Translations under genes and position numbers: made by a program | Assembly (NCBI GenBank): GCA_965214515.1 | Contig: OZ243955.1 | Coordinates: 2,657,773 to 2,721,772, forward strand | DNA: 64,000 bases | Direction of reading: 5' to 3' | Source of the DNA: Aggregatilineales bacterium | Lineage (GTDB): Bacteria > Chloroflexota > Anaerolineae > Aggregatilineales > Phototrophicaceae | Notes under the pieces: generated by a model | Database searches by the model: none | The model's input: only the letters and a program-made list of their open reading frames with translations | Told to the model about the DNA's origin: nothing | Shown: piece after piece, positions 1 to 64,000 of the stretch | Position numbering within the stretch: position 1 is the stretch's first letter | Layout of the letters: each line of letters opens with the position of its first letter

Positions 1-1
1 G

Positions 2-304
2 GACATTTTCGGCTTCTCTTTAGCTACGTTATTTCTAAGCATGGTGCTGGTGGGTGGTGTGGCGACCATCTACGGGCCGGTGGTCATGGGTGTTGTGATG
101 ACCTTTGTCAGCGAGTTGATGGCATCCAGCGCATGGATGTCATCCGTGTTTGGCGTGGCGCGGGGGCCGGTTCGTTTTATGATTGTGGCCGTCATCATCG
201 TCATTACCATGCGCTTTTTCCCGCAAGGGGTCTGGGGGCTTATCAATCAATTTGGGGAACGACAGCGCCAGTCGAAGCGCCTCCCGACCGAAGAGGGTTC
301 ATAA
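2..304 (+). CDS. Branched-chain amino acid type (LivM/LivH family) ABC transporter permease, C-terminal fragment; 5' end lies outside the window
   Basis: The frame of ORF 41..304 stays open back to nt 2 (DIFGFSLATLFLSMVLVGG...). The hydrophobic C-terminal segment has the LVGG...GP...ELM pattern typical of LivM/LivH C-termini. Stop at 302-304. Confidence 0.55.
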   Translation, partial: DIFGFSLATLFLSMVLVGGVATIYGPVVMGVVMTFVSELMASSAWMSSVFGVARGPVRFMIVAVIIVITMRFFPQGVWGLINQFGERQRQSKRLPTEEGS

Positions 305-397
305 ACATGGATGACCCATGAGGATTGCTGCGGATGACCGATATTAGTTCGTCTGTGCATGATACCGCGGCGGCGTCGTGCGGCGATAGGAGAACCC

Positions 398-1318
398 ATG
401 CAAAACGAGCTTGAACGCAGCTTGAAAGGTCTGATGCTGGGCATCCGGGCGGATTGGGGACTGTATGTGAAGTTTATCGGCTCCGGTGAAGAAATCGCCT
501 GGCAGGCTGATGTCCAGATGGACACCATGAGCGTCATCAAAATTCCGCTGCTGGTGACCCTCTTCCGTCAGCAGGATGCCGGGCGGCTTGACCTCAATCG
601 GCGGCTCAGGTTGGAGACCCGCTGGAAACGTTTTGGCACGGGTGTTTTGCATGCGATGGATGATGGCATGGTGTTCAGCCTGCGGGATGCCGCGACTTTG
701 ATGATTATCGAAAGTGACAACACCGCGACCGATTACTGTTTTGAAGCGGTGGGCGGATTCGAGGCGGTCAATGCGGCCATGCGCGAATTAGGCTTGGGCG
801 ACATAGATGCTCTGGGGACAGGCTTCGATTGGTTTTCGGCGCTGGCTGGCTCAGTTGACCCGCAGTTGGGCGAACTTAATCCAGCCGACCTGTTTCGCAC
901 TGGCTATCCTGACCTGTCCCCAGCGGACTGGCTGGCAGCCCGTGAAAGGTTTCATTTTGAAACCGGCAAGCCATTCGGACTTGCCACCCCCCGCGCCATC
1001 GGTCAACTGTTGGAAATGATGTGGACGGACAGCTGTGCCAGCGCGGAATCCTGTGCTGCGATGCGGCGCATACTGCACTTGCAAATCTCGCGCTCACGCC
1101 TGCCCAAGTATTTGGTCGAGGCGAAGGTGGCGCACAAAACAGGCGATTTCAATCCTTTTATCGCCAACGATGTGGGTGTGATTGAATCGCATGATGCGCC
1201 GCCCGTTATCATGTGCGTGTTGGCAGCGGGGCATCGCGGCATCTGGGAAAACCTTGAAGATGCCATCGCCCGCATGAGCGAAAAAGTTTGGGAATACGGG
1301 ATTTATTCCAATCAATAG
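398..1318 (+). CDS. Class A beta-lactamase-related serine hydrolase
   Basis: SxxK (SVIK), SDN (ESDNTA) and KTG (HKTGDF) motifs occur in the right order. GGAG lies 5 nt upstream of the ATG at 398; the ORF track start at 359 is probably too long. Confidence 0.8.
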   Translation: MQNELERSLKGLMLGIRADWGLYVKFIGSGEEIAWQADVQMDTMSVIKIPLLVTLFRQQDAGRLDLNRRLRLETRWKRFGTGVLHAMDDGMVFSLRDAATLMIIESDNTATDYCFEAVGGFEAVNAAMRELGLGDIDALGTGFDWFSALAGSVDPQLGELNPADLFRTGYPDLSPADWLAARERFHFETGKPFGLATPRAIGQLLEMMWTDSCASAESCAAMRRILHLQISRSRLPKYLVEAKVAHKTGDFNPFIANDVGVIESHDAPPVIMCVLAAGHRGIWENLEDAIARMSEKVWEYGIYSNQ

Positions 1319-1351
1319 ACGGCTGACTAAAAAGTTGAATTGGAGTTTGCG

Positions 1352-1564
1352 ATGAGTTATGGACGAAGCAAGTCCGACGAAAGCATTCAGGTTGAGCAGA
1401 CAGCTTGGCTGGCTGAATTTTTGGGGCTTGAGGTTGCGCGGGTGGAGCTTGAGGGGCTGGCGCTGGCATTATCGAACCAGGTGTCCGCGATTCAGGTTCT
1501 TGAGCGGTTTAATCTGACAGAATGTTCTCCAATCGTGAAAATGGATGCACGCTGGTATGAATGA
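1352..1564 (+). CDS. Small AtzG/GatC-like (DUF4089-like) protein, putative partner subunit of the downstream amidase
   Basis: 70-aa ORF with GGAG 6 nt upstream of the ATG at 1352. Its 3' end overlaps the amidase start (1545 or 1557). The pattern ...AWLAEFLGLEV...LERFNL...SPIV resembles small GatC-like subunits that pair with amidase-signature enzymes. Confidence 0.5.
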   Translation: MSYGRSKSDESIQVEQTAWLAEFLGLEVARVELEGLALALSNQVSAIQVLERFNLTECSPIVKMDARWYE

Positions 1565-2978
1565 GGCTCATGAACTTGTCAACTTGTCCTTGAGCGATGC
1601 CGCTGAAGGTCTGGCAGCGGGTCGAATCAGCGCCCTTGAATTGACTCAGGCGACGCTTGACCGCCTCAAACAAACCGAGCCGATGGTTCATGCTTATGCG
1701 ACGGTCACAGAGGAGCTTGCGCTGGCAGCAGCCGAGCGTGCCGACAGCGAAATGGCAGCCGGGAGACATCGCGGCGCCTTGCATGGCATTCCGATAGGCG
1801 TTAAGGACATCATCTATACCCAAGGCATCCCGACCGAAGCTGGCTCTAGGGTGCTGGCGGGTTTTGTACCCGATTATGATGCGACTGTTGTCAGCAAACT
1901 GGATGAAGCCGGCGCCATCCTGGTCGGCAAGACAGTCTGTCACGAGTTTGCTTATGGTGTGAATGAACCGCCGACGCGCTCCCCCTGGGAGATGAACAGC
2001 TATCCTGGCGGCTCCAGCACCGGCTCTGGCGTGGCTGTGAGCGTCCGGTCGGCTTTTGGCGCGATTGGCACGGACACGGGTGGCTCGATTCGCATTCCCG
2101 CCTCCATCAATAATATCGTCGGCTTGAAACCCACCTATGGTCGCGTCAGCGCTTACGGGGTGATACCGCTTTCGTGGTCGCTTGACCATGTTGGGCCGAT
2201 GACGCGCACAGTCAAGGATGCCGCCTTGATGCTGCAGGTTATCGCTGGCTATGACCCGCAGGATGCCAACTGCGCCAGGGAGCCTGTGCCTGATTTTACT
2301 GCTGGGCTTGGCGAGGACTTGCGCGGTTTGCGGCTGGGCATTGACCGCGATTATTTTTTGTATGCCGGTGTGATTGACGATGTGCGTTCCGCAACCGAGG
2401 CGGTCATCAGCGAACTGGCGGGGATGGGCGCGGAGATTATTGAAGTTCGTTTGCCCGAACTGGAGCTTACGCCGGAGACGCTCTTCACGGTGATGATGGC
2501 GGAAGCCAGCACTTATCATCGGCGGCAGCTGCGTGAACACGGCGACAAGTATGACCCGGCGACCCGTGCCACCCTGCAACTGGGCGAACTGCTCCCCGCG
2601 ACCCATTATATTACCGGCTTGCGTGCCAGGGCATTGTTCCGTGATGCCATCGCCAGCCTGTTCCGGGCGGAAGGTCTCGATGCCATGATTTCGCCTACTA
2701 TGCCGCTGCCGACAGCTTTGCTGACGGAACTGCACCAGCCGCGGCAGGACATGGACATTGATGAAACGCCGATGATTTCGTACATCCATCACACCTTCTC
2801 CGCCAACCTGAGCGGTCAGCCGGCAATCAGCGCACCCGGCGGCTTTAGCAGCCAGGGCTTGCCGATTGGCTATCAGCTTTTGGGACGGCCCTTTGACGAG
2901 GCGACACTCTTCAGAATTGCCCATGCCTATGAACAGGCGCACGATTGGCATACCCGCCAGGCGGAAGTTCCGTCTTGA
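1545..2978 (+). CDS. Amidase-signature family amidase (GatA/AtzE-like)
   Basis: GGSSTGSG signature, catalytic Lys context GVKDII, and full-length ~470 aa. An alternative ATG at 1557 gives an ATGAATGA overlap with the upstream small ORF. Confidence 0.9.
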   Translation: MHAGMNEAHELVNLSLSDAAEGLAAGRISALELTQATLDRLKQTEPMVHAYATVTEELALAAAERADSEMAAGRHRGALHGIPIGVKDIIYTQGIPTEAGSRVLAGFVPDYDATVVSKLDEAGAILVGKTVCHEFAYGVNEPPTRSPWEMNSYPGGSSTGSGVAVSVRSAFGAIGTDTGGSIRIPASINNIVGLKPTYGRVSAYGVIPLSWSLDHVGPMTRTVKDAALMLQVIAGYDPQDANCAREPVPDFTAGLGEDLRGLRLGIDRDYFLYAGVIDDVRSATEAVISELAGMGAEIIEVRLPELELTPETLFTVMMAEASTYHRRQLREHGDKYDPATRATLQLGELLPATHYITGLRARALFRDAIASLFRAEGLDAMISPTMPLPTALLTELHQPRQDMDIDETPMISYIHHTFSANLSGQPAISAPGGFSSQGLPIGYQLLGRPFDEATLFRIAHAYEQAHDWHTRQAEVPS

Positions 2979-3064
2979 GCTTTGGAATATAAGGATGATT
3001 GAGCGATGAAATTGGGTCTGCTGCCCAATTATGGCGCGGCTGCGCTCGCTGGCAAAGGAAATGG

Positions 3065-3943
3065 ATGATGGCGGATTTCAAATGGCCCGATGAACGGCTG
3101 TGCGCGGTGACGCTAACCTTCGATATGGATGGCGAAACCATCCCGTATCTGCTGGACAAACCCAATGCGACTAAGCGACTGGCTCTGATGTCGGAGTTCA
3201 GTTATGGTCCCAATGTTGCCGTGCCGCATATTCTCGACTTGCTCGATTTATATGAGATTAAAGCGAGCTTCTTTGCGCCTGCCCGCACGATTGAACTGCA
3301 TCCCGAACTGGTGCGCGACATTGTGGCGCGTGGTCACGACATGGGACATCATGGTTATATGCACGAACGTCCCGATGGCTTGGGGGATGAACAGGAAGAG
3401 CGCGTCCTGCAAAAAGGAATCGAAGTCATCGAAAACACCATCGGACGCAAGCCGCTTGCCTATCGTTCACCGGCCTGGGAGCTTAAACCCACATCGCCGG
3501 CTTTACTCAAGCGCCACGGATTCCAATTTGACAGCAGCTTGATGGGCTATGACATTCCCTATTGGATCGAAACAGCCGAAGGAGATTTGCTGGAGCTGCC
3601 CGTCAGTTGGCGCAACGATGATTGGGTGCAGTTTGGCTTTGTATCGGTGCCGCCGGTTGGCCATGGCATCAACCCGCCCTCAATCGGTCTGGAAGTGTTC
3701 ACGGCAGAATTTGAAGGCTTGTTCGCGCGGGGGGGCTTGTTTAATATGACCATGCACCCCTTTTTGGCAGGCCGCCCTTCGGGTCTCATCGTGCTGGAAA
3801 AGCTGATTCGGCATCTGCGCGGTTTTCCGCGTGTGTGGTGGGCGAGGTTAAGCGAAGTCGCCTATTATTGTTACCGGGCGGATGTTGCCGCCACCTTGCC
3901 GCGAGCCACCACCGAGATACCCGCCGCCAAATGGATTGATTAA
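3065..3943 (+). CDS. Polysaccharide deacetylase (NodB homology) family protein
   Basis: TLTFDMDGE and HGYMHE metal/catalytic motifs. Start set at the ATG at 3065 (MMADFKWPDE), preceded by AAGGAA; the track start 2999 is TTG and adds an atypical N-terminus. Confidence 0.8.
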   Translation: MMADFKWPDERLCAVTLTFDMDGETIPYLLDKPNATKRLALMSEFSYGPNVAVPHILDLLDLYEIKASFFAPARTIELHPELVRDIVARGHDMGHHGYMHERPDGLGDEQEERVLQKGIEVIENTIGRKPLAYRSPAWELKPTSPALLKRHGFQFDSSLMGYDIPYWIETAEGDLLELPVSWRNDDWVQFGFVSVPPVGHGINPPSIGLEVFTAEFEGLFARGGLFNMTMHPFLAGRPSGLIVLEKLIRHLRGFPRVWWARLSEVAYYCYRADVAATLPRATTEIPAAKWID

Positions 3944-3945
3944 CC

Positions 3946-4356
3946 ATGAATCAGCCGATAAGCGATATCGAAGCACGGATTTATGAGCGCCTCGAACAAG
4001 CTCGCGGGGACAAGGGACTAAAATCCATCATCGCTTATCGCACTGGACTGGATATTGACCCCGGCAGCCGTTCGCCTGACCAAGGCATGATGGCACTGGA
4101 CAAAATCCGCCGCGTCCGCGGGCGGGGTGGCGATGCGGTCAAAAACCTGCGCGACCATCTCTTTTGCCGTGCCTTAGCGCAGTCGGTGCAGAATAAACTG
4201 CTCAAAGGGTTCCAGGGCATGGGGCAGGCTGCGGCGGCCGAATCCCAGTCGGAAGTAATTCCCCTCGAATTGCATGACAGTCGCCGGCAGGACCATCACG
4301 CCCTGCTCGCTGACGGCGGCTTCGGCAAATTCGTAGATGTCCATATCAGCCTTTAG
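3946..4356 (+). pseudogene. Amidohydrolase-family gene remnant (internal fragment only)
   Basis: The first ~79 codons (..GLKSIIAYRTGLDIDP...NLRDHLFCRALA) resemble an internal segment of metal-dependent amidohydrolases. The N-terminal third and the catalytic C-terminal part are missing. From ~4174 the ORF merely runs antisense through the 3' end of the convergent aminotransferase gene. Confidence 0.4.
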
Positions 4357-5295
4357 CTCTGCCAGCGAAATCGTGCCGGCCTGGGGATAGGTCAGCCAAA
4401 ACAAATCCGGGTAACGCTCAAAAAAGGCTCTGGCGCAAGCGATGTTGCGCTGTATGATGGCGATGCTGCGCTCTGTCAGCGCTTGATGATTTTCCAGGGC
4501 AATCAGCGCCAGAATCTCGCTGGGGGCGCTGCCGCAAATCGTGGTATAAGATTTGAGGTGCATCATCTGCTGCATCATGGCGCGGTCTTGTGTTATCAGC
4601 CAGCCGACCCGCAATCCGGGCAAGCCAAAAGCCTTCGACAAGCCACCCAGAACCACCGCCTTTTCGTAGGTTTCACTTGCCGAAGGCAGGCGCGACCGCG
4701 GGTTATGTTCGATGAAACGATAAATCTCGTCCGAAAACAAAATCAGGCCGTGCTGACGCGCCAGCGCGACAACCCGTTCAAAATCAGCATGGTCGGGCAG
4801 ATAGCCGCTGGGATTGTGCGGAAAGTTGACAACCAGCATGCGGGTGTTTGGCTGAATCAGCCTCCCCAGTTCATCCACATCAAAATGCCAGCCCGCGTCT
4901 GTTCTGTGCTGATGCCAGAAGGTCAGTTCACAGCCGATGGCACGGGCGATTTCGTAGAGCGATTGAAAGCTGGGGGAAATCGCCACGACATGGTCGCCGG
5001 CATGAAGCAGGCTGTTCATGGCAATGAAGATGCCCTCTTCTGGCACGGCCTCAAGGACTTGCTCGGCGGCTATGCCAGTGTGGAGATGGGCGATGGCAGA
5101 CAGCAGTTCGGGATGTCCCTGGGTCTCGGTGTAGCCGAGCCACAGTGTCTCAAACTGCTCGCGCCGCATCGGGCTGGCGAAAGAGAGCAGTTCGTTCAGG
5201 GTGAGAGGCTCACAGTCGGATGGACTGATTTGCCAGGGCGCGCTGAATTCGTATTTGCGAAAATAGTTTTCGATGGCAAAGGGTTCGAGTTTCAT
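4174..5295 (-). CDS. PLP-dependent aminotransferase, class I/II
   Basis: 373 aa with the PLP-lysine context SKAFGLPGLRVGW and the NFPHNPSG motif. Confidence 0.88.
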   Translation of the reverse strand: MKLEPFAIENYFRKYEFSAPWQISPSDCEPLTLNELLSFASPMRREQFETLWLGYTETQGHPELLSAIAHLHTGIAAEQVLEAVPEEGIFIAMNSLLHAGDHVVAISPSFQSLYEIARAIGCELTFWHQHRTDAGWHFDVDELGRLIQPNTRMLVVNFPHNPSGYLPDHADFERVVALARQHGLILFSDEIYRFIEHNPRSRLPSASETYEKAVVLGGLSKAFGLPGLRVGWLITQDRAMMQQMMHLKSYTTICGSAPSEILALIALENHQALTERSIAIIQRNIACARAFFERYPDLFWLTYPQAGTISLAELKADMDIYEFAEAAVSEQGVMVLPATVMQFEGNYFRLGFGRRSLPHALEPFEQFILHRLR

Positions 5296-5452
5296 GGGTT
5301 GGCAACCTCGTTATAGGAATGGACAATCCTTATAGTTTTACAATGATTCAACTTCAATGCACAGGCGATTATGGTCGCTCAAGGCAGAACCGTTCTCGTC
5401 AAAACGACTGATGATTTGGGTCGGTCGAACATAGCGCAGCCCTTGCCTTATG

Positions 5453-6634
5453 TCAGCCTGTTTGCAATTTGTCGCGCAGCATGGCCGCCATAATCGCCGC
5501 CCGTTCGGGCATGGAGGCAATCTCGCCATATTCGTCGATAGCATGACCGCCATCGCCAACGATGCCCATCCCATCCAGGGTCGGGACGCCCATTGCGGCG
5601 GTGCGATTGCCATCCGAGCCGCCGCCGGTGCTTTTCTCGTTTAATTCGAGACCCATCGAGGCGGCATGTGCCTGCGCCTGGCGGAACAAAGCCACGATAG
5701 CCGCGGTGCGCTCCATTGGTGGTACTTGAATGCCGCCTTTGATGATGAGTTTCGCTGCGGGATGATGGGCCTGCAAGCTCATCATCTGTCGGTGGATGGC
5801 TTGGGCATGGGCGCGGGTCTTGGCTCGCACATTGACCTCAAGCTGTGCCTCGGCTGGGACGACATTGCCGCGCGTCCCGCCGCTGACCGTGCCGACATTG
5901 GCGGTTGTGCCGATTTCATAATCGGTCATAGCTTGAATCTTGAGGACCTGATGCGCCAATTCTTCAATCGCGTTGACCCCTTTTTCGTGGTCAGCGCCGG
6001 CGTGCGCTGCCCGCCCGATGGCTTTGACGGTATAGCGGCTGACGCCTTTGCGGGCGGTTTTATACGCGCCATCCTGGGGTGGCTCGGTCACGAAGACGGC
6101 CTGATGCCGCCGCGCCTCGGCTTCAATGTTTTCTCTCGATGCGCGGCTGCCGGTTTCCTCATCCGAATTGAGCAGATAGGTAATCGCCTGATGCGGAAAC
6201 AGATTGAGCGTCCGCAAGGCCCGCAGCGCCCATAAGGCAATGACAATCCCGCCCTTCATATCCATCGCCCCGACGCCATAAAGCCGATTGCCATCGACAT
6301 AGCTTGGGCGCAGGGCAACCGTCCCCACATCCCATACCGTGTCCATGTGGCTGAGAATCAGAATCCCGCCATCGCCCGGATTCCAACGGGCGCGGACGAC
6401 ATCGCCAACCGCTTGCTTGGGGAAAATATCGACATCGCCGCCGAGTTGTCGCAATTCTTCCGCCAGGACGCTGCCCAGCCTGTCCACCGATGGCTTGTGG
6501 TTGGTGGGCGATTCCAGTTCGATGAGCTTGATAAGGTCGGCGACCATATCGTCTTGATGTCGACGCAGGTAGCTCAGAATGCGTCGGCTGCTTTCGGGGT
6601 TCATCCGCTTTGTCCTTTTCATGGCAATCGTCAA
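5453..6634 (-). CDS. M20 family metallopeptidase (carboxypeptidase G2 / glutamate carboxypeptidase-like)
   Basis: HMDTVW, NSDEETGS and AGADHE-type motifs. Alternative starts at 6622 or 6604. Confidence 0.85.
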   Translation of the reverse strand: MTIAMKRTKRMNPESSRRILSYLRRHQDDMVADLIKLIELESPTNHKPSVDRLGSVLAEELRQLGGDVDIFPKQAVGDVVRARWNPGDGGILILSHMDTVWDVGTVALRPSYVDGNRLYGVGAMDMKGGIVIALWALRALRTLNLFPHQAITYLLNSDEETGSRASRENIEAEARRHQAVFVTEPPQDGAYKTARKGVSRYTVKAIGRAAHAGADHEKGVNAIEELAHQVLKIQAMTDYEIGTTANVGTVSGGTRGNVVPAEAQLEVNVRAKTRAHAQAIHRQMMSLQAHHPAAKLIIKGGIQVPPMERTAAIVALFRQAQAHAASMGLELNEKSTGGGSDGNRTAAMGVPTLDGMGIVGDGGHAIDEYGEIASMPERAAIMAAMLRDKLQTG

Positions 6635-6742
6635 TATCCAACCAGTATAACACCAGGCGCCGCTTTCCTCGAAGTCAAACTCATCCTGTCGCCAGGCTGC
6701 TTTGGCTTTTAATATAGGTCAGCGGCAAAAAACCAACCATGA

Positions 6743-7720
6743 ATGCGAAAGCTGTGTCTGCCGATGCCTTCAGTCCGTTTGCTTGTCCTGGGTCTCATCA
6801 GCCTGTTTTACATGCTGCCGGCGCAAGCGCAGAGCGACAGTGATGCCATCCCCCAGCCAGAACCACGCCCCATGCCAAGCGCGGTGCTGGTCGAAGGGGA
6901 TGTGTGGCTGGAATGGTACTTCTCGTCCATCATGCAAGGGGGTGTTGGCCTGCTTCGCCTGCAAGCCGAGTCGATTCATCAGGCGCGGCTTTTGTTCTTG
7001 GGCGCGGAAATCCCCTTTTTCCAGCTTGAGGGCGATGCCTGGTATGCCTTTGCCGCTGTCGATATGAATGTGCGACCGGGTGATTATGAACTGACGGCGC
7101 TGGTGGAAGGGAGCGCGGGCGCTGTCACATTCAAGCGGGATGTTCGGGTCGAGGCTGCTGATTATATCACCCAGGATTTTAATATCCCTGGCGACCGCTC
7201 TTATCTGGCTGACCCCGAACTGGAAGCTGCCGAGTTCGCCAAACTGGATGCGATGACGGCAGCGGTCACCCCTGTGCCGCTCTGGGACGCAGTCGGCTTC
7301 GCGCTCCCGCTGGCATCCCAGACCACCTCCCCCTTCGGCGCTTATCGCCTATTGAACCAGAGGGTGCGAACCCGTCATACGGGCTGGGACCAACGGGCGC
7401 CGGTGGGGACGCCCGTCAAATCGGCTGCGGCTGGTGTGGTCGTCTTTGCTGGCAGGCTGGATATACGCGGCAATTATGTCATGATTAATCATGGCTATGG
7501 CGTCTACTCCGGTTATGCTCATTTCTCGGAGTTGCAGGTAACGCGCGGGCAGCGCATCGCCGCCGGGCAGATTATCGGCATGAGCGGCAACAGTGGCCGC
7601 AGCAGCGGGCCCCACTTGCATTGGGAGATGGTCGTCCATGGCGAATGGGTTGACGGCTTGGCATTTATCAAGCTGTGGCTGCCGACTGGCTGCGCGGCGC
7701 GGTGCGTGGACTTTGGCTGA
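6743..7720 (+). CDS. Secreted M23 family metallopeptidase
   Basis: N-terminal signal peptide (LLVLGLISLFYMLPAQA), an HxxxD motif (HTGWD) and an HxH motif (GPHLHWE). Confidence 0.88.
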   Translation: MRKLCLPMPSVRLLVLGLISLFYMLPAQAQSDSDAIPQPEPRPMPSAVLVEGDVWLEWYFSSIMQGGVGLLRLQAESIHQARLLFLGAEIPFFQLEGDAWYAFAAVDMNVRPGDYELTALVEGSAGAVTFKRDVRVEAADYITQDFNIPGDRSYLADPELEAAEFAKLDAMTAAVTPVPLWDAVGFALPLASQTTSPFGAYRLLNQRVRTRHTGWDQRAPVGTPVKSAAAGVVVFAGRLDIRGNYVMINHGYGVYSGYAHFSELQVTRGQRIAAGQIIGMSGNSGRSSGPHLHWEMVVHGEWVDGLAFIKLWLPTGCAARCVDFG

Positions 7721-7759
7721 TTGGCGAAAAGCAGGTTCTCGCAAAAGGGCAAAACACGG

Positions 7760-7765
7760 TATAAT
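7760..7765 (+). promoter_or_regulatory. Putative -10 box (TATAAT) upstream of the FHA gene
   Basis: Exact TATAAT about 50 nt upstream of the ATG at 7816. No convincing -35 element. Confidence 0.3.
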
Positions 7766-7815
7766 GCAAGCGTGAGTATTTTGGGGATGCCTTGATGCAC
7801 GCGCAGGAGGGAAAG

Positions 7816-8574
7816 ATGCAGGAGAATGTCCGCTTCCAGTTGATTGTCAGACGCGGCCCCCAACCCAATCAAAGTTATGAAATCACCCAGGAGCTTACCA
7901 CCCTGGGACGCGACATCACCAACGATATTGTGATTAACGACCGCGAAACCAGCCGCCATCATCTGCGCCTGCTGCGTTCGGGCGACAGCATCACTTTGGA
8001 AGACTTGGGTTCGACCAATGGGACTTTTGTCAATGGCAAACGGGTCTCTGGCGTCACGCCACTGCAAAATGGCGATATGATTGGGCTGGGCGAAACAGTG
8101 ACCCTGGGGTTGGACATCAAGCGGCCGCCGCAGCCCGTCCCCGTCACGCCGCCGGCGCCTGATGAGTTGGAGACACCGCCGCCTGCTGAAAGCGTCTATG
8201 CCGCGCCAGTCGAGCCGCCAGAATATGACTATCAGCCAGCGGCCGCCGCAGAAGACCCCTATGCGCCGCCGGACAGACAGGCATATCCACAGCAGCAGCC
8301 GAACTATCCGACTTATGCCGAACAGCCGCAGCAGCAGGCTGGCTATGGCATTCCCATGCCGCCACAGCAATACGCGGGTTATGATTATGACCCCTATGCC
8401 GTGCGCGAAGAGGGCGGTTCATCGTCATGGCTGATTTTGGGATGCTTTGTCTTTTTTGTGCTGGCATTCGTCTGCTTTGGCATTGTGGGCCTGGTCTTGA
8501 TTGATATCCTCGAACTCTGGTGCGAAATGCCGCTCGTCACGCAGGTCGTGACGGCCATGGGGTATTGCGGCTGA
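7816..8574 (+). CDS. FHA domain protein with Pro/Gln/Tyr-rich linker and C-terminal transmembrane anchor
   Basis: FHA core TLGRD...NDIVIND..TSRHHLRL...LEDLGSTNGTFVNG. A P/Q/Y-rich low-complexity middle is followed by a terminal hydrophobic helix (WLILGCFVFFVLAFVCFGIVGLVLI). AGGAGGG lies upstream of the ATG at 7816. Confidence 0.85.
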   Translation: MQENVRFQLIVRRGPQPNQSYEITQELTTLGRDITNDIVINDRETSRHHLRLLRSGDSITLEDLGSTNGTFVNGKRVSGVTPLQNGDMIGLGETVTLGLDIKRPPQPVPVTPPAPDELETPPPAESVYAAPVEPPEYDYQPAAAAEDPYAPPDRQAYPQQQPNYPTYAEQPQQQAGYGIPMPPQQYAGYDYDPYAVREEGGSSSWLILGCFVFFVLAFVCFGIVGLVLIDILELWCEMPLVTQVVTAMGYCG

Positions 8575-8666
8575 CATCGTTATAAAACCCCAACCCGTGA
8601 ACGGACGGTCGCCCCCTGCTCGAAGGGATGTGTTAGCTTGCCCTAAACAGAGCAAGAGGAGCATCC

Positions 8667-10055
8667 ATGTTCAACTGGCTAAGCAACTGGTTCAGGGTTC
8701 GGCGCAAGCGGCTGCGGCTCCAGGCGCCACATATCGAAAGGGTGGCGGCGCACAGCAGCTTTCATCTCAATCCAGCGCTGGATGTCCACTCGGCGCAGGT
8801 CTACGAAGGTTCGCCTTGGGTTTATATCGCCATCAATCGCATTGCCGAAGCGGGCGCACTGGTGCCGCTGCGGGTGTTTAAGCTGGAAGGCGAAGCTCGA
8901 ATCGGCATCGAGAATCATCCCCTGGAGCGATTATTCAGCAATCCCAATCCACTGACCAGCCGCTTTGAATTGTTTGAACAAACGTTGGGGTCGCTGGAAC
9001 TGCATGGCAATGCCTACTGGTTTCTCGTCGGTGATTCGCTGGGGAAGCCGCGTGAAATCTGGGTGCTGCGGCCTGACCGCGTGACGATTGTGCCGCACAA
9101 GACGCAGGTGGTGGGCGGCTATCTGTACGAGATTGACGGTCAGCACATCCCGCTGGATGTGATGGAGGTCATTCATTTTCGGCGCTGGCATCCCGCCAAC
9201 GATTATTATGGCCTGTCGCCTATTGCCGCAGCCCGCAACGCGGTTCTCAGTGACAAGCACATGGCAGACTGGAATCGCAAGGCCTTTGGCCGGGACAATG
9301 GCGTGCCAGCCGGCATCGTCAATATCTCTGATTTTATCTCTGATACCGATTTTGAGCGCATCAAACGCGAGTGGCGCAGCAATTATGGCGGCACCGAGCG
9401 CAGAACCGCCTTTCTGCGGGGCGGGGCGGTCACCTGGCAGAACATCGGCCTGACGCACAGCGACCTTGATTTCTTGCAGGGGCGCCAGGCACAGCGCGAT
9501 GAAATCCTGAACATCTTCGGCATTCCAGTCGGGCTGGTCAGCGAGAACGCCACCGAAGCCAATGCCAAAGTTGCCGAACGGCTGTTTATCGAGCGCACCC
9601 TCTATCCCAAACTGGTGCGGATGGCCCAAAAAATCAGCCAGGAGATGCTGCCTTTTTATGGCGAGGGTCTTATCGCTGAATACGATGATATTCGCCCGAC
9701 CGATACGCAGGCGCGGCTGGACGAAATCCGCACCGCCTATCCCCTGCTGAGCATCAACGAATTGCGAGCGACCTATTATCAGCTGCCGCCAGTTGCCTGG
9801 GGCAATGTCCCGATGGGCATGAACCCGCCAGCAAGCGAGCCGAAACCGCCGGCCAAATCGGTACTCGAGGAATTGACCCAATGGGAACGTTTTGCGCTCA
9901 ATCGGCTGCGCCAGCCCCAATCGCGCCCCTTTGAAGTCACGGCGGTGCCGGATGAATTGGCTTTTGAGGTATCGGCTGGCTTGCTCTTTGCTGGTGACAG
10001 GCAGGCGGTCAAGGCGGTCTTTGCGGCGGCGCGGGAGGGGGCTGCCTCTAAATAA
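8667..10055 (+). CDS. Phage portal protein, HK97 family (isolated gene)
   Basis: 462 aa. The N-terminal region (...SPWVYIAINRIAEAGALVPLRVFK...HPLERLFSNPNP...LELHGNAYWFL) and overall length are typical of HK97-type portals. AGAGGAG lies upstream of the ATG. No other phage morphogenesis genes are adjacent. Confidence 0.75.
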   Translation: MFNWLSNWFRVRRKRLRLQAPHIERVAAHSSFHLNPALDVHSAQVYEGSPWVYIAINRIAEAGALVPLRVFKLEGEARIGIENHPLERLFSNPNPLTSRFELFEQTLGSLELHGNAYWFLVGDSLGKPREIWVLRPDRVTIVPHKTQVVGGYLYEIDGQHIPLDVMEVIHFRRWHPANDYYGLSPIAAARNAVLSDKHMADWNRKAFGRDNGVPAGIVNISDFISDTDFERIKREWRSNYGGTERRTAFLRGGAVTWQNIGLTHSDLDFLQGRQAQRDEILNIFGIPVGLVSENATEANAKVAERLFIERTLYPKLVRMAQKISQEMLPFYGEGLIAEYDDIRPTDTQARLDEIRTAYPLLSINELRATYYQLPPVAWGNVPMGMNPPASEPKPPAKSVLEELTQWERFALNRLRQPQSRPFEVTAVPDELAFEVSAGLLFAGDRQAVKAVFAAAREGAASK

Positions 10056-11514
10056 GCCGATTCACCCCGTCGAAGGCGGCTGTCTTGTAGCATTCGGCCA
10101 GGGTCGGATAATTGAAGACGGTATTGATAAAATAATCCACCGTACTGCCGAAGGCCATCACCGTCTGTCCGATATGAATCAGTTCGCTGGCGCCTTCGCC
10201 TATGATGTGCACCCCGAGCAGCTTGTGATTCTCGCGGTGGAAAATCAGCTTGAGCATACCGATGGTGTCGCCCAGGATTTGCCCGCGTGCGATTTCCTTG
10301 TAGTAGGCTTTGCCGACCTCGTAGGGGATGCCCTGGCGGGTCAGTTCCTCTTCGTTAGCGCCGACTGTCGAGATTTCGGGGATGGCATAGATGCCATAGG
10401 GAAACAATTCGGGGAAGCTCTGATGCTCCATCCCGAAGGCGTGGGTCGCTGCCATGCGCCCCTGTTCCATCGAGGTGGATGCCAGACTGGGGAAGCCGAT
10501 GACATCCCCGACGGCATAGATGTTGGGAAGGTGGGTCTGATAATTCTCGTTGACCTGGATGCGGCCGCGCTTGTCTGGCTTGATGCCGATATTTTCCAGC
10601 CCCAGTTTTGTTGTGGCGCCCTGCCGTCCAATCGCATACAGCGTCATTTCGGTGACAATCTCCTTGCCGCTTTCGAGGCAGGTTTTGACGCCGCTGCCAT
10701 AACGTGTCTCGCAAGGGCTGATGCTTTTGACCTGTTCGCCCAGGCGCAGCGTCACGCGCTGCTGGCGCATGTGATAGACCAGCGCATCCACAATTTCATG
10801 GTCAATAAACCCCAGCAGGCGCTCCTGCATTTCGACCATGGTCACGCGCACGCCCAGCGTCGCAAACATACAGGCATATTCGCAGCCAATCACGCCGCCA
10901 CCGACGACGGTCAGCGTCCGCGGCAGGTGGTCGAGCTTGAGCAAGCCGTCGCTGGTGAAAATGGTGTGTCCGTCAAAGGGGATGTGGTCGGGTTTGGCGA
11001 CGGTTGTCCCGGTGGCAATCATAATGTAGCGCGTGGTCAGTTCGTCTTCACCGATTTTATCAACAAAGTTGAGATGCACTGTATGCTGATTGACGATGGT
11101 GGCGATGCCGGCGAACAGGGTGACGCCATTTCGCTGGAGTTGGTGCTTGTTGATTTCAATCTCATGGCGAATGACATGATCCGCTCGCAGCAGCAGGTCG
11201 TTCATGGTGATGTGCTGCTTGACCTGATAAGACGCGCCATAGATGGACCGCTGCCGAAAGCCCGACAGATGCAGCACCGCCTCGCGCAGGGTTTTGGAGG
11301 GAATCGTGCCTGTGTTGACGGAGACGCCGCCGATGAGGGTTTTCTTTTCGATGACGGCGACTCGTTTGCCCAGCTTTGCCGATTGGATGGCGGCGCGATG
11401 CCCGGCAGGCCCCGAGCCGATGATGATGATGTCATAATCGTAGCGGCGGGGTTTGCCGGCCATCTTGGGCTTCTGCTTGGGTTGAGGCTTCGCTAAGGCA
11501 GTTTTTTCCGACAT
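10048..11514 (-). CDS. sthA: Soluble pyridine nucleotide transhydrogenase (Si-specific NAD(P)+ transhydrogenase)
   Basis: Two dinucleotide-binding folds (IIIIGSGPAGHRAA; VVGGGVIGCEYA). GGVSVNTGTIPSK replaces the redox-active CxxxxC of lipoamide dehydrogenases, as in SthA. Confidence 0.8.
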   Translation of the reverse strand: MSEKTALAKPQPKQKPKMAGKPRRYDYDIIIIGSGPAGHRAAIQSAKLGKRVAVIEKKTLIGGVSVNTGTIPSKTLREAVLHLSGFRQRSIYGASYQVKQHITMNDLLLRADHVIRHEIEINKHQLQRNGVTLFAGIATIVNQHTVHLNFVDKIGEDELTTRYIMIATGTTVAKPDHIPFDGHTIFTSDGLLKLDHLPRTLTVVGGGVIGCEYACMFATLGVRVTMVEMQERLLGFIDHEIVDALVYHMRQQRVTLRLGEQVKSISPCETRYGSGVKTCLESGKEIVTEMTLYAIGRQGATTKLGLENIGIKPDKRGRIQVNENYQTHLPNIYAVGDVIGFPSLASTSMEQGRMAATHAFGMEHQSFPELFPYGIYAIPEISTVGANEEELTRQGIPYEVGKAYYKEIARGQILGDTIGMLKLIFHRENHKLLGVHIIGEGASELIHIGQTVMAFGSTVDYFINTVFNYPTLAECYKTAAFDGVNRLI

Positions 11515-11596
11515 AGATTCACCTTGTCCATTGCCAGCTTTTCACCTATAAGCATAGCGCAAAAAAGGGTGCCACTGCAAGTCGCGCGGCGGCTTC

Positions 11597-12274
11597 TCAC
11601 TCGCGCAGCACGATTTGCAGAATCTCGCCTGTATGGACGTTTGCTGTGAAATAGCGTCCATCTGGCAGCTGAAGGATGCTGTTGTTGGCTTGCAAGGGGC
11701 TTTGATTGGCGGGCAGCCCGCTTGAAAGCTGCGTCACGGTCTCGTAGATGCCGTCCGCGTCGGTGTCTTGCAGCTGAGTGAGTTGTCTCTCGTTGATGAC
11801 GATAAGCGCATCCCCGCGCAGCCATAAACCGGATACCTGCCCGATGTCCCCGTTGCGGTCCTCGAATATCAAGCGGTTCGCGTCGACCACGCCATCGGCA
11901 TTGCTGTCTTCCAGGCGATAGATTTCACCCGCACGCAGACTCACCAGCAGCTGCCCTTGGGCATCAAATGCCAATGCCGTGATGCTGTTGAGGCGGTCGC
12001 TGTCGATCGGCACAGCACCATAAACCGTCGTCTCCGCTGCTGACGCGATAAATGGGCTGGCTTCGGCTGTCGACACAGGCTCATCGGTGACCTCGTGCCG
12101 CGCTGTGATGGCTGCGGCTGGTTCAAGCTGGAAAGCCGCCACGCGGCTATCGACTGTGGCGGCAAGGTTCGCTTCCATGCGGGCGGTTGCCTGTGCATTG
12201 CGCTGATTGAGTTCAATGGCGCTGCAACCCGCCAGCGCCATAGCCAGGATGACAAAGATGAAGCGCCCCGCCAT
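11597..12274 (-). CDS. Lipoprotein with beta-propeller-like repeats, function unknown
   Basis: Lipobox LAMALAGCSA. Repeated DxDGxxD-containing strands (DSNADGVVD, DTDADGIYE) resemble blades of soluble sugar dehydrogenase-like propellers. Confidence 0.55.
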   Translation of the reverse strand: MAGRFIFVILAMALAGCSAIELNQRNAQATARMEANLAATVDSRVAAFQLEPAAAITARHEVTDEPVSTAEASPFIASAAETTVYGAVPIDSDRLNSITALAFDAQGQLLVSLRAGEIYRLEDSNADGVVDANRLIFEDRNGDIGQVSGLWLRGDALIVINERQLTQLQDTDADGIYETVTQLSSGLPANQSPLQANNSILQLPDGRYFTANVHTGEILQIVLRE

Positions 12275-12294
12275 TCAGCATCTTCCTGACATCA

Positions 12295-13686
12295 TCAGAC
12301 GGGCGGCGCCGCCGTCAGGATGAAGAAGATGATAAAAACAGCGAAGCCGCCCAGCGTGCCCAGGAATGCTAAGGGCTGATAGGCTGCCGGCGGGCTTTCC
12401 TCCAAAACAGCAAGCTCTTGTTTTGACATCATCCAATCGGCAATCTGGTGGCTCAGCCAACTTATGCCGATGCCCGTCACGAGGATGGCAAGGGCATAGG
12501 CCAGTGGGTGCGATGGCTCGATGGCGTACAGCCCCCGAATCAGGGGCAAATTGACAAGCATCGCCAGCACAGCAGCCAGCGCGGTGCCCAACCAGCCCGG
12601 CGCCTGCTGGCGGATAGAAACCGAGAAGAAATTCCATATATCAATCGCAATCAGGGGCAGCAGGGCGATAATCCAGGTCACATAGTGCAATTCCGATGCC
12701 GCCAGCAACTCAATCAAGCCGTAGCGGATGCCCAGGGCAATGAGTCCAACCAGAGTCGCGGCGCCCACACAGCGCAGGACGCGGGTCGCCAGCACCCCTA
12801 CGAAGGTCACTGTTCCCAGCAAAATCGCTGCCATCATCCATTCGGGACGATAGAGACCCAAGGATCCCCGTGCGTTGCCCACCAGAATCTGGTCCCAATC
12901 GATCATCAGCACTTGAAGCCAGGTGAGCGTGATGCCGGCAAACATAAGCAGGGGCAATATATCAGCAAAGCGAATTTTCAGGATGCTGCGCCATTCGCCA
13001 ATTTGGATGGTGGACAGATGCGCCAGCGCTGCCAGCAGCATGAGCATCGCGGTGCTAAGCAGTAACAGTAGATGCGGCACGCTCCAGGCCGACAGGTCTT
13101 CGCCATAAATGGCGTGCCAGATAGGGTCTGACGGCAGGGCGTAAATCAAAAAGGCGGCTTGAAGGATGAGCAGGCCGATGATGGTATTGGAACGGAAGCG
13201 CTGTTGGAAAGTGCCTTTCAGGTGATGGTTGAGGTAAAACAGCGCCCAGAAGCCGGTCAGGATGCCAGTAGCGAATCCAAAATACATCAGCAGGTGGGGA
13301 CGCCAAAAGAAGTCTTCGCCCAGGGGGATGCCGTAGCGCCGATGCCATAATTCATCCCAGACAGCACCGACGACCATTGCCATGGCGCCGCCTGCCAGCA
13401 GCAGAGAGATGCGCCGCTGAAGTTTAACCGACAGTGTGTCGGCGCGTATCCGCTTTTTTAGCGGTCGGGCGAGCAAGTGCCATACCATCAAGATATAGCC
13501 GCAGGTCACGATGAACAGGATAGCAATCTGTATCCAGAAGGACACAGCCCGTGAATCGTTTGGGAGGCCTCCCCAAGCTGTGAAGGCAACGAATAAAAGA
13601 AAACTGGCGGATGCGACCAAGCTCCAACTCAGGCGCTTTTGTGTTCTTTCAGTCAGCGAGAGCATAAGATTCACCCCTATGAACAA
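12295..13686 (-). CDS. Polytopic integral membrane protein, function unknown
   Basis: 463-aa ORF with about 12 hydrophobic segments and coding-like codon usage. No recognisable catalytic motif. Confidence 0.6.
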   Translation of the reverse strand: MFIGVNLMLSLTERTQKRLSWSLVASASFLLFVAFTAWGGLPNDSRAVSFWIQIAILFIVTCGYILMVWHLLARPLKKRIRADTLSVKLQRRISLLLAGGAMAMVVGAVWDELWHRRYGIPLGEDFFWRPHLLMYFGFATGILTGFWALFYLNHHLKGTFQQRFRSNTIIGLLILQAAFLIYALPSDPIWHAIYGEDLSAWSVPHLLLLLSTAMLMLLAALAHLSTIQIGEWRSILKIRFADILPLLMFAGITLTWLQVLMIDWDQILVGNARGSLGLYRPEWMMAAILLGTVTFVGVLATRVLRCVGAATLVGLIALGIRYGLIELLAASELHYVTWIIALLPLIAIDIWNFFSVSIRQQAPGWLGTALAAVLAMLVNLPLIRGLYAIEPSHPLAYALAILVTGIGISWLSHQIADWMMSKQELAVLEESPPAAYQPLAFLGTLGGFAVFIIFFILTAAPPV

Positions 13687-13806
13687 ACGCGGTCGCGGCC
13701 ATTATAACATATTATTCGATACGAAGCCAAGCAGAAATGAGGGTCTAATGAAAGTTTAATGGCAGGTTCAATCGGGCTGCCTGGCTGCCTATAGGGTGGA
13801 TAAATC

Positions 13807-13815
13807 TGGTACAAT
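13807..13815 (+). promoter_or_regulatory. Putative extended -10 promoter element (TGGTACAAT) upstream of tsaD
   Basis: A TGn-TACAAT match lies 38 nt upstream of the tsaD ATG, in the divergent intergenic region. Confidence 0.3.
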
Positions 13816-13852
13816 AGCGTCATTGGAACATCCATAGGGAAAACCAGCGTTT

Positions 13853-14920
13853 ATGACCCTCATTCTGGCAATCGAAAGCTCTTGTGATGAGACTGCCGCG
13901 GCGGTTGTCACCCAAGGCAGAACCATCAACTCTAACATCGTCGCCTCGCAAATCGACCTGCATGCCCAATATGGCGGCGTCTTCCCCGAAGTGGCATCGC
14001 GTGCCCATGCTGAAGTCATTGGCGCGGTGGTCAATCAGGCGATGGATGAGGCCGGCATAAGCTACAGCCAACTGGATGCCATCGCTGTGACCCAGGGGCC
14101 GGGTCTGGTGGGCTCCTTGCTGGTGGGGATAAGCTATGCCAAGGGGCTGGCGCTGGCGGCTGATAAACCTCTGCTGGGCATCAACCATCTGGAGGGTCAT
14201 GTCTATTCCCTTTGGCTGAGGCCACCCTTCCTCGACGTGGTCTTTCCTGTCGTTGTGCTAATTGTCTCTGGCGGACACAGCGAACTGGTGCTGATGACCG
14301 CGCATGGCGAATACAGGCGGCTGGGCGGCACGATAGACGATGCGGCGGGCGAGGCATTTGATAAAGTCGGGCGATTGCTGGGCTTGCCCTTCCCTGGCGG
14401 GCCGGCGATTGAACAGGCGGCGCAGACAGGCAGCGTCAGCGCCTATCATTTCCCGCGTGCCAAGCGCGACGACAGCTATGATTTCAGCTTTAGCGGTGTC
14501 AAGACGGCGGTCATGCGCCGGGTCATGGTTCAGCCATTGGGGAAAAACCGCGCCCATCGCCAGGGCGGCGCCGAAAAACGGGCGCAGCTGCGCTCGGATG
14601 TCTGGGTTAATGATGTGGCGGCATCCTTTCAGCAGGCGGTGACGGATGTGCTGGTGGAGAAAACCGTTCGCGCGGCGAATGCGTATGGGGCGACCGAGAT
14701 TTTTCTTTGCGGCGGTGTCAGCGCCAATCAAATGCTACGGCAAAAGATGCGCGGCCAAACCGAATTGCCCCTGCGTTATCCGCCCTTGTCCCTGTGTACT
14801 GACAATGCGGCCATGATTGCGGCGGCGGCGCACTTCCGTTTCCTGGAGGGACACCGCAGTCGGCTTGACCTCGAAGCCCGCGCCATGTGGCCTTTGTCCG
14901 AGCAGACCTACGCCGATTGA
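13853..14920 (+). CDS. tsaD: tRNA N6-adenosine threonylcarbamoyltransferase
   Basis: N-terminus ILAIESSCDETAAAVV, the metal site INHLEGH, and a length of ~355 aa. Confidence 0.93.
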   Translation: MTLILAIESSCDETAAAVVTQGRTINSNIVASQIDLHAQYGGVFPEVASRAHAEVIGAVVNQAMDEAGISYSQLDAIAVTQGPGLVGSLLVGISYAKGLALAADKPLLGINHLEGHVYSLWLRPPFLDVVFPVVVLIVSGGHSELVLMTAHGEYRRLGGTIDDAAGEAFDKVGRLLGLPFPGGPAIEQAAQTGSVSAYHFPRAKRDDSYDFSFSGVKTAVMRRVMVQPLGKNRAHRQGGAEKRAQLRSDVWVNDVAASFQQAVTDVLVEKTVRAANAYGATEIFLCGGVSANQMLRQKMRGQTELPLRYPPLSLCTDNAAMIAAAAHFRFLEGHRSRLDLEARAMWPLSEQTYAD

Positions 14921-15002
14921 ATGCAATCCAGAGCTGCGCCAAAAGGCCTGATTTTGTGTACAATCTGATGACCTATCTCGTCCGCGAAATCAAAGGAAGA
15001 GC

Positions 15003-16313
15003 ATGAGCAAATTGTCCATCGGCATCATCGGCGCCGGCGCGACCGGCCTGGCGGCCGCCTGGGATTTCGCCAATGGGGGGCATGAGGTCACCATCTATGA
15101 AGCTGGCGACCGCGTCGGTGGCTTGGCGGCCGGTTTCAAGGATGAGCGCTGGGATTGGACGCTGGAGAAGTTTTATCATCATTGGTTTGCGACCGACCAT
15201 GACATTCTTGGCTTGGCAGCGGAAATGGGCGTGCGCGACAGCATCATCTTCCCGCGTCCCAAGACAAGTTACTGGCTGGATGGCAAACCGGTCCGCAGCG
15301 AAATTTCGCCTTCGGCTCTCTTGCTGCCGCTGCCCTTTATGTCGACCCTGCGCATGGGTTTGGCGGGGATGGCTGTCAAACTGTCGCCCTGGTGGCAGCC
15401 CTTTGAAAGAGTCACTGCCGATGCCTGGATGCGCCGCTGGATGGGAAGGGAAGCCTATGAGAAATTCTTTCAGCCGCTGCTGATTGGCAAGTTTGCCGAG
15501 CAGTATGCCACTGTGCCGATGTCCTTTATGTGGGCGCGGATTGTCAAGCGCACCCTCAAATTAGGCACGTACAGAGGCGGTTTTCAGGCTTTTCTTGATG
15601 AACTGGCGCGGCAGCTGGTGGCGAAGGGCGTCATCATTCGGCTGCATACGCGGGCTGAGCGCATCTGCTTGCAGAGCGGGAAACCATCGCTCGGCATTCA
15701 CGGGGAAACCCGCTCATTTGACCGCCTTCTCAGCACCACCTCGCCGCGCCTGATGCTGCGCCTGACCGATGGCTTAGCGGCGACGGCTTATGGCAAACAG
15801 CTTGCTGAGCTCAAAAGCATTGGCGGATTATGCGTCGTCCTGGCGCTCAAAAAGCCGCTCATGCCTGATGATACGTACTGGCTCAATCTGCCAGCGACCA
15901 CAGCCGACAAATCCCAAAGCGATTTTCCGTTTTTGGCACTGGTCGAGCATACGAACTATATTCCGCGTGAGCATTATGGCGGCGACCATATCATTTACTG
16001 TGGCGATTATGTGCCGCCCGACCATGAGTATTTTCGATTGAGCGAGGCAGCGCTGGTGGAACGTTTCCTGCCGTCCCTGCGGAAAATCAATCCTGATTTC
16101 GGGCAGGACTGGGTTCGCAGGTGGTGGGTGTGGCGGGCGCCTTATGCGCAACCGGTGCCCGAGGTGCATCACAGTCGGAACATCCCCGACCTGGCGACGC
16201 CGCTGCGGGGCATTTATTGGGCGAGCATGTCGCAGGTCTATCCTTGGGACCGCGGCACCAATTACGCCGTCGAGATTGGACGGCGGGCTGCCAGACGCGC
16301 CTTGGAGGGATGA
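15003..16313 (+). CDS. FAD/NAD(P)-dependent oxidoreductase (amine oxidase / phytoene desaturase-like)
   Basis: N-terminal GxGxxG fold IGIIGAGATGLAAAWDF...YEAGDRVGG. Length 436 aa. Confidence 0.75.
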   Translation: MSKLSIGIIGAGATGLAAAWDFANGGHEVTIYEAGDRVGGLAAGFKDERWDWTLEKFYHHWFATDHDILGLAAEMGVRDSIIFPRPKTSYWLDGKPVRSEISPSALLLPLPFMSTLRMGLAGMAVKLSPWWQPFERVTADAWMRRWMGREAYEKFFQPLLIGKFAEQYATVPMSFMWARIVKRTLKLGTYRGGFQAFLDELARQLVAKGVIIRLHTRAERICLQSGKPSLGIHGETRSFDRLLSTTSPRLMLRLTDGLAATAYGKQLAELKSIGGLCVVLALKKPLMPDDTYWLNLPATTADKSQSDFPFLALVEHTNYIPREHYGGDHIIYCGDYVPPDHEYFRLSEAALVERFLPSLRKINPDFGQDWVRRWWVWRAPYAQPVPEVHHSRNIPDLATPLRGIYWASMSQVYPWDRGTNYAVEIGRRAARRALEG

Positions 16314-16397
16314 GCCGCGCTGGATGTGCGGAAGCAGGCAGTTTTTGTGCGTTTGAAGGTTTCTGAAGCGAGGGGTCTGTTGTATCCTATAAGCTGA

Positions 16398-18212
16398 ATG
16401 TCAGCCGCCTTGCTCTGGCGGCGAGCAGATGGAGTCAAAAACGGCATGTCCGAAGCGGAAACCCCTACATTCAACGCGGTGAATGAACTGCGGCAGCTTG
16501 AGGGCCTCCTTGAGCAGGTATCGGCGGCGCTGGCGGCACAGCGAGAATTGCTGCGGCGGCATGGGCTGGCGATGCCGACGAAGATACTCGACAGCGCGAG
16601 CCGCATCCAACAGGATTTCAAGCGGCTGGAAAAGACCATCCTGGCAGACCAAACCGAGCTTCAGCAGCTGCGGGCGCTGGCGGATATGTCCGTCAGAATG
16701 ACGAACTCACTGGATATTGATACGGTGCTGCAAGAAACCATGGAGCTGGTCATCGTGCTGACCCAGGCCGAGCGGGGCTATATCATCCTCAAGAATGATG
16801 ACACGGGGGAATTGGAATTTCGGATAAGCAGCGAGAGCGGCGTTTTAGGCACAAGCGCGACTGGGGGCGCAGTCCCGCAGATTAGCATGTCGGTTGTTGC
16901 TGAGGTGATGAATACCCGTGAGCCGCTGCTGGCGGACAATGCCTATCAGGATGAGCGTCTGGCGAGCAATCAGAGCATCATCAACTTTACCCTGCGTTCG
17001 GTGCTTTGCGTGCCGCTGCAATACAAAGACGAGACCATTGGCGTTGTTTATGTCGATAATCGCCTGCTTGCGGGCCTCTTCACCGAGCGCGAAAAGACGC
17101 TGCTGCTGGCTTTTGCCAATACGGCGGCGGTAGCGATTGCCAATGCCCGCATGTACACCCGCACCGAGCAGATTCTGGTGGAAATCACCCGCGTGAAAGA
17201 GTTGATGGACAACATTTTTTCATCGCTAGGCAGCGGCATCATTGCGACCGACTCCGATGATTTGGTGCGAACCTTTAACCGCGCCGCCAGCGAGATTTTG
17301 AACCTTGCCCCGGATGCTGCGGTTGGCAGCACGGTCGAGCAGGTGCTTCAGAGCGCCATTTTCCAGCTGCCTGACCAATTGGATTGGGTCAAGGAGAGGG
17401 ATATGGAGCAGACCCTGGAGCTTCATGCGGAATTGCCGGGGCGCGGGCGGGTCGCGCTGAACCTGTCTTTATCGCCCTTGAAAGACAGCAGCGATATGAC
17501 GCAGGGCTTGACTGTGGTGATGGATGATGTCACCTATTTGCATGAACACGAAACCACCATCAACGCCATGAAGCGCATCCTGCCCGAAAGCATGGTTGAC
17601 CAGATTAACGAAATCGCCAATATCGAGATGGGGGGGATGCGCCGCGAAGTGACCTGCGTCTTTGGGGATGTGCGCCCGCTGACGACGCTGGCGGCGGTCA
17701 CACCCAGCGAAAAGCTGAAAATTATCAACCAGTATCAGGCGATTGCGACTGACTGCATCCATGAATGCGGCGGGATTATCGATAAATATATGGGCAATGA
17801 GGTGATGGCGCTCTTCAATACGCAGCTTAATCCGCAACAGAACCATGCACAGCAGGCGCTGGAATGCAGCCTGTTGATGCGTGACCGCTTTATCGAACTG
17901 TATCGGGAGTTGGATATTGACCCCGACCCGCATTATTATATCATCGGGATGTTCACGGGCGAGGCGACCCTGGGCAATGTCGGCAGTTTCAATCGGCGTG
18001 AATTCACGGCCTTAGGGCATACCATCAACACGGCTAGGCGCGTGCAGGAAAACGCCGCGCCGGGCAGCATCACCATCGCACAGCAGACCCTAGAGCATAT
18101 CCGTAAAAATAGCAAGGGCATCATGCCTTACGAGTTCTGTGAGCGTGCGCTCATCTTTGGCAAGGGAATCTCGCAGGGTATGCGGGCATACGAGGTCTAT
18201 CGCAGTCAATGA
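16398..18212 (+). CDS. Coiled-coil / GAF / PAS / class III nucleotidyl cyclase protein (paralog 1; second metal Asp replaced)
   Basis: GAF core (AERGYIILKNDDTGELEF...VLCVPL), a PAS-like middle and a C-terminal cyclase domain. The cyclase has VFGDV (first Asp present), DKYMGNEVMALF (GD changed to GN) and GHTINTARRVQ (Asn and Arg present). Alternative start at 16446. Confidence 0.85.
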   Translation: MSAALLWRRADGVKNGMSEAETPTFNAVNELRQLEGLLEQVSAALAAQRELLRRHGLAMPTKILDSASRIQQDFKRLEKTILADQTELQQLRALADMSVRMTNSLDIDTVLQETMELVIVLTQAERGYIILKNDDTGELEFRISSESGVLGTSATGGAVPQISMSVVAEVMNTREPLLADNAYQDERLASNQSIINFTLRSVLCVPLQYKDETIGVVYVDNRLLAGLFTEREKTLLLAFANTAAVAIANARMYTRTEQILVEITRVKELMDNIFSSLGSGIIATDSDDLVRTFNRAASEILNLAPDAAVGSTVEQVLQSAIFQLPDQLDWVKERDMEQTLELHAELPGRGRVALNLSLSPLKDSSDMTQGLTVVMDDVTYLHEHETTINAMKRILPESMVDQINEIANIEMGGMRREVTCVFGDVRPLTTLAAVTPSEKLKIINQYQAIATDCIHECGGIIDKYMGNEVMALFNTQLNPQQNHAQQALECSLLMRDRFIELYRELDIDPDPHYYIIGMFTGEATLGNVGSFNRREFTALGHTINTARRVQENAAPGSITIAQQTLEHIRKNSKGIMPYEFCERALIFGKGISQGMRAYEVYRSQ

Positions 18213-19948
18213 ACCAGGAGAGCGGTTTCGTCACCATTCAGGCGCAGCTGAGGCGGCTGAAGGGGCGCACAGAAGAAGTGAAAAAGCTGCTGGAACAGCA
18301 GCAGCGGCTTCTTCGGCGGCGCGGAATCAGACTGCCTGCCAGCGCGATTGACGGCTTGTGGTCGCTGCGCGGCAGCATTGACAGGCTGTCGCTGGGGCTG
18401 GTGGATTCCCAGATGCAGCTTCAGCAGCTTCGGCGGCTGGCGGAAACCAGCGCCTTAATCAACTCGGCGCAGGAGACTGGCCAAGTTCTCAATCAGGTGA
18501 TGGAAACCGTGATTCAGCTGACACAGGCGGAACGCGGTTATATTGTGCTAAAGAACCGCGACAGCGGCGAACTGGAGTTTCGGGTTGCCCGCGGCCTGAG
18601 CGCTGAGGAGAGCGCCATCGGCGGGCGAATTGTCAGTTGGTCAATCATCAATCGGGTAGCGGAAAGCGGCGAGCCGCTGCTGACGGTCAATGCCGGCGCT
18701 GATGACAACATCAGCCACAGCGAGAGCATCGTTGGTTTCTCCTTGCTGAGCATTCTGGCAGTGCCTTTGATTGTCCGCGATGAGGTGATTGGCGTTGCTT
18801 ATTGTGACAATCGGGTGATGGCGGGCCTGTTCGGGGAGAACGAACTCGAGCTGCTCACCAGCTTTGGACAGCAGGCGGCGGTGGCGATTGAAAACGCCCG
18901 CCTGTTTGAGGACATTCGGGCGCAGCTGGCGCTGATGGAGGCGATGCAAATTCGGCTGTCCAACATCTTCGCTTCGATTGGTTCGGGTGTGATTACCATC
19001 AACGGGGATAATGATGTGATTGTGTGCAACGAAGCGGCCGAGATCATCATCGGCGGCTGTCGTTCGGTGGGACGCCCCTTGCGAGAGGCGCTGCCCCGGA
19101 TGACCGAGGGCTTCTATGATTGCATCGAAGAGGTGCGTGCCGAGCGGATGCAGCAGATGTGGCTGGAGAAATTTGTACATCGTGGCCGCCAGAATTATTG
19201 GCAGGTGGTCGCCAGCCCATTGCGCAGCGAAGACCAGGTCAATCGCGGGATTGCGCTGGTCATTGATGATTTGACCGAACGCAAGGAGCAGGAAGAGCAG
19301 CGCCGTCTGCTGGGGACCTTTGTCCTTGAGGCGCTGATAGAGAATATCGATTCCATCAGAGAAATAGATACCAGCCCGACCGAACGCACGGTTTCTGCGA
19401 TGTTTGCCGACCTGCGCGGTTTTACGACCTTCAGTGAATATCTTCAGCCGGAAGCATTGATGAAAATCGTCAATCGCTATTTGGGCGCGGCGAGCGATGC
19501 GATGACATCTTGCGGCGGCATCGTGGACAAGTATCTGGGGGATGCGGTCACTGGCTTGTGGAACACCCAACTCAACCCGCAGGAGGAACACGCGGTGCGG
19601 GCAGTGCGGGCGGCGCAGGCGATTGTCGCTGCGGTGGATGGGCTGAACCAGGCGCTTGAGCCTGAGGAGCGACTCTATTTTGGCATCGGGGTTCATACTG
19701 GTCCCGCCGTTCTGGGGATGGTGGGCGGCGCCAGCCGCATTGAATTTGCCGCGCTGGGCGAGGCGACCGATGATTGCAAATTCTTGCAGGAAAATGCGCA
19801 GCCGGGCGAGATTGTCATCAGCGCCGAGACGTATGAACGGGTGAGACATCGCTTCGAAGCTGAAGCGATGAGGCCCAAAAAGATGAAAGCCGGCTTTGAG
19901 CGTCATGCGCGGGTGTATCGGGTCGGCAAGCGCCAACACGCGCCATGA
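18209..19948 (+). CDS. Coiled-coil / GAF / PAS / class III nucleotidyl cyclase protein (paralog 2; Asn/Arg positions replaced)
   Basis: Same architecture as the upstream gene, with an ATGA start/stop overlap. The cyclase motifs are MFADLRGFT and DKYLGDAV (both metal Asp present) but GEATDDCKFLQ in place of GDTVNxAxR. Confidence 0.85.
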   Translation: MNQESGFVTIQAQLRRLKGRTEEVKKLLEQQQRLLRRRGIRLPASAIDGLWSLRGSIDRLSLGLVDSQMQLQQLRRLAETSALINSAQETGQVLNQVMETVIQLTQAERGYIVLKNRDSGELEFRVARGLSAEESAIGGRIVSWSIINRVAESGEPLLTVNAGADDNISHSESIVGFSLLSILAVPLIVRDEVIGVAYCDNRVMAGLFGENELELLTSFGQQAAVAIENARLFEDIRAQLALMEAMQIRLSNIFASIGSGVITINGDNDVIVCNEAAEIIIGGCRSVGRPLREALPRMTEGFYDCIEEVRAERMQQMWLEKFVHRGRQNYWQVVASPLRSEDQVNRGIALVIDDLTERKEQEEQRRLLGTFVLEALIENIDSIREIDTSPTERTVSAMFADLRGFTTFSEYLQPEALMKIVNRYLGAASDAMTSCGGIVDKYLGDAVTGLWNTQLNPQEEHAVRAVRAAQAIVAAVDGLNQALEPEERLYFGIGVHTGPAVLGMVGGASRIEFAALGEATDDCKFLQENAQPGEIVISAETYERVRHRFEAEAMRPKKMKAGFERHARVYRVGKRQHAP

Positions 19949-20031
19949 GGCTGCATCTCGACCTCGAATCGGCGGCTGAAAAGCGGTATGATTATGGCCG
20001 AGTGTGTATCCTGTCGGTGCGGGAGAGACCC

Positions 20032-20193
20032 ATGCAACCCAATCCACTTTTTGCCATCGGCATCATTATCGGGCTGACAATCGGCATCTTTCTGGGCATT
20101 GGCATGGGTAACGTCGCCTTGGGGATGCCGGCTGGCGCGATGCTGGGTTTGCTTATCGGTTTGCTGATGGTAAAATCGGGCAGCGACCAGTAA
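20032..20193 (+). CDS. Small glycine-zipper membrane protein
   Basis: 53 aa, MQPNPLFAIGIIIGLTIGIFLGIGMGNVALGMPAGAMLGLLIGLLMV, with GGGAGAG upstream. The longer track ORF from 19945 has a non-hydrophobic leader. Confidence 0.45.
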   Translation: MQPNPLFAIGIIIGLTIGIFLGIGMGNVALGMPAGAMLGLLIGLLMVKSGSDQ

Positions 20194-20226
20194 GAGCGTT
20201 CCGCTTCACAGCCTGACGGTTATTCA

Positions 20227-21273
20227 GTGGCAAACGGGAGTGAAAGTATGCAGTCCAACAGTCAGGCATCCGAACAGTCGCCCCATGTCATCAGAACCCT
20301 GGGGCTGGCGCTGATTGCCGTTGTGGTGCTGGCTGGCATCATTTTTCAGGCGCTTCGTTCTGGCAGCGATTTGCCCTTGCTTGCGAGCGTCTTTGCCACG
20401 CGCTTTCTGGGCATCTTTGTCGAGGCGGTGCCATTTCTTCTGCTGGGTTCAATCACCTCTGGCTTGATTGAGATTTTCGTCAAGACCGAAGACGTCCTGC
20501 GCTGGCTGCCCAAAAATCAGTTGGGCGCGGCGCTTGGCGGGACCTTCCTCGGGCTTGCCTTTCCCGTCTGTGAATGTGGCGTGGTGCCGGTGACCCGCCG
20601 TTTATTCACCAAGGGCCTGCCCATTTCGATGGGCATTGCCTTTTTGCTGGCGGCGCCCTTTATGAACCCGATTGTGTTTGCCAGCACTTATATTGCCTTT
20701 GGATTCGGGCCGGTGCTTATCGGGCGTTTTGTCATCACGGCGCTGGTCGCTGTCACGGTTGGCATGGTGATTGGCGCGTTTGCCAAACCCGAAGAGGTGC
20801 TTAAACCCCAATCCATGCAGCCACTCGGCGGCGCCCAGCCCAAGCCGCCCGCGGTGCCGCTGCGGAGTCAATTCCTGCAGGCCTTCCATATCGCTGGTGA
20901 CGAATTTTTTGAGATGGGACGGTTTCTGATTATCGGTTCGGCTTTGGCGGCGCTGATGCAAACCATCGTCCCGCAGGAAAGCCTGCTGGCATTGGGGACG
21001 GGGCCGGTGTTCTCGGTGATGTTTATGCAGATTTTGGCATATATTCTCAGTGTCTGTTCGACTGTGGACAGCTTTCTGGCGCTGGCCTTTGTCAATACCT
21101 TCACCACTGGCGCGATTGTCAGTTTCCTGAGCTTTGGGCCGATGGTCGATATTAAAAGCACGTTGATGTTTAGCGGTGTCTTTCGGCGCAAAATTGTGAT
21201 GTATTTGATTCTCTTGCCCTTTGTGATGAACTTGCTGGCGGGGGTTTTAATCAATGCCGCCCTGGCGTACTGA
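20227..21273 (+). CDS. COG0701-type permease (ArsP/YraQ-like)
   Basis: [17 protein letters not shown]-terminal motif, a CECGVVPV motif, and 8-10 TM segments. Confidence 0.8.
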
Positions 21274-21302
21274 GAGTCAGCGAGGATGGGAGCGCGAATA
21301 AA

Positions 21303-22070
21303 TTGATACCCAAAGCCAAAGGCGAATCCCGAAGGCAAGTGGACTGGCGTGGCTGCGCCAAGTCGTCAATTCTGCTGGGCATGGGCAGCTATCTGGCCCT
21401 TTTGATTGCGACTGGTCATTTGACCAACTACATTAACCTGCGCTTTGCCTGGCTGGCTTATCTGGCGGCGGCCATCTTTTTCCTGCTGGGTCTGGTCAGC
21501 CTGTACGACCTGCTTCATCCCCAGCATGACGAGCCATCCGAACACCAGCCGCATTCGGGCCATAGCTGTCACATCACCTGGGGGATGCTGGCGGTGACGG
21601 CTTTTCCCTTGATGCTGGCGGTCTTGATTCCCTCGCGCCCGTTGGGCATCGAAGCGGTCAATGGCGGCATCAGCCTGAATCCGGTGGGCGTCGATACCGC
21701 CACCGCCTTTACCCGCAATCCGCTTGACCGCAACATTCTGGATTGGCTGCGCCAGTTCAACCGCATTCAAAGGCCAGCCGAGCTCAACGGCCAGCCGGTG
21801 GATGTGATTGGTTTTGTCTATCGGGAGCCGAGTTTCCCCGAGGATGAGTTGATGGTGTCGCGCTTTACCATGAGCTGCTGCGTCGCTGATGCCTACCCGA
21901 TTGGCTTGCCAGTGCGCTCCGAATCGGCCGACACATTCACCGCTGGCCGCTGGGTGCGGGTGCAGGGAAAACTCAAGGCGAGTCATTTTGGCGCGGATTA
22001 TCTGCCAGTCGTCGAAGCTGACCACATCGAGATTGTCGAAGAACCCGCCCAGGCCTATCTCTATCCCTAA
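21303..22070 (+). CDS. TIGR03943 (DUF1980) family two-TM protein, usual partner of COG0701 permeases
   Basis: Two N-terminal TM helices, a His-rich loop (HPQHDEPSEHQPHSGHSCH) and the C-terminal RFTMSCCVADA motif. The start is uncertain (TTG 21303 or GTG 21339). Confidence 0.7.
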   Translation: MIPKAKGESRRQVDWRGCAKSSILLGMGSYLALLIATGHLTNYINLRFAWLAYLAAAIFFLLGLVSLYDLLHPQHDEPSEHQPHSGHSCHITWGMLAVTAFPLMLAVLIPSRPLGIEAVNGGISLNPVGVDTATAFTRNPLDRNILDWLRQFNRIQRPAELNGQPVDVIGFVYREPSFPEDELMVSRFTMSCCVADAYPIGLPVRSESADTFTAGRWVRVQGKLKASHFGADYLPVVEADHIEIVEEPAQAYLYP

Positions 22071-22071
22071 T

Positions 22072-23223
22072 ATGAGCAGGTATGATGGTGACATGATGAA
22101 GTTAGCCAAACTGGATGCCGCTGTGATGCTTATCGCTGTGTTCTGCCTGATTGCAGTGGTCATCGTCGGCTTTGTCAGCGACCCTGCCAGACAGTCACCG
22201 CGCGTTGCCTATCTTTATCCAGCGATGGCTGGCATCCAAAACGTCTGGATGACAGCCATTGACCAGCCCGAAGAGCAGCAGCAAGTGACCTTCAGTGAAT
22301 CTGGCGTCTACGATTTTGACTTCAGCCCTGATGGCCGCTGGCTGGCATTTGCCGAACGGACGCGGCAGGCAACTGTGACCCTGCGCCTGCTGGATATTCC
22401 CAACCGCCGCCTGATTGATTTGGTCGATTGCGCTGCGCTGAATGCCTATTGCACCGCCCCGGTCTTCAGCCCCGATGGCAGCAAACTGGCCTACCAGCGT
22501 GCTGAATCCAACAATGGGCGTTATGGCCTGTCGCGCATCTGGCTGGTCGATATGACGAGCGCGACTTATGAGACTATCCCGCTCATTGCCGATAGCCAGG
22601 TGGTGGGGCATACGGCTGTTTGGGCGCAGGACAGCAACACCATCGCTTTCTACAGCGCCGATGCCCTCCAGCCCGGCATCCTGATATTTGACTTCGTGCC
22701 ACGCCAGGATGATGCGGCGCAACTGCGGTTTATCCCCTCATCGCATGGCACCATGGGGACGCTGGCTCCCAATGGTCAGGCGGTCATCTTCCCCGAGATT
22801 GTCCGCCGCAGCGAGCGGCTCTTCAGCCATCTGCGCCTTGCCGACCTGCTGGACAAGGAGTTTGCCGCCTTCACCGACCCGCAGGGCCCGACCGATGATG
22901 TCGCCGCTCAATGGAGCCCGGATGGCGAGACGATTGCCTTCGCGCGGCGTTATACCGACGAACGCTGGACGAAAGGTCATCAACTCTATATCCGCCCTGT
23001 CTCCGCAGCCAGCGAGGACCTGCGGCCGATTGCCTACGACGAGGACTACAACACCTCTTATTTTCGCTGGAATCCGACTGGGGTTCGGCTGGTGATGCAG
23101 CGCTTCCCGCTCGGCAATCAAGACGGGAATGCCAGCCCCGAAATCTGGGTTCACGACTTTGAAAGCGGCGCGACAACCCAAATCATTGCCGATGCTTACC
23201 TGCCGCAGTGGGTCACGGACTGA
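22072..23223 (+). CDS. Membrane-anchored TolB-like (PD40/WD40-like) beta-propeller protein
   Basis: N-terminal TM helix and repeated FSPDGRWLAF / FSPDGSKLAY / WSPDGETIAF blades. Start taken at the ATG at 22072, just after the stop of the upstream gene; the track ORF from 21889 overlaps that gene. Confidence 0.75.
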   Translation: MSRYDGDMMKLAKLDAAVMLIAVFCLIAVVIVGFVSDPARQSPRVAYLYPAMAGIQNVWMTAIDQPEEQQQVTFSESGVYDFDFSPDGRWLAFAERTRQATVTLRLLDIPNRRLIDLVDCAALNAYCTAPVFSPDGSKLAYQRAESNNGRYGLSRIWLVDMTSATYETIPLIADSQVVGHTAVWAQDSNTIAFYSADALQPGILIFDFVPRQDDAAQLRFIPSSHGTMGTLAPNGQAVIFPEIVRRSERLFSHLRLADLLDKEFAAFTDPQGPTDDVAAQWSPDGETIAFARRYTDERWTKGHQLYIRPVSAASEDLRPIAYDEDYNTSYFRWNPTGVRLVMQRFPLGNQDGNASPEIWVHDFESGATTQIIADAYLPQWVTD

Positions 23224-23236
23224 TAAAACGCTGTCG

Positions 23237-23264
23237 TGTTATTTCCCGGCTGTCACGCTATAAT
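23237..23264 (+). promoter_or_regulatory. Putative promoter upstream of recF (TGTTAT - 16 nt - TATAAT)
   Basis: Exact TATAAT at 23259-23264, 36 nt upstream of the recF ATG, with a weak -35 element. Confidence 0.3.
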
Positions 23265-23299
23265 ACGAGGCCGATTGCAGGCAATCCGTCAGGGCATCC

Positions 23300-24511
23300 A
23301 TGCAGATTGACCATCTCTCGTTGACCAACTTTCGCAATTATGCGCGGCTGGAATTCAGCCTGCCGGCCAACAAGCCGATTGTCCTGTGCGGCGACAATGC
23401 CCAGGGCAAGACCAGCGCACTGGAAGCGATTTATTACCTCGCCACCTCCCAATCGCCCTATACCACCAGCGACCGCCAGCTTATCCACTGGCGCACCGAA
23501 GGCGACCCGATTCCCTTTGCCCGCCTGTCTGCCGAACTTAGCAATATGAACAGCCGCTATCACAAGCTCGATATTACGCTCATGCTGGATATGACCAGCG
23601 GCTCGCCTCGTTTCAGGAAATCCATCAAGCTGAACAATGTCGATAAGCGGGTCATGGATGTCCTGGGTCTGCTCAGTGTTGTGCTGTTTGTGCCGCAGGA
23701 CCTCGCGCTGGTCGAAGGCTCACCGAAGGACCGCCGCCGCTTTATGAATACCACCCTGACACAGGTCAGCCTTGATTATCTGCTGGCGCTGAACGAGTAT
23801 GACAAACTGCTGCCACAGCGCAACGCCCTGCTGAAGCGCATCGCCGAAAAGCGGGCCAATCTGGCTGAACTGGAGTTCTGGGACGAAAAGCTGGCGGACA
23901 GCGGCGCGGTGATTATCGCTGGGCGGCAGAGGTTCCTGCGTGAGCTTGAAATCAAGGCACGCGATACCCATCATGCGCTCACGGGCGGGCGCGAAACGCT
24001 TCACCTGAAGTATCTGCCGAATGTCATGCTAACCGCCGCCGACAGCCGACAGCTTTCATTTGATGTACTCGGGCTGGACTTGAACCGTCAGCTGATGCCA
24101 GAGGAAATCAAACCGCAATTCCTCCAGCACCTCAACGAAAGACAGCGCGAATCCATTCAGCGGGGCATCACCCTGTCCGGCCCCCACCGTGATGAACTGC
24201 GTCTGTTCATCAACGAGCGCGACACGGGTTTGTATGGCAGTCGGGGGCAGGCACGCACGGCGGTGATGGCGCTTAAATTTGCCGAATTGGAATGGATGCG
24301 CGACCAGATTGGCGAATATCCGCTTTTCCTGCTCGACGAGGTCGTTGCCGAGTTGGATAGCAAGCGGCGCACCTTTCTGCTGGAACGGCTGGATGGGCAG
24401 GCGCAAACCCTGGTGACCACGACCGAACTTGAAATTTTTTCGTCCGCTTTTTTGGAACGGGCCCTGGTCTTCAAAGTGGTCAATGGTCAGGTTGACTTGG
24501 CTGGCGCTTAA
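23300..24511 (+). CDS. recF: DNA replication and repair protein RecF
   Basis: LTNFRNY N-terminus, Walker A GDNAQGKTS, and the recF signature LSGPHRDEL. Confidence 0.92.
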   Translation: MQIDHLSLTNFRNYARLEFSLPANKPIVLCGDNAQGKTSALEAIYYLATSQSPYTTSDRQLIHWRTEGDPIPFARLSAELSNMNSRYHKLDITLMLDMTSGSPRFRKSIKLNNVDKRVMDVLGLLSVVLFVPQDLALVEGSPKDRRRFMNTTLTQVSLDYLLALNEYDKLLPQRNALLKRIAEKRANLAELEFWDEKLADSGAVIIAGRQRFLRELEIKARDTHHALTGGRETLHLKYLPNVMLTAADSRQLSFDVLGLDLNRQLMPEEIKPQFLQHLNERQRESIQRGITLSGPHRDELRLFINERDTGLYGSRGQARTAVMALKFAELEWMRDQIGEYPLFLLDEVVAELDSKRRTFLLERLDGQAQTLVTTTELEIFSSAFLERALVFKVVNGQVDLAGA

Positions 24512-25311
24512 CCCGTCGGGGGCGGCTGGATGGCTGCTGGAAATGCCTGAAGCGCAACTCGGTGACGAATCTTGGCTGTGGCTTCCAATGGGACAATCGA
24601 CAGCTGTATCGGCAGCTTGGCGCCGCGGGGTATCATCTGTGGCAGGTCGGCGGCGCGATAGCCGATAATCGCCCCGTCCTCGTTTTCGAGCATGACAATC
24701 AGCCGCGCGTCCCGGGCATCCGAGGCGGTTGTGTTTTCCAAGTGTGCCGTCAGCAGATAGCGGCTGTCATCCAGATGATAGCTCGCCTGCATATTGGTCA
24801 GGCTCAAAGCCAAGTTCGGCTGCGCCGAGAGTTGGGCGCTGGCCACCTTGATTTGCAGATAAGCTGTTTTCGGCCGGCCATGCGGCACTTGAATCCGATA
24901 GGCTGCCTGTTCATCCTGGCTGACGCGATGCTGCTCGAGTGTCAATAGCTCTTGCCCCTGCAAGCTGCCGTCCCGGCCCAGGTATCGCACTTGCAAGCTG
25001 ATGTCGCCAACATCGCCATCCGTCTGATTGTGGACAGCGCCGAGGCAGGTCACCTGTCTGGCGCTGGGTTCATAGCAGCGTGGCGGCAATATCCGAATCC
25101 CCTCCAGACCGACGTTCGCAGGCAGGATGGTTGCGGCCGGCAAAGCATCAGAGTTTATCCGCGTGACAAACTGCGGGCTGTAAGTGGTGAGCGTTACAGT
25201 CGGGAACAGCGTCGAAGAAAGGGTTGGCTTCGGTTTGCGGGGCGGGCTGCAAGCAATAAAAACGATAATCACCGCCAGGAAGGAAAGTGCAAGCAGAATT
25301 TCAAGGCGCAT
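24508..25311 (-). CDS. Lipoprotein / secreted protein, function unknown
   Basis: Signal peptide with a Cys (LAVIIVFIAC) and a beta-rich body. The 3' end overlaps recF convergently by 4 nt. Confidence 0.55.
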   Translation of the reverse strand: MRLEILLALSFLAVIIVFIACSPPRKPKPTLSSTLFPTVTLTTYSPQFVTRINSDALPAATILPANVGLEGIRILPPRCYEPSARQVTCLGAVHNQTDGDVGDISLQVRYLGRDGSLQGQELLTLEQHRVSQDEQAAYRIQVPHGRPKTAYLQIKVASAQLSAQPNLALSLTNMQASYHLDDSRYLLTAHLENTTASDARDARLIVMLENEDGAIIGYRAADLPQMIPRGAKLPIQLSIVPLEATAKIRHRVALQAFPAAIQPPPTG

Positions 25312-25544
25312 CGGGTGAGTTTATTCCTGTTCTTTGACTGCCTGCATCCCATTATAACCTGTTTCAACATAAATGCGCTGTGAAAAGGGGCTGAATCCGC
25401 CAAATTGCCAAGGGGCAAGATACCAACGCACAACCAACATTTTCCTATTGAAAATCTATCCTCAAGCGCGTCCATTCAGTCGCCTTTTAGGCGAACAGAT
25501 GTGCTAGCCTAGAGAAACATTTAGTGATAAAGGAGGGATTTGCA

Positions 25545-26054
25545 GTGGCATGGACGACACCCAAGACCTGGACCAGCGAACCGCTGACGTCCATCGATTT
25601 GAACGCTCAGCTTCGGGACAATCAAAATCACCTGAAGGACCGCCTGGATAGCAGCGCGAGCAGGATTGTCAATCATTCTGGCAATTATACGACCACATCG
25701 ACCTCTTTCGTGGATGTGGATGCAACCAACCTGTCATTGACGCTGACGACGCATGGCGGCGATGTGCTGCTTGGCTTGACGGCGGCAGCTTATCAGCAGA
25801 CGCACGGCGCCAGCGTCTTTTTCAATATCGCGGTGGATTCGGTGGATTATTTTGCCGACAACGGCATCGCACGAATGACAGTCGCCAATTCGGGTGACAT
25901 CTATCGGCATAAACCTCTCTGCTTGGTTGTCCTGATTCCGGGTTTGAGCGCGGGCAGCCACACTTTCAAACTGCGCTGGAAGGTCTCGAATAACAGCACG
26001 GCAGTCATCGAGACAGACAGCCTGCATCCACAATTTTGGGTTAAGGAGCTTTAG
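25545..26054 (+). CDS. Hypothetical beta-sandwich protein with a phage minor-tail/tail-fibre-like N-terminal motif
   Basis: AAGGAGGG lies 8 nt upstream of the GTG at 25545. The N-terminus WTTPKTWTSEPLTSIDLNAQLRDNQNHL matches the W..P.TW....LT...LN..hRDN...L motif seen in phage tail proteins. Confidence 0.5.
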   Translation: MAWTTPKTWTSEPLTSIDLNAQLRDNQNHLKDRLDSSASRIVNHSGNYTTTSTSFVDVDATNLSLTLTTHGGDVLLGLTAAAYQQTHGASVFFNIAVDSVDYFADNGIARMTVANSGDIYRHKPLCLVVLIPGLSAGSHTFKLRWKVSNNSTAVIETDSLHPQFWVKEL

Positions 26055-26058
26055 CATT

Positions 26059-26283
26059 ATGATGGGATTTGAGGAGATTTTCCAACTTTTGATTCTGGCG
26101 GCGCTGGTGCTGCTGTATCGGTGGTCGCATCGCAGCTTTCCGCCCCAGCAAACCGCCGAGCTTATCCACAAGCTAAGCCAAGCCAGCCGGCGCACCGAGA
26201 CCCGCCTGGATGACCTGCTGGTCGAAATCGCGCGGGCGCTTAATGAATTGCGCCAGGAAGAAAGCGAACCGTCAGACCCGTAA
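26059..26283 (+). CDS. Small single-pass membrane protein
   Basis: 74 aa, starting 4 nt after the previous stop. It has one TM helix (IFQLLILAALVLLY) and a charged helical tail. Confidence 0.4.
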   Translation: MMGFEEIFQLLILAALVLLYRWSHRSFPPQQTAELIHKLSQASRRTETRLDDLLVEIARALNELRQEESEPSDP

Positions 26284-26308
26284 TCCGCCTTAGCCTCAAC
26301 GCGCAAAA

Positions 26309-26620
26309 CTATGCGGGCGGACTTTCATCATCGGCAGCATAAGGGTTCTGTCCCAGCCTGCTGCCTCTGCGAATATCTTGTTGCCAGGGCTTCCTGGCAA
26401 CTCCCCGATAGCCCATCTCGCGCAGCCGTGCCACCTCCAGCCGCTCCAACTCGGCTGCGACCGCTTCGTAGTCGCCTTTTGGAATAGGCGAATCGCGCTC
26501 CTGGTCATCACGATAGACATAACCCACACCCACACACCAGTCGCAATCTTCGGCCTGCCCCGAAAGGTCATCCTCGAACCAGCCAAATCCGCTACAGGAT
26601 TCACACCGTACAATCTTCAT
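26309..26620 (-). CDS. Small DnaJ-type zinc-finger (2x CxxCxGxG) protein
   Basis: CESCSGFG and CDWCVGVG motifs. Start taken at MKIVRCE (26620), since the longer track ORF overlaps the start of the divergent gene. Confidence 0.5.
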   Translation of the reverse strand: MKIVRCESCSGFGWFEDDLSGQAEDCDWCVGVGYVYRDDQERDSPIPKGDYEAVAAELERLEVARLREMGYRGVARKPWQQDIRRGSRLGQNPYAADDESPPA

Positions 26621-26715
26621 CCCGGATTCCCCGTTCGCAGCTTTCAATCTCATTCTACCCGTTCTGTCTGCCGAAATGAGGCTGTCGCCTTGAATAATTG
26701 CTGTTATAATGCGCC

Positions 26716-28710
26716 ATGGATATGCACCCGACTCGAGACAGCGCCATGAACGCCAGTCGCCCATTCAAACTGCTTGCCCTCTTGATGCCCGCGCTCATCA
26801 TCCTGTTCCTGATTGTCATTCAGGCGCATCATTTCCACAGCCGCAGCTATCGGCAGGATGAGGCTTGGGTGGTGCATTATGCGCTGGAAAACATCGAGCG
26901 GGTCGGGCTGGTCAACCATATTCTGCAAATCTTCCACAAGCTGCCACCAGAAAATGTCTTGCAGGATATTTGGGTGCATCTCTTTGGTCACATCGAAAAC
27001 ATCGTGCGCTACTTGTCCACCCTGACCACCGGCCTGACCCTGGCCATGTTTTATCGCCTGTCAGCCGACCTCTTCGATAAGCGAACCGCTTATCTGGCGC
27101 TGATTTTATTAGGCACGCTCAGTATTTTTGTCTATTATACCCACGAGGCGCGGCCTTATGCTGCGCTGGCTTTTGGCGCAGTCGGCTTTCAGTGGGCGCT
27201 GCTGCGTTTTATCCGCCGACCCAACCGCCGCCGCGCCGCCCTGACCCTCTTGCTGGGGGGCGTTCCCTTCTATCAGCATCCCTTTCTCGTGTATGTCTAT
27301 GCGGCACAGCTAATCTGCATCCTGGTTTTTGTGCGCTGGAATCGTGAACTGTATCGGCGGGGCGCCGCCTTGTTTGGGGCGCTGGGTTTGTTGATTGCCC
27401 TGCGTGTGCATCTCAATTTTTTCGAGCGCTCTGGCATCATTGGCTATCCGACGGAAACCTCGTTGAGGGGTCTGTCCGAACTGTATGACTATTTCAAGTT
27501 CGTTCCCGAGGCGCTTGGTTTGTTCCTCTTATTGGGCGGATTTGCGATTTTGCTGGGCAAAATAGCTGAAAGGGTCAGGTCGCGCGAGGCTGCCGCTGAC
27601 CCGCTGATGCGCTTTGGCGGGCTTTGGCGCGAGGGCTGGATAATCCTGTGCTTGATTGTCATGGTCGCGCTGGCGCTGCTTGTGAACCTCGCTGTCCCCC
27701 ACATGACACCGCGCAACCTGCTGATTGCCGCGCCTTATCTGGCTTTGATTGCGGCGATTGCGCTGCGGCGCATGCACTGGCAGGCGCAAGCCCTCGCCCT
27801 TCTCTTTTTCTGTCTGCCCTTTGTCCTGCAATTTCGCCCGCTTAACGGCAATGCCGGTTATGGGGAACTGGCGGATTATATGGAAGAGACCTATGACCCT
27901 GACCGGGGGCGTCTGGTGGTCATGGCGCCAAAGATTTGGCAATGGATTCCCATCAAGTATTTCCTGGATGAACGCACTCATCTGGGACTCGCTGACAGCG
28001 ACATTTTTTATGTGACCTTGGAGCCGCAAGAGAATGATTTCGCGCCGCAAAGCCTGGATGAAAGCCAGTTTGCCTTTGACAGACGAGGCAGTCACTTGCA
28101 GCGCTTGCAGGCCTATCTGGGCGAGCGCGACAAGCTGTGGGTGATTCGAGCCAGCGGGGGACCTGACCAGGGGGGAGACCGTGTGATAGAGTGGATTGAG
28201 ACGGGCTACAGCCTTTATCAAGCGGTCGATTTTCATGGCCAAGGCGATTATCACCCGCTGAAAGCGCTTGAATATCGCCGCCATCCTGATAATACGGCAG
28301 CCTGGGCGCGTTTTGGGGATGACATCATCCTGACAAGCTGGCGGCTCAATGATTCGGTGGAGGTTTTACCCGGACAGCCGATTTCGGTGGAGACCTGGTG
28401 GGCAACCGATGCCCCATTGGATGTCCTGTTTAGCTCGACGCTGGTCATTGCCGACCAGAACGGGCAGGGCATCAGCCATGCCGATGATGCGCCTGGCGGC
28501 ATTTATGCGACCTCGCTTTGGCAGCCCGGGCAACTCTACTTTGACGAACGGCATCTCACCATTCCCGACAATATCGAAGCGGGGGAATACCCGCTGCTGC
28601 TCGGCTTGTATGACTTTCAGGTGGTCGAGAACCTGCCAGTGAAGACAGCCGCCGGCGATGCGACGGGAAATTATCTCCAGTATTTAACAACCCTGACAGT
28701 CCGTCCCTAG
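26716..28710 (+). CDS. GT-C fold glycosyltransferase-like membrane protein (PMT/ArnT, family 39-like) with a C-terminal soluble domain
   Basis: About 11 TM segments in the first ~400 aa, an acidic DE in the first extracytoplasmic loop (YRQDEAWVV), and a ~260-aa hydrophilic C-terminus. Confidence 0.5.
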   Translation: MDMHPTRDSAMNASRPFKLLALLMPALIILFLIVIQAHHFHSRSYRQDEAWVVHYALENIERVGLVNHILQIFHKLPPENVLQDIWVHLFGHIENIVRYLSTLTTGLTLAMFYRLSADLFDKRTAYLALILLGTLSIFVYYTHEARPYAALAFGAVGFQWALLRFIRRPNRRRAALTLLLGGVPFYQHPFLVYVYAAQLICILVFVRWNRELYRRGAALFGALGLLIALRVHLNFFERSGIIGYPTETSLRGLSELYDYFKFVPEALGLFLLLGGFAILLGKIAERVRSREAAADPLMRFGGLWREGWIILCLIVMVALALLVNLAVPHMTPRNLLIAAPYLALIAAIALRRMHWQAQALALLFFCLPFVLQFRPLNGNAGYGELADYMEETYDPDRGRLVVMAPKIWQWIPIKYFLDERTHLGLADSDIFYVTLEPQENDFAPQSLDESQFAFDRRGSHLQRLQAYLGERDKLWVIRASGGPDQGGDRVIEWIETGYSLYQAVDFHGQGDYHPLKALEYRRHPDNTAAWARFGDDIILTSWRLNDSVEVLPGQPISVETWWATDAPLDVLFSSTLVIADQNGQGISHADDAPGGIYATSLWQPGQLYFDERHLTIPDNIEAGEYPLLLGLYDFQVVENLPVKTAAGDATGNYLQYLTTLTVRP

Positions 28711-28734
28711 CTTGGCTTGGGGGCTGACTCTTTG

Positions 28735-29943
28735 TTAGCGTCTGGTTCGGTTGGTCTTGATGGCGCGGTCGCGGGGCTGGCTTGCCAATGCAATCTTGAA
28801 CAGCTGACGGTAGCCAGCCAGATATTTTTCTGGGGAGAAGAAATCCTGCGCGAAGTCTCGCGCTTTCGCCCCCATGATTTTGACATCCGCCCGATAAACC
28901 TGCCGCAGCGCATCCGCCAGCGCGTCCACATTGTCCGGCTTGATGAGATAGCCATTTTCGCCCGCGGCAATCATATCGGGTATCCCGCCCACGCGCGTGC
29001 CAATGACGGGCATACCGAGCAGCATCGCCTCCACCACCACGCGCCCCAGCCCCTCGGAAAGCGAGGGCAGCACCAGCGCCCGTGATTTGGCAAAATAATC
29101 CGCCAGAACCTGCTGCGATACTTCCCCGATGAAATGCACTCGACTCGCTATATCGAGTTCAGCTGCCTGCTGCTGCAATGTTTGGGCATAGTCGGCATTT
29201 TCTGGCGCTCCTACCAGATAAAGCTGCGCTGTCGGGTGCTTCAGTTGGGCAAAGGCCGTCAACAGGTGATGCAAGCCCTTTCGCGGAATCAGTGCGCCGG
29301 CATAAACCAGGTCTTCCGCCTCTTCGACTGGCAGCCGGCGCGGTGTCTGCTGGAAAATATCGGTATCGCTCCAGGTCATAAAGCGCACCTGTGGCAGATG
29401 GGGCGCATAATGCCGAGCGCGTTTGGCTGTCGAGGATGAGATGACGCGCATGGCATCGCCATGCCGAAAGGCATAGCCGGCCAATCTCATCATCAGCGAC
29501 CGATACAGCCGTTCGAAGGGAATATCCCGCTGCAAAAAGACATCTTCTTCAAAATGATTGTGATTTTCGATAATCAAGCAGGGCTTCTTGCCGAAGAGCC
29601 TTGCGATGCGCTTGACCCAAGCGCCCATCGCGCCTTCAAATGGGCTTTGCGCCACCAGCACCCGGCCATTGTATCGGAAAACCAAAACCAGCAGCAGCAG
29701 GGGCGCCAGCGTGAAAATCGTCAGATAGCGCAAGATAGAGCTTGGGGGCTGTGGGATAAGATAGAAATGTACCTGTTGGGTAAATCGGCGCGGACGCCAG
29801 GAACTTGAAAAGCCGATGACGCGAATGTCATAATCGCGCAGCTGTGTCATCATCTCCCATTTACGGGCAATCGTGGCATCAAGCGGATGGCTGTAACGCG
29901 CACTGCTAATCCAGCATACTGTGGTTTTGGTCGGATGGGTCAT
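28735..29943 (-). CDS. Glycosyltransferase family 4 (GT-B)
   Basis: C-terminal E-x7-E region LPSLSEGLGRVVVEAMLLGMPVIGTRVGGIPDMI. Confidence 0.85.
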   Translation of the reverse strand: MTHPTKTTVCWISSARYSHPLDATIARKWEMMTQLRDYDIRVIGFSSSWRPRRFTQQVHFYLIPQPPSSILRYLTIFTLAPLLLLVLVFRYNGRVLVAQSPFEGAMGAWVKRIARLFGKKPCLIIENHNHFEEDVFLQRDIPFERLYRSLMMRLAGYAFRHGDAMRVISSSTAKRARHYAPHLPQVRFMTWSDTDIFQQTPRRLPVEEAEDLVYAGALIPRKGLHHLLTAFAQLKHPTAQLYLVGAPENADYAQTLQQQAAELDIASRVHFIGEVSQQVLADYFAKSRALVLPSLSEGLGRVVVEAMLLGMPVIGTRVGGIPDMIAAGENGYLIKPDNVDALADALRQVYRADVKIMGAKARDFAQDFFSPEKYLAGYRQLFKIALASQPRDRAIKTNRTRR

Positions 29944-30050
29944 ACGGCTTTTCGCTGCGAATCCACTGGCACTTTATCAAAATGCTGACAAATCAACCCT
30001 AATATACCAGCATTCTCGCGTTTTCGCATTCGCCTGATGCTATGCCGCGT

Positions 30051-30464
30051 TCATTTCTTAGCCTTGTCCTGGTGGATGATGGTGATGCTGTTTTTGTCGG
30101 CTGGCGCGTCGTCGGTTTTCATCAGGCCTTCGAGTATCATCGACACCAGCGCCATCACGATACCGCCCAGGATAGCCGTCCAGATGCCCCCCTCGATGAC
30201 CAGGCGGTCACCGACCAGCGAATCGGTAATCAGCAGCATCACGCCGTTAATAACCAGAATAAACAAGCCCAGCGACAGGATGACAGCCGGACAGGTTAAG
30301 AGAAGCATAATGGGCTTTAGCAGCGAATTGACAATGCCGAAAATCAAGCCGATGATTAGCAGCGTGCCGATGTCATTGTTGGCAACCTGGATATTGGGAA
30401 TCAGCATCGCCGTGACAGCAATCGCCACGGCGTTGATAATCACACGGATAACGAAGTCTCTCAT
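30051..30464 (-). CDS. Four-TM phage-holin-superfamily-IV-like (YvlD-type) membrane protein
   Basis: MRDFVIRVIINAVAIAVTAMLIP...GIVNSLLKPIMLLLTCP...LVINGVMLLITD. AGGAG lies 7 nt upstream of the ATG at 30464. Confidence 0.7.
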   Translation of the reverse strand: MRDFVIRVIINAVAIAVTAMLIPNIQVANNDIGTLLIIGLIFGIVNSLLKPIMLLLTCPAVILSLGLFILVINGVMLLITDSLVGDRLVIEGGIWTAILGGIVMALVSMILEGLMKTDDAPADKNSITIIHQDKAKK

Positions 30465-30480
30465 CGAATGGCTCCTCATT

Positions 30481-30517
30481 AAACAAAGGGGCAGAAACTG
30501 AACTTCAGCCTCTGCCC
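30481..30517 (-). terminator. Putative intrinsic terminator downstream of the large surface-protein gene
   Basis: On the minus strand, GGGCAGA..CTGAA.TTCAG..TCTGCCC forms an interrupted hairpin followed by CTTTGTTT. It sits 34 nt after the stop at 30552. Confidence 0.5.
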
Positions 30518-30551
30518 ATTATACGATGTGCCTGGCGGACAGGTTGCATGC

Positions 30552-33500
30552 CTATTGCCTCAGACGGCGCAGCAGGAACAGAATCAGCAGCAGCAGCAGA
30601 CCCGCAGCGCCGGCGGCAATCGCGGTGGTGTTGTCCCTGGTTTCTGGCGGGTCGGCGCTGGGCGCGTCCACTTCTCTAATCGTCACCGGTGTCAGCGAGG
30701 GCTGTGGGGTTGGGTCAGCAAGCTCTTCTTCAGTCGGCACTTCAGTTAGCTCGCCTCTTGCCGCAGCAACGGCTGTTTCTGTGAGGTCTTCAGTCGGCGT
30801 GGGTGTCAGCGTTGGCGTATAGGTTGCGGTTGGTGTGAGCGTGTCGGTTGCAGTGGGCGTTGGCGTCAGCGTATCAGCCGCAGTTGGCGTGGGTGTGGGT
30901 GTGTCGGTGGCGGTAGGTGTTGGCGTATCCGTTGCGGTTGGCGTCGGTGTGTTAGTGGCAGTGGGTGTTGGCGTCAGGGTATCCGTTGGCGTTGGCGTGA
31001 GTGTGTTGGTGGCAGTAGGCGTGAGCGTATGAGTTGCGGTAGGAACATCCGTGTTAGTGGCAGTCGGTGTTGGTGTGTCCGTTGGTGTTGGCGTCGGTGT
31101 TTGGGTTGCAGTTGGCGTTGGTGTGTCCGTTGCGGTTGGTGTTGGCGTGAGCGTATGAGTGGCGGTGGGAACATCAGTGTTGGTAGCAGTTGGCGTTGAT
31201 GTATCCGTTGCCGTTGGCGTCGGTGTGTTAGTGGCAGTGGGCGTTGGTGTGTCGGTTGCTGTTGGAACATCGGTGTTGGTGGCGGTTGGCGTTAGTGTGT
31301 CAGTTGCAGTGGGTATTGGCGTGTCGGTTGCGGTGGGTGTTGGCGTATCCGTTGCCGTTGGCGTCAAGGTATCCGTTGCAGTGGGTGTTGGCGTGTCGGT
31401 TGCTGTTGGAACATTGGTGTTAGTCGCGGTGGGTGTTGGCGTATAGGTTGCTGTTGGTACATCAGTGTTAGTCGCGGTTGGTATATCGGTATCCGTGGCA
31501 GTGGGTATTGGTGTGTCGGTTGCGGTTGGAACATCAGTGTTAGTGGCAGTGGGTGTTGGCGTGTCGGTTGCTGTTGGTACATCAGTATCCCTTGCAGTGG
31601 GCATTGGCGTATGAGTGGCGGTTGGTATTGGTGTGTCGGTGGGCGTTGGAACATCAGTGTTGGTGGCAGTGGGTATTGGCGTATGGGTTGGTGTTGGAAC
31701 ATCGGTGTTAGTCGCAGTTGGCGGTGGTGTGTCGGTTGCTGTTGGAACATCAGTGTTGGTGGCAGTAGGTATTGACGTGTCGGTTGCTGTTGGCATTGGT
31801 GTATCGGTATCGGTTGGCGCTGGCATTGGTGTATCAGTCGCCGTTGGAACATCGGTATCCGTTGCCGTTGGCGTGTTGGTGGCAGTGGGCATTGGCGTAT
31901 GGGTTGGTGTTGGAACATCAGTGTTGGTGGCGGTGGGTATTGACGTGTCGGTTGCGGTTGGAACATTCGTGTTGGTGGCGGTGGGCGTCGACGTGTCGGT
32001 TGGCGTTGGAGCATCAGTGTTGGTGGCAGTGGGCGTCGGCGGCAGATCGACCACGAAGGGCAAGCTCAGATTCGTGCTTTGTCCGCCAGCGTTGGTGACA
32101 GTCAGATTGAGTTCATGCCGACCGTTGCCAAGCCTTTCTGCTGGAATGGTAATGACCTCATCGCTGACCGCTACAGGGACGCCCCCATCGTAAGCGACTT
32201 CAATGCCTGTAATTTCAGTCTGTCCGCCCACAACAAGCCTGACATCTTCATCGCTGCTTATGATTTGGTCAGCAGCCAGCCCGCTGAGCGCAAGTGTGGG
32301 CGGCAGCGCGGCAACTTCAAAGTCAATCGTTTTGGTTTCTTCTGTGCCTATCGCATCAATCGCCGTGATATTGAGGGTGGCGCTGCCCGGTGCAAAATCA
32401 GCCGCATTCAGTGTAAATTCGAGCTGGCCGCTGTCGCTGTGGATGACTGGGTCGGTATCCAGGCTCAGGCTGGCAACGGGCGATTGTCCGACAGCTGAAA
32501 CACTGCCCGTAAGGCTGTCGGACAATATCGTCTCGGATGTGAGATTATCGACCTGAATGCGCGGGGGCAGCGCCGCCACAGTGAAAGTTCTATCTATGGA
32601 AGCGCTTTGACCGCTTTCATTGTTGGCGCGAATGGTCAGGGTGTGTTCTCCTGGACTCAATGTGAATGGATCCAGGAGGAAATCATAGGGCGGCTGGCTG
32701 TCGGTTTCGATGGTTTGTCCGTCCATAATCAACTCAACGCTGGTGATGTCAGTTTGACCGCCGGCCTCGACCGCAATCTCTTGTGTCTCAGCCAATGCGG
32801 TTTCGGGCAGCGGCTCAAAATCGGTGGACAGGGTGGGGGGCAGCGCCGCGACAGTGAAAGTTCTGTCGACGGAAGCGCTTTGGCCGCCCTCATTGTTGGC
32901 GCGAATGGTCAGGGTGCGCTCTCCTGGGCTCAATGTGAATGGATCCAGGGCGAAATCATAAGGCGGCTGGCTGTCGGTTTCGATGGTTTGTCCGTCCATA
33001 ATCAACTCGACGCTGGTGATGTCGGTTTGACCACCGGCCTCGACCGCAATCTCTTGTGTTTCAGCCAATGCGGTTTCGGGCAGTAGCTCAAAATCGGTGG
33101 ACAGGATGGGAGGCAGCGCCGCCGCAGTGAAAGTTCTGTCGACGGAAGCGCTTTGGCCGCCCTCATTGTTGGCGCGAATGGTCAGGGTGCGCTCTCCTGG
33201 GCTCAATGCGGATGGATCCAGGGCGAAATCATAGGGCGGCTGGCTGTCGGTTTCGATGGTTTGCCCGTCAATGATTAACTCGACGCTGGTGATGTCGGTT
33301 TGACCGCCGGCCTCGACCGCAATCTCTTGCGTTTCAGCCAATGCGGTTTGGGGCAATGGCTCAAAATCGGTGGACAGGGTGGGGGGCAGCGCCGCGACCT
33401 CAAATTCAGTCTGAAACGTGCCAATATCCCCGTCGACATCGCTGACGGTAATATCGAGTGTATAACTGCCCGGGGCAGTGGTCGCGGGTTCAATGACATA

Positions 33501-34562
33501 ACTCTCATCGATCGAAACGGGCTCGCCGTTAATGGCATATTCGATGCTGACGATGTCCTGGTCGGCTCTGACCTCAACGACGACCTCAGTGCGGTCGGTC
33601 AGCGCTTCGATAAAGGGGTCGCCGGGCAAGAAGATCAGTGGCACTGGAATTGGCGTGCGCAAGACAGCGCTGTCGGATGCGCTTTGTCCGTCTGGCGTGG
33701 TGACATGCAGCGTGAAGTTATGGCGTCTGCCATCGGCAGGGAGGGGGACATCCAGGGTAACGATGTATTGCGTGCGGAACAAATAGGCGAGATTGTCATA
33801 GACGGCGACCAGTTCTTCGGGTTCTGGCAAATTATAGAAAACAGCATTCGATTCCCTGGAGACCGCTTCGAGGAAGCGCTGGTCAATGTTCCAACCCAAG
33901 CCGACGGTATAAACTGGCACGCCATGAATGGTGGCGGCGTGGATGCTCTCGTCACGGGTATAGCGGCTGACATTTCCGTCTTCATGCCCATCGGTCAGAA
34001 TGATGACCGCTTTGCGCGGCAGGGGCGCACGGCGGGCGGTCTCGATGCCGTGCCAGTTGGCGTCGTACAGGGCGGTCTTTCCACCGGCATAAAGCTGGTC
34101 AACGATGCGAAGCAGTTCCGTCTTGTCGGTTGTGTAATCGACGAGGAGTTGAAAGGACGAGTCAAAAATGGTGAGCGCGACCGGGTCATCGGGCCCCAAA
34201 GAGCTAATATAATTTCGGGCGGCCTGTCTTGTCTGTGTTATCGGCAGGCCGGTCATGCTGTAGCTGGTGTCAATCACCAGCACACTGGCAAATGCCAGCG
34301 CGTCATCGGTGACATTTTCCACTTGGCTGACAGAGGCAATCCCCGCCAGTTCACCGCCAACCTCAAAATTGCCCGCTTCCAGCCCGGAAACAAGCTGCCC
34401 ACTGGAATCCAGTACGCTGACATTGATGGCCACAGCCGACAGGTCGGTTGCATCAACGCCGATGATGTCGACTGTGATGCCGACTTCGTCCTGTGTCCGT
34501 GCCAAGCTGAAAGGCATCAGCAATATCAGCGCAGCCAACACGTTCCATCCAAATCGCTTCAC
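30552..34562 (-). CDS. Large cell-surface protein: signal peptide, vWA domain, ~7 Ig-like modules, ~420-aa Pro/Thr-rich region, C-terminal TM anchor
   Basis: Signal peptide [21 protein letters not shown]. vWA MIDAS-like [12 protein letters not shown]...TALYDA (about 33750-34295). Repeated ~91-aa beta modules are followed by TPTATDT-type low complexity. The C-terminus is [23 protein letters not shown]. Confidence 0.88.
30795..32052 (-). repeat. Coding low-complexity region: degenerate short tandem repeats encoding (T/N/D)-T-(D/P)-(V/I/T)-P-T-A-T units
   Basis: About 1.26 kb of imperfect GTTGGCGTxGGTGTxTCxGTTGC-like repeats on the plus strand. In frame it translates as [20 protein letters not shown]... 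This region produces long shadow ORFs in other frames and on the other strand. Confidence 0.9.
32570..33395 (-). repeat. Three tandem, near-identical 273-bp (91-codon) repeats inside the surface-protein gene
   Basis: The anchor CAGCGCCGC..CAGTGAAAGTTCT recurs at ~32568, ~32841 and ~33114, giving a 273-nt period. The copies differ at only a handful of positions. The encoded unit is [82 protein letters not shown]. Confidence 0.9.
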
Positions 34563-34750
34563 GTCAAGCTCTCCGATGTTTGTGATAAAAAGTACATAAT
34601 ATCAGCTAACTTTAACCTATTTCTGAAGATTTGTCATCATTTTCGACGATTTACCCAGCCGCAGCAAGATTTTGCCTATGCAAACTCCCGCGACTCAGGC
34701 ACAATGCCATTGTGATAGGTTGGCGGATGAACACTCAAAGGATAAGCTGA

Positions 34751-35944
34751 ATGAATGGGATACGTATCGCTGTGGCTTGGTTTGCGCTGGTGTGGCTGGT
34801 GTCGCTGGCGGCGGCGCAAAGCCCCCAAAGTCCGTCAGCCATCTGCGCGGCGGCTGAACCCGCCCAACACAGCATCATGCAGTTTCAGGCAGCTGACCAT
34901 GTGCTGGTGGAGGGCCTTGATTATCGGGCGATTTTATGCACGACCGCCGGCGCGATTTATGTCGACCTCTTCGAAAGCCTGACTCCCGTCACCGTCAACA
35001 ATTTTGTGTTTTTGGCGGAACAGGGTTATTACGACAACACGACCTTCCATCGGGTCATTCCCGATTTCATGGCGCAGGCTGGCGACCCGAGGGGAACTGG
35101 CCGCGGCGGGCCTGGCTATCAGTTTCAGGATGAGCCAGTCGGCTTCCTTGTCTTTGAACGTCCCGGCCTGCTGGCGATGGCCAACGCGGGCCCAGGGACC
35201 AACGGCAGCCAATTCTTCATTACCGCCGCCGCCACCCCGCATCTGAATTATCGGCACACGATTTTTGGCGATGTCCTGCTGGGGCAGGACAATGTCCTTG
35301 CCATCCGCGAACGCGACCCCGCTACCGCGACTGAGGCGGGCGAAACGCTGCAAACCGTCGTCATTGTGACCGACCCCGCTGCTGTCGATAACAGCGGCAT
35401 CGCCCAGTTGGAAGCGGCGACGCAGGCAGAGGTCGCTGCCGCCTTTATCAGCCTGTCCGACGACTCCGAACTGTCGACCACCGAAGACATCCGCAACGCG
35501 CTGCCAGCCGACTTGCGGGCTGATTTTGCGGCTTTTGCCGACAGCTATGGGCATCAATATCGTTACAGCACGCAAATCCTCAACAGCGAATGCAGCCCTG
35601 AGATATTCTTCTCGTCCGTGGGATATGGGATAGATGTTTTTGAGAATCGTGAAGCCGCATGGGATGCTCTGAACGACGACTTCATGTCGGCGCTGATAAT
35701 GAGCCAGGGCTTCGAGCCGATTGAAGCGGGAGCGGCGGCCTTTATGCGAGCGATGCCCGACTGTGCGGGCGAAAGCGGCGTCCATCTGCTGGCGCTGTAC
35801 ACACGCGGCCGCTATCTGGTCACGATTCGGGTGCTGGTGGATGCCGCGCTGCTGGCGCAAATATCACCAGCCGACCTGCTGGACAATCTGGCAAACCAAA
35901 TCGAAACGGACTTTACGGCTGTCTACGCCAGCGAAATCCGCTAG
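34751..35944 (+). CDS. Secreted cyclophilin-type peptidyl-prolyl cis-trans isomerase with a ~190-aa C-terminal extension
   Basis: Signal peptide, then the cyclophilin core [23 protein letters not shown]...[18 protein letters not shown]. Confidence 0.88.
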
Positions 35945-35974
35945 GCGCGGCTGTCGCGCTGGGGGTCTGCGCCT

Positions 35975-37039
35975 TCATCCTTGTATTGAATGAATATGGG
36001 CTGACAGCTGTTCCGCCAGCTTGAAGCGGTTCACGCAGTCGAGCAGCGCGTTCCAAGTCGCTTGTGGCAGTTCGATGCCCGCGGCCAAACGGCGCCCTCG
36101 CTGGCGTGCCTCGATTTCACCCGGATACAGCACCTCGCCCTCCAGGGGGTCGGCTTTGACAAATTCAATCGCCTGGTCAACCTGCGCTCTGAATTGTGCC
36201 AGCTGCCCAAAGCGCGAAATGTCGATGACCAGCAAGACCGTTCCCCAGCGATTCCCCTCCAGCAGCCGCACATCGGAGCGCATGGATGCCATCATGCCGA
36301 GCAGACCGACCATCATCGCCAGCGCATACCCCTTGTGTCCCACTGACGGCAGGCCCATCGGGCGCAAGGCGCCGCCAGCTTGCAGCTGATTGGGGTCAGT
36401 TGTCGGTCGCCCGGCGGCATCAACAATCCATTCCCCGGGCAAGGCCTCGCCCTTCGCCTGCGCGAACATGACCTTCCCCGCCGCCGATATCGAGGTGGCA
36501 AAATCAAGAATCACCGGCCCATAACGTTCGCCGGGCAAGCCCATCGCAATCGGATTGGCGCCAATTTTGCGCCCGCTGCCGTTCAGCGGCACGACAATCG
36601 ACTTGGTGCCGCCAATGCAGCCATCCCACATCATGGAAGCCATCCCGGCGCGAGCGGCGATTTCCGCATAGTTGCCGATGCGCCCGGTGTGGCCTGTGTG
36701 GTACATCGTGACCAAGGCGATGCCTTCCGCACGCGCTTTCTCGATAGCCAGTTCGGTGCCGAACCGGGCGACGACTTGGCCAAATGTCCAGTGTCCGTCA
36801 ATCTGCGCCGTCGCCGCCGTCTCTTCGACCACTTCCGCGCTCGCTTGCGGCGCAAGTTCGCCGCTGTCAATCTGATGGACATAATGCGGCGTCCGCAGGA
36901 CACCATGCGAGTCGTGTCCGGCAAGATTGGCATCGACCAGATGGCGGGAGACAAATTCGGCATATTCCTCCAGCGCTCCCGCCGCCGCCAGAATACCCGC
37001 AGTGATCATTTGTAAGGCATCCGCTTGTATGATTGGCAT
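35975..37039 (-). CDS. Ldh family oxidoreductase (malate/L-lactate dehydrogenase family 2)
   Basis: HDSHGVLRTPHYV motif, ~354 aa. GAGGAAA lies upstream of the ATG at 37039; the track start 37099 would overlap the upstream gene. Confidence 0.8.
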   Translation of the reverse strand: MPIIQADALQMITAGILAAAGALEEYAEFVSRHLVDANLAGHDSHGVLRTPHYVHQIDSGELAPQASAEVVEETAATAQIDGHWTFGQVVARFGTELAIEKARAEGIALVTMYHTGHTGRIGNYAEIAARAGMASMMWDGCIGGTKSIVVPLNGSGRKIGANPIAMGLPGERYGPVILDFATSISAAGKVMFAQAKGEALPGEWIVDAAGRPTTDPNQLQAGGALRPMGLPSVGHKGYALAMMVGLLGMMASMRSDVRLLEGNRWGTVLLVIDISRFGQLAQFRAQVDQAIEFVKADPLEGEVLYPGEIEARQRGRRLAAGIELPQATWNALLDCVNRFKLAEQLSAHIHSIQG

Positions 37040-37095
37040 TCGCTTTCCTCTCTGTTCGCTGGGTTTCGGCTGCATCAAAATAAGTTTAGCGGCCT

Positions 37096-38448
37096 TCAAT
37101 CCTGTCGGGTGCTGTATTCATTGCGCTCCCACATCCGAAAGACGGCGCCTTCGTCATCCAGTTCAAAGCGCAGGGTCTCGTTGGATTGTCCCGCCTGCTT
37201 GAGGACAAAGACATGCTCCTCGTCGGTGGGTTCGAGCAGGGTGGGTGGCTCATCAATCCAATCGAGCATGACAAGCTGAAGCTGCCCGCTGCGGATAACC
37301 ACCTTCTGCCGCGCCCACTCGTTTTCATAATCCCCGACATACATCTGCCAGACAGGTTTCGCCGCCGCTTTGGGTTTTTCGGTCGCTTTGATAATCTCTG
37401 GCAGGACGAGCTTGTAGGCCTTGTTCACCGTTTCATAGGGGTCGCTGCCGAGGGCGTTGGTCAGCGCAATCACAGCGGTGTGGTGTTCGCGGCAGACCGT
37501 GAAAGCTGTCAGATAACCCGGATAGCCGCCGCCATGCCCACTGATGACCCAATCCTCGATTTTGTACAGGCCCATGCCCAAGCCATAACCGCTATCCCAG
37601 CGCTCATTCAGCCAGTGGACGCGGTGCATATCCAGCAGGGTATAAGGCGACAGCACCGCCCCCGCGCTCTTGCCCAGATGAAAGCCGGCATACTTGACCA
37701 AATCCCTGACCGAGGAGGCGAAATTGGCAGATGCCTCGAAGCCATTCATCAGCCAGAAGGGGAAGGCATCGCGCTGATAGCCCGTTTTTTCGCGGGTATA
37801 GCCAGTCGCCAGCTGCGGGTCATCGGCGCTCGGTATCGGATGAGTTTCGGTCATGCCCAGCGGATTCAGGATGTTTTGCTGCAAATAATCCGCCCATGTC
37901 TGACCGGATACCTGGGCGATAATCCCGCCCAGCAGCGAATATCCCAGATTGCTGTAGGCGAACTTTTCGCAGGGCGGGCGCGTTGGCTGGCGCTCCTTGG
38001 TGTCAGCGATAAAATCATCCCATGCTGGCGCCGCGCAATCCGTCCACATCGCATTTTTCGAATCGCGCGGCAAGCCGGAGGAGTGCGTCAGCAGATTGCG
38101 GATGGTGATTGGCGGGGCATCTTCATAGCGCAAATCGAACCAGTCGAGGTGCCGCGAGACAGGGTCGTCCAGCTTGAGCTTGTCGGCATCGCGCAGCTGG
38201 AGGATGCCGGCGGCCGTGAAAGTTTTGGTGATGCTGGCGATGCGGAAGCGTGTATCCAGCGTGACGGGCCGGCCGCCCTGAATGTCGGCCAGGCCGTATC
38301 CCTTGCCCCACAGCAACTCCCCATTATAAACCAGCCCCACAGCCAAGCCCGGCTGATGCTTTCTTTTCATGCTGTTGGCAATCCACTTGTCGAGAATATC
38401 TACAGCAGTGGCCAGGTCGGCATGTTCCTTCAGCAGTTCGTGTGTCAT
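37096..38448 (-). CDS. Serine hydrolase, beta-lactamase class C / PBP4-like family
   Basis: SxxK motif in FRIASITKTFTAAGILQL, a YSN-like YSNLGY motif, and 450 aa. Confidence 0.85.
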   Translation of the reverse strand: MTHELLKEHADLATAVDILDKWIANSMKRKHQPGLAVGLVYNGELLWGKGYGLADIQGGRPVTLDTRFRIASITKTFTAAGILQLRDADKLKLDDPVSRHLDWFDLRYEDAPPITIRNLLTHSSGLPRDSKNAMWTDCAAPAWDDFIADTKERQPTRPPCEKFAYSNLGYSLLGGIIAQVSGQTWADYLQQNILNPLGMTETHPIPSADDPQLATGYTREKTGYQRDAFPFWLMNGFEASANFASSVRDLVKYAGFHLGKSAGAVLSPYTLLDMHRVHWLNERWDSGYGLGMGLYKIEDWVISGHGGGYPGYLTAFTVCREHHTAVIALTNALGSDPYETVNKAYKLVLPEIIKATEKPKAAAKPVWQMYVGDYENEWARQKVVIRSGQLQLVMLDWIDEPPTLLEPTDEEHVFVLKQAGQSNETLRFELDDEGAVFRMWERNEYSTRQD

Positions 38449-38469
38449 CTTGTTCTCCTGTAGTCAGTT

Positions 38470-39849
38470 TCAGCCCAATGGACGCTGGCGGTCCCGCTCG
38501 ACATCGCGGAACCAGGCTTCCAGGTCCGATAGCATCGCGGCCACTTTATCGGGATGCTGCGCGGCTAAATCCTGGCGCTCAAAGGGGTCGGCGGCGATAT
38601 TGAAAAGCAGCGCTGGCGGTGGCGCGGGAACAGTTCGCGGCGGTTCAGGGTCGGGGATGGGTTCATCAAAATGCTCTGGGAAGTATTTGATGGCATGGTC
38701 GAGGGCGGTATCCACCTCGCTGACCTGCATCGCCTCTGGAATGCGCGGGCGCAGCAGTTTCCAATCGCCATCGCGCATGGCAGCGTTACAGGAGATGAGG
38801 GGTGTGTAACGATTCCACTGCCAAAAACGGCGCGGATTGATTTTGCCGCGCTCGCCGCGCAGCACGGGCAGCACATCAACCCCGTCCAGTTCAAGCTGCT
38901 GCGGCACATCCAGCCCGACCATGTTCAGCAGAGTCGGAAACCAATCGGTATAATGCACCATCTCGTCGCTGCGGATGTCGGCATCCAGCCCATCCGCCCA
39001 GCGAATGACCAGCGGGACACGGATGCCACCCTCGTAGGTCGTGCCTTTCTGCCCGTTAAAACTGTAATTGTAACGCGCCTGCGAAAAGCCGTTCCAATCG
39101 CCCAAAGCGGGGCCGTTGTCGCTGGTGAAAATCACAATCGTATTATCAGCTATCCCGTGTTCGTTCAGCTTGTCCAAAATCCGCTGCAGGCCGGCATCCA
39201 TGATTTCAATCATGGCATAGACCAGGCTCACACCGAGGCTAAAGCCCATGTCGCGGTATTTTTGGGCGGTGGCATCTGGCGCTTCGAGGGGAAAATGGGG
39301 CGCGTTATATGCCAGTTGCAGGAAAAAGGCCTCATGGTGGTGGCGGTCGATAAAGGCAGTCGCTTCATCCGTAAAGACATCCGTCAGATAATGGCCTTGG
39401 CCATATTCAATCCTGCCATTGCGCTCCAGGCGATAGCGATAATAAGGATTCCAGCCGCCCTGAAAACCAACAAATTCCTGATAGCCGCGCGAAGTCGGAT
39501 GCCAGGCACGACCCAGATTGCCATTGTGCCATTTGCCAATCAAGCCAGTGGCATAGCCGGCGTCTCCCAGGACATCCGCCAGGGTGGTTTCATCCAGCCG
39601 CAGGCGGTCAAGACCGCGTGCTTCCAGTGTGTCGATGCTGCCTGTTCGATGTGGATAGCGCCCCGTCATCAGCGCCGCCCGCGCTGGCGCACAAACGGGT
39701 GAAGCCGAATAATGCTGGGTCAGGCAGATGCCTTCCGTCACCAGCGCATCCAGGGTGGGCGTACAGGAAACCTGATTGTTGAAAATGCCAAAATCGCCAT
39801 AACCCATATCATCAGCAATTATCAAAATGATATTTGTTCCTGCGGTCAT
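38470..39849 (-). CDS. Arylsulfatase-family sulfatase (formylglycine-dependent)
   Basis: IIADDMGYGD metal site and the C-x-P-x-R formylglycine motif SPVCAPARAALMTGR. No obvious signal peptide. Confidence 0.88.
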   Translation of the reverse strand: MTAGTNIILIIADDMGYGDFGIFNNQVSCTPTLDALVTEGICLTQHYSASPVCAPARAALMTGRYPHRTGSIDTLEARGLDRLRLDETTLADVLGDAGYATGLIGKWHNGNLGRAWHPTSRGYQEFVGFQGGWNPYYRYRLERNGRIEYGQGHYLTDVFTDEATAFIDRHHHEAFFLQLAYNAPHFPLEAPDATAQKYRDMGFSLGVSLVYAMIEIMDAGLQRILDKLNEHGIADNTIVIFTSDNGPALGDWNGFSQARYNYSFNGQKGTTYEGGIRVPLVIRWADGLDADIRSDEMVHYTDWFPTLLNMVGLDVPQQLELDGVDVLPVLRGERGKINPRRFWQWNRYTPLISCNAAMRDGDWKLLRPRIPEAMQVSEVDTALDHAIKYFPEHFDEPIPDPEPPRTVPAPPPALLFNIAADPFERQDLAAQHPDKVAAMLSDLEAWFRDVERDRQRPLG

Positions 39850-40208
39850 GTCTTGTTCTCGCTGCTTTGTTCTGCCAGATGATTGCCCAGACGGAACAGC
39901 GCCTCGGTTGCGCCGAAGACAATCCTGTCGCCATCCTGGAGTATATGTGCCTCGCCGCCAGTTATCGGCTGGCTGTTGACGGCTGTTCCGTTGCTGCTGC
40001 CCAGGTCGCTGATGCTGAAACGTCCCTCGTGGCAGCTGATGAGCGCATGTTGACGGGATACGCGCATTTCGGTGATGAGGACATCGCTGGCTGCCGCCCG
40101 CCCAATGGTCGCGCTGAGGCCTTCCCGCAAGACAAACTCACGGGCGGCGCCGCTCTGCGGGTCTGACCACAGCAGTTTGGCGAGTGGGGTATTGTGTCCA
40201 TCGTCCAT
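39846..40208 (-). CDS. Stand-alone FHA domain protein
   Basis: FHA core TIGRAAASDVLI...VSRQHALI...ISDLGSSNGTAVNS. GGAGG lies 7 nt upstream of the ATG at 40208, so the track start 40250 is less likely. A minus-strand TATAAT is at 40254-40249. The stop overlaps the sulfatase start by 4 nt. Confidence 0.8.
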   Translation of the reverse strand: MDDGHNTPLAKLLWSDPQSGAAREFVLREGLSATIGRAAASDVLITEMRVSRQHALISCHEGRFSISDLGSSNGTAVNSQPITGGEAHILQDGDRIVFGATEALFRLGNHLAEQSSENKT

Positions 40209-40281
40209 CAGATGACCTCCTGTTTTGCGCTGCGCTTTATCTGCGTTCATTATAACATAAGGTTAAACAGGGGCGGGGCGC

Positions 40282-40779
40282 CTAAGGGCTCGTCCATCTC
40301 GATTGAATGTAATCCGGGCATAATTCATAAAGTGTGAAACCCTGCTGCGCCAGCCTGTCCGCTTCTTTTGCCCAATCCGTATCTGTGGCATTATAGATAG
40401 TCGCATACGGATTGAACGTCATTGCCAAGGCGATAAATTTACGATCATCAGGGTCATCAAAAGTAATCGGCACGGGCAGGATTGCATAGCCATCTTCATC
40501 AAATTCAATTTGTCTTTCCACGAGTCGATAAAAAAGGCGCCTCGTCAGTTGATTCAATAGACTTTCAGCTATTCCTCCTTTTTTGACATTGCGCCGATAT
40601 TCCGAAATAACCTTGTAGGTTGCAAACGAGTCAACGACAAGCCTATCTTCGCTCTCGATAAATTGCTGAAGCCAATCTGCACAAGCGATGATACAATCCT
40701 GTTCCTCCTCTGTATTCACTTCGCTAATCGGCTTGTCAACCATTACCCATACATTGGTATCCACTACAATATCAGCCAC
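40282..40779 (-). CDS. PIN-domain nuclease-like protein
   Basis: Four acidic PIN positions sit in the canonical contexts: VVD7TNVW, VISE60Y, DPD111D112RKFIALA and ATD133TD135W. The start is a GTG with GGAG 7 nt upstream, lying inside the 3' end of the ATPase gene (8-nt GTGGCTGA overlap). Confidence 0.7.
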   Translation of the reverse strand: MADIVVDTNVWVMVDKPISEVNTEEEQDCIIACADWLQQFIESEDRLVVDSFATYKVISEYRRNVKKGGIAESLLNQLTRRLFYRLVERQIEFDEDGYAILPVPITFDDPDDRKFIALAMTFNPYATIYNATDTDWAKEADRLAQQGFTLYELCPDYIQSRWTSP

Positions 40780-42157
40780 TCACTAACTCCTGATGGCGGC
40801 GGCCAAGTGCGGCTTTGAGCATCTTATGCAAATCGCCGCTGATATCTCCCAGGAAGTTATCGGGCCAATTGGCGATTTGCCCATACTTGTCCACTTCAAC
40901 CTCACAAAGCGTCGAACCCGCTTTCCCTGGCGCACAGAAATACAGCTTGATATTTTCGGGACGGGCGAATTCTGGTTTTGGCTCGGCAATTCGGCGCTGC
41001 AAGCGCCGCAGCAGATGTTCGCTATGGCTCTCAACAATCAGTTGCAATTCCCGCTTTTCGGCAGCATCTATCATCAAATCTGCCAGTGCGCTCTGGGCCT
41101 TGGGATGCAGATGCAATTCTGGCTGTTCGAGCAGGATAGTTGAACCTGCCGGCGCCGACAGCAGCATCGCAACCATCGGCAAGACCTGCGACACGCCAAA
41201 GCCTACATCCACCAGCGCACTTTCTGTACCGCCAATTTCCACAGTGACTTCGTAGAATCGTCCTTTTTCATCGGTCGGTTTTACATGGAGGGCATCGACA
41301 AGCTCTAATCCTTTCAGCTGATTCTCTGTTTCTTTCTGTAGCGGTTTGTTATCTCGCGCGGAAGAAACCAAAGTTGCCATCGTGTCGGCGCCGTCAGGTT
41401 CAACAACTTGTGATTTCATCTCTCCTGTCCATTGATAATAGCGTTTGGGGTATTGCCTCAAGGGGCCCAAATACGAAACTTTATCCATTAAACTTTCAAA
41501 TTCGTGATTAAAGAATAGGGTTGAAAATAGAAGGCTTCTATCAAACTTAACAATCTCATCAGGCAAAATATAACAGCTTTTGGGGAAACCAACCGTTACA
41601 GGTTCTTCGGCAACATCTTCAAAACCTAGTCGCAGTTGTTTAGCATCAAAGGGCTCAGGCAATTCAACAGTATATCTATCGCCCTTATAATGTTTGACTT
41701 TGACGGCGTATGGCTTATGACCTGTCAAATTAGCGACATAATCCAACACTTCAATGGCAATGTCACTATTTAAGTGCCAAGAGATATTATAATTTATTGA
41801 ATGAACCTCGCGGTCTCGTATATTGTAAGACATCCCGTCGCTATCGATTCTTTGTTCAAGAACACGAAAGGCTGATGAAGGATCCCAAACGAGGCTCAAT
41901 CCAATGCGCTTGCCGGTATCATGCCCATAAACCAGGTCTTCATAACTGCCAAAATCGACATAATCCCGCGGGCCGCCGCCAAAATTGATATGCTGTTTGG
42001 GGTCAAAGCTGTTGGCGGTCTGCTTGAGCAGCAGCAATGCCTGCAAGAGGGCCGTTTTGCCCGAACTGTTGACACCAAACAAGAACGTAATCGGCGCCAG
42101 GTCCATATCGAGCTTCTGCCAACCCTTGAAATTTTCCAACCCTATTTTGCGGAGCAT
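40772..42157 (-). CDS. ABC/SMC-like AAA_15/AAA_21-type ATPase with a DUF3696-like C-terminal tail
   Basis: Walker A GVNSSGKTALLQAL, Q-loop-like YLGPLRQYPKRYY, Walker B/D-loop TILLEQPELHLHP and H-loop IVESHSEHLL. The C-terminal tail is IKLYFC...VDKYGQIANWPDNFLGD. AGGAG lies 8 nt upstream of the ATG. Markedly AT-rich: lines 41461-41580 are 30-35% G+C. Confidence 0.75.
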   Translation of the reverse strand: MLRKIGLENFKGWQKLDMDLAPITFLFGVNSSGKTALLQALLLLKQTANSFDPKQHINFGGGPRDYVDFGSYEDLVYGHDTGKRIGLSLVWDPSSAFRVLEQRIDSDGMSYNIRDREVHSINYNISWHLNSDIAIEVLDYVANLTGHKPYAVKVKHYKGDRYTVELPEPFDAKQLRLGFEDVAEEPVTVGFPKSCYILPDEIVKFDRSLLFSTLFFNHEFESLMDKVSYLGPLRQYPKRYYQWTGEMKSQVVEPDGADTMATLVSSARDNKPLQKETENQLKGLELVDALHVKPTDEKGRFYEVTVEIGGTESALVDVGFGVSQVLPMVAMLLSAPAGSTILLEQPELHLHPKAQSALADLMIDAAEKRELQLIVESHSEHLLRRLQRRIAEPKPEFARPENIKLYFCAPGKAGSTLCEVEVDKYGQIANWPDNFLGDISGDLHKMLKAALGRRHQELVSG

Positions 42158-42183
42158 GATGGCTTCTCCTCTCGTCTGCCTTT

Positions 42184-42189
42184 AGTATA
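42184..42189 (-). promoter_or_regulatory. Putative -10 box (TATACT, minus strand) for the ATPase-PIN cassette
   Basis: Minus-strand TATACT lies ~27 nt upstream of the ATG at 42157, and the SD falls within the predicted short leader. The -35 element is weak. Confidence 0.3.
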
Positions 42190-42221
42190 GCAATAGTTTA
42201 AGCGGGCTTGCTGCTTGCGGC

Positions 42222-43790
42222 TTATGCGCCTATTATCGTTAAGGCATCCTCACCCAGAGCCACCATGACCCCCGCCGCAATCAGGCCATCGCCACTGCGG
42301 CGAATGCGGTCGGGTGGCAAACCCATCAGCTGCGCGATGTAGCGTGCCGTCCAAGTATGCCCGCCGCCATAATCACGGATTTCCGTCAGCTTGCGATTGC
42401 GTATGTTGTCGTTGTTGATAGCGGCGACTGTTATGCCTTGGGCGGCGAGCCACTCGCGGGTATCGCTTGCCAGGCCGACAATCGCCGTCCCGTTGAAGAC
42501 ATAAATCGCAGCGTTCTCGGCATCGGCACGCGCCTTCATTTCTGCCGGCGTCAGCTGCGACTGTGGGAAAAAGACCTGCTGAACCAGTTCGCTGATGGAG
42601 GCATAATCCGGATAGAGCAGCATTTCGCCCTGTTGGCTGATGCCCGTGGAAACATACAGGTTATCAATCACGGCATAGTGGATATTGTCCCTTTCGATTT
42701 CGCCCATCAGGAGGCCTAGGGCGATAATCTCGTCATAGCTCAGGTTGGTGCGATAATTATTCGACAGTTCTTCCCACAGGCGCGGCGCCTGCGAGACAAA
42801 ATTGAGAACGCCGCCAGCGCTTAACACCTCGGCACGAAGGGCATCCAGCACTTGCTGCTGGCGGCGTGCGCGGTCAAAATCGCCGCCTTCGGTGGCGCGG
42901 GTGCGGGCATATTGCAGCAGGCTCTCGGCATCCATCCGCTGTTCGCCCGAAGGAAAACGTACATGAATCGTGCCATAGCGGTCATCCGGATAATTGGGGT
43001 CGTCTATGGGTTCTGGCACGGTCAAGGGAACGCCATTCGGCGCCAGCGCATTAACCATTGTGGTGAAGACATCGAAGTTAATCAGCAGGTATTTATCGAC
43101 CCGTATCCCGAAATTTGTCGATACGGTTTCCATTGCCAGCGCCGGCCCGCCACCGCCAGGGTAGGCATTGACATCCCCGATGAAATTGGCGGTATTGATG
43201 CGCCCAGGCTTGAAATCAGGGATGTTCACCCACAAATCGCGCGGCAGGGACAAGACGCCGACGGTCTTGCGCACGGGGTCGATGTTGAGCAGAATCATGG
43301 TGTCGGTTCGGAAGGGACCCGTATCCCCGGTCGCGCTGCGCTGGTCAATCCCCAGCAGCAGAATCCGAATCTGGCGCGGGTCAGTAATGCGCGGCAGGCT
43401 GCTGCTTGGATTCGGCGTCGGCATCGGGGTTACGGCCACAGGCGAACTGACCGCGGGCCGCGCTTCGTTCGGGGCGGTCGGCGTGTCTGTCACGGGTGAG
43501 ATTGTGCTGGGGGCGGCTGTGAACAGCGGCTTCAGCGTCAGCAGCGGCGCTTGCTGCGGTACGGATGCTTGGTCCTCTTCGCATTGCGCGGAACTGACGC
43601 AGCGCAGCATCACCAGCGGGTCGTCCAGCAGGATGCCGGAGGCTTGCAGGTCAACGACGGTCTGGCGGGTCAGGCTGAATGTCGTCAGCGAGCAGATGCC
43701 CGCTGCCACGAACAAGACTCCCAACCCAATCAATCCCAGTAACAGTCCCGATACGCGCATGGATTGCCACCCTTGTGCTGTTTCTGTCAA
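42222..43790 (-). CDS. LCP (LytR-CpsA-Psr) family protein with a C-terminal LytR_C-like domain
   Basis: N-terminal TM helix, a P/T/S-rich linker, the LCP core LLGIDQRS...FRTDTMILLNIDP....VLSLPRDLWVNIP, and a C-terminal domain. Confidence 0.85.
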   Translation of the reverse strand: MTETAQGWQSMRVSGLLLGLIGLGVLFVAAGICSLTTFSLTRQTVVDLQASGILLDDPLVMLRCVSSAQCEEDQASVPQQAPLLTLKPLFTAAPSTISPVTDTPTAPNEARPAVSSPVAVTPMPTPNPSSSLPRITDPRQIRILLLGIDQRSATGDTGPFRTDTMILLNIDPVRKTVGVLSLPRDLWVNIPDFKPGRINTANFIGDVNAYPGGGGPALAMETVSTNFGIRVDKYLLINFDVFTTMVNALAPNGVPLTVPEPIDDPNYPDDRYGTIHVRFPSGEQRMDAESLLQYARTRATEGGDFDRARRQQQVLDALRAEVLSAGGVLNFVSQAPRLWEELSNNYRTNLSYDEIIALGLLMGEIERDNIHYAVIDNLYVSTGISQQGEMLLYPDYASISELVQQVFFPQSQLTPAEMKARADAENAAIYVFNGTAIVGLASDTREWLAAQGITVAAINNDNIRNRKLTEIRDYGGGHTWTARYIAQLMGLPPDRIRRSGDGLIAAGVMVALGEDALTIIGA

Positions 43791-43825
43791 AGCGCGAATT
43801 ATAGCACAACATCAGGGAATGTGGC

Positions 43826-44383
43826 TTATCCAAAGCGGCGGCGCAGGCTGGCGATGTATGCCTTGGCGTGGGGAATGTGAACTGGCAGATGACGGTACAT
43901 CGGACGCGGCGGCGCCACCATGATGCTTTCAACCATGCCGCCCAAATCCGTCGCGGCGGGGGTTGGATAAAAAGCCACTTCGCGCCATGCTTCATCGCTC
44001 AAACTGGCGAGCCTGTCCTCAAGTCGCTGGCTGACCCGCTGATATTCATCCAACTGCGCGGGCAGGCTGAGATGTGCGCGGTCAGCAATCCCGCCATAAT
44101 GGATTTTGATGCTTTGGCGCGGGTCTTTCATGGCATCAATCACCCAATGCTTCACTTTGCTTTGCCAGGCTGCAATGGCTTCCAGGCTGTACACCTCATA
44201 GCAGACCAGATGCGCCAGCAAGTCCTTGAAGGAACACTGCTGGTCGGCATACAAGCCATAACGGATAGTATCGCGGCGGGTCATTTCCTCATCTGTGAGC
44301 TCAGCCATCAATGCCCGCACCGATTCGTGCTCGATTTTCAGCAGGCGCAGCGCCGCAGCCCGCTTCACTGTGGCTCGCATCAT
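43826..44383 (-). CDS. ClbS/DfsB- or DinB-like four-helix-bundle protein
   Basis: The pattern ...ESVRALMAELTDEEMTRR....SFKDLLAHLVCYEVYSLEAIAAW... resembles the DUF1706/DinB superfamily. Assignment is tentative. Confidence 0.45.
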   Translation of the reverse strand: MMRATVKRAAALRLLKIEHESVRALMAELTDEEMTRRDTIRYGLYADQQCSFKDLLAHLVCYEVYSLEAIAAWQSKVKHWVIDAMKDPRQSIKIHYGGIADRAHLSLPAQLDEYQRVSQRLEDRLASLSDEAWREVAFYPTPAATDLGGMVESIMVAPPRPMYRHLPVHIPHAKAYIASLRRRFG

Positions 44384-44430
44384 TCGTCTCCTTTGTCATC
44401 AAACGGCTTGCCTTGAGTGTACCAGACACT

Positions 44431-44458
44431 TTCACGAATCAAAAATTGGCGCTACACT
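44431..44458 (+). promoter_or_regulatory. Putative promoter (TTCACG - 16 nt - TACACT) upstream of gatC
   Basis: The hexamers are at 44431-44436 and 44453-44458, 28 nt upstream of the gatC ATG. Confidence 0.3.
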
Positions 44459-44485
44459 GGGCACAAACGCGATGAAAGGTGGGGT

Positions 44486-44788
44486 ATGGCAGAAACGATT
44501 TTATCAGCAGATGATGTCCGCGCGATTGCTGACCTGGCACGGCTGGAACTTGATGAAGCCGATTTGGCGCGTTATCAAAAACAGCTGTCGGCGGTTCTGG
44601 ATTATTTTCAAAAACTGGAAGAACTGGATACCTCCCATATTGACCCGAGCTCCTCCGTCCTGCCCTTGACGAATGTCATGCGTCAGGATTGTGCCACGGC
44701 GCCCTTGTCGGTGGATGAGGTGGTCGCCAACGCCCCCGACAGCGATGGCGAGCAGTTTCGGGTGCGGGCGGTGCTGGACAGGGAATAA
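44486..44788 (+). CDS. gatC: Asp-tRNA(Asn)/Glu-tRNA(Gln) amidotransferase subunit C
   Basis: 100 aa, with LSADDVRAIADLARLELDEADLARYQKQLSAVLDYFQKLEELDT...PL and a C-terminal FRVRAVL. AAAGGTGGGG lies upstream of the ATG at 44486. Confidence 0.88.
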   Translation: MAETILSADDVRAIADLARLELDEADLARYQKQLSAVLDYFQKLEELDTSHIDPSSSVLPLTNVMRQDCATAPLSVDEVVANAPDSDGEQFRVRAVLDRE

Positions 44789-44796
44789 CCGGCCTG

Positions 44797-45735
44797 ATGT
44801 CAAAGACTGTAACTGTGGCGGTGATTCAGGCGCGGGCTGCATACTATGACCTGGGCAAGTGCGTCCAAAAGGCGGTGGCGCTCATCAGCGCGGCGGCGCG
44901 GCAAGGCGCTCAATTGGTCACCTTGGGGGAGACCTGGTTCCCCGGCTATCCAGCTTGGCTGGATTACAGTTCGGATGTGGCGCGGTGGAATCATGCCCCG
45001 ACCAAGCAGGTCTATGCGCGGCTTTATGCAAACAGCATGGCGCTGGACAGCCCCGAGATGACCCAACTGCGTCAACTGGCGCAAAAGCGCGGGATTGTCC
45101 TGCTGCTGGGCATTAACGAACGGGTGTCGGTTGGGCGCGGCAATCGCAGCCTCTACAACAGCATGATTACGATTGACGCCAGCGGCGACATCATCAATCA
45201 TCATCGCAAACTGCGCCCGACCTATACCGAGCAGATGATTTGGGCGCAGGGCGATGGCGCCGGATTGCAGGCGGCATCGACGGCTGTCGGGCGGGTGGGC
45301 GGCCTGATTTGCTGGGAACACTGGATGCCTCATGCCCGTCAGGCGCTGCACATCAGCGGCGAGCAGATTCATATCGCCATGTGGCCCGCGGTCATCGAGG
45401 CGCATCAGATTGCCAGCCGACATTATGCTTTTGAAGGCCGGACGTATGTCCTGGCTGCGGGGAGCCTGCTATCGGCAGCCGACCTGCCGGCTGAGTTCCG
45501 CTTGGATGCTGACCTACGCGGCCAGCCCAATCGGCTGCTTTTGAACGGCGGCAGCGCCATTATCGCGCCCGATGGCAGCTATCTGCTGGCGCCGGTCTAT
45601 GATGAGGAAACGATTTTAATGGCTGACTTGGACTTGACCAAAATCGTCGAAGAGCAGATGACCCTCGATGTGACCGGACATTATGCGCGTGATGACATTT
45701 TCACCTTCGAAGTCAATCGCCGGCGTCTGCAATAA
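44797..45735 (+). CDS. Nitrilase / carbon-nitrogen hydrolase family protein
   Basis: Glu-Lys-Cys triad contexts LGETWFPGYP, HRKLRPT and GLICWEHWMP. Confidence 0.88.
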   Translation: MSKTVTVAVIQARAAYYDLGKCVQKAVALISAAARQGAQLVTLGETWFPGYPAWLDYSSDVARWNHAPTKQVYARLYANSMALDSPEMTQLRQLAQKRGIVLLLGINERVSVGRGNRSLYNSMITIDASGDIINHHRKLRPTYTEQMIWAQGDGAGLQAASTAVGRVGGLICWEHWMPHARQALHISGEQIHIAMWPAVIEAHQIASRHYAFEGRTYVLAAGSLLSAADLPAEFRLDADLRGQPNRLLLNGGSAIIAPDGSYLLAPVYDEETILMADLDLTKIVEEQMTLDVTGHYARDDIFTFEVNRRRLQ

Positions 45736-45842
45736 GCTCACTGAACTTGATGTCTGCAACTTTCATTTCGGTTTTTGCGTAATTTGCTGTATAATCATAT
45801 CGAGCGTCCATTCATTCCGTCCGTAGCGCAAGGGGAAATCCC

Positions 45843-47018
45843 ATGAAATCGACCCAACGTTTTACCTTCTTGATACTTAGCCTTTTAATGGTGGCACTCG
45901 CCTTGCCGGCCGCATTCGCCAGTGAACTGCCGCGGGTGAATACGGACAGCCCCGACAGCGAAAGCGACAGCACGAGGGTTGTGCCAGTTTATGATGCCCG
46001 CCCCACCGGCAACTGGGTCATCCATTACGACCCCAACACCCCCGAAAGTGAAAAGCTGGAATATGTCAACCGCATCGGCGGCGAAATTGTGGAGCGGATT
46101 GACGAACTGGAAATCTGGGTGGTGGATGTCCCCGAACACTTTGGCATGAGCTTTACTTTCGACAGTGATGTCGAATTGATCGAGCAGGATTATTTCGTCA
46201 GCGTCCACTTCAACAATCCGCCCAACGACCCTGATTATGAGCGTCAATGGGCGCTGCCACACATTCAGGCGGAAAGGGCATGGGACGAAATGGGCGAACT
46301 TCAGCCCATCACTGTGGCTGTCATCGACACCGGCGTGTGCATGAGCCACGAAGACCTGGCTGGCCGCGTTTTGGATAATGGCTATGATTTTGTTGACGAT
46401 GACGATGACCCCGAAGATGTCTTCGGGCATGGCTGTTCGGTGGCTGGCATTATCGCCGCCAACATCGATAACGGCATTGGCATCGCGGGCTTTGCGCCCA
46501 ACACCTCGATTCTGCCGGTTCGCGTCTTGGGCGCCAACGGCAGCGGCTCGATGGCGGATGTTGCGGCTGGCATCGTCTATGCCGCGGATAACGGCGCTGA
46601 CATCATTAACCTGTCGCTGGGCAGCGTTATCGGCTCGCAGGCCGGAAAAGACGCGGTCGATTATGCCGTCAGCCAGGGTGCGACGGTGATTGCTTCTGCT
46701 GGCAACAGTGGCGGTTCTACCCCTGGTTATCCGGCGCGTTATGAAAATGTGGTTGCGGTCGGCGCGATTGACCCCGACGGCTCACGCAGCAGCTTCAGCA
46801 ACAAGGGCGGCGATATTTGGGCGCCCGGACGCGATGTCCATACCATTTACCTCGATAACAGCTACCGAGCGCTCAATGGCACCAGTTTCTCCGCGCCTTA
46901 TGTGGCGGCGATGGCGGCGGTTCTCGAGGGCATGGGGCGGGAACTGCATCTGGATGGCGGCGATATGACCTGGGCTTGCATGCTTCAGGGCGCCTGTGAA
47001 CTGGTGCCGGGCAGCTAA
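45843..47018 (+). CDS. Secreted S8 (subtilisin) family serine peptidase
   Basis: Signal peptide and the Asp-His-Ser triad contexts VAVIDTGV, HGCSVAGIIAA and GTSFSAPYVAA. Confidence 0.9.
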   Translation: MKSTQRFTFLILSLLMVALALPAAFASELPRVNTDSPDSESDSTRVVPVYDARPTGNWVIHYDPNTPESEKLEYVNRIGGEIVERIDELEIWVVDVPEHFGMSFTFDSDVELIEQDYFVSVHFNNPPNDPDYERQWALPHIQAERAWDEMGELQPITVAVIDTGVCMSHEDLAGRVLDNGYDFVDDDDDPEDVFGHGCSVAGIIAANIDNGIGIAGFAPNTSILPVRVLGANGSGSMADVAAGIVYAADNGADIINLSLGSVIGSQAGKDAVDYAVSQGATVIASAGNSGGSTPGYPARYENVVAVGAIDPDGSRSSFSNKGGDIWAPGRDVHTIYLDNSYRALNGTSFSAPYVAAMAAVLEGMGRELHLDGGDMTWACMLQGACELVPGS

Positions 47019-47042
47019 ACCAAATCCCACTTAAAATCATGG

Positions 47043-47070
47043 GGGGCAGGCCAGGGGGCTGCCCCTTTTA
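47043..47070 (+). terminator. Putative intrinsic terminator after the S8 peptidase gene
   Basis: GGGGCAG (47043-47049), a 9-nt loop, then CTGCCCC (47059-47065) followed by TTTTAT. It lies 25 nt after the stop codon. Confidence 0.6.
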
Positions 47071-47157
47071 TCATTCTGCCAGCCGGTGTCTGTGAGTTGT
47101 CGTGATGGGTGCCGTGTATAATGGCGGAGAATCAGCCATGACAGCAAAGGACAGGAC

Positions 47158-47769
47158 ATGAGCAGTCAAGTCGAATGGGCGAAACGGATGGCGGCGCTCG
47201 CCCAGACCGGTCTCTATTACGCCAGCAACCCCTTTGACCAGGCACGCTATCAGCAAATCATTGACATCGCTGCCGAGATGCTGGCGGCGGTGGACAATGG
47301 GGACCTGCGGGCGATGCGGCGCTTGCTGGTGCATGAGGATGGCTATATCACCCCCAAGGTTGATGTGCGCGGCGCCGTGTTTCGGGATGGGAAAGTTTTG
47401 CTGGTCAGGGAAGCCGCGGATGGCTTGTGGACGCTGCCGGGCGGCTGGGCAGATGTCGGCGATTCGCCCGCGGAGGCGGTCGAGCGCGAAATCCGTGAGG
47501 AAAGCGGCTACGAGGCGAAGGCGGTCAAGTTAATGGCGCTGGAAGACCGCAAACGGCGCCATCCCGCTTCGGTCTTTGAGGTGTATAAAGTTTTCTTTCT
47601 GTGTACGCTCATCGGCGGGGCAGCCAAAACCAGCGTCGAAACCACGGCAGTCGATTGGTTTCCACAGGACAAGCTGCCCGACCTGTCGCCCGGCCGGGTG
47701 ACCGCTGAGCAGATTCATCGCTGGTTTCGGCATTGGCGGCAGCCGAATCTGCCCAGCGAATTTGACTAG
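47158..47769 (+). CDS. NUDIX hydrolase with an N-terminal NUDIX-associated helical domain
   Basis: Nudix box GGWADVGDSPAEAVEREIREESG and the N-terminal WAKRMAALAQTGLYYASNPFDQARY. An exact TATAAT at 47117-47122 lies upstream. Confidence 0.85.
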   Translation: MSSQVEWAKRMAALAQTGLYYASNPFDQARYQQIIDIAAEMLAAVDNGDLRAMRRLLVHEDGYITPKVDVRGAVFRDGKVLLVREAADGLWTLPGGWADVGDSPAEAVEREIREESGYEAKAVKLMALEDRKRRHPASVFEVYKVFFLCTLIGGAAKTSVETTAVDWFPQDKLPDLSPGRVTAEQIHRWFRHWRQPNLPSEFD

Positions 47770-48596
47770 GTTAAAGCTAAAATCCGCGCTGGGCCGCCTG
47801 AGCCCTCCTCATATTTGGGAATGCCGCAGACGACGGTCGCGTGCGTATCCTTGATGCCTGCCAGATTGGCGACATTTTCGATGCCGAGCAAGCCCGCGCC
47901 CAGAATAATCACGTGGGTGTCAAAGGTGGCCGAGATGCCGTGGTCAATGCTGAGCGTGTCGACGCCGATGCCATGTATCGAACGTTCGCCAACCAGCCAT
48001 TCGGATGCTTCGGGGCTGAATCCGGGGAAGTGCAGGCCCTCGCCGTCACCGAGGAAGGCCTGTGTGCCGATGAGTTCCTCCCAGCCTGAATACATCATCA
48101 CGAATGCGCCTTCGGGGATGTCGCCGTGGGCGCTTTCCCAGGCTTTCAGGTCATCGACGGTGACCAGCGTATCGGCATCTTCTTCGGCGCGGGCGGCGAT
48201 GTCAATCACGACGGCCGGGCCGACAAGCATGGCGGCGGGAAAGGCATCGACCCGCAGCCCGTCGGCGATAAAGTGTCCGGGAAAATCCATGTGGGTGCCC
48301 GTGTGTTCGGCAAATACCCAGCGCTGGATGTAATAGCCATCGTTCTCGACTGTGACCAGGGTTTCGCGTTCGGCTTGCGGTCCGCCGGGGAAGACGGGAA
48401 AATCCGTGCTGAAGGCATGGCTGAGGTCAATCACGGCACTCATGCCGTGCATATCCGCCCGCGCCATCTGTGGCGTCAAAGCGGCGCCAGCAGCGAGGAC
48501 ACTGCTCAGCTTGAGGAAATGGCGGCGGCTGACTTGTGGCAGCCCTTCTTTTTTGATGCGTTCGCGGACGGTCTTGGCAACATATTCATTACACAT
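47766..48596 (-). CDS. Cyclase family protein (arylformamidase/kynurenine formamidase-like) with a Tat signal
   Basis: Twin-arginine motif SRRHFLKLSSVLAAGAAL and HTGTHMDFPGH-type metal motifs. Confidence 0.8.
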   Translation of the reverse strand: MCNEYVAKTVRERIKKEGLPQVSRRHFLKLSSVLAAGAALTPQMARADMHGMSAVIDLSHAFSTDFPVFPGGPQAERETLVTVENDGYYIQRWVFAEHTGTHMDFPGHFIADGLRVDAFPAAMLVGPAVVIDIAARAEEDADTLVTVDDLKAWESAHGDIPEGAFVMMYSGWEELIGTQAFLGDGEGLHFPGFSPEASEWLVGERSIHGIGVDTLSIDHGISATFDTHVIILGAGLLGIENVANLAGIKDTHATVVCGIPKYEEGSGGPARILALT

Positions 48597-48695
48597 AAGA
48601 CATCTCCTAAAATACTATTTTGTTATGATAAATAGTATAGTCCAAACTGTTCGCGGCGCAACTCGCGCGAGTTGGCAGCTGATAAGGGGGAGACC

Positions 48696-50387
48696 ATGAG
48701 CGAATACTATAATCTGGGCAGCTATTCACGCCAAGTCACCACGGATTCTGCTGATGCGCAGTTGTGGTTTGACCGCGGCTTGATGTGGCTTTATGGCTAT
48801 AACCATGCTGAGGCGGTCAAATGCTTTCGGCGCGCGCTTCAGCATGACCCGACCTGCGTTATGGCGAACTGGGGCGCCGCCTATGGCGTGGGCTGCAATT
48901 ACAACAAGAGATGGGAGGTCTTTTCGCCAGAGATGGTCGCGGCGGCGATGCAGCAGGCACGGGCGGCCATTCTGGCGGGCTGCGCCCATCTTGACAAGGC
49001 GACACCGCTCGAAGCTGCGCTGCTGCGGGCGTTGGAGAAGCGCTTTCAGCGCGAGGGCCAGCACGAGGTGGAACTGCTGGAAAGCTGGAATGACGACTAT
49101 GCGGCCGCCATGCGCGGCGTTTATCGGCGCTATGGGGATGATTGGGATGTGGCTGCCCTGTTTGCCGAAGCCCTCATCAACCGCACCCCCTGGCAATTAT
49201 GGGACCTGGATACAGGTCAGCCGGCGGATGATGCCGATACCCTTGAAGCCATTGCGGTTGTCGAACGCGCTCTCTTACAGGTGGAAGCCGCTCAGGCGCC
49301 GCCGCATCCAGCCCTGCTGCACATCTACATTCACCTGATGGAGATGTCGTCCCATCCCGAAAAAGCGCTGCCGGCCGCGGATGCCCTGCGCGAACTGATA
49401 CCCGATGCCGGCCATCTCAAACACATGCCCTCGCATATCGACATCCTCTGCGGCGATTATTATAACGCGGTCCTGGCGAACCGGCGTGCCATCGCGGTGG
49501 ATAACCGCTTTGCCGAACAGGATGGCGACATCAACGAATATACCTTTTACCGCGCCCACAACATCCACTTCAAAATTTACGCGGCGATGCTGCTCGGTCA
49601 GTATGGAACAGCCATGCAAGCCGTTGATGAGGTGGTATGCCTGGCGCACGAGGACTTGCTGCGGGTGCAACATCCGCCTATGGCAGACCACCTGGAGGGC
49701 TTGCTGTCGATGCGCGTCCATGTCCTGATTCGCTTTGGCAAATGGCAGGAAATCCTTGACGAACCCTTTCCTCAGGACGCGCTTCTTTACTGCAATACGA
49801 CCGCGATGCTGCACTATGCGCGGGCCATCGCGCTGGCGGCCTTGCGCCGCTTTGACGAGGCTGATGCCGAGGCGGCGGCTTTTCAGGCGGCCCAGGCCAG
49901 GGTGCCCGATACCCGTTACATCTTCAATAACAGCTGCATCGATGTTCTGGAAATCGCTGCGGCGATGATGCAGGGCGAGGTGGCCTATCACCAGGGCCGC
50001 TGCGACATCGCTTTCGCTCATCTGCGTCAAGCCGTCTTTCTCGATGACCATCTCAACTACAGCGAGCCCTGGGGCTGGATGATGCCGACCCGCCACGCGC
50101 TGGGCGCACTTCTGCTGGAGCAGGGGCAAATTGAGGCCGCGCTGGCGGTCTATCGCGCCGACCTCGGCTTGGACCAGTCGATTCGCCGTGCCTTGCAGCA
50201 CCCCAACAACGTCTGGAGTCTGCATGGGTATGTGACCTGCCTCGACCAACTGGGCAGAACTGCCGAAGCCAATGCCATGCGCCAGCGGCTTGATTTGGCC
50301 CTGGCGCGGGCTGATGTGGAAATCAGCGCTTCCTGCTTCTGTGCGTCGGGGCATCATCATGCTGATGGTGATGGCTGCTGTCACTAG
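48696..50387 (+). CDS. TPR-like helical repeat protein with a Cys/His-rich C-terminal tail
   Basis: N-terminus MSEYYNLGSYSRQVTT.SADAQLWFDRGL.WLYGYNHAEAVKCFRRAL and C-terminus SCFCASGHHHADGDGCCH. GGGGGAG lies upstream of the ATG at 48696. Confidence 0.7.
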   Translation: MSEYYNLGSYSRQVTTDSADAQLWFDRGLMWLYGYNHAEAVKCFRRALQHDPTCVMANWGAAYGVGCNYNKRWEVFSPEMVAAAMQQARAAILAGCAHLDKATPLEAALLRALEKRFQREGQHEVELLESWNDDYAAAMRGVYRRYGDDWDVAALFAEALINRTPWQLWDLDTGQPADDADTLEAIAVVERALLQVEAAQAPPHPALLHIYIHLMEMSSHPEKALPAADALRELIPDAGHLKHMPSHIDILCGDYYNAVLANRRAIAVDNRFAEQDGDINEYTFYRAHNIHFKIYAAMLLGQYGTAMQAVDEVVCLAHEDLLRVQHPPMADHLEGLLSMRVHVLIRFGKWQEILDEPFPQDALLYCNTTAMLHYARAIALAALRRFDEADAEAAAFQAAQARVPDTRYIFNNSCIDVLEIAAAMMQGEVAYHQGRCDIAFAHLRQAVFLDDHLNYSEPWGWMMPTRHALGALLLEQGQIEAALAVYRADLGLDQSIRRALQHPNNVWSLHGYVTCLDQLGRTAEANAMRQRLDLALARADVEISASCFCASGHHHADGDGCCH

Positions 50388-50400
50388 GTCTGGCTGCAGC

Positions 50401-50429
50401 TTGACGCGCCTAAGCAGAATGGTTATAAT
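50401..50429 (+). promoter_or_regulatory. Near-consensus sigma-70-type promoter (TTGACG - 17 nt - TATAAT) upstream of the P1B ATPase gene
   Basis: TTGACG at 50401-50406, an exactly 17-nt spacer, and TATAAT at 50424-50429, 51 nt upstream of the ATG at 50480. Confidence 0.5.
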
Positions 50430-50479
50430 TATGTAGGTTAAAAGTTAATGATACGTTATCTCAATAGCGGAGTCATCTG

Positions 50480-52651
50480 ATGCCAAGACGACACTATCAA
50501 ATTGGCAATATGGACTGCGCTGGCTGCGCCCGCGAAGTTCAGACGGCTATTGAAAAGCTGGAGGGCGTTGATTTCGCTCATGTTGATTTTGTGAGCCATA
50601 GCCTGCAACTTGGCGGTCATGTCGAATACGAGACGCTCAAAGCCCAGGTGGAATCGCTGGGCAAGACCCTGCTGCCTGTCGAACCAGGCCGCAGCCAAAA
50701 CGGGGCGAAACCCGCGCGGGCAGGCCTGCCTGGCTTCTGGGATTATCTGTGGGGGCGAAGTTCAAGCCGCGTGGGGATTTATGGCGGCTTGCTGCTGCTG
50801 GTGGCGCTGCTGCTGGATGGGCTGCGGCTGGCGCCGACGGGCCTTGTCAGCGTGATTTATACGCTGTCGCTGGCGCTGGCGATTAAGCCGATTGCCGTCA
50901 ATGGCCTCAATACGCTGCGCATCAACCGCGAATTCAACATCAATATGCTGATGACCATCGCAGCTGTGGGTGCGCTGATACTGGGCGAATATCTGGAAGC
51001 GGCGATGGTGATTTTTCTGTTTTCCATTGGCGAGGCGCTGGAAGGATATACGGCTGACCGGGCGCGGGACAGCCTGCGGAGCCTGGTCGCGCTCAAGCCT
51101 TTGACCGCCAATCGCATCAGCGGTCATCAAACCGAGGTGGTTGCGGTCGAAGAGCTGCGGATCGATGACCGAATTCGGGTGCTGCCTGGCGAAAAAATCC
51201 CGATGGATGGGGAGGTGCTGGCTGGTCACAGCCAAGTCAATCAGGCGACTGTCACGGGTGAGAGCCTGCCAGCAGCCAAATCAGCGGGGGATGAGGTCTT
51301 TGCCGGATCCATCAATGGCGAGGGGGCGCTCGATATTCGCGTCAGCCGACTTTCGCAGGACAACACCCTCAGCCGAATTATCGACCTGCTGCAAAATGCC
51401 CAGTCCCTTCGCGCCCCCAGCCAGCGCCTCGTTGACCGATTCGCGCAGTTCTATACACCGACGGTCGCGCTGGCGGCCTTGGCGGTCGCCTTGATTCCGC
51501 CGCTGGTCTTGGGTCAGCCTTTTCAGGACACAGCCGCGGGGCCGGGCTGGCTGTATCGCGCCCTTTCGATGCTGGTGATTGCCTGCCCTTGCGCGCTGGT
51601 CATCAGCACGCCGGTCACCGTGATTAGCGCGGTTGCGGCGGCGGCGCGGCAGGGTGTGCTGATAAAAGGCGGCGCCCATCTGGAGACACTGGCACAGGTT
51701 AAAACAGCTGCCTTTGATAAAACTGGCACGCTCACCGCCGGCAAGCTCACCGTCACCGCCACGCATACCAACCATTGCGCCCAAAGCCAGCCTTGTAAGC
51801 CATGCGATGAACTGCTGTCGCTGGCCGCTGCGGTTGAAGCGCAGAGTACGCATCCCTTTGCCGCGGCGATACTGGCATCGGCGCAGGCGCGTGACTTTGA
51901 CTGCGCGGCCGCCAGCCAAGTCGAAACGCTGGCGGGGCAGGGCATACGCGGTACGGTGGATGGCAGGCGGGTGACGGTTGGCAGCCACAGCTACTTTGAG
52001 CATAAATTCGCGCACAGTTCGCATCTCTGTGAGGCTGCCCGGCAAATCGAAGCCCAGGGTCAAAGCGCGGTGATGGTGCATGATGGCGATGCGGTGCGCG
52101 GTGTCATCGCCCTTGCCGATGCGCCGCGTGCCGAAAGCAGGCGCGTCCTCTCCGAATTGCGTCAGATGGGGATTCAATCGGTCATGCTGACGGGTGACAA
52201 TGGGACTGTTGCCCGCGTGATTGGCGAACAGGTGGGGGTGGACAGCGTTCTGGCTGAGCTTCTGCCACAGGACAAGGTCAGCGCTATCGAAAATCTGCCC
52301 GCGCAGGTTCAGCCTGTCGCCATGATTGGCGATGGCATCAACGATACACCCGCCTTGGCGGCGGCATCGGTGGGGATTGCGATGGGGGGCGCTGGCAGCG
52401 CCCAGGCGATGGAAACTGCCGACATCGTTTTGATGGCGAATCATCTCAAGCAGCTGCCCGCCACCATTCGCCTGGCACGTTTTGCCCGTCGCCTGATTCA
52501 GCAGAATATCCTGCTGTCGCTCGGCTTGAAAGCGGTCTTCCTGCTGCTCGCCTTGACGGGCAGCGTGACGATGCTGGCGGCTGTCTTCGCTGATATGGGC
52601 ATGTCGCTGGTGGTGACCCTCAACGGGATGCGAGCGCTGAAAAAACGCTAG
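50480..52651 (+). CDS. zntA: Heavy-metal translocating P1B-type ATPase, Zn/Cd/Pb (P1B-2)-like
   Basis: HMA domain GNMDCAGCAREV, TM6 CPCALVISTP, DKTGTLT and GDGINDTPAL. The TM7 Lys (SLGLKAVF) and TM8 ADMG (DxG) match ZntA/CadA rather than Cu pumps. Confidence 0.88.
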   Translation: MPRRHYQIGNMDCAGCAREVQTAIEKLEGVDFAHVDFVSHSLQLGGHVEYETLKAQVESLGKTLLPVEPGRSQNGAKPARAGLPGFWDYLWGRSSSRVGIYGGLLLLVALLLDGLRLAPTGLVSVIYTLSLALAIKPIAVNGLNTLRINREFNINMLMTIAAVGALILGEYLEAAMVIFLFSIGEALEGYTADRARDSLRSLVALKPLTANRISGHQTEVVAVEELRIDDRIRVLPGEKIPMDGEVLAGHSQVNQATVTGESLPAAKSAGDEVFAGSINGEGALDIRVSRLSQDNTLSRIIDLLQNAQSLRAPSQRLVDRFAQFYTPTVALAALAVALIPPLVLGQPFQDTAAGPGWLYRALSMLVIACPCALVISTPVTVISAVAAAARQGVLIKGGAHLETLAQVKTAAFDKTGTLTAGKLTVTATHTNHCAQSQPCKPCDELLSLAAAVEAQSTHPFAAAILASAQARDFDCAAASQVETLAGQGIRGTVDGRRVTVGSHSYFEHKFAHSSHLCEAARQIEAQGQSAVMVHDGDAVRGVIALADAPRAESRRVLSELRQMGIQSVMLTGDNGTVARVIGEQVGVDSVLAELLPQDKVSAIENLPAQVQPVAMIGDGINDTPALAAASVGIAMGGAGSAQAMETADIVLMANHLKQLPATIRLARFARRLIQQNILLSLGLKAVFLLLALTGSVTMLAAVFADMGMSLVVTLNGMRALKKR

Positions 52652-54009
52652 CTGCCAAAGTCCCGCTGGACAACCTGATTAAAGAATCTCCTGGCGAAAT
52701 CTTCGGCTTTGCCTTCCTGTATGCCGCTTATTGTTAAGGCGACAAAAGCCTGTCTTTCCATATCAAAGCCAATCTGAAAAATGTCGGGCTTGTTCGATTG
52801 TGTGATGTCCCCAAGAGGGACATAGCTGTAATCAATATCTTTGGCAATGATGAGGATGACCCGCGCTCGCTGTCTTAATCTGTAATCCGAGTAACCAAAA
52901 AAGAGGAGGTATCTGGCGCGGCGATTGTCCCGCTTGAAATCAATGCCGAAAAACCAGGTTCGCTTGGCCGACCCGCCATCACGCAGGCTAAGATATTTTT
53001 CAAATCTGAGCGTGCCAAAATCCTTGAAATTCAAATAGGCGCTGCCAACAGTGATTGCCTGATTGAAATCGTCAACAGTTTGTTTGAAGTAACTCTTGAG
53101 AAGCTCCATGGCACGCAGCCAGACCTCATATTCATTTCGTGCTTGGCTTATAGCAGGCGCTTCAAAACGCGCGGTCATTGAGGCCAGCCATTCCTGCTCT
53201 TCTCGCTGTTCTTTAGCCGCTTTTTCCCATTCCTCCAGGCTTTCTTCCACATTTTCGTAGATTAGCTCGATGAGTGGCGTTAAGTCTCCCGCCTGTGATT
53301 CTTCGAGCGCATCATAATAGCGCAGTCGGTCATCCCGCGTGATAATGCAGATAGGATAACCCCGTCTCATCAAAATCAGGTTCATTAAAATTCGAGCGGT
53401 GCGTCCATTGCCATCAATGAAGGGGTGGATTTGCGCCAGCCAGGCATGTGCCGCGGCGGCGCATAAGACAGGCAGGTCGGATTCGGGGTGGGCGGGTGAT
53501 GTGACTGCCTGAATATAAGCGCCCAAGCTGTCCATCTGCGGGCTTATCGAGTGGGCTTGGGGCGGTTTGTAATCAGAACCGGAAATCGCCACCTCACTGT
53601 GGCGGTACTTGCCGGCATATTCGTCTTGTATATCTTTCAGAATGAGGGCGTGAATCTGGCGCAAGTCATTCAGGGTAATCGGCTTTTGTGTTGAAACGGC
53701 CATTTCTTCCATGAAGTCCAGCGCATGGGACAGGTTTTTTGCCTCTGCCTGGTCTCTTAATGTTTTTCCCGTCAGGGTCATGCCCATTTCGACAACCATG
53801 CGGGTTTCGCCAATGGTGAGCGCGTTGCCCTCAATCGCGTTGGAATGATAAATGCCCTTGATTCTGAAGTATCGTCGAATTCGCTTTAACACCTGCGGAT
53901 TGAGCTTGCCGACCTGGCGCATTTCCCGAACGCGACCATGCAAATCCAGCAGTCGCTTCTCAACATTTGCATGATACATAAACGCTGTGCCAGCGAGGTC
54001 TTTGGGCAT
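52648..54009 (-). CDS. Fic family protein (class II, N-terminal inhibitory motif) with an uncharacterised ~200-aa C-terminal domain
   Basis: Fic motif HPFIDGNGRTARILMN and inhibitory (S/T)xxxE(G/N) motif HSNAIEGN. Start set at the ATG at 54009 (MPKDLAGT), because the longer track ORF overlaps the upstream DegT gene. Lower G+C (sampled lines 42-43%). Confidence 0.8.
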   Translation of the reverse strand: MPKDLAGTAFMYHANVEKRLLDLHGRVREMRQVGKLNPQVLKRIRRYFRIKGIYHSNAIEGNALTIGETRMVVEMGMTLTGKTLRDQAEAKNLSHALDFMEEMAVSTQKPITLNDLRQIHALILKDIQDEYAGKYRHSEVAISGSDYKPPQAHSISPQMDSLGAYIQAVTSPAHPESDLPVLCAAAAHAWLAQIHPFIDGNGRTARILMNLILMRRGYPICIITRDDRLRYYDALEESQAGDLTPLIELIYENVEESLEEWEKAAKEQREEQEWLASMTARFEAPAISQARNEYEVWLRAMELLKSYFKQTVDDFNQAITVGSAYLNFKDFGTLRFEKYLSLRDGGSAKRTWFFGIDFKRDNRRARYLLFFGYSDYRLRQRARVILIIAKDIDYSYVPLGDITQSNKPDIFQIGFDMERQAFVALTISGIQEGKAEDFARRFFNQVVQRDFGS

Positions 54010-54040
54010 ATCCGTTTGTATCCCGCGGCTCGACTGTTTG

Positions 54041-55267
54041 TCAAAGCAATTCCTGGGCGTGTTCGTGTATTTTCCGAATGGCGGCCGTAATCTCGTGCAT
54101 GTCTTGCTCATCGCCCAGCAGGGCATTCTGTGTAATCCAGACGCTCTCCTCGGCTTGTCGGATGGCGTTGGGGAAGGGATGATGCAGAAAGTCATGCGCC
54201 TGCGCTGCCTGTTCGCCACTGAGCCGCTGCCGGTAGCTGCCATTGGTAAAGACATCCAGTTGATGCAGTGGCGGATACGGCGCCTGCAAGGGAATGCCCT
54301 CGGCTTCCAGCGCGGCTGTGAATCGCTGTCTGGAGATGCCCGAAAAGGCGCGACTGTCGAAATGAAAGATATAAGCGTAATGCCCGTTGCGCGTCACCCG
54401 CTCATCGTGGACTTGCGGGCTGATGCCGGGTATGCTGCCCAGCAAGCTATCCAGCAGACGTCCATTTTGATGACGGCGGGCCGTCTGTTCTTCGAGGCGG
54501 GTTAATTGGGCGCCTAAAACAGCGCCTTGCCATTCGCTCAAACGGTAATTCGAGCCATAGACAAAATGACTGTAAAACCATTCGCCCGGCATCCGACCGC
54601 AGTCATGGGTGGACCGCGCGAGACGTTCAAACTCGTCGTCGTTGGTGACAATCATCCCGCCTTCGCCGGCGGTCATCGTTTTGCTTGCCTGGAAGCTGAA
54701 GGTGCCGCCTTTGCCGAAGGTGCCGATTTTGCGTCCGCGCCATTCGCTGCCATGCGCATGAGCGCTGTCTTCCAGCAGCGCGATTCCATGTTTGGCAGCC
54801 ACCGCCGTCAGCTGATCCAGGTCAGCCGGCAGTCCGCCCATGTGTACTGCAATCATCGCTTTGGTTTTCTCCGTGATGGCCGCCTCGACAAGTTCAGGGT
54901 CAATGCAATAGGTATCGGCTCTGACATCGACCAGCACCGGCAAGGCGCCGGCAAACAGAACCGCGCTGGCGGTCGCCACGAAGGTTGCGTCTGGCACAAT
55001 GACCTCATCGCCCGGCCCCACTCCCAAGGCAGCCAGCGCCACCTCAATGGCGTGAGTGCCGTTGGTGATGGCAATGCCATGTTTTGCCTGATGGAAGGCT
55101 GCGAATTTACCCTCAAATTCGAGGGTCTTGGTTCCTGGCGTGCGCCACCAAACCCGGCTCTCCAGCACTTCATTGAGCGCTTCTCGTTCCAAGTCGTCAT
55201 AGATGGGCCAAAGGGGGAATGGCTTGGTCTTGCTGGGTGGCGCGCCATGGATGGCAAGTTTGGGCAT
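54041..55267 (-). CDS. DegT/DnrJ/EryC1/StrS family PLP-dependent sugar aminotransferase
   Basis: 408 aa with the PLP-Lys context TFSFQASKTMTAGEGG and an N-terminal fold typical of the family. Confidence 0.88.
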   Translation of the reverse strand: MPKLAIHGAPPSKTKPFPLWPIYDDLEREALNEVLESRVWWRTPGTKTLEFEGKFAAFHQAKHGIAITNGTHAIEVALAALGVGPGDEVIVPDATFVATASAVLFAGALPVLVDVRADTYCIDPELVEAAITEKTKAMIAVHMGGLPADLDQLTAVAAKHGIALLEDSAHAHGSEWRGRKIGTFGKGGTFSFQASKTMTAGEGGMIVTNDDEFERLARSTHDCGRMPGEWFYSHFVYGSNYRLSEWQGAVLGAQLTRLEEQTARRHQNGRLLDSLLGSIPGISPQVHDERVTRNGHYAYIFHFDSRAFSGISRQRFTAALEAEGIPLQAPYPPLHQLDVFTNGSYRQRLSGEQAAQAHDFLHHPFPNAIRQAEESVWITQNALLGDEQDMHEITAAIRKIHEHAQELL

Positions 55268-55294
55268 ATTGACTTCTCCTATTTTATCAGAAGC

Positions 55295-56128
55295 TCAACC
55301 CTTGAGTGAACCCAGTGTCAAGCCTTTTACGATATATTTTTGTGCAAAAATCGAGAAAACCAGCATTGGCACAATCGCAACAATGGATGCCGCTGTCATC
55401 GGCCCCCAGTTGATTGAAGCATACCCCCGGAAAGATGCGACTGCTACTGTAATTGTCTGGGCATTACTGAAGGACAGCGACAGCGCAATCGTCAGTTCAT
55501 TCCATATCCAAATCGCCGTCAGGATAGCGGTTGCCGCGATGCCGGGCGCAGCCAGCGGAATATAGACATGGCGCAAAGTCCCCAAATGATTGCAGCCATC
55601 AATGCGCGATGCGTCATCAAGCTCGGCCGGGATTTCTTTGAAGAAGCTGCGAATCAGCCAGACTGCAAAGGGCAATGAATGCACCTGATAAACCAGCGCC
55701 AAGCCAATATGGGTGTCATACCAGCCAATTCGCTGATACAGCACATACATGGGAATAACGAACAAGAACTCTGGCAGCATATAGGCCAATAGCAGCCAAA
55801 TGCCAAACAGCTTCTTCCCGCGAAAATGAAAGCGATGAATGCTGTAAGATGCAAAAATCGCAATCACAATCGCCATACTGACTCCCAGCAGGGTTACATA
55901 TATCGTATTCAAAAAGGCATCCACAAAGCCCGGCTTTTCCCAGAGCGCCATATAATGATCCCAGATGGGTTCAAATAGCCACTTTGGCGGTACGGCAAAG
56001 GCATCGCGCTGGGTTTTCAATGAGATACTCAATATCCAGACGATTGGAAAGAGGGTAAGGAGAATCGCCGCCAGCGCAATCAGATAGGCCAGCAGTTTTT
56101 CAAGTTGTGCGCGGCTGTGCATATTCAT
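55295..56128 (-). CDS. Carbohydrate ABC transporter permease (MalG-like)
   Basis: Six TM segments and an EAA-like loop (ELDDASRIDGCNHLGTLRHV). The start has an ATGA overlap with the upstream permease stop. Confidence 0.85.
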   Translation of the reverse strand: MNMHSRAQLEKLLAYLIALAAILLTLFPIVWILSISLKTQRDAFAVPPKWLFEPIWDHYMALWEKPGFVDAFLNTIYVTLLGVSMAIVIAIFASYSIHRFHFRGKKLFGIWLLLAYMLPEFLFVIPMYVLYQRIGWYDTHIGLALVYQVHSLPFAVWLIRSFFKEIPAELDDASRIDGCNHLGTLRHVYIPLAAPGIAATAILTAIWIWNELTIALSLSFSNAQTITVAVASFRGYASINWGPMTAASIVAIVPMLVFSIFAQKYIVKGLTLGSLKG

Positions 56129-57000
56129 CGTCCGTCTTCCGCGATGCGCTCTTCCAAACGGATATAGACGAGGCAAATGGCTAAGACAATCGCCGAAAAA
56201 ATGACCATGATGGTCATGGATTCGCTCATTTTCAAAAAGCTGAAGGCCTTGCGGTAAGCGAGGGTTTGCATCACCTCGGTTGCGATTTGAGGGCCGCCGC
56301 CGGTGGTGCCAAAGATAATATCAAAAACCTTGAGCGTATCAATCGTGCGGAAGATTAAAACGGTGAACAAAACTGGGCGCAGCATGGGCAGCTTGACGCG
56401 GAAAAATATCTGTAGGGCATTAGCGCCATCCACCCGTGCCGCTTCGATGGGTTCTTGTGGCAGGCTTTGCAGACCGGCCAAAACGATAATAAAGACAAAT
56501 GCCGTTTGCCACCAGGCGTCAACCATAATAATTGTCGGCATTGCCGTTGCGGTCGTGCCAAAGAAGGGTGATGGCGGGAGACCAAGCAGCCCCAGCAGAT
56601 AATTGACAATGCCGAGCATGGGGTCTAATAAAACTTTTGACATCAAGGCCACGATGATGCCCGAGACCATTAAAGGCGTGAGGAGCAAGGTGCGGATAAT
56701 GCCGGCGCCAAATTTTAGACGGTCAACGGCAACGGCAAGACCCAATCCCAATAAAACTTCGACAGTGGTGGCGAAAAAAGCGAAGAGAAAGGTTTGATAC
56801 AGCACTTGCCAGAATTCGGCGCTTTTGAATAAATCGAAATAGTTGCGCAAGCCGATGAAATCGAACTGATTGCCCCAATTCCAGTTGTAAAAGCTAAGCA
56901 CAATCGAATAAATCGCCGGATAGAGCGATGTTAAAGCGAGGATGAGGATAGCAGGCGCAATGAGACAATAGGCAAAATTGATTCGGCCGCGAGCAGGCAT
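56125..57000 (-). CDS. Carbohydrate ABC transporter permease (MalF-like)
   Basis: EAA loop EPIEAARVDGANALQIFFRVKLP. GGAG lies 7 nt upstream of the ATG at 57000; the track start 57048 lies inside the intercistronic hairpin. Confidence 0.85.
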   Translation of the reverse strand: MPARGRINFAYCLIAPAILILALTSLYPAIYSIVLSFYNWNWGNQFDFIGLRNYFDLFKSAEFWQVLYQTFLFAFFATTVEVLLGLGLAVAVDRLKFGAGIIRTLLLTPLMVSGIIVALMSKVLLDPMLGIVNYLLGLLGLPPSPFFGTTATAMPTIIMVDAWWQTAFVFIIVLAGLQSLPQEPIEAARVDGANALQIFFRVKLPMLRPVLFTVLIFRTIDTLKVFDIIFGTTGGGPQIATEVMQTLAYRKAFSFLKMSESMTIMVIFSAIVLAICLVYIRLEERIAEDGR

Positions 57001-57019
57001 TTGAGAACTCCGCAAACAT

Positions 57020-57042
57020 GGGCAGGCAAGATAAACCTGCCC
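57020..57042 (-). terminator. Intercistronic stem-loop between the binding-protein and permease genes (attenuator / mRNA-stabilising hairpin)
   Basis: Minus strand: GGGCAGG, a 9-nt loop, then CCTGCCC, followed by ATGTTTGCGG. It sits between the stop at 57067 and the start at 57000. Confidence 0.45.
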
Positions 57043-57066
57043 GCCCATATTTACATGATTGAAGCC

Positions 57067-58401
57067 TTATTGATCTAATTCCAAGATGCGTGCCTGGGCT
57101 TTTGCGGTGGCTTCTTCTGGTGCCATGCCAGCGTACATATCTTGAATCGCATCCACGATGACAAGCGCATATTCACTCCAGCCTTCACGGAAGACAACGG
57201 TTGTGCGCGAACTCTGCATGGCTTTCAGGACAACATCGACATACTGAGCGTTCAGTGAGTCGGTATATTCGGTTTTGTCCCATGTCGAGACACGGGCGGC
57301 GCCGCCATGGAAAGCGCCAATCACCGGTTCAGCGTCTTTACTGGTCATCCATTGGATGAAGTACCAGGCGGCTTCTGGATTTTGGGAATTGGCCGGAATG
57401 CCGATACCCCACATCCAGTGTCCTGTCCGCGATTCTGCGCCCATCTCGACTGGTGGCATCAAGGCATAACCGGTTTTACCCGCCACGGCTGAGGCATCTG
57501 GGTCTTCGAAGCCGGGGCCAAAGAGGCTGGCATCGATAAAGAAGGCAGCCCGTCCCTGTTGGAACAGCAAACTGGCATCGGGCCAGTCGAGCGACTGGAT
57601 ATTGATGGGGCCAGCGGACATCATGCCGGCATAATGCGACAAACCGGCGGTGATGCGCTCATCGGTCAGAATCGGCGCTGACCAATCCCCATCAAACCAG
57701 AGGTTGTAGGGCAATGACATCATAGCATCGCCCCAATTATTGAAGACCATCCCGGTTACAGTATCCATAATGGTATGTGAGCGAATCCCGCGCATGACCG
57801 CACCGGCAACCATACCGCCGCTTTCTTCGGTAATCATTCGAGCGGCGGCAATCAGTTCACCCATTGTCCCCGGAACCTGGCCATCCAAGTATTCATCTAC
57901 CAAATCCTGGTTATAGAACAGTGTATAAGCCTCGAAGGAGACTGGAATGGCAAAATCTTCTGCATCTGGGCTGCCGGGAGGATATTGGGTTGCCTGCGTA
58001 AAACCAATCGGAAAGTCGGCGAAGTCATAATCCGCAGGAGTCATGCCGGGGTCATTGAGGAAAGGCGTGAGCGGATGAATTAAACCATTCGACCATTGCG
58101 TAAAAGCAGTCGAGTCCATGGGCACCATATAAACATCCATGACGCCCATATCAGCCCGCAGGGCAACTTCCATACGGTCAAAATACAGATTTTCGGCTAG
58201 CGCTTCGATGTTCACCGTGATACCCGTATCCGCCTCAAAATCATCAAGAACACTGCGCATACCATCCAGAACAGGATGTTCGGGCATCAGAATGGTGATT
58301 TCGCTGCCAGAAAATTGCTGCCAGTCCAAATCCTGGGCATGGACAACTGGCATCAAAGTCAGAACAAGCAAAAGGCCAAGAACAAAATACAGCTTCTTCA
58401 T
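57067..58401 (-). CDS. Extracellular solute-binding protein of a carbohydrate ABC transporter
   Basis: Signal peptide MKKLYFVLGLLLVLTLMPVVHA, with 444-aa family-1 SBP-like size and composition. Confidence 0.82.
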   Translation of the reverse strand: MKKLYFVLGLLLVLTLMPVVHAQDLDWQQFSGSEITILMPEHPVLDGMRSVLDDFEADTGITVNIEALAENLYFDRMEVALRADMGVMDVYMVPMDSTAFTQWSNGLIHPLTPFLNDPGMTPADYDFADFPIGFTQATQYPPGSPDAEDFAIPVSFEAYTLFYNQDLVDEYLDGQVPGTMGELIAAARMITEESGGMVAGAVMRGIRSHTIMDTVTGMVFNNWGDAMMSLPYNLWFDGDWSAPILTDERITAGLSHYAGMMSAGPINIQSLDWPDASLLFQQGRAAFFIDASLFGPGFEDPDASAVAGKTGYALMPPVEMGAESRTGHWMWGIGIPANSQNPEAAWYFIQWMTSKDAEPVIGAFHGGAARVSTWDKTEYTDSLNAQYVDVVLKAMQSSRTTVVFREGWSEYALVIVDAIQDMYAGMAPEEATAKAQARILELDQ

Positions 58402-58478
58402 AATAAAATCTCCTGAATTGTTTTGAACGATAAATCAACTGACATCTATCTGTCAGCGTGCCTCACAAGACCAGCCCT

Positions 58479-59522
58479 CTAAAGCGCATGATGGGCGTAA
58501 GCTGCGTCGATATTGGAGCGAACTGTGGCGACAAAGGCTTCGTCAATCGCGGCTTCGTGGGCGATGCCGTACCATAAACCGGCCTGCCGAACAAAATCGG
58601 ACAAGTTGAGCAGCGCATGGGAAAGGTCATCCCAGGTGATATTCATCGCTTCGGGGCGAATATCCACGCCAGCGCGTAAAATCGCAGCCAGCATGGCTTG
58701 CGGCTGGGCATTGTGCAGCAGTGAACCCACATAAATGCCCAGACAAACGGGCTGACCGTGAATAAACTTTTTGCCGGTGTAGTATTCCAAAGCATAAAAC
58801 AGGAAATGGTCAATGCCTTCGATATGGCGCGGATTCCAGCCAGCATTGTGGAAGGCTGCCCCGCCCCAGCGATTGGCGGTCATCAAGGTGCGGATGCCAT
58901 GTTCATTGACCTGACGAATATCATCCAAAGCATCCATCACCGCAGCCATCACCGATTGCGCCTCAGCGACCAAGTTCGGGTCATAGGGCCATTTCGCCTC
59001 TGTTTTTCTGCGAGCATGAGCAAGCTGCCAATCCGCATGGGCGGTATGATAGCATAATATCTCACAGATGCCGCTGCGATTCACGACCGGGGGCGCGTCT
59101 TGAATGACATCAAAATCAACATAGACCGCCTCTGGCACAGCCCAGCCCACATAGCGCACATTGCCGCTAAAACGCAGCCCGCAGCGATGCCCAAAGGCCG
59201 CGTTCACGGACATGGAAGTCGGCACCTGGAACAGAGGCAGGCGCCGTGACCAAGCGAAATACTTGGCGACATCCAGCGCCTGCCCGCCGCCCAAACCGAT
59301 GATGCCGTTCACTGGCGGCAAAGCAGCGATTTCGTCAGCCAGTTCATCGCCATCAATGGTCGTTACCAGATAAGGACCCACCAGATGTTCGTCAAAATGA
59401 GCGGAAAATTTCTCCCATAAATCATCCATGGTGACAACAAGATAGGGGCGATGAACAAAGTTCGGCAATTCGCCAATTAAATTGCGTCCGAAGATGGTTG
59501 TAAATCCAGCGCTGTTCTGCAT
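58479..59522 (-). CDS. Iron-containing alcohol dehydrogenase / glycerol-1-phosphate dehydrogenase (AraM/EgsA)-like, DHQS-fold protein
   Basis: NAD-binding GLGGGQALDVAKYFA and PTSMSVNAAFG, with a metal His pair in GIDHFLFYALE...IHGQPV. The ATG at 59522 is preferred over the GTG at 59600. Confidence 0.7.
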   Translation of the reverse strand: MQNSAGFTTIFGRNLIGELPNFVHRPYLVVTMDDLWEKFSAHFDEHLVGPYLVTTIDGDELADEIAALPPVNGIIGLGGGQALDVAKYFAWSRRLPLFQVPTSMSVNAAFGHRCGLRFSGNVRYVGWAVPEAVYVDFDVIQDAPPVVNRSGICEILCYHTAHADWQLAHARRKTEAKWPYDPNLVAEAQSVMAAVMDALDDIRQVNEHGIRTLMTANRWGGAAFHNAGWNPRHIEGIDHFLFYALEYYTGKKFIHGQPVCLGIYVGSLLHNAQPQAMLAAILRAGVDIRPEAMNITWDDLSHALLNLSDFVRQAGLWYGIAHEAAIDEAFVATVRSNIDAAYAHHAL

Positions 59523-59618
59523 GTCAAGGCTCTCTTTGTATAGTTTGTTCAGTATATCGCTGATTGACGCGCATATCAACTCCAGCGAAGAACTCGGCAC
59601 ATTGCTGGGCTTCAGGTT

Positions 59619-60182
59619 TCAGCGTTTGCGCAATACCATGTAAAGCGAATCCCTTGGCTCTATCTCGGTGTATCGTTGGACATCCAGGATTTCATAGTCC
59701 GCACCCATCAAGGCTTTCAATGTATTTTCGTCATAATAGACAAAGTGCAGACCCTGATAATCGCCCTCGGCGGCGCCATACCAAAACGAATGAAGCGCAA
59801 TCCCGCCTGTTTCGAGAACGTGCCTTTGACGTTCAAACGAAGTCAGAAGCTCATCGCGCGTCAAGTGATGCAGCACTTTGTTGGTGTAGATGCCGTGATA
59901 GTGGCTGTCGGTGTCTATTGTTATGGCATTCAGCAGCCTGACATCCAGGTTCGGATGCAGCAGCCTGAAACGTTCAACGAATACAGCGGATAAATCAGAA
60001 CCGGTTGCTTGATAGTGTTCAGCGAGCATTAACAGGTCTTTGCCCGGCCCCATGCCTAATTCCAGTACCCTTGACCCCGCTGGCAGATGCTGCCTGAGAA
60101 CATCAATGAGCCATTTCCCATCGCAGCCGTCCGCCATTCGGATATATTGTTCCACATTCTCCTGGCTGTCATAATAACCCAC
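59619..60182 (-). CDS. Class I SAM-dependent methyltransferase
   Basis: Motif I VLELGMGPGKD; 187 aa. Confidence 0.8.
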   Translation of the reverse strand: MGYYDSQENVEQYIRMADGCDGKWLIDVLRQHLPAGSRVLELGMGPGKDLLMLAEHYQATGSDLSAVFVERFRLLHPNLDVRLLNAITIDTDSHYHGIYTNKVLHHLTRDELLTSFERQRHVLETGGIALHSFWYGAAEGDYQGLHFVYYDENTLKALMGADYEILDVQRYTEIEPRDSLYMVLRKR

Positions 60183-60310
60183 GTTCGGCTTTCCTCATCG
60201 TCCTTATCATCCTTCAGCTATGAAGTCCGCTTATCTTATCAGGAGAGCCGGGCTTATACCAAGCCAATCCGTTCCAAAGGCGAAAGGCGGGGCAATCTGC
60301 ATCAGCCCCC

Positions 60311-60349
60311 TTGACAAAATTTTTAAGTTAGTCTAAAAATTTACTTAAA
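60311..60349 (+). promoter_or_regulatory. Putative promoter (TTGACA - 17 nt - TAAAAA) overlapped by an AT-rich inverted repeat / DtxR-IdeR-box-like candidate operator
   Basis: TTGACA is at 60311-60316. The inverted repeat is TTTAAGT (60322-60328) / ACTTAAA (60343-60349). The 19-mer TTAAGTTAGTCTAAAAATT (60323-60341) matches the IdeR/DtxR consensus TTAGGTTAGCCTAACCTAA at 12/19 positions, and 8/9 in the left half-site. Confidence 0.35.
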
Positions 60350-60383
60350 GCGACTGAAAGAAGTTATGGGAGGCATCCATACC

Positions 60384-61403
60384 ATGAAACATCTGGCGAT
60401 TTTGCTGTCTCTGCTGCTGATTGTGACGGGCAGCGGCGCAGCGCAGGATGACAAATTGAACATTGTAGCGACAACAACACAAGCCACCGACCTTATGCGT
60501 ATTTTGAGTGAGGGGCTTGACCATATTCATATCACGGCTTTGATGGGCGCCGGGGTGGACCCACATTTGTATCAGCCGACTGAATCCGATATTGTCGCTA
60601 TGAATCAAGCCGAAATGGTGATTTACAGCGGGCTGCATCTTGAAGGTCAGTTTGATGCGGTATTTGAGGCGCTTGCCGAGCAGGGAGTCGTGATTTATGC
60701 GCTGGGCAGGGCGGTCAAGGAGGCGGGTTTTATTATTGGCGGCTTCGAACTTTCGGAGCAGCTGAGCAATGTTGATGACCCGCATTTCTGGTTCGACCCG
60801 CGCAACTGGGAAATCACAGTGCAGGACCTTGCCGATGCGCTGGCTGCGCAGGATCCCGACCATGCCGCCGCCTATCAGGCGAATGCCGCCGCTTATATCG
60901 AGCAGCTGCAATGGTTATATGACTGGGCAAATACGGGTTTGCGCTCGATTGACAAAGCGCAGCGCTATCTGGTGACCTCGCACGATGCCTTTCAGTATTT
61001 TGGCGCTGCTTTTGGCTGGCAGATGCAGGCGATTCAAGGTTTAAGCACTGAGGATGAAGCTGGCGTGGGGGATATTCAAGCGACGGTCGATTTTGTCATC
61101 GACAACGAGATACCGGTCTTGTTTGTCGAGAGCAGCATCCCGCCCGATACCATCGAGGCTGTGATTGCAGCGGTGCAGGCACAAGGCAAAGAGGTGCGGA
61201 TAGGCGTGCGCGAGTTGTTTGGCGATGCTATGGGCGAGCCAGATACCTTTGGCGGAACTTATGTGGGGATGCTGGCGCAGAACGCCTTGACCATCATGCA
61301 ATCCTATGCGTGCATGGGGGTCGCGGTGGATATTCTGGACTGGCACGCGGGTTTGTCGCCAGAACCGCCGGCGGAATTGCTGGAGGTTGACTGTGATGCC
61401 TGA
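60384..61403 (+). CDS. Metal ABC transporter substrate-binding protein (TroA/MntC/ZnuA cluster A-I)
   Basis: Signal peptide MKHLAILLSLLLIVTGSGAA, with GVDPHLYQP, DDPHFWFDP and LFGDAMG motifs. There is no His-rich loop, which fits the Mn/Fe type better than ZnuA. Confidence 0.85.
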   Translation: MKHLAILLSLLLIVTGSGAAQDDKLNIVATTTQATDLMRILSEGLDHIHITALMGAGVDPHLYQPTESDIVAMNQAEMVIYSGLHLEGQFDAVFEALAEQGVVIYALGRAVKEAGFIIGGFELSEQLSNVDDPHFWFDPRNWEITVQDLADALAAQDPDHAAAYQANAAAYIEQLQWLYDWANTGLRSIDKAQRYLVTSHDAFQYFGAAFGWQMQAIQGLSTEDEAGVGDIQATVDFVIDNEIPVLFVESSIPPDTIEAVIAAVQAQGKEVRIGVRELFGDAMGEPDTFGGTYVGMLAQNALTIMQSYACMGVAVDILDWHAGLSPEPPAELLEVDCDA

Positions 61404-61423
61404 TAGGCGAAGGGCGGTGAACG

Positions 61424-62191
61424 GTGGACGATAAACGGCATCTGGCGCTTTCGGTGGATGACCTGACGGTCGCTTATCACAGCAAACCGGCCATCTGGGA
61501 TATTGACCTGGATGTGCCGGAGGGTGTGCTGATGGCCATTGTCGGGCCTAATGGCGCGGGCAAAAGCACCCTGATTAAGGCGGTGCTTAATCTGATTCCG
61601 CGAGCGGCCGGCACAGTTGGTTTTTATGGCAAGCCCTATGAACAGGCGCGGTCGCTGGTGGGCTATGTCCCGCAGCGCGGCAGCGTCGATTGGGATTTCC
61701 CGACTTCGGTGCTGGATGTGGTGACGATGGGTCTCTATGGCAGGCTGGGCTGGTTTCGCCGCCCTGGCCGCAAAGAGCGGGCCTTGGCGCTGAATGCCCT
61801 CGACCAAGTGGGGTTGGTGGATTTTATGGACCGCCAAATCAGCCAGCTTTCCGGCGGGCAGCAGCAGCGTACTTTTCTCGCCCGCGCTTTGGTGCAGGAT
61901 GCGCAAATCTATTTCATGGACGAACCCTTTGCCGCGGTGGATGCGGTGACCGAACGCGCCATCGTCCATATCCTGTGCGAACTGAAGCAGCGCGGCAAGA
62001 CGGTGCTGGTGGTGCATCACGATTTACAGACGGTCGAAGAGTATTTTGACTGGCTGACGCTGCTGAATGTCGAGGTCATCGCCAGCGGCAGGACAGCCGC
62101 CACCTTTACCGCGGAAAATCTCCAGAAAACCTATGGCGGGCGGGTCGCCTATCTAAATGGCGCTGGGCGAATGGCGGCCATGGGGGATTAG
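61424..62191 (+). CDS. Metal ABC transporter ATP-binding protein
   Basis: Walker A GPNGAGKST, signature LSGGQQQR and Walker B IYFMDEP. GTG start. Confidence 0.88.
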   Translation: MDDKRHLALSVDDLTVAYHSKPAIWDIDLDVPEGVLMAIVGPNGAGKSTLIKAVLNLIPRAAGTVGFYGKPYEQARSLVGYVPQRGSVDWDFPTSVLDVVTMGLYGRLGWFRRPGRKERALALNALDQVGLVDFMDRQISQLSGGQQQRTFLARALVQDAQIYFMDEPFAAVDAVTERAIVHILCELKQRGKTVLVVHHDLQTVEEYFDWLTLLNVEVIASGRTAATFTAENLQKTYGGRVAYLNGAGRMAAMGD

Positions 62192-62193
62192 CC

Positions 62194-63528
62194 ATGCAAG
62201 GGAAACCCTTTTTCAGCGAAGACAGGCGCGTTTGGCTGACTATTGCCGTGATTGGGCTTTTGGGAGTGATATTTATTCCCGCCAGCCAGCTTTTGCTGGG
62301 CGTGGGCTATACCTATACGGTGCGCGTGGTGGCGCTTGGCGGCTTGATACTGGGGATGATTAGCGGGGTTCTGGGGTGTTTCGCGGTTTTGCGCCACGAG
62401 AGCCTGCTGGGCGATGCGCTCTCTCATGCTGCGCTGCCAGGGGTAGCCATCGCCTTTTTGCTGGTCGGGCGCGAGTTGAGCCTGCTGCTGGTCGGCGCGG
62501 GCATTGCCAGTTGGCTGGCCTTGCGCTTTGTGGCGTCGATTTTGCGCACGACGCGCATCAAGCAGGATACCGCCCTGGGCATTGTCCTGGCGGCGTGGTT
62601 TGCCGCTGGCATCGCTCTGCTGACCTATATTCAATCCATTCCCGATGCCAGCCAAGCCGGGCTGGACAATTTTATCTTTGGGCAGGCGGCCGCCATCATC
62701 GAAAGTGATGTCGTGCTGGTGAGTGGCGTTGGCCTGGCTGTTTTCCTTGTGCTGCTGCTCTTCTGGAAAGAGTTCAAGCTGGTGACTTTTGACGCGGAAT
62801 TCGCCAGCGCCAATGGCTTTCGGGTTGGCTTCATCAACACCTTGCTATCGACCCTGATTGTGGTGGCGATAGTGCTGGGCTTGCAACTGGCGGGGGTCAT
62901 CCTGATGGTCGGCATCTTGATTGCGCCGGCTATCGCTGCCCGCCAATGGACGCACAAGCTCGACCAGATGGTGATTCTGGCTGCTGTGTTTGGCGCTTTT
63001 TCTGGGGGCGTTGGCGCGGTAATCAGCGCGATTGAGAGCGATATTCCGACTGGCCCGATGATTATCGTGGTTGCTTTTGCCCTGGTGATGCTGTCGATTG
63101 CTTTTGCGCCGGGGCGCGGTTTGGTCTGGGCTGGCTGGCGACAGCGAAGCGACAGCCGCCGCTTTGCCAAACAGAATGCGCTGCGCGACCTCTATAAATA
63201 CGCCACATCTCACGGGGCGGCTGATTTGCCAGTGCCAGACGCTTTCATTCGCGGGATAGCGAATCGGAGCGTTTTGATGGGTTTGAAGCAGCTGCGGCAG
63301 GAGGGGCATGTGGATGACTGCGCGGGCGACTGGCGGCTCACAAAAACGGGCATCCAACTGGCGCAGCGTGATGCCCGCAACCTGCGGCTCTGGGATATGT
63401 ATCGGCTCTTTGGCGAGGAGCTTGGCCTGCCAGTCCTGCATGAAGACCGCCAGCTTGATATTTGCGATGTCCTGCCGCAGGAGATGGTCGAAAAACTGGA
63501 GCGCAAGCTGGAAGGGCGGAACGCCTGA
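62194..63528 (+). CDS. Metal ABC transporter (ABC-3) permease fused to a C-terminal DtxR/MntR-like winged-helix plus dimerisation-domain segment
   Basis: The first ~310 aa form a typical ABC-3 permease (DALSHAALPGVA). The last ~130 aa align by eye to DtxR residues ~8-120 (..LKQLRQEGHV....RLTKTGIQLAQRDARNLRLWDMY....LGL...HED....VLPQEMVEKLERKL). Confidence 0.75.
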   Translation: MQGKPFFSEDRRVWLTIAVIGLLGVIFIPASQLLLGVGYTYTVRVVALGGLILGMISGVLGCFAVLRHESLLGDALSHAALPGVAIAFLLVGRELSLLLVGAGIASWLALRFVASILRTTRIKQDTALGIVLAAWFAAGIALLTYIQSIPDASQAGLDNFIFGQAAAIIESDVVLVSGVGLAVFLVLLLFWKEFKLVTFDAEFASANGFRVGFINTLLSTLIVVAIVLGLQLAGVILMVGILIAPAIAARQWTHKLDQMVILAAVFGAFSGGVGAVISAIESDIPTGPMIIVVAFALVMLSIAFAPGRGLVWAGWRQRSDSRRFAKQNALRDLYKYATSHGAADLPVPDAFIRGIANRSVLMGLKQLRQEGHVDDCAGDWRLTKTGIQLAQRDARNLRLWDMYRLFGEELGLPVLHEDRQLDICDVLPQEMVEKLERKLEGRNA

Positions 63529-64000
63529 TGATGGCGCTTGAGCGATTATGTATCGAACTGCTGCTGCATTTTGTAACCCGCGAGGAACTCAACGCTTTCC
63601 TGCGCGTGCCGCAAAACACAGCGACCCTGGTCGGCTGTCTGATTGCCATCAGCGGCGCCTTGCTGGGGACTTTTCTGCTGCTGCGCGGCATGTCGCTGAC
63701 CAGCGATGCCATCAGCCATACGGTGCTGCTGGGCATTGTGGTGGCCTTTTTGCTGATGACCGATGTCTTCGGGTTGGAAGGCGATACCTCCTCACCTTGG
63801 CTTATCATTGGGGCATCGCTGGCTGGGGTGGCCACCGTCGTCCTGACGGAATTGCTGCATCACTCCGGTTTGGTGCGGCAGGATGCGGCCTTGGGCTTGG
63901 CTTTTCCACTGCTGTTTGCGATTGCGGTTATTTTGGTCTCGCGCTTTGCCGAGGATATTCACCTGGATGAGGATGCGGTGCTGGTTGGAGAAATCGGGCT
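63528..64000 (+). CDS. Second metal ABC transporter (ABC-3) permease, N-terminal part; 3' end lies outside the window
   Basis: This open frame is not in the ORF track. The ATG at 63528 overlaps the previous TGA. The translation is MMALERLCIELLLHF...LLLRGMSLTSDAISHTVLLGIVVAFL...FAEDIHLDEDAVLVGEIG, with no stop up to the window end. Confidence 0.8.
   Translation, partial: MMALERLCIELLLHFVTREELNAFLRVPQNTATLVGCLIAISGALLGTFLLLRGMSLTSDAISHTVLLGIVVAFLLMTDVFGLEGDTSSPWLIIGASLAGVATVVLTELLHHSGLVRQDAALGLAFPLLFAIAVILVSRFAEDIHLDEDAVLVGEIG

What the first reader, a model, noticed from the sequence alone, without database searches (positions are those of the whole stretch)
16398..19948. Tandem GAF-PAS-cyclase paralogs with complementary active-site degeneracy, a predicted obligate heterodimeric class III cyclase
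Seen in the sequence: two adjacent genes with the same architecture (coiled-coil N-terminus, GAF, PAS-like, class III cyclase domain) are joined by an ATGA stop/start overlap.
- Paralog 1 keeps the first metal Asp (VFGDV) but has GN instead of GD at the second (DKYMGNEVM). It retains the substrate Lys, a Thr at the adenine-specifying position (EFTALG) and the transition-state Asn/Arg (GHTINTARR).
- Paralog 2 keeps both metal Asp residues (MFADLRGFT, DKYLGDAV). It has GEATDDCKF where GDTVNxAxR is expected, so Asn is replaced by Asp and the Arg is lost.
Established knowledge: class III cyclase active sites form at the dimer interface. One protomer donates the two Asp residues and the other donates Lys/Asp(Thr)/Asn/Arg, as in mammalian C1/C2.
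Inference: neither homodimer would have a complete site, whereas a 1:2 heterodimer has exactly one intact site plus one degenerate, possibly regulatory, pocket. Two different GAF/PAS sensor sets would then be integrated on a single catalytic centre.
Basis: partly seen in the sequence, partly recalled or inferred. Interest (0 to 1): 0.6.

Follow-up and report, generated by a model that had tools for sequence, protein, structure and literature searches.

The report
Two-gene heterodimeric bacterial adenylyl cyclase
Two overlapping sister genes in a Chloroflexota bacterium each keep only one half of an adenylyl cyclase active site, so they most likely make cAMP only as a mixed pair, a design described for animal cyclases whereas the reviews I could read call bacterial ones same-subunit dimers.

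Summary
Gene 1 is 16398-18212 (likely start 16446) and gene 2 is 18209-19948; they overlap by ATGA. Both encode a helical hairpin, GAF, PAS and a class III cyclase domain. Aligned to Spirulina CyaC (D1017/K1057/D1061/T1139/N1146/R1150), gene 1 reads D-K-N-T-N-R and gene 2 reads D-K-D-A-D-F. They are the only class III cyclase domains in the 3.74 Mb genome.

Comparative evidence supports the heterodimer reading:
- In every tandem pair examined in the order Aggregatilineales, the upstream protein lacks the second metal Asp but keeps K/T/N/R, and the downstream protein keeps both Asp residues but never the Arg.
- All 39 single-copy orthologues examined are canonical.
- Trees show one duplication of a canonical ancestor, reciprocal loss, then parallel diversification of the two copies.

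The most likely function is an obligate heterodimeric adenylyl cyclase of class IIIb type, with one active site and one degenerate pocket. No assay was possible, so activity, pairing and product are inferred.

I found no paper describing such a natural bacterial pair; the reviews I read call bacterial class III cyclases homodimers. This scan had already noted the same gene family on two other genomes, and analogous pairs in other phyla.

The parts
16398..18212 (+). Gene 1, the 'C2-like' subunit: helical hairpin, GAF, PAS, class III cyclase domain. Longest ORF is 604 aa. The likely true start is ATG 16446 (588 aa).
   Evidence: ORF. Pfam GAF, PAS_4 and PF00211. Start codon reasoning. AF2 model with pLDDT 76.
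16476..16706 (+).
   Evidence: AF2 helices 11-38 and 45-87 in the 588-aa numbering.
16710..17141 (+). Gene 1 GAF domain. It has no NKFDE cNMP-binding motif.
   Evidence: Pfam GAF/GAF_2, residues 105-248, E 1.8e-16. Motif search.
17202..17540 (+). Gene 1 PAS domain.
   Evidence: Pfam PAS_4/PAS, residues 269-381. AF2 strands 264-361.
17643..18203 (+). Gene 1 cyclase homology domain. It keeps K463, T537, N544 and R548, has Asn467 in place of metal Asp 2, and has a degenerate phosphate loop (GDVRPLTT).
   Evidence: PF00211 E 2.9e-9. Alignment to CyaC 1WC1. Coordinates.
17796..17798 (+). Codon for Asn467 of protein 1, at the position of the second metal-binding Asp (CyaC D1061).
   Evidence: This position is N, S, T or H, never D, in every upstream paralog examined.
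18209..18212 (+). ATGA stop/start overlap that couples translation of the two genes.
   Evidence: Of 78 related pairs, 51 have the same 4-nt overlap and 16 have a 1-nt overlap.
18209..19948 (+). Gene 2, the 'C1-like' subunit: helical hairpin, GAF, PAS, class III cyclase domain; 579 aa.
   Evidence: ORF. Pfam. AF2 model with pLDDT 75. The exact sequence is in the public protein collection, unnamed.
18479..18892 (+). Gene 2 GAF domain.
   Evidence: Pfam GAF, residues 91-228, E 2.4e-16.
18953..19288 (+). Gene 2 PAS domain.
   Evidence: Pfam PAS/PAS_4, residues 249-360.
19382..19933 (+). Gene 2 cyclase homology domain. It keeps both metal Asp residues (D401, D445) and the ADLRGFT phosphate loop. 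It has A514, D521 and F525 in place of Thr, Asn and Arg.
   Evidence: PF00211 E 3.6e-14. Alignment to CyaC 1WC1. Coordinates. Foldseek TM 0.78-0.87 to CyaC, Cya2 and CyaB.
19781..19783 (+). Codon for Phe525 of protein 2, at the position of the transition-state Arg (CyaC R1150).
   Evidence: This position is never Arg in any downstream paralog examined.

Best explanation
The two genes encode the two different subunits of one obligate heterodimeric adenylyl cyclase of class IIIb type. Class III cyclase sites form across the dimer interface. One subunit gives the two metal-binding Asp residues and the phosphate loop. The other gives the base-specifying Lys and Thr and the transition-state Asn and Arg.

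Here protein 2 can supply only the metal and phosphate half (D401, D445, RGFT loop). Protein 1 can supply only the base and transition-state half (K463, T537, N544, R548). A 1:2 dimer therefore has one complete ATP-to-cAMP site and one degenerate pocket, while each homodimer lacks an essential residue in both of its sites.

The ATGA overlap should give roughly equal amounts of both subunits. Each subunit brings its own helical hairpin, GAF and PAS sensor set, so two sensor sets act on one catalytic centre.

The arrangement arose by one tandem duplication of a canonical, presumably homodimeric, GAF-PAS cyclase inside the order Aggregatilineales, followed by reciprocal loss of residues. The likely receivers of the cAMP are the genome's two cNMP-binding proteins: a CRP/FNR-type regulator and a membrane protein with cNMP-binding and bPH domains.

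Shown here: the residues, their conservation pattern, the history of the duplication, and the absence of any other class III partner. Inferred: pairing, activity, the product, and signal integration.
For: - Residue equivalences to CyaC 1WC1 for both proteins.
- The two genes are the only PF00211 matches in the 3.74 Mb single-contig genome.
- An unbiased six-frame search of 40 related genomes found the tandem pair in all 24 genomes of the genus and in most other families of the order.
- In every pair the upstream protein is x-K-(N/S/T)-(T/S)-N-R and the downstream protein is D-(K/Q)-D-x-x-(not R). The same holds in 78 named pairs and in 4 pairs from other genera of the family.
- Single-copy orthologues are canonical DKD(T/S)NR in 39 of 39: 3 from family f4 of the same order, each confirmed as the only copy, and 36 from other orders of Anaerolineae.
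- In the trees the two paralog types are each one clade (SH-aLRT 98 and 99) and are sisters (100). Canonical single-copy lineages lie outside, and the two clades have mirror-image topologies.
- Other ancestrally invariant cyclase-domain residues are also kept on one side only: F428, E433, E437, L512 and V524 in the metal-side subunit; R415 in the other.
- Degeneration is progressive in the useless half-sites. Asp 1 of the upstream protein becomes N, E, F, Y or W in several lineages. Lys becomes Gln and Thr becomes Ala or Gly in the downstream protein within this genus.
- Gene order is constant and the stop/start overlap is widely conserved.
- Engineered complementary mutants of Rv1625c (D300A plus R376A) are inactive alone and active together (PMC4821796, read).
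- cNMP-binding receivers exist in the genome.
Against: - No biochemical, structural-complex or expression evidence was obtainable.
- In this particular genome protein 1 keeps five of the six residues, with Asn for Asp at metal site 2, so a weakly active protein 1 homodimer cannot be formally excluded.
- All pairs descend from one duplication. The many concordant pairs therefore show long-term maintenance, not many independent origins.
- The 78 named loci were retrieved partly through the pattern KYMGNEVM, which favours Asn at that position. The unbiased evidence is.
- A CYTH-domain protein is also present, so the pair is not provably the only cAMP source.
Confidence: 0.8

Rival explanations
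1. Protein 1 forms a weakly active homodimer in this genome, with Asn467 still helping to hold the metal. Protein 2 is a catalytically dead regulatory paralog that modulates it, or that titrates it into a less active heterodimer.
For: Protein 1 here keeps D424, K463, T537, N544 and R548, and differs only by Asp to Asn at metal site 2.
Against: - Its phosphate loop is also degenerate (RPLTT instead of RGFT).
- In many relatives the first Asp is lost as well (N, E, F, Y or W), yet K/T/N/R stay invariant. That makes sense only if those residues work with another subunit's Asp pair.
- Both Asp residues and the RGFT loop of protein 2 are invariant across the order, which is unexpected for a dead regulator.
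Confidence: 0.07
2. Each protein works mainly as a homodimer with a non-catalytic role (pseudo-enzyme, scaffold or nucleotide sensor). The complementary pattern is a by-product of relaxed selection after duplication.
For: Degenerate cyclase homology domains without known activity exist in many bacterial genomes (my own knowledge, not tested here).
Against: - Relaxed selection predicts decay at all six positions in both copies.
- Instead, each copy keeps exactly one half-site invariant over divergence down to about 40% identity, while the other half drifts.
- The tandem order and translational coupling are also maintained.
Confidence: 0.06
3. The heterodimer is catalytic but makes a product other than cAMP, such as cGMP or another cyclic nucleotide.
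For: The best sequence match among solved structures is the guanylyl cyclase Cya2 (2W01). Product specificity of class III enzymes is not always predictable from two residues.
Against: The base-side subunit keeps an invariant Lys and Thr (Ser in a few). This is the adenine-specifying pair of class IIIb adenylyl cyclases such as CyaC, not the Glu-based pair of guanylyl cyclases (established knowledge).
Confidence: 0.07

Closest known systems
Mammalian membrane adenylyl cyclases (C1/C2 pseudo-heterodimer, for example the VC1/IIC2 core and AC9)
   Same: One cyclase domain gives the two metal Asp residues. The other gives Lys, the base-specifying residue, Asn and Arg. The result is one active site plus one degenerate pseudo-symmetric pocket (the forskolin site), as described in PMC8815786 and PMC4821796.
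   Different: - C1 and C2 lie in one polypeptide with two membrane domains and belong to class IIIa. Here there are two separate soluble proteins of class IIIb type with GAF-PAS sensors.
- The origin is independent: both paralogs descend from one Anaerolineae gene.
- There is no G-protein regulation.
Soluble guanylate cyclase alpha/beta (animal NO receptor)
   Same: - Two different polypeptides with the same architecture (sensor, PAS, helix, cyclase domain) form an obligate heterodimer with one catalytic and one pseudo-symmetric site.
- Foldseek places the whole-protein model near sGC chains.
   Different: sGC has an H-NOX haem sensor instead of a hairpin and GAF, makes cGMP rather than the cAMP predicted here, and is eukaryotic.
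Engineered Rv1625c D300A + R376A heterodimer (Mycobacterium tuberculosis)
   Same: These are the same two kinds of lesion, metal Asp 2 in one subunit and the transition-state Arg in the other. Each mutant is inactive alone and activity returns when both are present (PMC4821796).
   Different: That heterodimer is a laboratory construct from one gene. Here the lesions are natural, fixed in two genes and maintained across an order of bacteria.
Class IIIb bacterial homodimeric cyclases: CyaC (Spirulina, 1WC0/1WC1), CyaB (P. aeruginosa, 3R5G), Cya2 (Synechocystis, 2W01). Anabaena CyaB1 (GAF-GAF-PAS-cyclase) is cited from my own knowledge.
   Same: - They are the best sequence and fold matches of both catalytic domains.
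- They have Thr at the base-specifying position.
- They have N-terminal GAF/PAS sensor modules.
   Different: - They are homodimers with two complete sites, whereas here each subunit has only a half-site.
- Here there is a single GAF preceded by a helical hairpin, with no NKFDE cNMP-binding motif.
Mammalian soluble adenylyl cyclase (ADCY10, C1-C2 in one chain)
   Same: It is of class IIIb type and has one active and one degenerate site. Protein 2 aligns best to its C1 region (residues 44-207, E 5e-11). The C-terminal half of protein 1 aligns to its C2 region (383-461, E 8e-6).
   Different: The two domains are fused in one chain, there are no GAF/PAS sensors, and the matches are weak. No common origin is shown.

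Membership tests
Class III nucleotidyl cyclase (Pfam PF00211, cyclase homology domain) | The cyclase homology domain is recognised above the curated threshold and adopts the fold. | tested here: met
   PF00211 scores 37.2 and 53.2 bits against a cut-off of 21.9. Foldseek TM 0.78-0.88 to solved cyclase domains.
Class III nucleotidyl cyclase (catalytically competent homodimer) | All six catalytic residues (two metal Asp, Lys, Asp/Thr, Asn, Arg) are present in one polypeptide. | tested here: not met
   Protein 1 has Asn at metal Asp 2. Protein 2 lacks Thr, Asn and Arg. Single-copy orthologues do meet this feature.
Class IIIb subclass | Thr (or Ser) replaces Asp at the base-specifying position, and the closest relatives are IIIb enzymes. 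| tested here: met
   T537 of protein 1 aligns with CyaC T1139. The top PDB matches are Cya2, CyaC, CyaB and sAC.
Heterodimeric class III cyclase with complementary half-sites (tmAC, sGC or sAC type) | One domain keeps only the metal half and the other keeps only the base and transition-state half. | tested here: met
   for this genome. for all related pairs. for further residues retained on one side only.
Heterodimeric class III cyclase with complementary half-sites (tmAC, sGC or sAC type) | The two subunits physically associate, and activity appears only in the heterodimer. | not testable with these tools
   Only single-chain structure prediction was available and no assay was possible. Indirect support comes from the absence of any other class III domain in the genome, the conserved tandem order and overlap, and the co-diversification of the two clades.
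Heterodimeric class III cyclase with complementary half-sites (tmAC, sGC or sAC type) | The degenerate pseudo-symmetric pocket serves as a regulatory ligand site. | not tested
   The pocket residues drift between lineages but are fairly constant within the genus, for example RPW in the upstream protein and PDVGKF in the downstream one. No ligand evidence exists.
CyaB1-type cNMP-activated GAF cyclases (Anabaena) | Tandem GAF domains carry the NKFDE cNMP-binding motif. | tested here: not met
   There is a single GAF per protein, and neither protein has an NKFDE-like motif.

The most novel reading that the evidence does not exclude
The pair is a natural two-input signal integrator. The two diverged GAF-PAS sensor sets must both adopt the active state to align the single composite site. 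The conserved degenerate pocket binds a small-molecule or nucleotide effector, a bacterial counterpart of the forskolin or bicarbonate sites of animal cyclases. On this reading the lineage preserves, still as two separate genes, the duplication and reciprocal-loss steps that would precede the fusion seen in animal pseudo-heterodimeric cyclases.
Probability: 0.25. Interest if true: 0.75.

Novelty: new variant of a known kind. Interest (0 to 1): 0.6.

Why it matters
The reviews I could read state that bacterial class III cyclases are homodimers with two equal sites, and that complementary heterodimers belong to eukaryotes (PMC9552081, PMC4821796, PMC8815786). A natural bacterial two-gene heterodimer would matter in three ways.
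- It would show that the step from symmetric homodimer to asymmetric enzyme with one site and one spare pocket happened in bacteria as well, by duplication and reciprocal loss and without gene fusion.
- It comes with living controls: canonical single-copy orthologues exist in sister lineages.
- It offers a small, soluble, expressible model for studying how two different sensor modules control one catalytic centre, and what a degenerate cyclase pocket is for.

The pair also looks like the only class III source of cAMP in this widespread, uncultured group. Several close relatives carry MAG bin names that look like sponge-metagenome series, which is my reading of the names and not a tested fact.

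Tried and rejected
- Heterodimer modelling: not possible, because structure prediction folds one chain only. The monomer models confirm the architecture but say nothing about pairing.
- Gene neighbourhood: the flanking amine oxidase, ArsP-type permease and DUF1980 genes are conserved only within the genus. They are absent from the loci of the more divergent pairs, so I rejected a functional link with the neighbours.
- R. centenum GcyB/GcyC as a known bacterial multi-subunit cyclase: the paper calls them non-catalytic subunits (PMC4681086), so this is not the same thing.
- Chytrid RGC/NeoR heterodimers: the partners RGC1 and RGC2 retain all residues known to matter for cyclisation (PMC8815786), so these are obligate heterodimers for another reason.
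- Shenoy et al. 2004 (PMC2447327): only the abstract and references are held, so I could not check whether it discusses heterodimers of degenerate bacterial cyclases. From memory, surveys of that period did speculate about this.
- Per-domain conservation: this did not show one sensor set decaying relative to the other.
- NCBIfam: gave no specific family for either protein.
Full report
**1. What is in the sequence**

The window holds two same-strand ORFs at 16398..18212 (604 aa) and 18209..19948 (579 aa). They overlap by ATGA. The two proteins are 38% identical over 550 residues.

Pfam finds GAF (E about 1e-16), PAS_4/PAS and the class III cyclase domain PF00211 above the curated cut-off in both. 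AlphaFold2 models were built on 24-sequence alignments (mean pLDDT 76 and 75). Both give the same layout:
- an N-terminal hairpin of two long helices;
- a GAF domain;
- a connector helix of about 45 residues;
- a PAS domain and a short helix;
- a confidently predicted cyclase domain.

Foldseek matches that domain to CyaB (3R5G, TM 0.87), Cya2 (2W01, 0.82) and CyaC (1WC1, 0.78). The whole chain loosely matches a phytochrome-cyclase fusion and soluble guanylate cyclase.

Gene 1 more likely starts at ATG 16446. A GGAG lies 11 nt upstream, relatives align only from residues 14-17, and the 604-aa form is absent from the protein collection while protein 2 is present.

**2. The catalytic residues**

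HMMER alignments to Spirulina CyaC fix the equivalences. In CyaC, D1017 and D1061 bind the metals, K1057 and T1139 read the adenine, and N1146 and R1150 stabilise the transition state.
- Protein 1: D424, K463, N467, T537, N544, R548. It lacks only the second metal Asp. It also has GDVRPLTT where the phosphate loop xDxRGFT is expected.
- Protein 2: D401, K441, D445, A514, D521, F525. It keeps both Asp residues and the ADLRGFT loop, but lacks Thr, Asn and Arg.

**3. Genomic setting**

The window lies in a 3.74 Mb single-contig genome. These two genes are its only PF00211 matches. Record titles of near relatives place it in Chloroflexota, Anaerolineae, Aggregatilineales, Phototrophicaceae, and all of them are metagenome-assembled genomes.

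The genome encodes two proteins with cNMP-binding domains:
- a 240-aa CRP/FNR-type regulator;
- a 595-aa membrane protein with cNMP-binding and bPH domains.

One CYTH-domain ORF is also present. It could be a class IV cyclase or a triphosphatase, so the pair is the only class III source of cAMP but not provably the only source.

The neighbouring genes (amine oxidase, ArsP-type permease, DUF1980) travel with the pair only inside the genus.

**4. Comparative test**

A six-frame search of 40 related genomes found the tandem pair in all 24 genomes of the genus and in most other families of the order. I extracted both genes from 38 loci.
- In every pair the upstream protein lacks metal Asp 2 (N, S or T) and sometimes Asp 1. 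It has a degenerate phosphate loop but keeps K, T (one S), N and R.
- In every pair the downstream protein keeps D...D and RGF(T/S), and never has the Arg (F, Y, L, K or Q instead).

The same holds in 78 complete pairs from named public records. That set was retrieved partly through a pattern containing the Asn, so it is biased at that one position. The pattern also holds in four pairs from other genera of the family.

The control is the single-copy state.
- Three genomes of one family of the same order carry exactly one orthologue, and it reads DKDTNR.
- A class-wide search of 250 Anaerolineae genomes found mostly single orthologues outside the order. All 36 that I fetched read DKD(T/S)NR with an intact RGF(T/S) loop.

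So a single copy goes with a complete site (39 of 39), and a tandem pair goes with reciprocal half-sites (every pair examined).

**5. History**

An IQ-TREE tree of 110 full-length proteins was rooted with distant GAF-PAS-cyclase paralogs (a smaller tree agrees).
- Each paralog type is one clade (SH-aLRT 98 and 99).
- The two clades are sisters (100).
- The canonical single-copy lineages lie outside them, including the single-copy family of the same order.
- The internal branching of the two paralog clades mirrors each other.

The simplest reading is one tandem duplication of a canonical gene within the order, then loss of Asp 2 in one copy and of Arg in the other, then joint inheritance.

Later losses accumulate only in the half-sites that had already become useless:
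- Asp 1 of the upstream copy becomes N, E, F, Y or W in several lineages.
- Asn, then Thr, then Lys of the downstream copy are replaced. This genus commonly has DQYLGD and A or G for Thr.

Other ancestrally invariant cyclase-domain residues are also retained on one side only:
- F428 of the GFT loop, E433, E437, L512 and V524 are kept only in the metal-side subunit.
- R415 is kept only in the other subunit.

The GAF and PAS domains of both copies are about as conserved as in single-copy relatives. The upstream-downstream order is constant. The stop/start overlap is 4 nt in 51 of 78 pairs and 1 nt in 16.

**6. Mechanism**

Established knowledge of class III cyclases is that the active site is shared between two domains. 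One domain gives the metal Asp pair. The other gives the base-recognising and transition-state residues (summarised in PMC8815786).

Engineered Rv1625c mutants D300A and R376A are each inactive and regain activity together (PMC4821796). These are the same two kinds of lesion as here.

I therefore conclude, with about 0.8 confidence, that proteins 1 and 2 form an obligate heterodimer:
- one ATP-to-cAMP site is built from D401, D445 and the phosphate loop of protein 2 with K463, T537, N544 and R548 of protein 1;
- one degenerate pocket is built from the mirror positions.

The invariant Lys/Thr pair on the base side points to ATP as the substrate. Pairing, activity, product and any role of the pocket are inferences, and nothing here measures them.

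**7. Rivals**

- A weakly active protein 1 homodimer cannot be excluded for this genome alone, since only Asp to Asn separates it from canonical. But relatives that have also lost Asp 1 still keep K/T/N/R invariant, which argues that these residues serve a partner's Asp pair.
- Non-catalytic pseudo-enzymes would be expected to decay at all positions, which is not what is seen.
- A product other than cAMP is possible but is not suggested by the residues.

**8. Comparison with what is known, and novelty**

In function the pair resembles three eukaryotic systems:
- mammalian membrane adenylyl cyclases (C1/C2);
- soluble adenylyl cyclase (C1-C2);
- most closely in organisation, soluble guanylate cyclase, which has two polypeptides each with a sensor, PAS, helix and cyclase domain.

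By descent it belongs to the bacterial class IIIb enzymes (CyaC, CyaB, Cya2). The reviews I could read describe bacterial class III cyclases as homodimers and complementary heterodimers as a feature of higher eukaryotes (PMC9552081; PMC4821796; PMC8815786). Six literature searches found no description of a natural bacterial pair. The library lacks many subscription reviews. From memory, early genome surveys speculated that degenerate bacterial cyclases might heterodimerise. I therefore rate this a new variant of a known kind, not a new category.

This scan had already noted the same orthologous gene pair on two other genomes (e1-3904178, e1-4161545), a similar Chloroflexota case (e1-5260959), and analogous pairs in other phyla. 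Those are unchecked AI notes and I did not use them as evidence. They do mean that this window is not the first sighting.

**9. Limits**

- All pairs trace to one duplication, so the evidence is for long maintenance under selection, not for repeated origin.
- All genomes are metagenome-assembled.

Noticed in passing
window 16398-16448: The longest ORF of gene 1 starts at 16398, but the ATG at 16446 has a GGAG 11 nt upstream and relatives align only from residues 14-17. The 604-aa form is not in the public protein collection, so the annotated start is probably 16446.
   Followed up: partly
window 19945-22070: A small glycine-rich membrane ORF, an ArsP_1/COG0701 permease (20227-21273) and a DUF1980/TIGR03943 protein (21303-22070) follow the cyclase pair. 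They accompany it only within the genus, so they are probably unrelated to it.
   Followed up: partly
G000:C1:1427027-1428814 (locus L139 1384-3171): A 595-aa membrane protein combines an N-terminal cNMP-binding domain with a bacterial PH (bPH_2) domain. It is a candidate non-transcriptional cAMP receiver of unknown function.
   Followed up: no
G000:C1:1570703-1571128: A single CYTH-domain ORF (221 aa) could be a class IV adenylyl cyclase or a triphosphatase. It was not examined further.
   Followed up: no
loci L141-L143 (family f4 genomes G027, G039, G033): The single-copy family of the order also carries a more distant GAF-PAS-cyclase paralog (about 25% identity, roughly 650-720 aa). In my alignment it reads D at the Lys position (DDD(A/S)NR). 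This may be an alignment artefact at that divergence.
   Followed up: no
loci L134 and L136 (record titles): One pair-bearing contig is labelled 'uncultured Pleurocapsa sp.' and another 'Ardenticatenia bacterium', although their cyclases nest inside the Aggregatilineales clades. These are probably binning or labelling errors in the public records.
   Followed up: no

Follow-up and report, generated by a model that had tools for sequence, protein, structure and literature searches.

The locus considered here raises the question of what an AT-rich pair of genes, one encoding an ABC-type ATPase and the other a small PIN-like protein, represents between genes of housekeeping type in a member of the Chloroflexota, and whether the pairing is a new one. 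An earlier note on this DNA had proposed a sensor-ATPase/nuclease-effector module, consistent with horizontal acquisition, whose pairing was not known to it from any named system.

Organization and composition of the cassette

The cassette lies in a 64-kb stretch of DNA (the window), and its features are listed in Table 1. The two minus-strand genes, their 8-nt overlap and the GGAG within the upstream gene were all found in the ORF coordinates as the earlier note had described them, and the same 8-nt overlap is present in four related loci (L001, L091, L092 and L094). By way of this overlap, the ATPase and PIN genes would be translated as a coupled pair. The Shine-Dalgarno sequence and the TATACT element that had been assigned to the cassette are likewise both present. 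A strict scan for sigma-70 promoters with -35 and -10 boxes called none upstream of the ATPase gene, but an extended -10 promoter is invisible to such a scan because a -35 box is required. Six of seven orthologous loci have the element TGnTA(T/G)ACT at one constant distance from the ATG, with the rest of the spacer poorly conserved, and the cassette is probably transcribed from its own promoter of the extended -10 type. No terminators were found.

No other segment of the same length within the 64 kb has as low a G+C content as the cassette (0.469, against a mean of 0.565 with sd 0.026; z = -3.8), which bears out its earlier description as AT-rich; the local G+C values that had been quoted (0.35 at 41461, 0.30 at 41521 and 0.70 at 42841) are exact. 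Third-position G+C (GC3) is 0.44 and 0.50 in the cassette genes versus 0.64-0.72 in neighbouring genes, and by both measures the composition looks foreign to the host. The flanks are those previously proposed, as domain matches of the neighbours indicate, with FHA and sulfatase genes on one side and a LytR_cpsA_psr (LCP) gene on the other. The genes from the LCP gene through a gene for a beta-lactamase-fold protein all run in one direction, and the intergenic gaps are 64 and 31 nt.

Table 1. Features of the cassette, with positions in the window
Feature	Position	Strand	Basis or detail
HEC-03 ABC-type ATPase gene	40772..42157	minus	ORF, ATG start, 461 aa
HEC-03 PIN-like (probable) nuclease gene	40282..40779	minus	ORF, GTG start, 165 aa
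Overlap of ATPase stop and PIN start, 8 nt, GTGGCTGA	40772..40779	minus	ORF coordinates
PIN Shine-Dalgarno sequence, GGAG	40787-40790	minus	inside the ATPase gene, 7 nt upstream of the GTG
Cassette upstream signals, extended -10-like TGCTATACT plus Shine-Dalgarno	42166..42192	minus	
TATACT of the ATPase gene	42184-42189	minus	preceded by TG-N, like an extended -10
ATPase Shine-Dalgarno sequence, GAGGAG	42166-42171	minus	8 nt upstream of the ATG
Swap block 1, hypervariable ATPase insert	41420..41800	minus	about aa 120-245; swap core aa 141-228
Swap block 2, ATPase tail plus PIN N-half	40517..40910	minus	ATPase aa 416-461, including DUF3696; PIN aa 14-88
Long-range 22-nt inverted repeat within the ATPase ORF	41139..41404	minus	arms 41139-41160 and 41383-41404, 222 nt apart

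The ATPase and its small partner

By its profile matches and predicted structure, the ATPase belongs to the ABC/OLD type, with an AAA_15/AAA_21 core, an ABC fold and a DUF3696 tail. Its Pfam matches exceed the gathering thresholds for AAA_15 (2.3e-25, 90.4 bits, cut-off 32.1), AAA_21 (2.8e-23, 83.9 bits, cut-off 27) and the C-terminal DUF3696 helix (2e-9, 38 bits, cut-off 22), in agreement with the assignment made earlier from motifs alone. The motifs then listed were all located: Walker A GVNSSGKT (aa 28-35), YLGPLRQYP at the Q-loop position (229-237), which holds an Arg, LLEQPELHLHP (342-352), of which LLEQPE (342-347) is a Walker B of the E-Q type, SHSEHLL (377-383), which includes the H-loop SHSEH (377-381), and WPDNFLGD (431-438). 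A GxG signature-like sequence, GFGVSQ, is found at 319-324, and the large insert that follows Walker A is hypervariable across the family. The AlphaFold2 model of the ATPase matched Rad50, PtuA, OLD, GajA and SMC heads at about 1e-10 in Foldseek searches.

The small protein, labelled 'hypothetical protein' in database records, is probably a PIN nuclease, an assignment that is made because of a near-invariant D-E-D-D tetrad, a PIN topology and weak matches to PIN_3. All four PIN motifs named earlier are present (VVDTNVW at 5-11, ISEY at 58-61, DPDDRKFIALA at 109-119 and TDTDW at 132-136), supplying the acidic tetrad D7, E60, D112 and D133 together with D135. Across 48 homologues there is no variation at D7, D112 or D133, and conservation is at least 90% at E60 and D135. 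The AlphaFold2 model (pLDDT 95.4) has a beta-alpha order of the PIN type and sets the tetrad at the canonical places: after beta1, in alpha3, at the start of the helix past beta3, and after beta4. The case for a PIN domain is weaker than the earlier note had put it: the Pfam PIN_3 match (E = 0.0098, 17 bits) lies under the 27-bit cut-off, and the best Foldseek match in the PDB (E = 0.017), a PIN-like HARP/PRORP RNase P, is non-significant, as are the other PIN-like nucleases within the top 50. In the family as a whole, PIN_3 was matched at E <= 0.1 by 25 of 48 members (best 1.9e-4), whereas none of the 48 matched an NCBIfam model, the VapC models included. A profile search of PDB sequences gave no relevant solved-structure match, and Foldseek found nothing significant for the fold in a viral structure library (best E = 2e-3, a DUF1308 protein). 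The PIN family is large, comprising 1250 clusters at 50% identity (E <= 1e-10).

Membership of the HEC-03 family

Both proteins match, over their full length, the PADLOC-DB v2 models for HEC-03, the Hma-embedded candidate 03. The ATPase matches PDLC04148 at E = 1.7e-106 (355 bits, protein 1-456 on profile 1-454 of 458) and the PIN protein matches PDLC04147 at E = 1.6e-16 (protein 4-157 on profile 3-154 of 159), the latter being its sole PADLOC match at E <= 1. The A and B letters are opposed in the two sources, HEC-03 A being the PIN model in PADLOC and the ATPase in the preprint. A copy from Pseudomonas cichorii ATCC 10857 (WP_025259138.1 and WP_025259137.1) has been tested experimentally: in E. 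coli it reduced the number of phage plaques, both genes were required, and induction or overexpression was toxic (Payne et al., bioRxiv 10.1101/2024.01.29.577857). The pairing of ATPase and PIN protein is therefore not new, since it is already catalogued as PADLOC HEC-03 and has been shown to be protective in E. coli; the earlier note had itself held that a match to a named PADLOC system would refute novelty. Its broader proposal of a two-gene module of sensor ATPase and nuclease effector is supported by the conserved pair.

In both the window cassette and the P. cichorii copy the ATPase is of the ABC type and ends in a DUF3696 tail, its partner is a free-standing PIN protein of about 160 aa, and the order is ATPase then PIN in adjacent, co-directional and overlapping genes (322707-324092 and 324079-324552 in P. 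cichorii, with an overlap of 14 nt). NSSGK, YLGPLR, DVGFGVSQVLP, EQPExHLHP and ESHSEHLLRRLQRRIAE are common to the two ATPases. The copies are nevertheless divergent, with the ATPases only 37% and the PIN proteins only 25% identical (E = 3e-14), D7 of the window PIN protein replaced by E in P. cichorii, and the hosts belonging to the Chloroflexota and the Gammaproteobacteria, respectively. The window copy also lies outside any Hma system, fixed between the housekeeping-type LCP and FHA/sulfatase genes; Hma embedding is the context in which HEC-03 was discovered and no requirement of the PADLOC model.

The earlier note had asked whether a PIN gene is the conserved 3' neighbour of the ATPase gene. 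Of 74 metagenome loci that encode an ATPase relative (34-57% identity) and have readable downstream DNA, 73 have a PIN-model match downstream on the same strand and one has an internally deleted remnant. In several loci a decayed PIN gene lies beside an apparently intact ATPase gene, including pseudogenes in L089/L090 and L005, which is what a toxic effector would lead one to expect. A scan of the two nearest genes on each side showed that, of 20 long metagenome loci, 4 carry the family within an Hma system (HmaB adjoining the pair in 4 of the 20 and HmaC in 3); elsewhere it adjoins other PADLOC defence genes, and it is found on mobilizable plasmids of Azotobacter and Acinetobacter.

The family is thus found near Hma and other defence genes elsewhere, but the window locus itself is outside any defence island. 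No defence genes adjoin the cassette, whose direct neighbours are of housekeeping type, and most PADLOC matches of the other ORFs checked in the window are to generic domains (cyclase domains matched to PycC, and a subtilase); the exception is a match to SoFic (7.8e-38) by a Fic protein that lies about 10.5 kb from the cassette. For annotation, tools that do not carry the PADLOC candidate models would miss the HEC-03 pair, because there is no NCBIfam model, no Pfam match above threshold for the small protein, and only a 'hypothetical protein' label in its records.

Residence at one site and exchange of sequence blocks

All 12 related loci examined, from genomes or metagenomes and with ATPase identities as low as 55%, have the cassette at the same site between the LCP and FHA genes; the close relatives of the host genome are Phototrophicaceae MAGs. 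Because the site and the core genes around it are the same over this range of divergence, the cassette is, on comparative grounds, an old resident of one chromosomal site and not a recent insertion. No empty site, with LCP directly beside FHA, was seen among the related loci retrieved via FHA homologues, of which only four were found. A recent mobile insertion was considered and rejected, there being neither direct nor inverted repeats flanking the cassette ends nor matches to the cassette in phage genomes. The earlier suggestion of horizontal acquisition agrees with the foreign-looking composition but not with this constancy of position, and what is exchanged horizontally appears instead to be blocks inside the cassette. 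A defence module can thus persist at one site between core genes while recombination diversifies it, in contrast with the usual picture of fast gain and loss in defence islands; it is this combination of a fixed site and swapped blocks among close relatives that is new.

Two alleles are found among genomes that are about 98% identical, and they differ in two sharply bounded blocks whose phylogeny is incongruent with that of the flanks. Swap block 1 is the most AT-rich part of the cassette (G+C 0.38) and has 59-89% nucleotide identity to L091 against a background of about 98%; over the whole block, identity is 73% in L091 and L094 and 99.7% in L092. Across the family, pairwise identity averages 0.11-0.40 over aa 76-225 of the ATPase, versus mostly 0.55-0.92 in the conserved core. 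Swap block 2 has 63-85% nucleotide identity to L091 against the same background, and at the protein level the ATPase tail is 80%, the PIN N-half 52% and the PIN C-half 92% identical to L091. The window PIN N-half is 82-84% identical to those of L001 and L002, which are from other species. Between the ATPase tail and the PIN N-half the partial correlation (r = 0.30) exceeds all other between-protein values (0.04-0.15). It is not taken to indicate physical contact, since the two segments lie side by side in the DNA and shared recombination tracts would produce the same signal.

Related systems, proposed mechanism and alternative explanations

Septu (PtuAB), retron I-A PtuAB, PARIS (AriAB), Gabija (GajAB) and OLD resemble the pair in joining an ATPase of the ABC/OLD clade to a nuclease effector, and among solved structures theirs are the nearest to the window ATPase in both fold and sequence profile; in retron I-A PtuA, too, a Q occupies the position of the Walker B catalytic Glu (LIDQ). 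The likeness is restricted to the Walker A and Walker B/H-loop regions, however, and the window effector is a probable PIN protein as opposed to an HNH (PtuB) or Toprim (AriB, GajA, OLD) nuclease. None of the cognate effectors of PARIS, Septu or Gabija is present, the ATPase having no Toprim domain and no adjacent helicase gene (the Gabija partner GajB) or HNH gene, and the PADLOC scores of the ATPase for these systems are far below that for HEC-03 (AriA 2.7e-29, GajA 2e-12 and PtuA 1.5e-10). The PARIS/Septu-like logic suggested previously thus holds for the ATPase/nuclease arrangement but not for the closest named relative outside HEC-03, which is the Menshen ATPase NsnB. VapBC resembles the pair in its small PIN-fold protein with a D-E-D-D acidic site, and the P. 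cichorii HEC-03 PIN protein has been superposed structurally on VapC (PDB 6A7V; 10.1101/2024.01.29.577857); the upstream partner in the window, in contrast to the small DNA-binding antitoxin VapB, is a 461-aa ABC ATPase that overlaps the PIN start.

The affinity with Menshen (NsnABC) is closer, and it bears on whether the pair could be a reduced remnant of that system, an NsnB-like ATPase and NsnC-like PIN protein left after loss of the NsnA sensor and of the C-terminal toxin domain. Among named PADLOC models outside HEC-03, the ATPase matches NsnB best (4.5e-55, full length), and the two have in common a DUF3696 helix, a GxG signature, Arg in the Q-loop position and a non-canonical Walker B, although this is E-Q in the window ATPase and E-N in NsnB. 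The partner protein in both cases starts with a PIN-like domain, and in Menshen AlphaFold 3 models set the DUF3696 tails of NsnB around the N-terminal PIN-like domain of NsnC (PMC12065111). Such a remnant is nevertheless very improbable. The NsnA (ParB-DUF262) sensor is absent, with no DUF262/ParB domain in the genes flanking the pair and no Nsn model matched by other window ORFs (PADLOC, E <= 1e-8). The 165-aa partner is a single domain without the C-terminal toxin domain of NsnC, it has no match to the NsnC model even at E <= 1, and its conserved D-E-D-D tetrad is intact, whereas the NsnC PIN-like domains are catalytically dead. The two-gene form is, moreover, found in 73 of the 74 loci, and the P. 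cichorii copy is active alone in E. coli. By sequence, HEC-03 appears to be a minimal Menshen relative whose PIN domain is active.

Defence genes do not usually keep their position over such deep divergence, and this constancy would also be compatible with a domesticated cellular role, in which an ATPase-regulated PIN RNase, perhaps co-transcribed with the LCP or FHA-sulfatase genes, would serve in RNA turnover, stress response or growth control as a toxin-antitoxin-like module that is not primarily anti-phage. The occupation of one site between the same core genes in 12 of 12 loci, the lack of adjacent defence genes, and the short gaps without terminator-like sites from the LCP to the beta-lactamase-fold gene are consistent with such a role, but we consider it unlikely. 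A conserved extended -10-like element belongs to the cassette itself, the PIN gene is dispensable, being a pseudogene in some relatives, and the tested homologue protects against phage. Occurrence of the family within Hma systems, beside defence genes and on plasmids also argues for defence, and swaps of two blocks together with a hypervariable insert suit an arms race better than housekeeping. The same decay of PIN genes in several relatives, together with G+C and GC3 values that are still atypical for the host, might instead suggest that the window copy, although it looks intact, is a non-functional relic of an acquisition long ago. This is most unlikely given that both ORFs are full length with all catalytic and nucleotide-binding motifs intact, that the overlap for coupled translation and the promoter-like upstream element are conserved, and that the core regions are clearly constrained across 55-100% identity.

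The best explanation, to which a probability of about 0.75 is assigned, is that the cassette is a chromosomal member of the HEC-03 anti-phage family, a divergent Chloroflexota copy for which the mechanism outlined here is proposed and which has diversified by block recombination. In this mechanism, the PIN protein would be bound by the C-terminal DUF3696 tails of ATPase oligomers and kept in an inactive state; the contact between tail and PIN protein is borrowed from the predicted Menshen models and not from a solved structure. The variable ATPase insert may sense a phage product or a phage-induced change, upon which nucleotide binding or dimerization of the ATPase heads would release or activate the PIN nuclease. 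The nuclease would then cut RNA (DNA being less likely) and stop the infection, with a probable cost to the cell. Recombination would have diversified the cassette by replacing two blocks, the sensor insert and the tail with the N-terminal half of the PIN protein. The natural allele swaps and the link to Menshen through NsnB and DUF3696 lead to testable guesses, namely that the insert senses phage and that the tail and PIN N-half hold the nuclease. A more specific reading, offered tentatively, is that HEC-03 behaves in this Chloroflexota lineage as a locus-fixed polymorphic immune pair in which the blocks swapped between strains and species are specificity determinants, the insert as trigger sensor and the tail with the PIN N-half as a co-adapted docking interface. 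The pair would on this reading be a minimal, active-PIN form of the Menshen NsnB-NsnC core, with the PIN protein acting as both docking module and effector, and a conserved long-range stem in the ATPase mRNA might limit expression of the toxic pair.

The inverted repeat in the ATPase ORF may form such an mRNA stem. Of its 22 positions, 15-18 still form Watson-Crick pairs in most loci whose ATPase identity is at least 45%, and the complementarity disappears in distant loci; covariation counts are suggestive only, and the stem is present in the minimum-free-energy fold (z = -2.6).

Identity of the cassette

The two-gene cassette is a divergent new member of HEC-03 (Hma-embedded candidate 03), a known anti-phage system with experimental support. 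The ATPase matches PADLOC-DB model PDLC04148 ('HEC-03B') over its full length (1.7e-106), and the small protein matches PDLC04147 ('HEC-03A'), likewise over its full length (1.6e-16), this being its sole PADLOC match. The suggestion of the earlier note that the pairing might be novel falls with these two matches. HEC-03 has been described as an ABC ATPase and a VapC-like PIN protein embedded in Hma systems (Payne et al., bioRxiv 10.1101/2024.01.29.577857), and a copy placed in E. coli lowered phage plaquing, an effect that required both genes; its induction with IPTG was toxic (10.1101/2024.01.29.577857). The tested copy is that of Pseudomonas cichorii ATCC 10857, which has the same gene order as the window pair and an overlap of 14 nt; the window ATPase is 37% identical to its counterpart (399 residues available) and the PIN protein 25%. 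The lettering of the two components is reversed between sources, with A being the 159-position PIN model and B the 458-position ATPase model in PADLOC, and A the ATPase and B the PIN protein in the preprint. The added value of the present analysis is modest, and consists of block-swapping evolution at a fixed locus and a connection to the Menshen defence system (NsnA-NsnB-NsnC).

Gene arrangement and expression signals

The two overlapping ORFs are present as the earlier note had described them, and its quoted peptide motifs and G+C values are exact. The ORFs share 8 nt (GTGGCTGA), with a GGAG inside the ATPase gene 7 nt 5′ of the GTG of the small gene, and the ATPase gene is itself preceded by GAGGAG and TATACT. 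The cassette is flanked on one side by genes for FHA, sulfatase, beta-lactamase-fold and Ldh_2 proteins, and on the other by LytR_cpsA_psr (LCP), DinB_2, GatC and CN_hydrolase. Its G+C of 0.469 is the minimum among equal-length windows across the 64 kb (z = -3.8), and GC3 in its genes is 0.44 and 0.50, against 0.64-0.72 for the neighbours.

Positions of features in the window
Feature	Position	Strand	Basis or content
ATPase ORF, 461 aa	40772-42157	minus	ORF call
Small ORF, 165 aa, GTG start	40282-40779	minus	ORF call
Block 1	~41420-41800		59-89% nt identity to L091; ATPase insert, aa ~141-228
Block 2	~40517-40910		63-85% nt identity to L091; ATPase tail (80% aa) and PIN aa 14-88 (52% aa)
Inverted repeat, 22-nt arms	41139-41160 / 41383-41404		within ATPase ORF
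Fic-domain protein, 535 aa	52648-54255	minus	PADLOC SoFic and PDC-S04 models
PycC-matching gene pair	16398-18212 / 18209-19948	plus	~600-aa proteins

A strict -35/-10 scan found no promoter 5′ of the ATPase gene, and a terminator scan found none. The sequence nonetheless supports a promoter belonging to the cassette itself, because an extended -10-like element, TGnTATACT, is kept at a constant distance from the ATG in 6/7 orthologous loci within a spacer that has otherwise diverged.

The ATPase ORF also contains an inverted repeat whose arms are 95% complementary and separated by 222 nt, estimated for a 2.9-kb region to be far above chance expectation. The arms encode the peptides VEPDGADT and LSAPAGST. 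Complementarity at 15-18 of the 22 pairs persists in most relatives whose ATPase is at least 45% identical, and disappears in distant family members. Some changes are two-sided, as at one pair where G-C is replaced by A-U in 4/11 sequences. Overall, 76.9% of pairs are paired, double changes occur at 7 pairs (reached by 12/500 shuffles), and the covariation score is 0.197 vs 0.141 (1/500 shuffles); the stem is present in the minimum-free-energy fold (z = -2.6). The repeat may be an expression-limiting mRNA structure, or else a by-product of conserved codons.

The ATPase and the small PIN-like protein

The domain assignments of the earlier note are supported for the ABC ATPase and probable for the PIN protein. 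The ATPase scores above the Pfam cut-offs of AAA_15, AAA_21 and DUF3696, and its AlphaFold model (pLDDT 70.5) gives Foldseek matches of ~1e-10 to Rad50, Septu and retron PtuA, OLD, GajA and SMC heads. The closest solved structures by sequence are OLD nuclease and PtuA, with similarity confined to the surroundings of Walker A and Walker B/H-loop. At Walker B, LLEQPE of the ATPase aligns with IIEEPE of OLD, LIDEVD of Septu PtuA and LIDQIE of retron PtuA. E344 and Q345 occupy the canonical D-E positions and are both invariant among 20 homologues; because Gln thus replaces the catalytic Glu, the ATPase may act as a nucleotide-dependent switch and not as a fast hydrolase. Residues 76-225 are hypervariable throughout the family, with a mean pairwise identity of 0.11-0.41 vs mostly 0.55-0.92 in the conserved core, and the cassette reaches its highest A+T content inside this region.

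The small protein is probably a PIN nuclease. It scores 17 bits against Pfam PIN_3, under the 27-bit cut-off, and a PIN_3 match at E <= 0.1 is obtained for 25/48 family members. D7, D112 and D133 show no variation across 48 homologues, in which conservation of E60 and of D135 is at least 90%. The structural model (pLDDT 95.4) has the strand and helix order of the PIN type, with the conserved acidic residues at canonical positions. A Foldseek search with the small protein gave nothing significant, and the PIN-like nucleases HARP/PRORP, Rrp44, FEN, XRN and 3ix7 recur among the listed matches. One family member from the representative search (P0272, 479 aa) carries a HEC-03-type PIN domain at residues 319-478 and is a possible fusion or mis-called gene.

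Distribution of the pair

A metagenome scan by ATPase alignment yielded 80 loci at 34-57% identity. A same-strand PIN-model match lies 3′ of the ATPase gene in 73/74 loci with readable downstream DNA, a conserved pairing; the single exception (L005) retains a 58-aa PIN remnant at 2172-2345, with aa ~21-128 deleted. The PIN family comprises 1250 clusters (50% identity, E <= 1e-10). In 20 long loci the neighbours include HmaB (in 4), HmaC (in 3), HEC-06, HEC-07, methyltransferases and Cas3c, and housekeeping neighbours occur at many other loci among those scanned. The pair is plasmid-borne in Azotobacter chroococcum (mobilizable) and Acinetobacter soli (the plasmid examined being mobilizable), with one plasmid copy in a helicase, methylase, HNH and DUF262 setting. 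None of the phage genomes searched carries the pair.

In several loci the PIN gene has decayed beside an apparently intact ATPase gene. At L089 (7379-7858) and L090 (3733-4212) its codon 31 is an in-frame TAG (ECI*NCADW) and gene calling reports nothing there, with the upstream ATPase gene intact, and at L009 (7646-7843) and L071 (2609-2848) it is truncated to its C-terminal part. The codon-31 TAG is identical in the two assemblies. At another locus (L047, 93-1190) the ATPase lacks aa ~95-224, which correspond to the hypervariable insert.

History of the locus and exchange of internal blocks

The cassette occupies a constant site in three MAG chromosomes of Phototrophicaceae (L001-L003), eight further assemblies (L087-L094) and one partial contig (L004). 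The order CN_hydrolase-GatC-DinB-LCP-[ATPase-PIN]-FHA-sulfatase-beta-lactamase-Ldh_2 is conserved down to 55% ATPase identity, and in 7/7 loci measured the cassette has a lower G+C than the remainder of the locus. The cassette is therefore an old resident and not a recent insertion. Variation among the neighbours was also seen. On a short contig of the same MAG as L004 (L093, DAOUKA010000103.1) the sulfatase is absent between the FHA and beta-lactamase-fold genes, with the cassette and other neighbours kept. The FHA protein encoded 3′ of the cassette has two FHA domains (231-241 aa) in more distant relatives (L087/L088 8023-8748, L089 7955-8650); its counterparts in the window and near relatives are 120-134 aa long and have one.

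The horizontal acquisition suggested in the earlier note calls for refinement: the cassette is not a recent insertion, and the sequences point to recombinational exchange of two blocks within it. The contig of a near-conspecific genome (L091) is ~98% identical to the window across 13 kb, with flanking proteins at 95-99%, except in two sharply bounded blocks. The alternative allele is common to L091 and L094, and L092 has the allele of the window. The N-half of the window PIN protein is 82-84% identical to those of L001 and L002, both from other species, and 52% to that of L091, whereas the affinities of the C-half are reversed (64% vs 92%). Because the two halves are incongruent in this way, their sequences indicate that the blocks were replaced by recombination.

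Proposed mechanism and relationship to Menshen

The top named non-HEC match of the window ATPase is Menshen NsnB (4.5e-55, full length). NsnB is likewise an ABC ATPase ending in a DUF3696 tail; its Walker B is non-canonical, its Q-loop position is occupied by Arg, and its signature is GxG (PMC12065111). In AlphaFold 3 models two DUF3696 tails surround the catalytically dead N-terminal PIN-like domain of the effector NsnC (PMC12065111). The earlier reading of the pair as an ATPase sensor with a nuclease effector holds in broad outline. The data show that the pair belongs to the family, that its genes are tightly coupled and its motifs intact, that the pairing is conserved and that hypervariability is modular. 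Beyond this, a mechanism can be envisaged in which an ATPase oligomer would dock the PIN protein via its tails, the variable insert would sense infection, and a nucleotide-dependent change would release or activate the nuclease. The exchanged blocks are compatible with such a scheme and do not prove it. Coupling between the ATPase tail and the PIN N-half is r = 0.30 after removal of core divergence, compared with 0.12-0.15 for other between-protein values, but the two segments adjoin each other on the DNA, which confounds this value.

Other candidate genes in the window

A possible single-gene defence candidate, encoded approximately 10.5 kb from the cassette, is a Fic-domain protein for which PADLOC gives a SoFic match (7.8e-38) as well as matches to several models of PDC-S04. 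Two adjacent overlapping genes encode proteins whose C-terminal parts match PycC (1.4e-16 and 1.2e-24), and these are probably ordinary nucleotide-cyclase signalling proteins. The PADLOC 'mad3' model is matched by two other ORFs of the window (1.3e-33).
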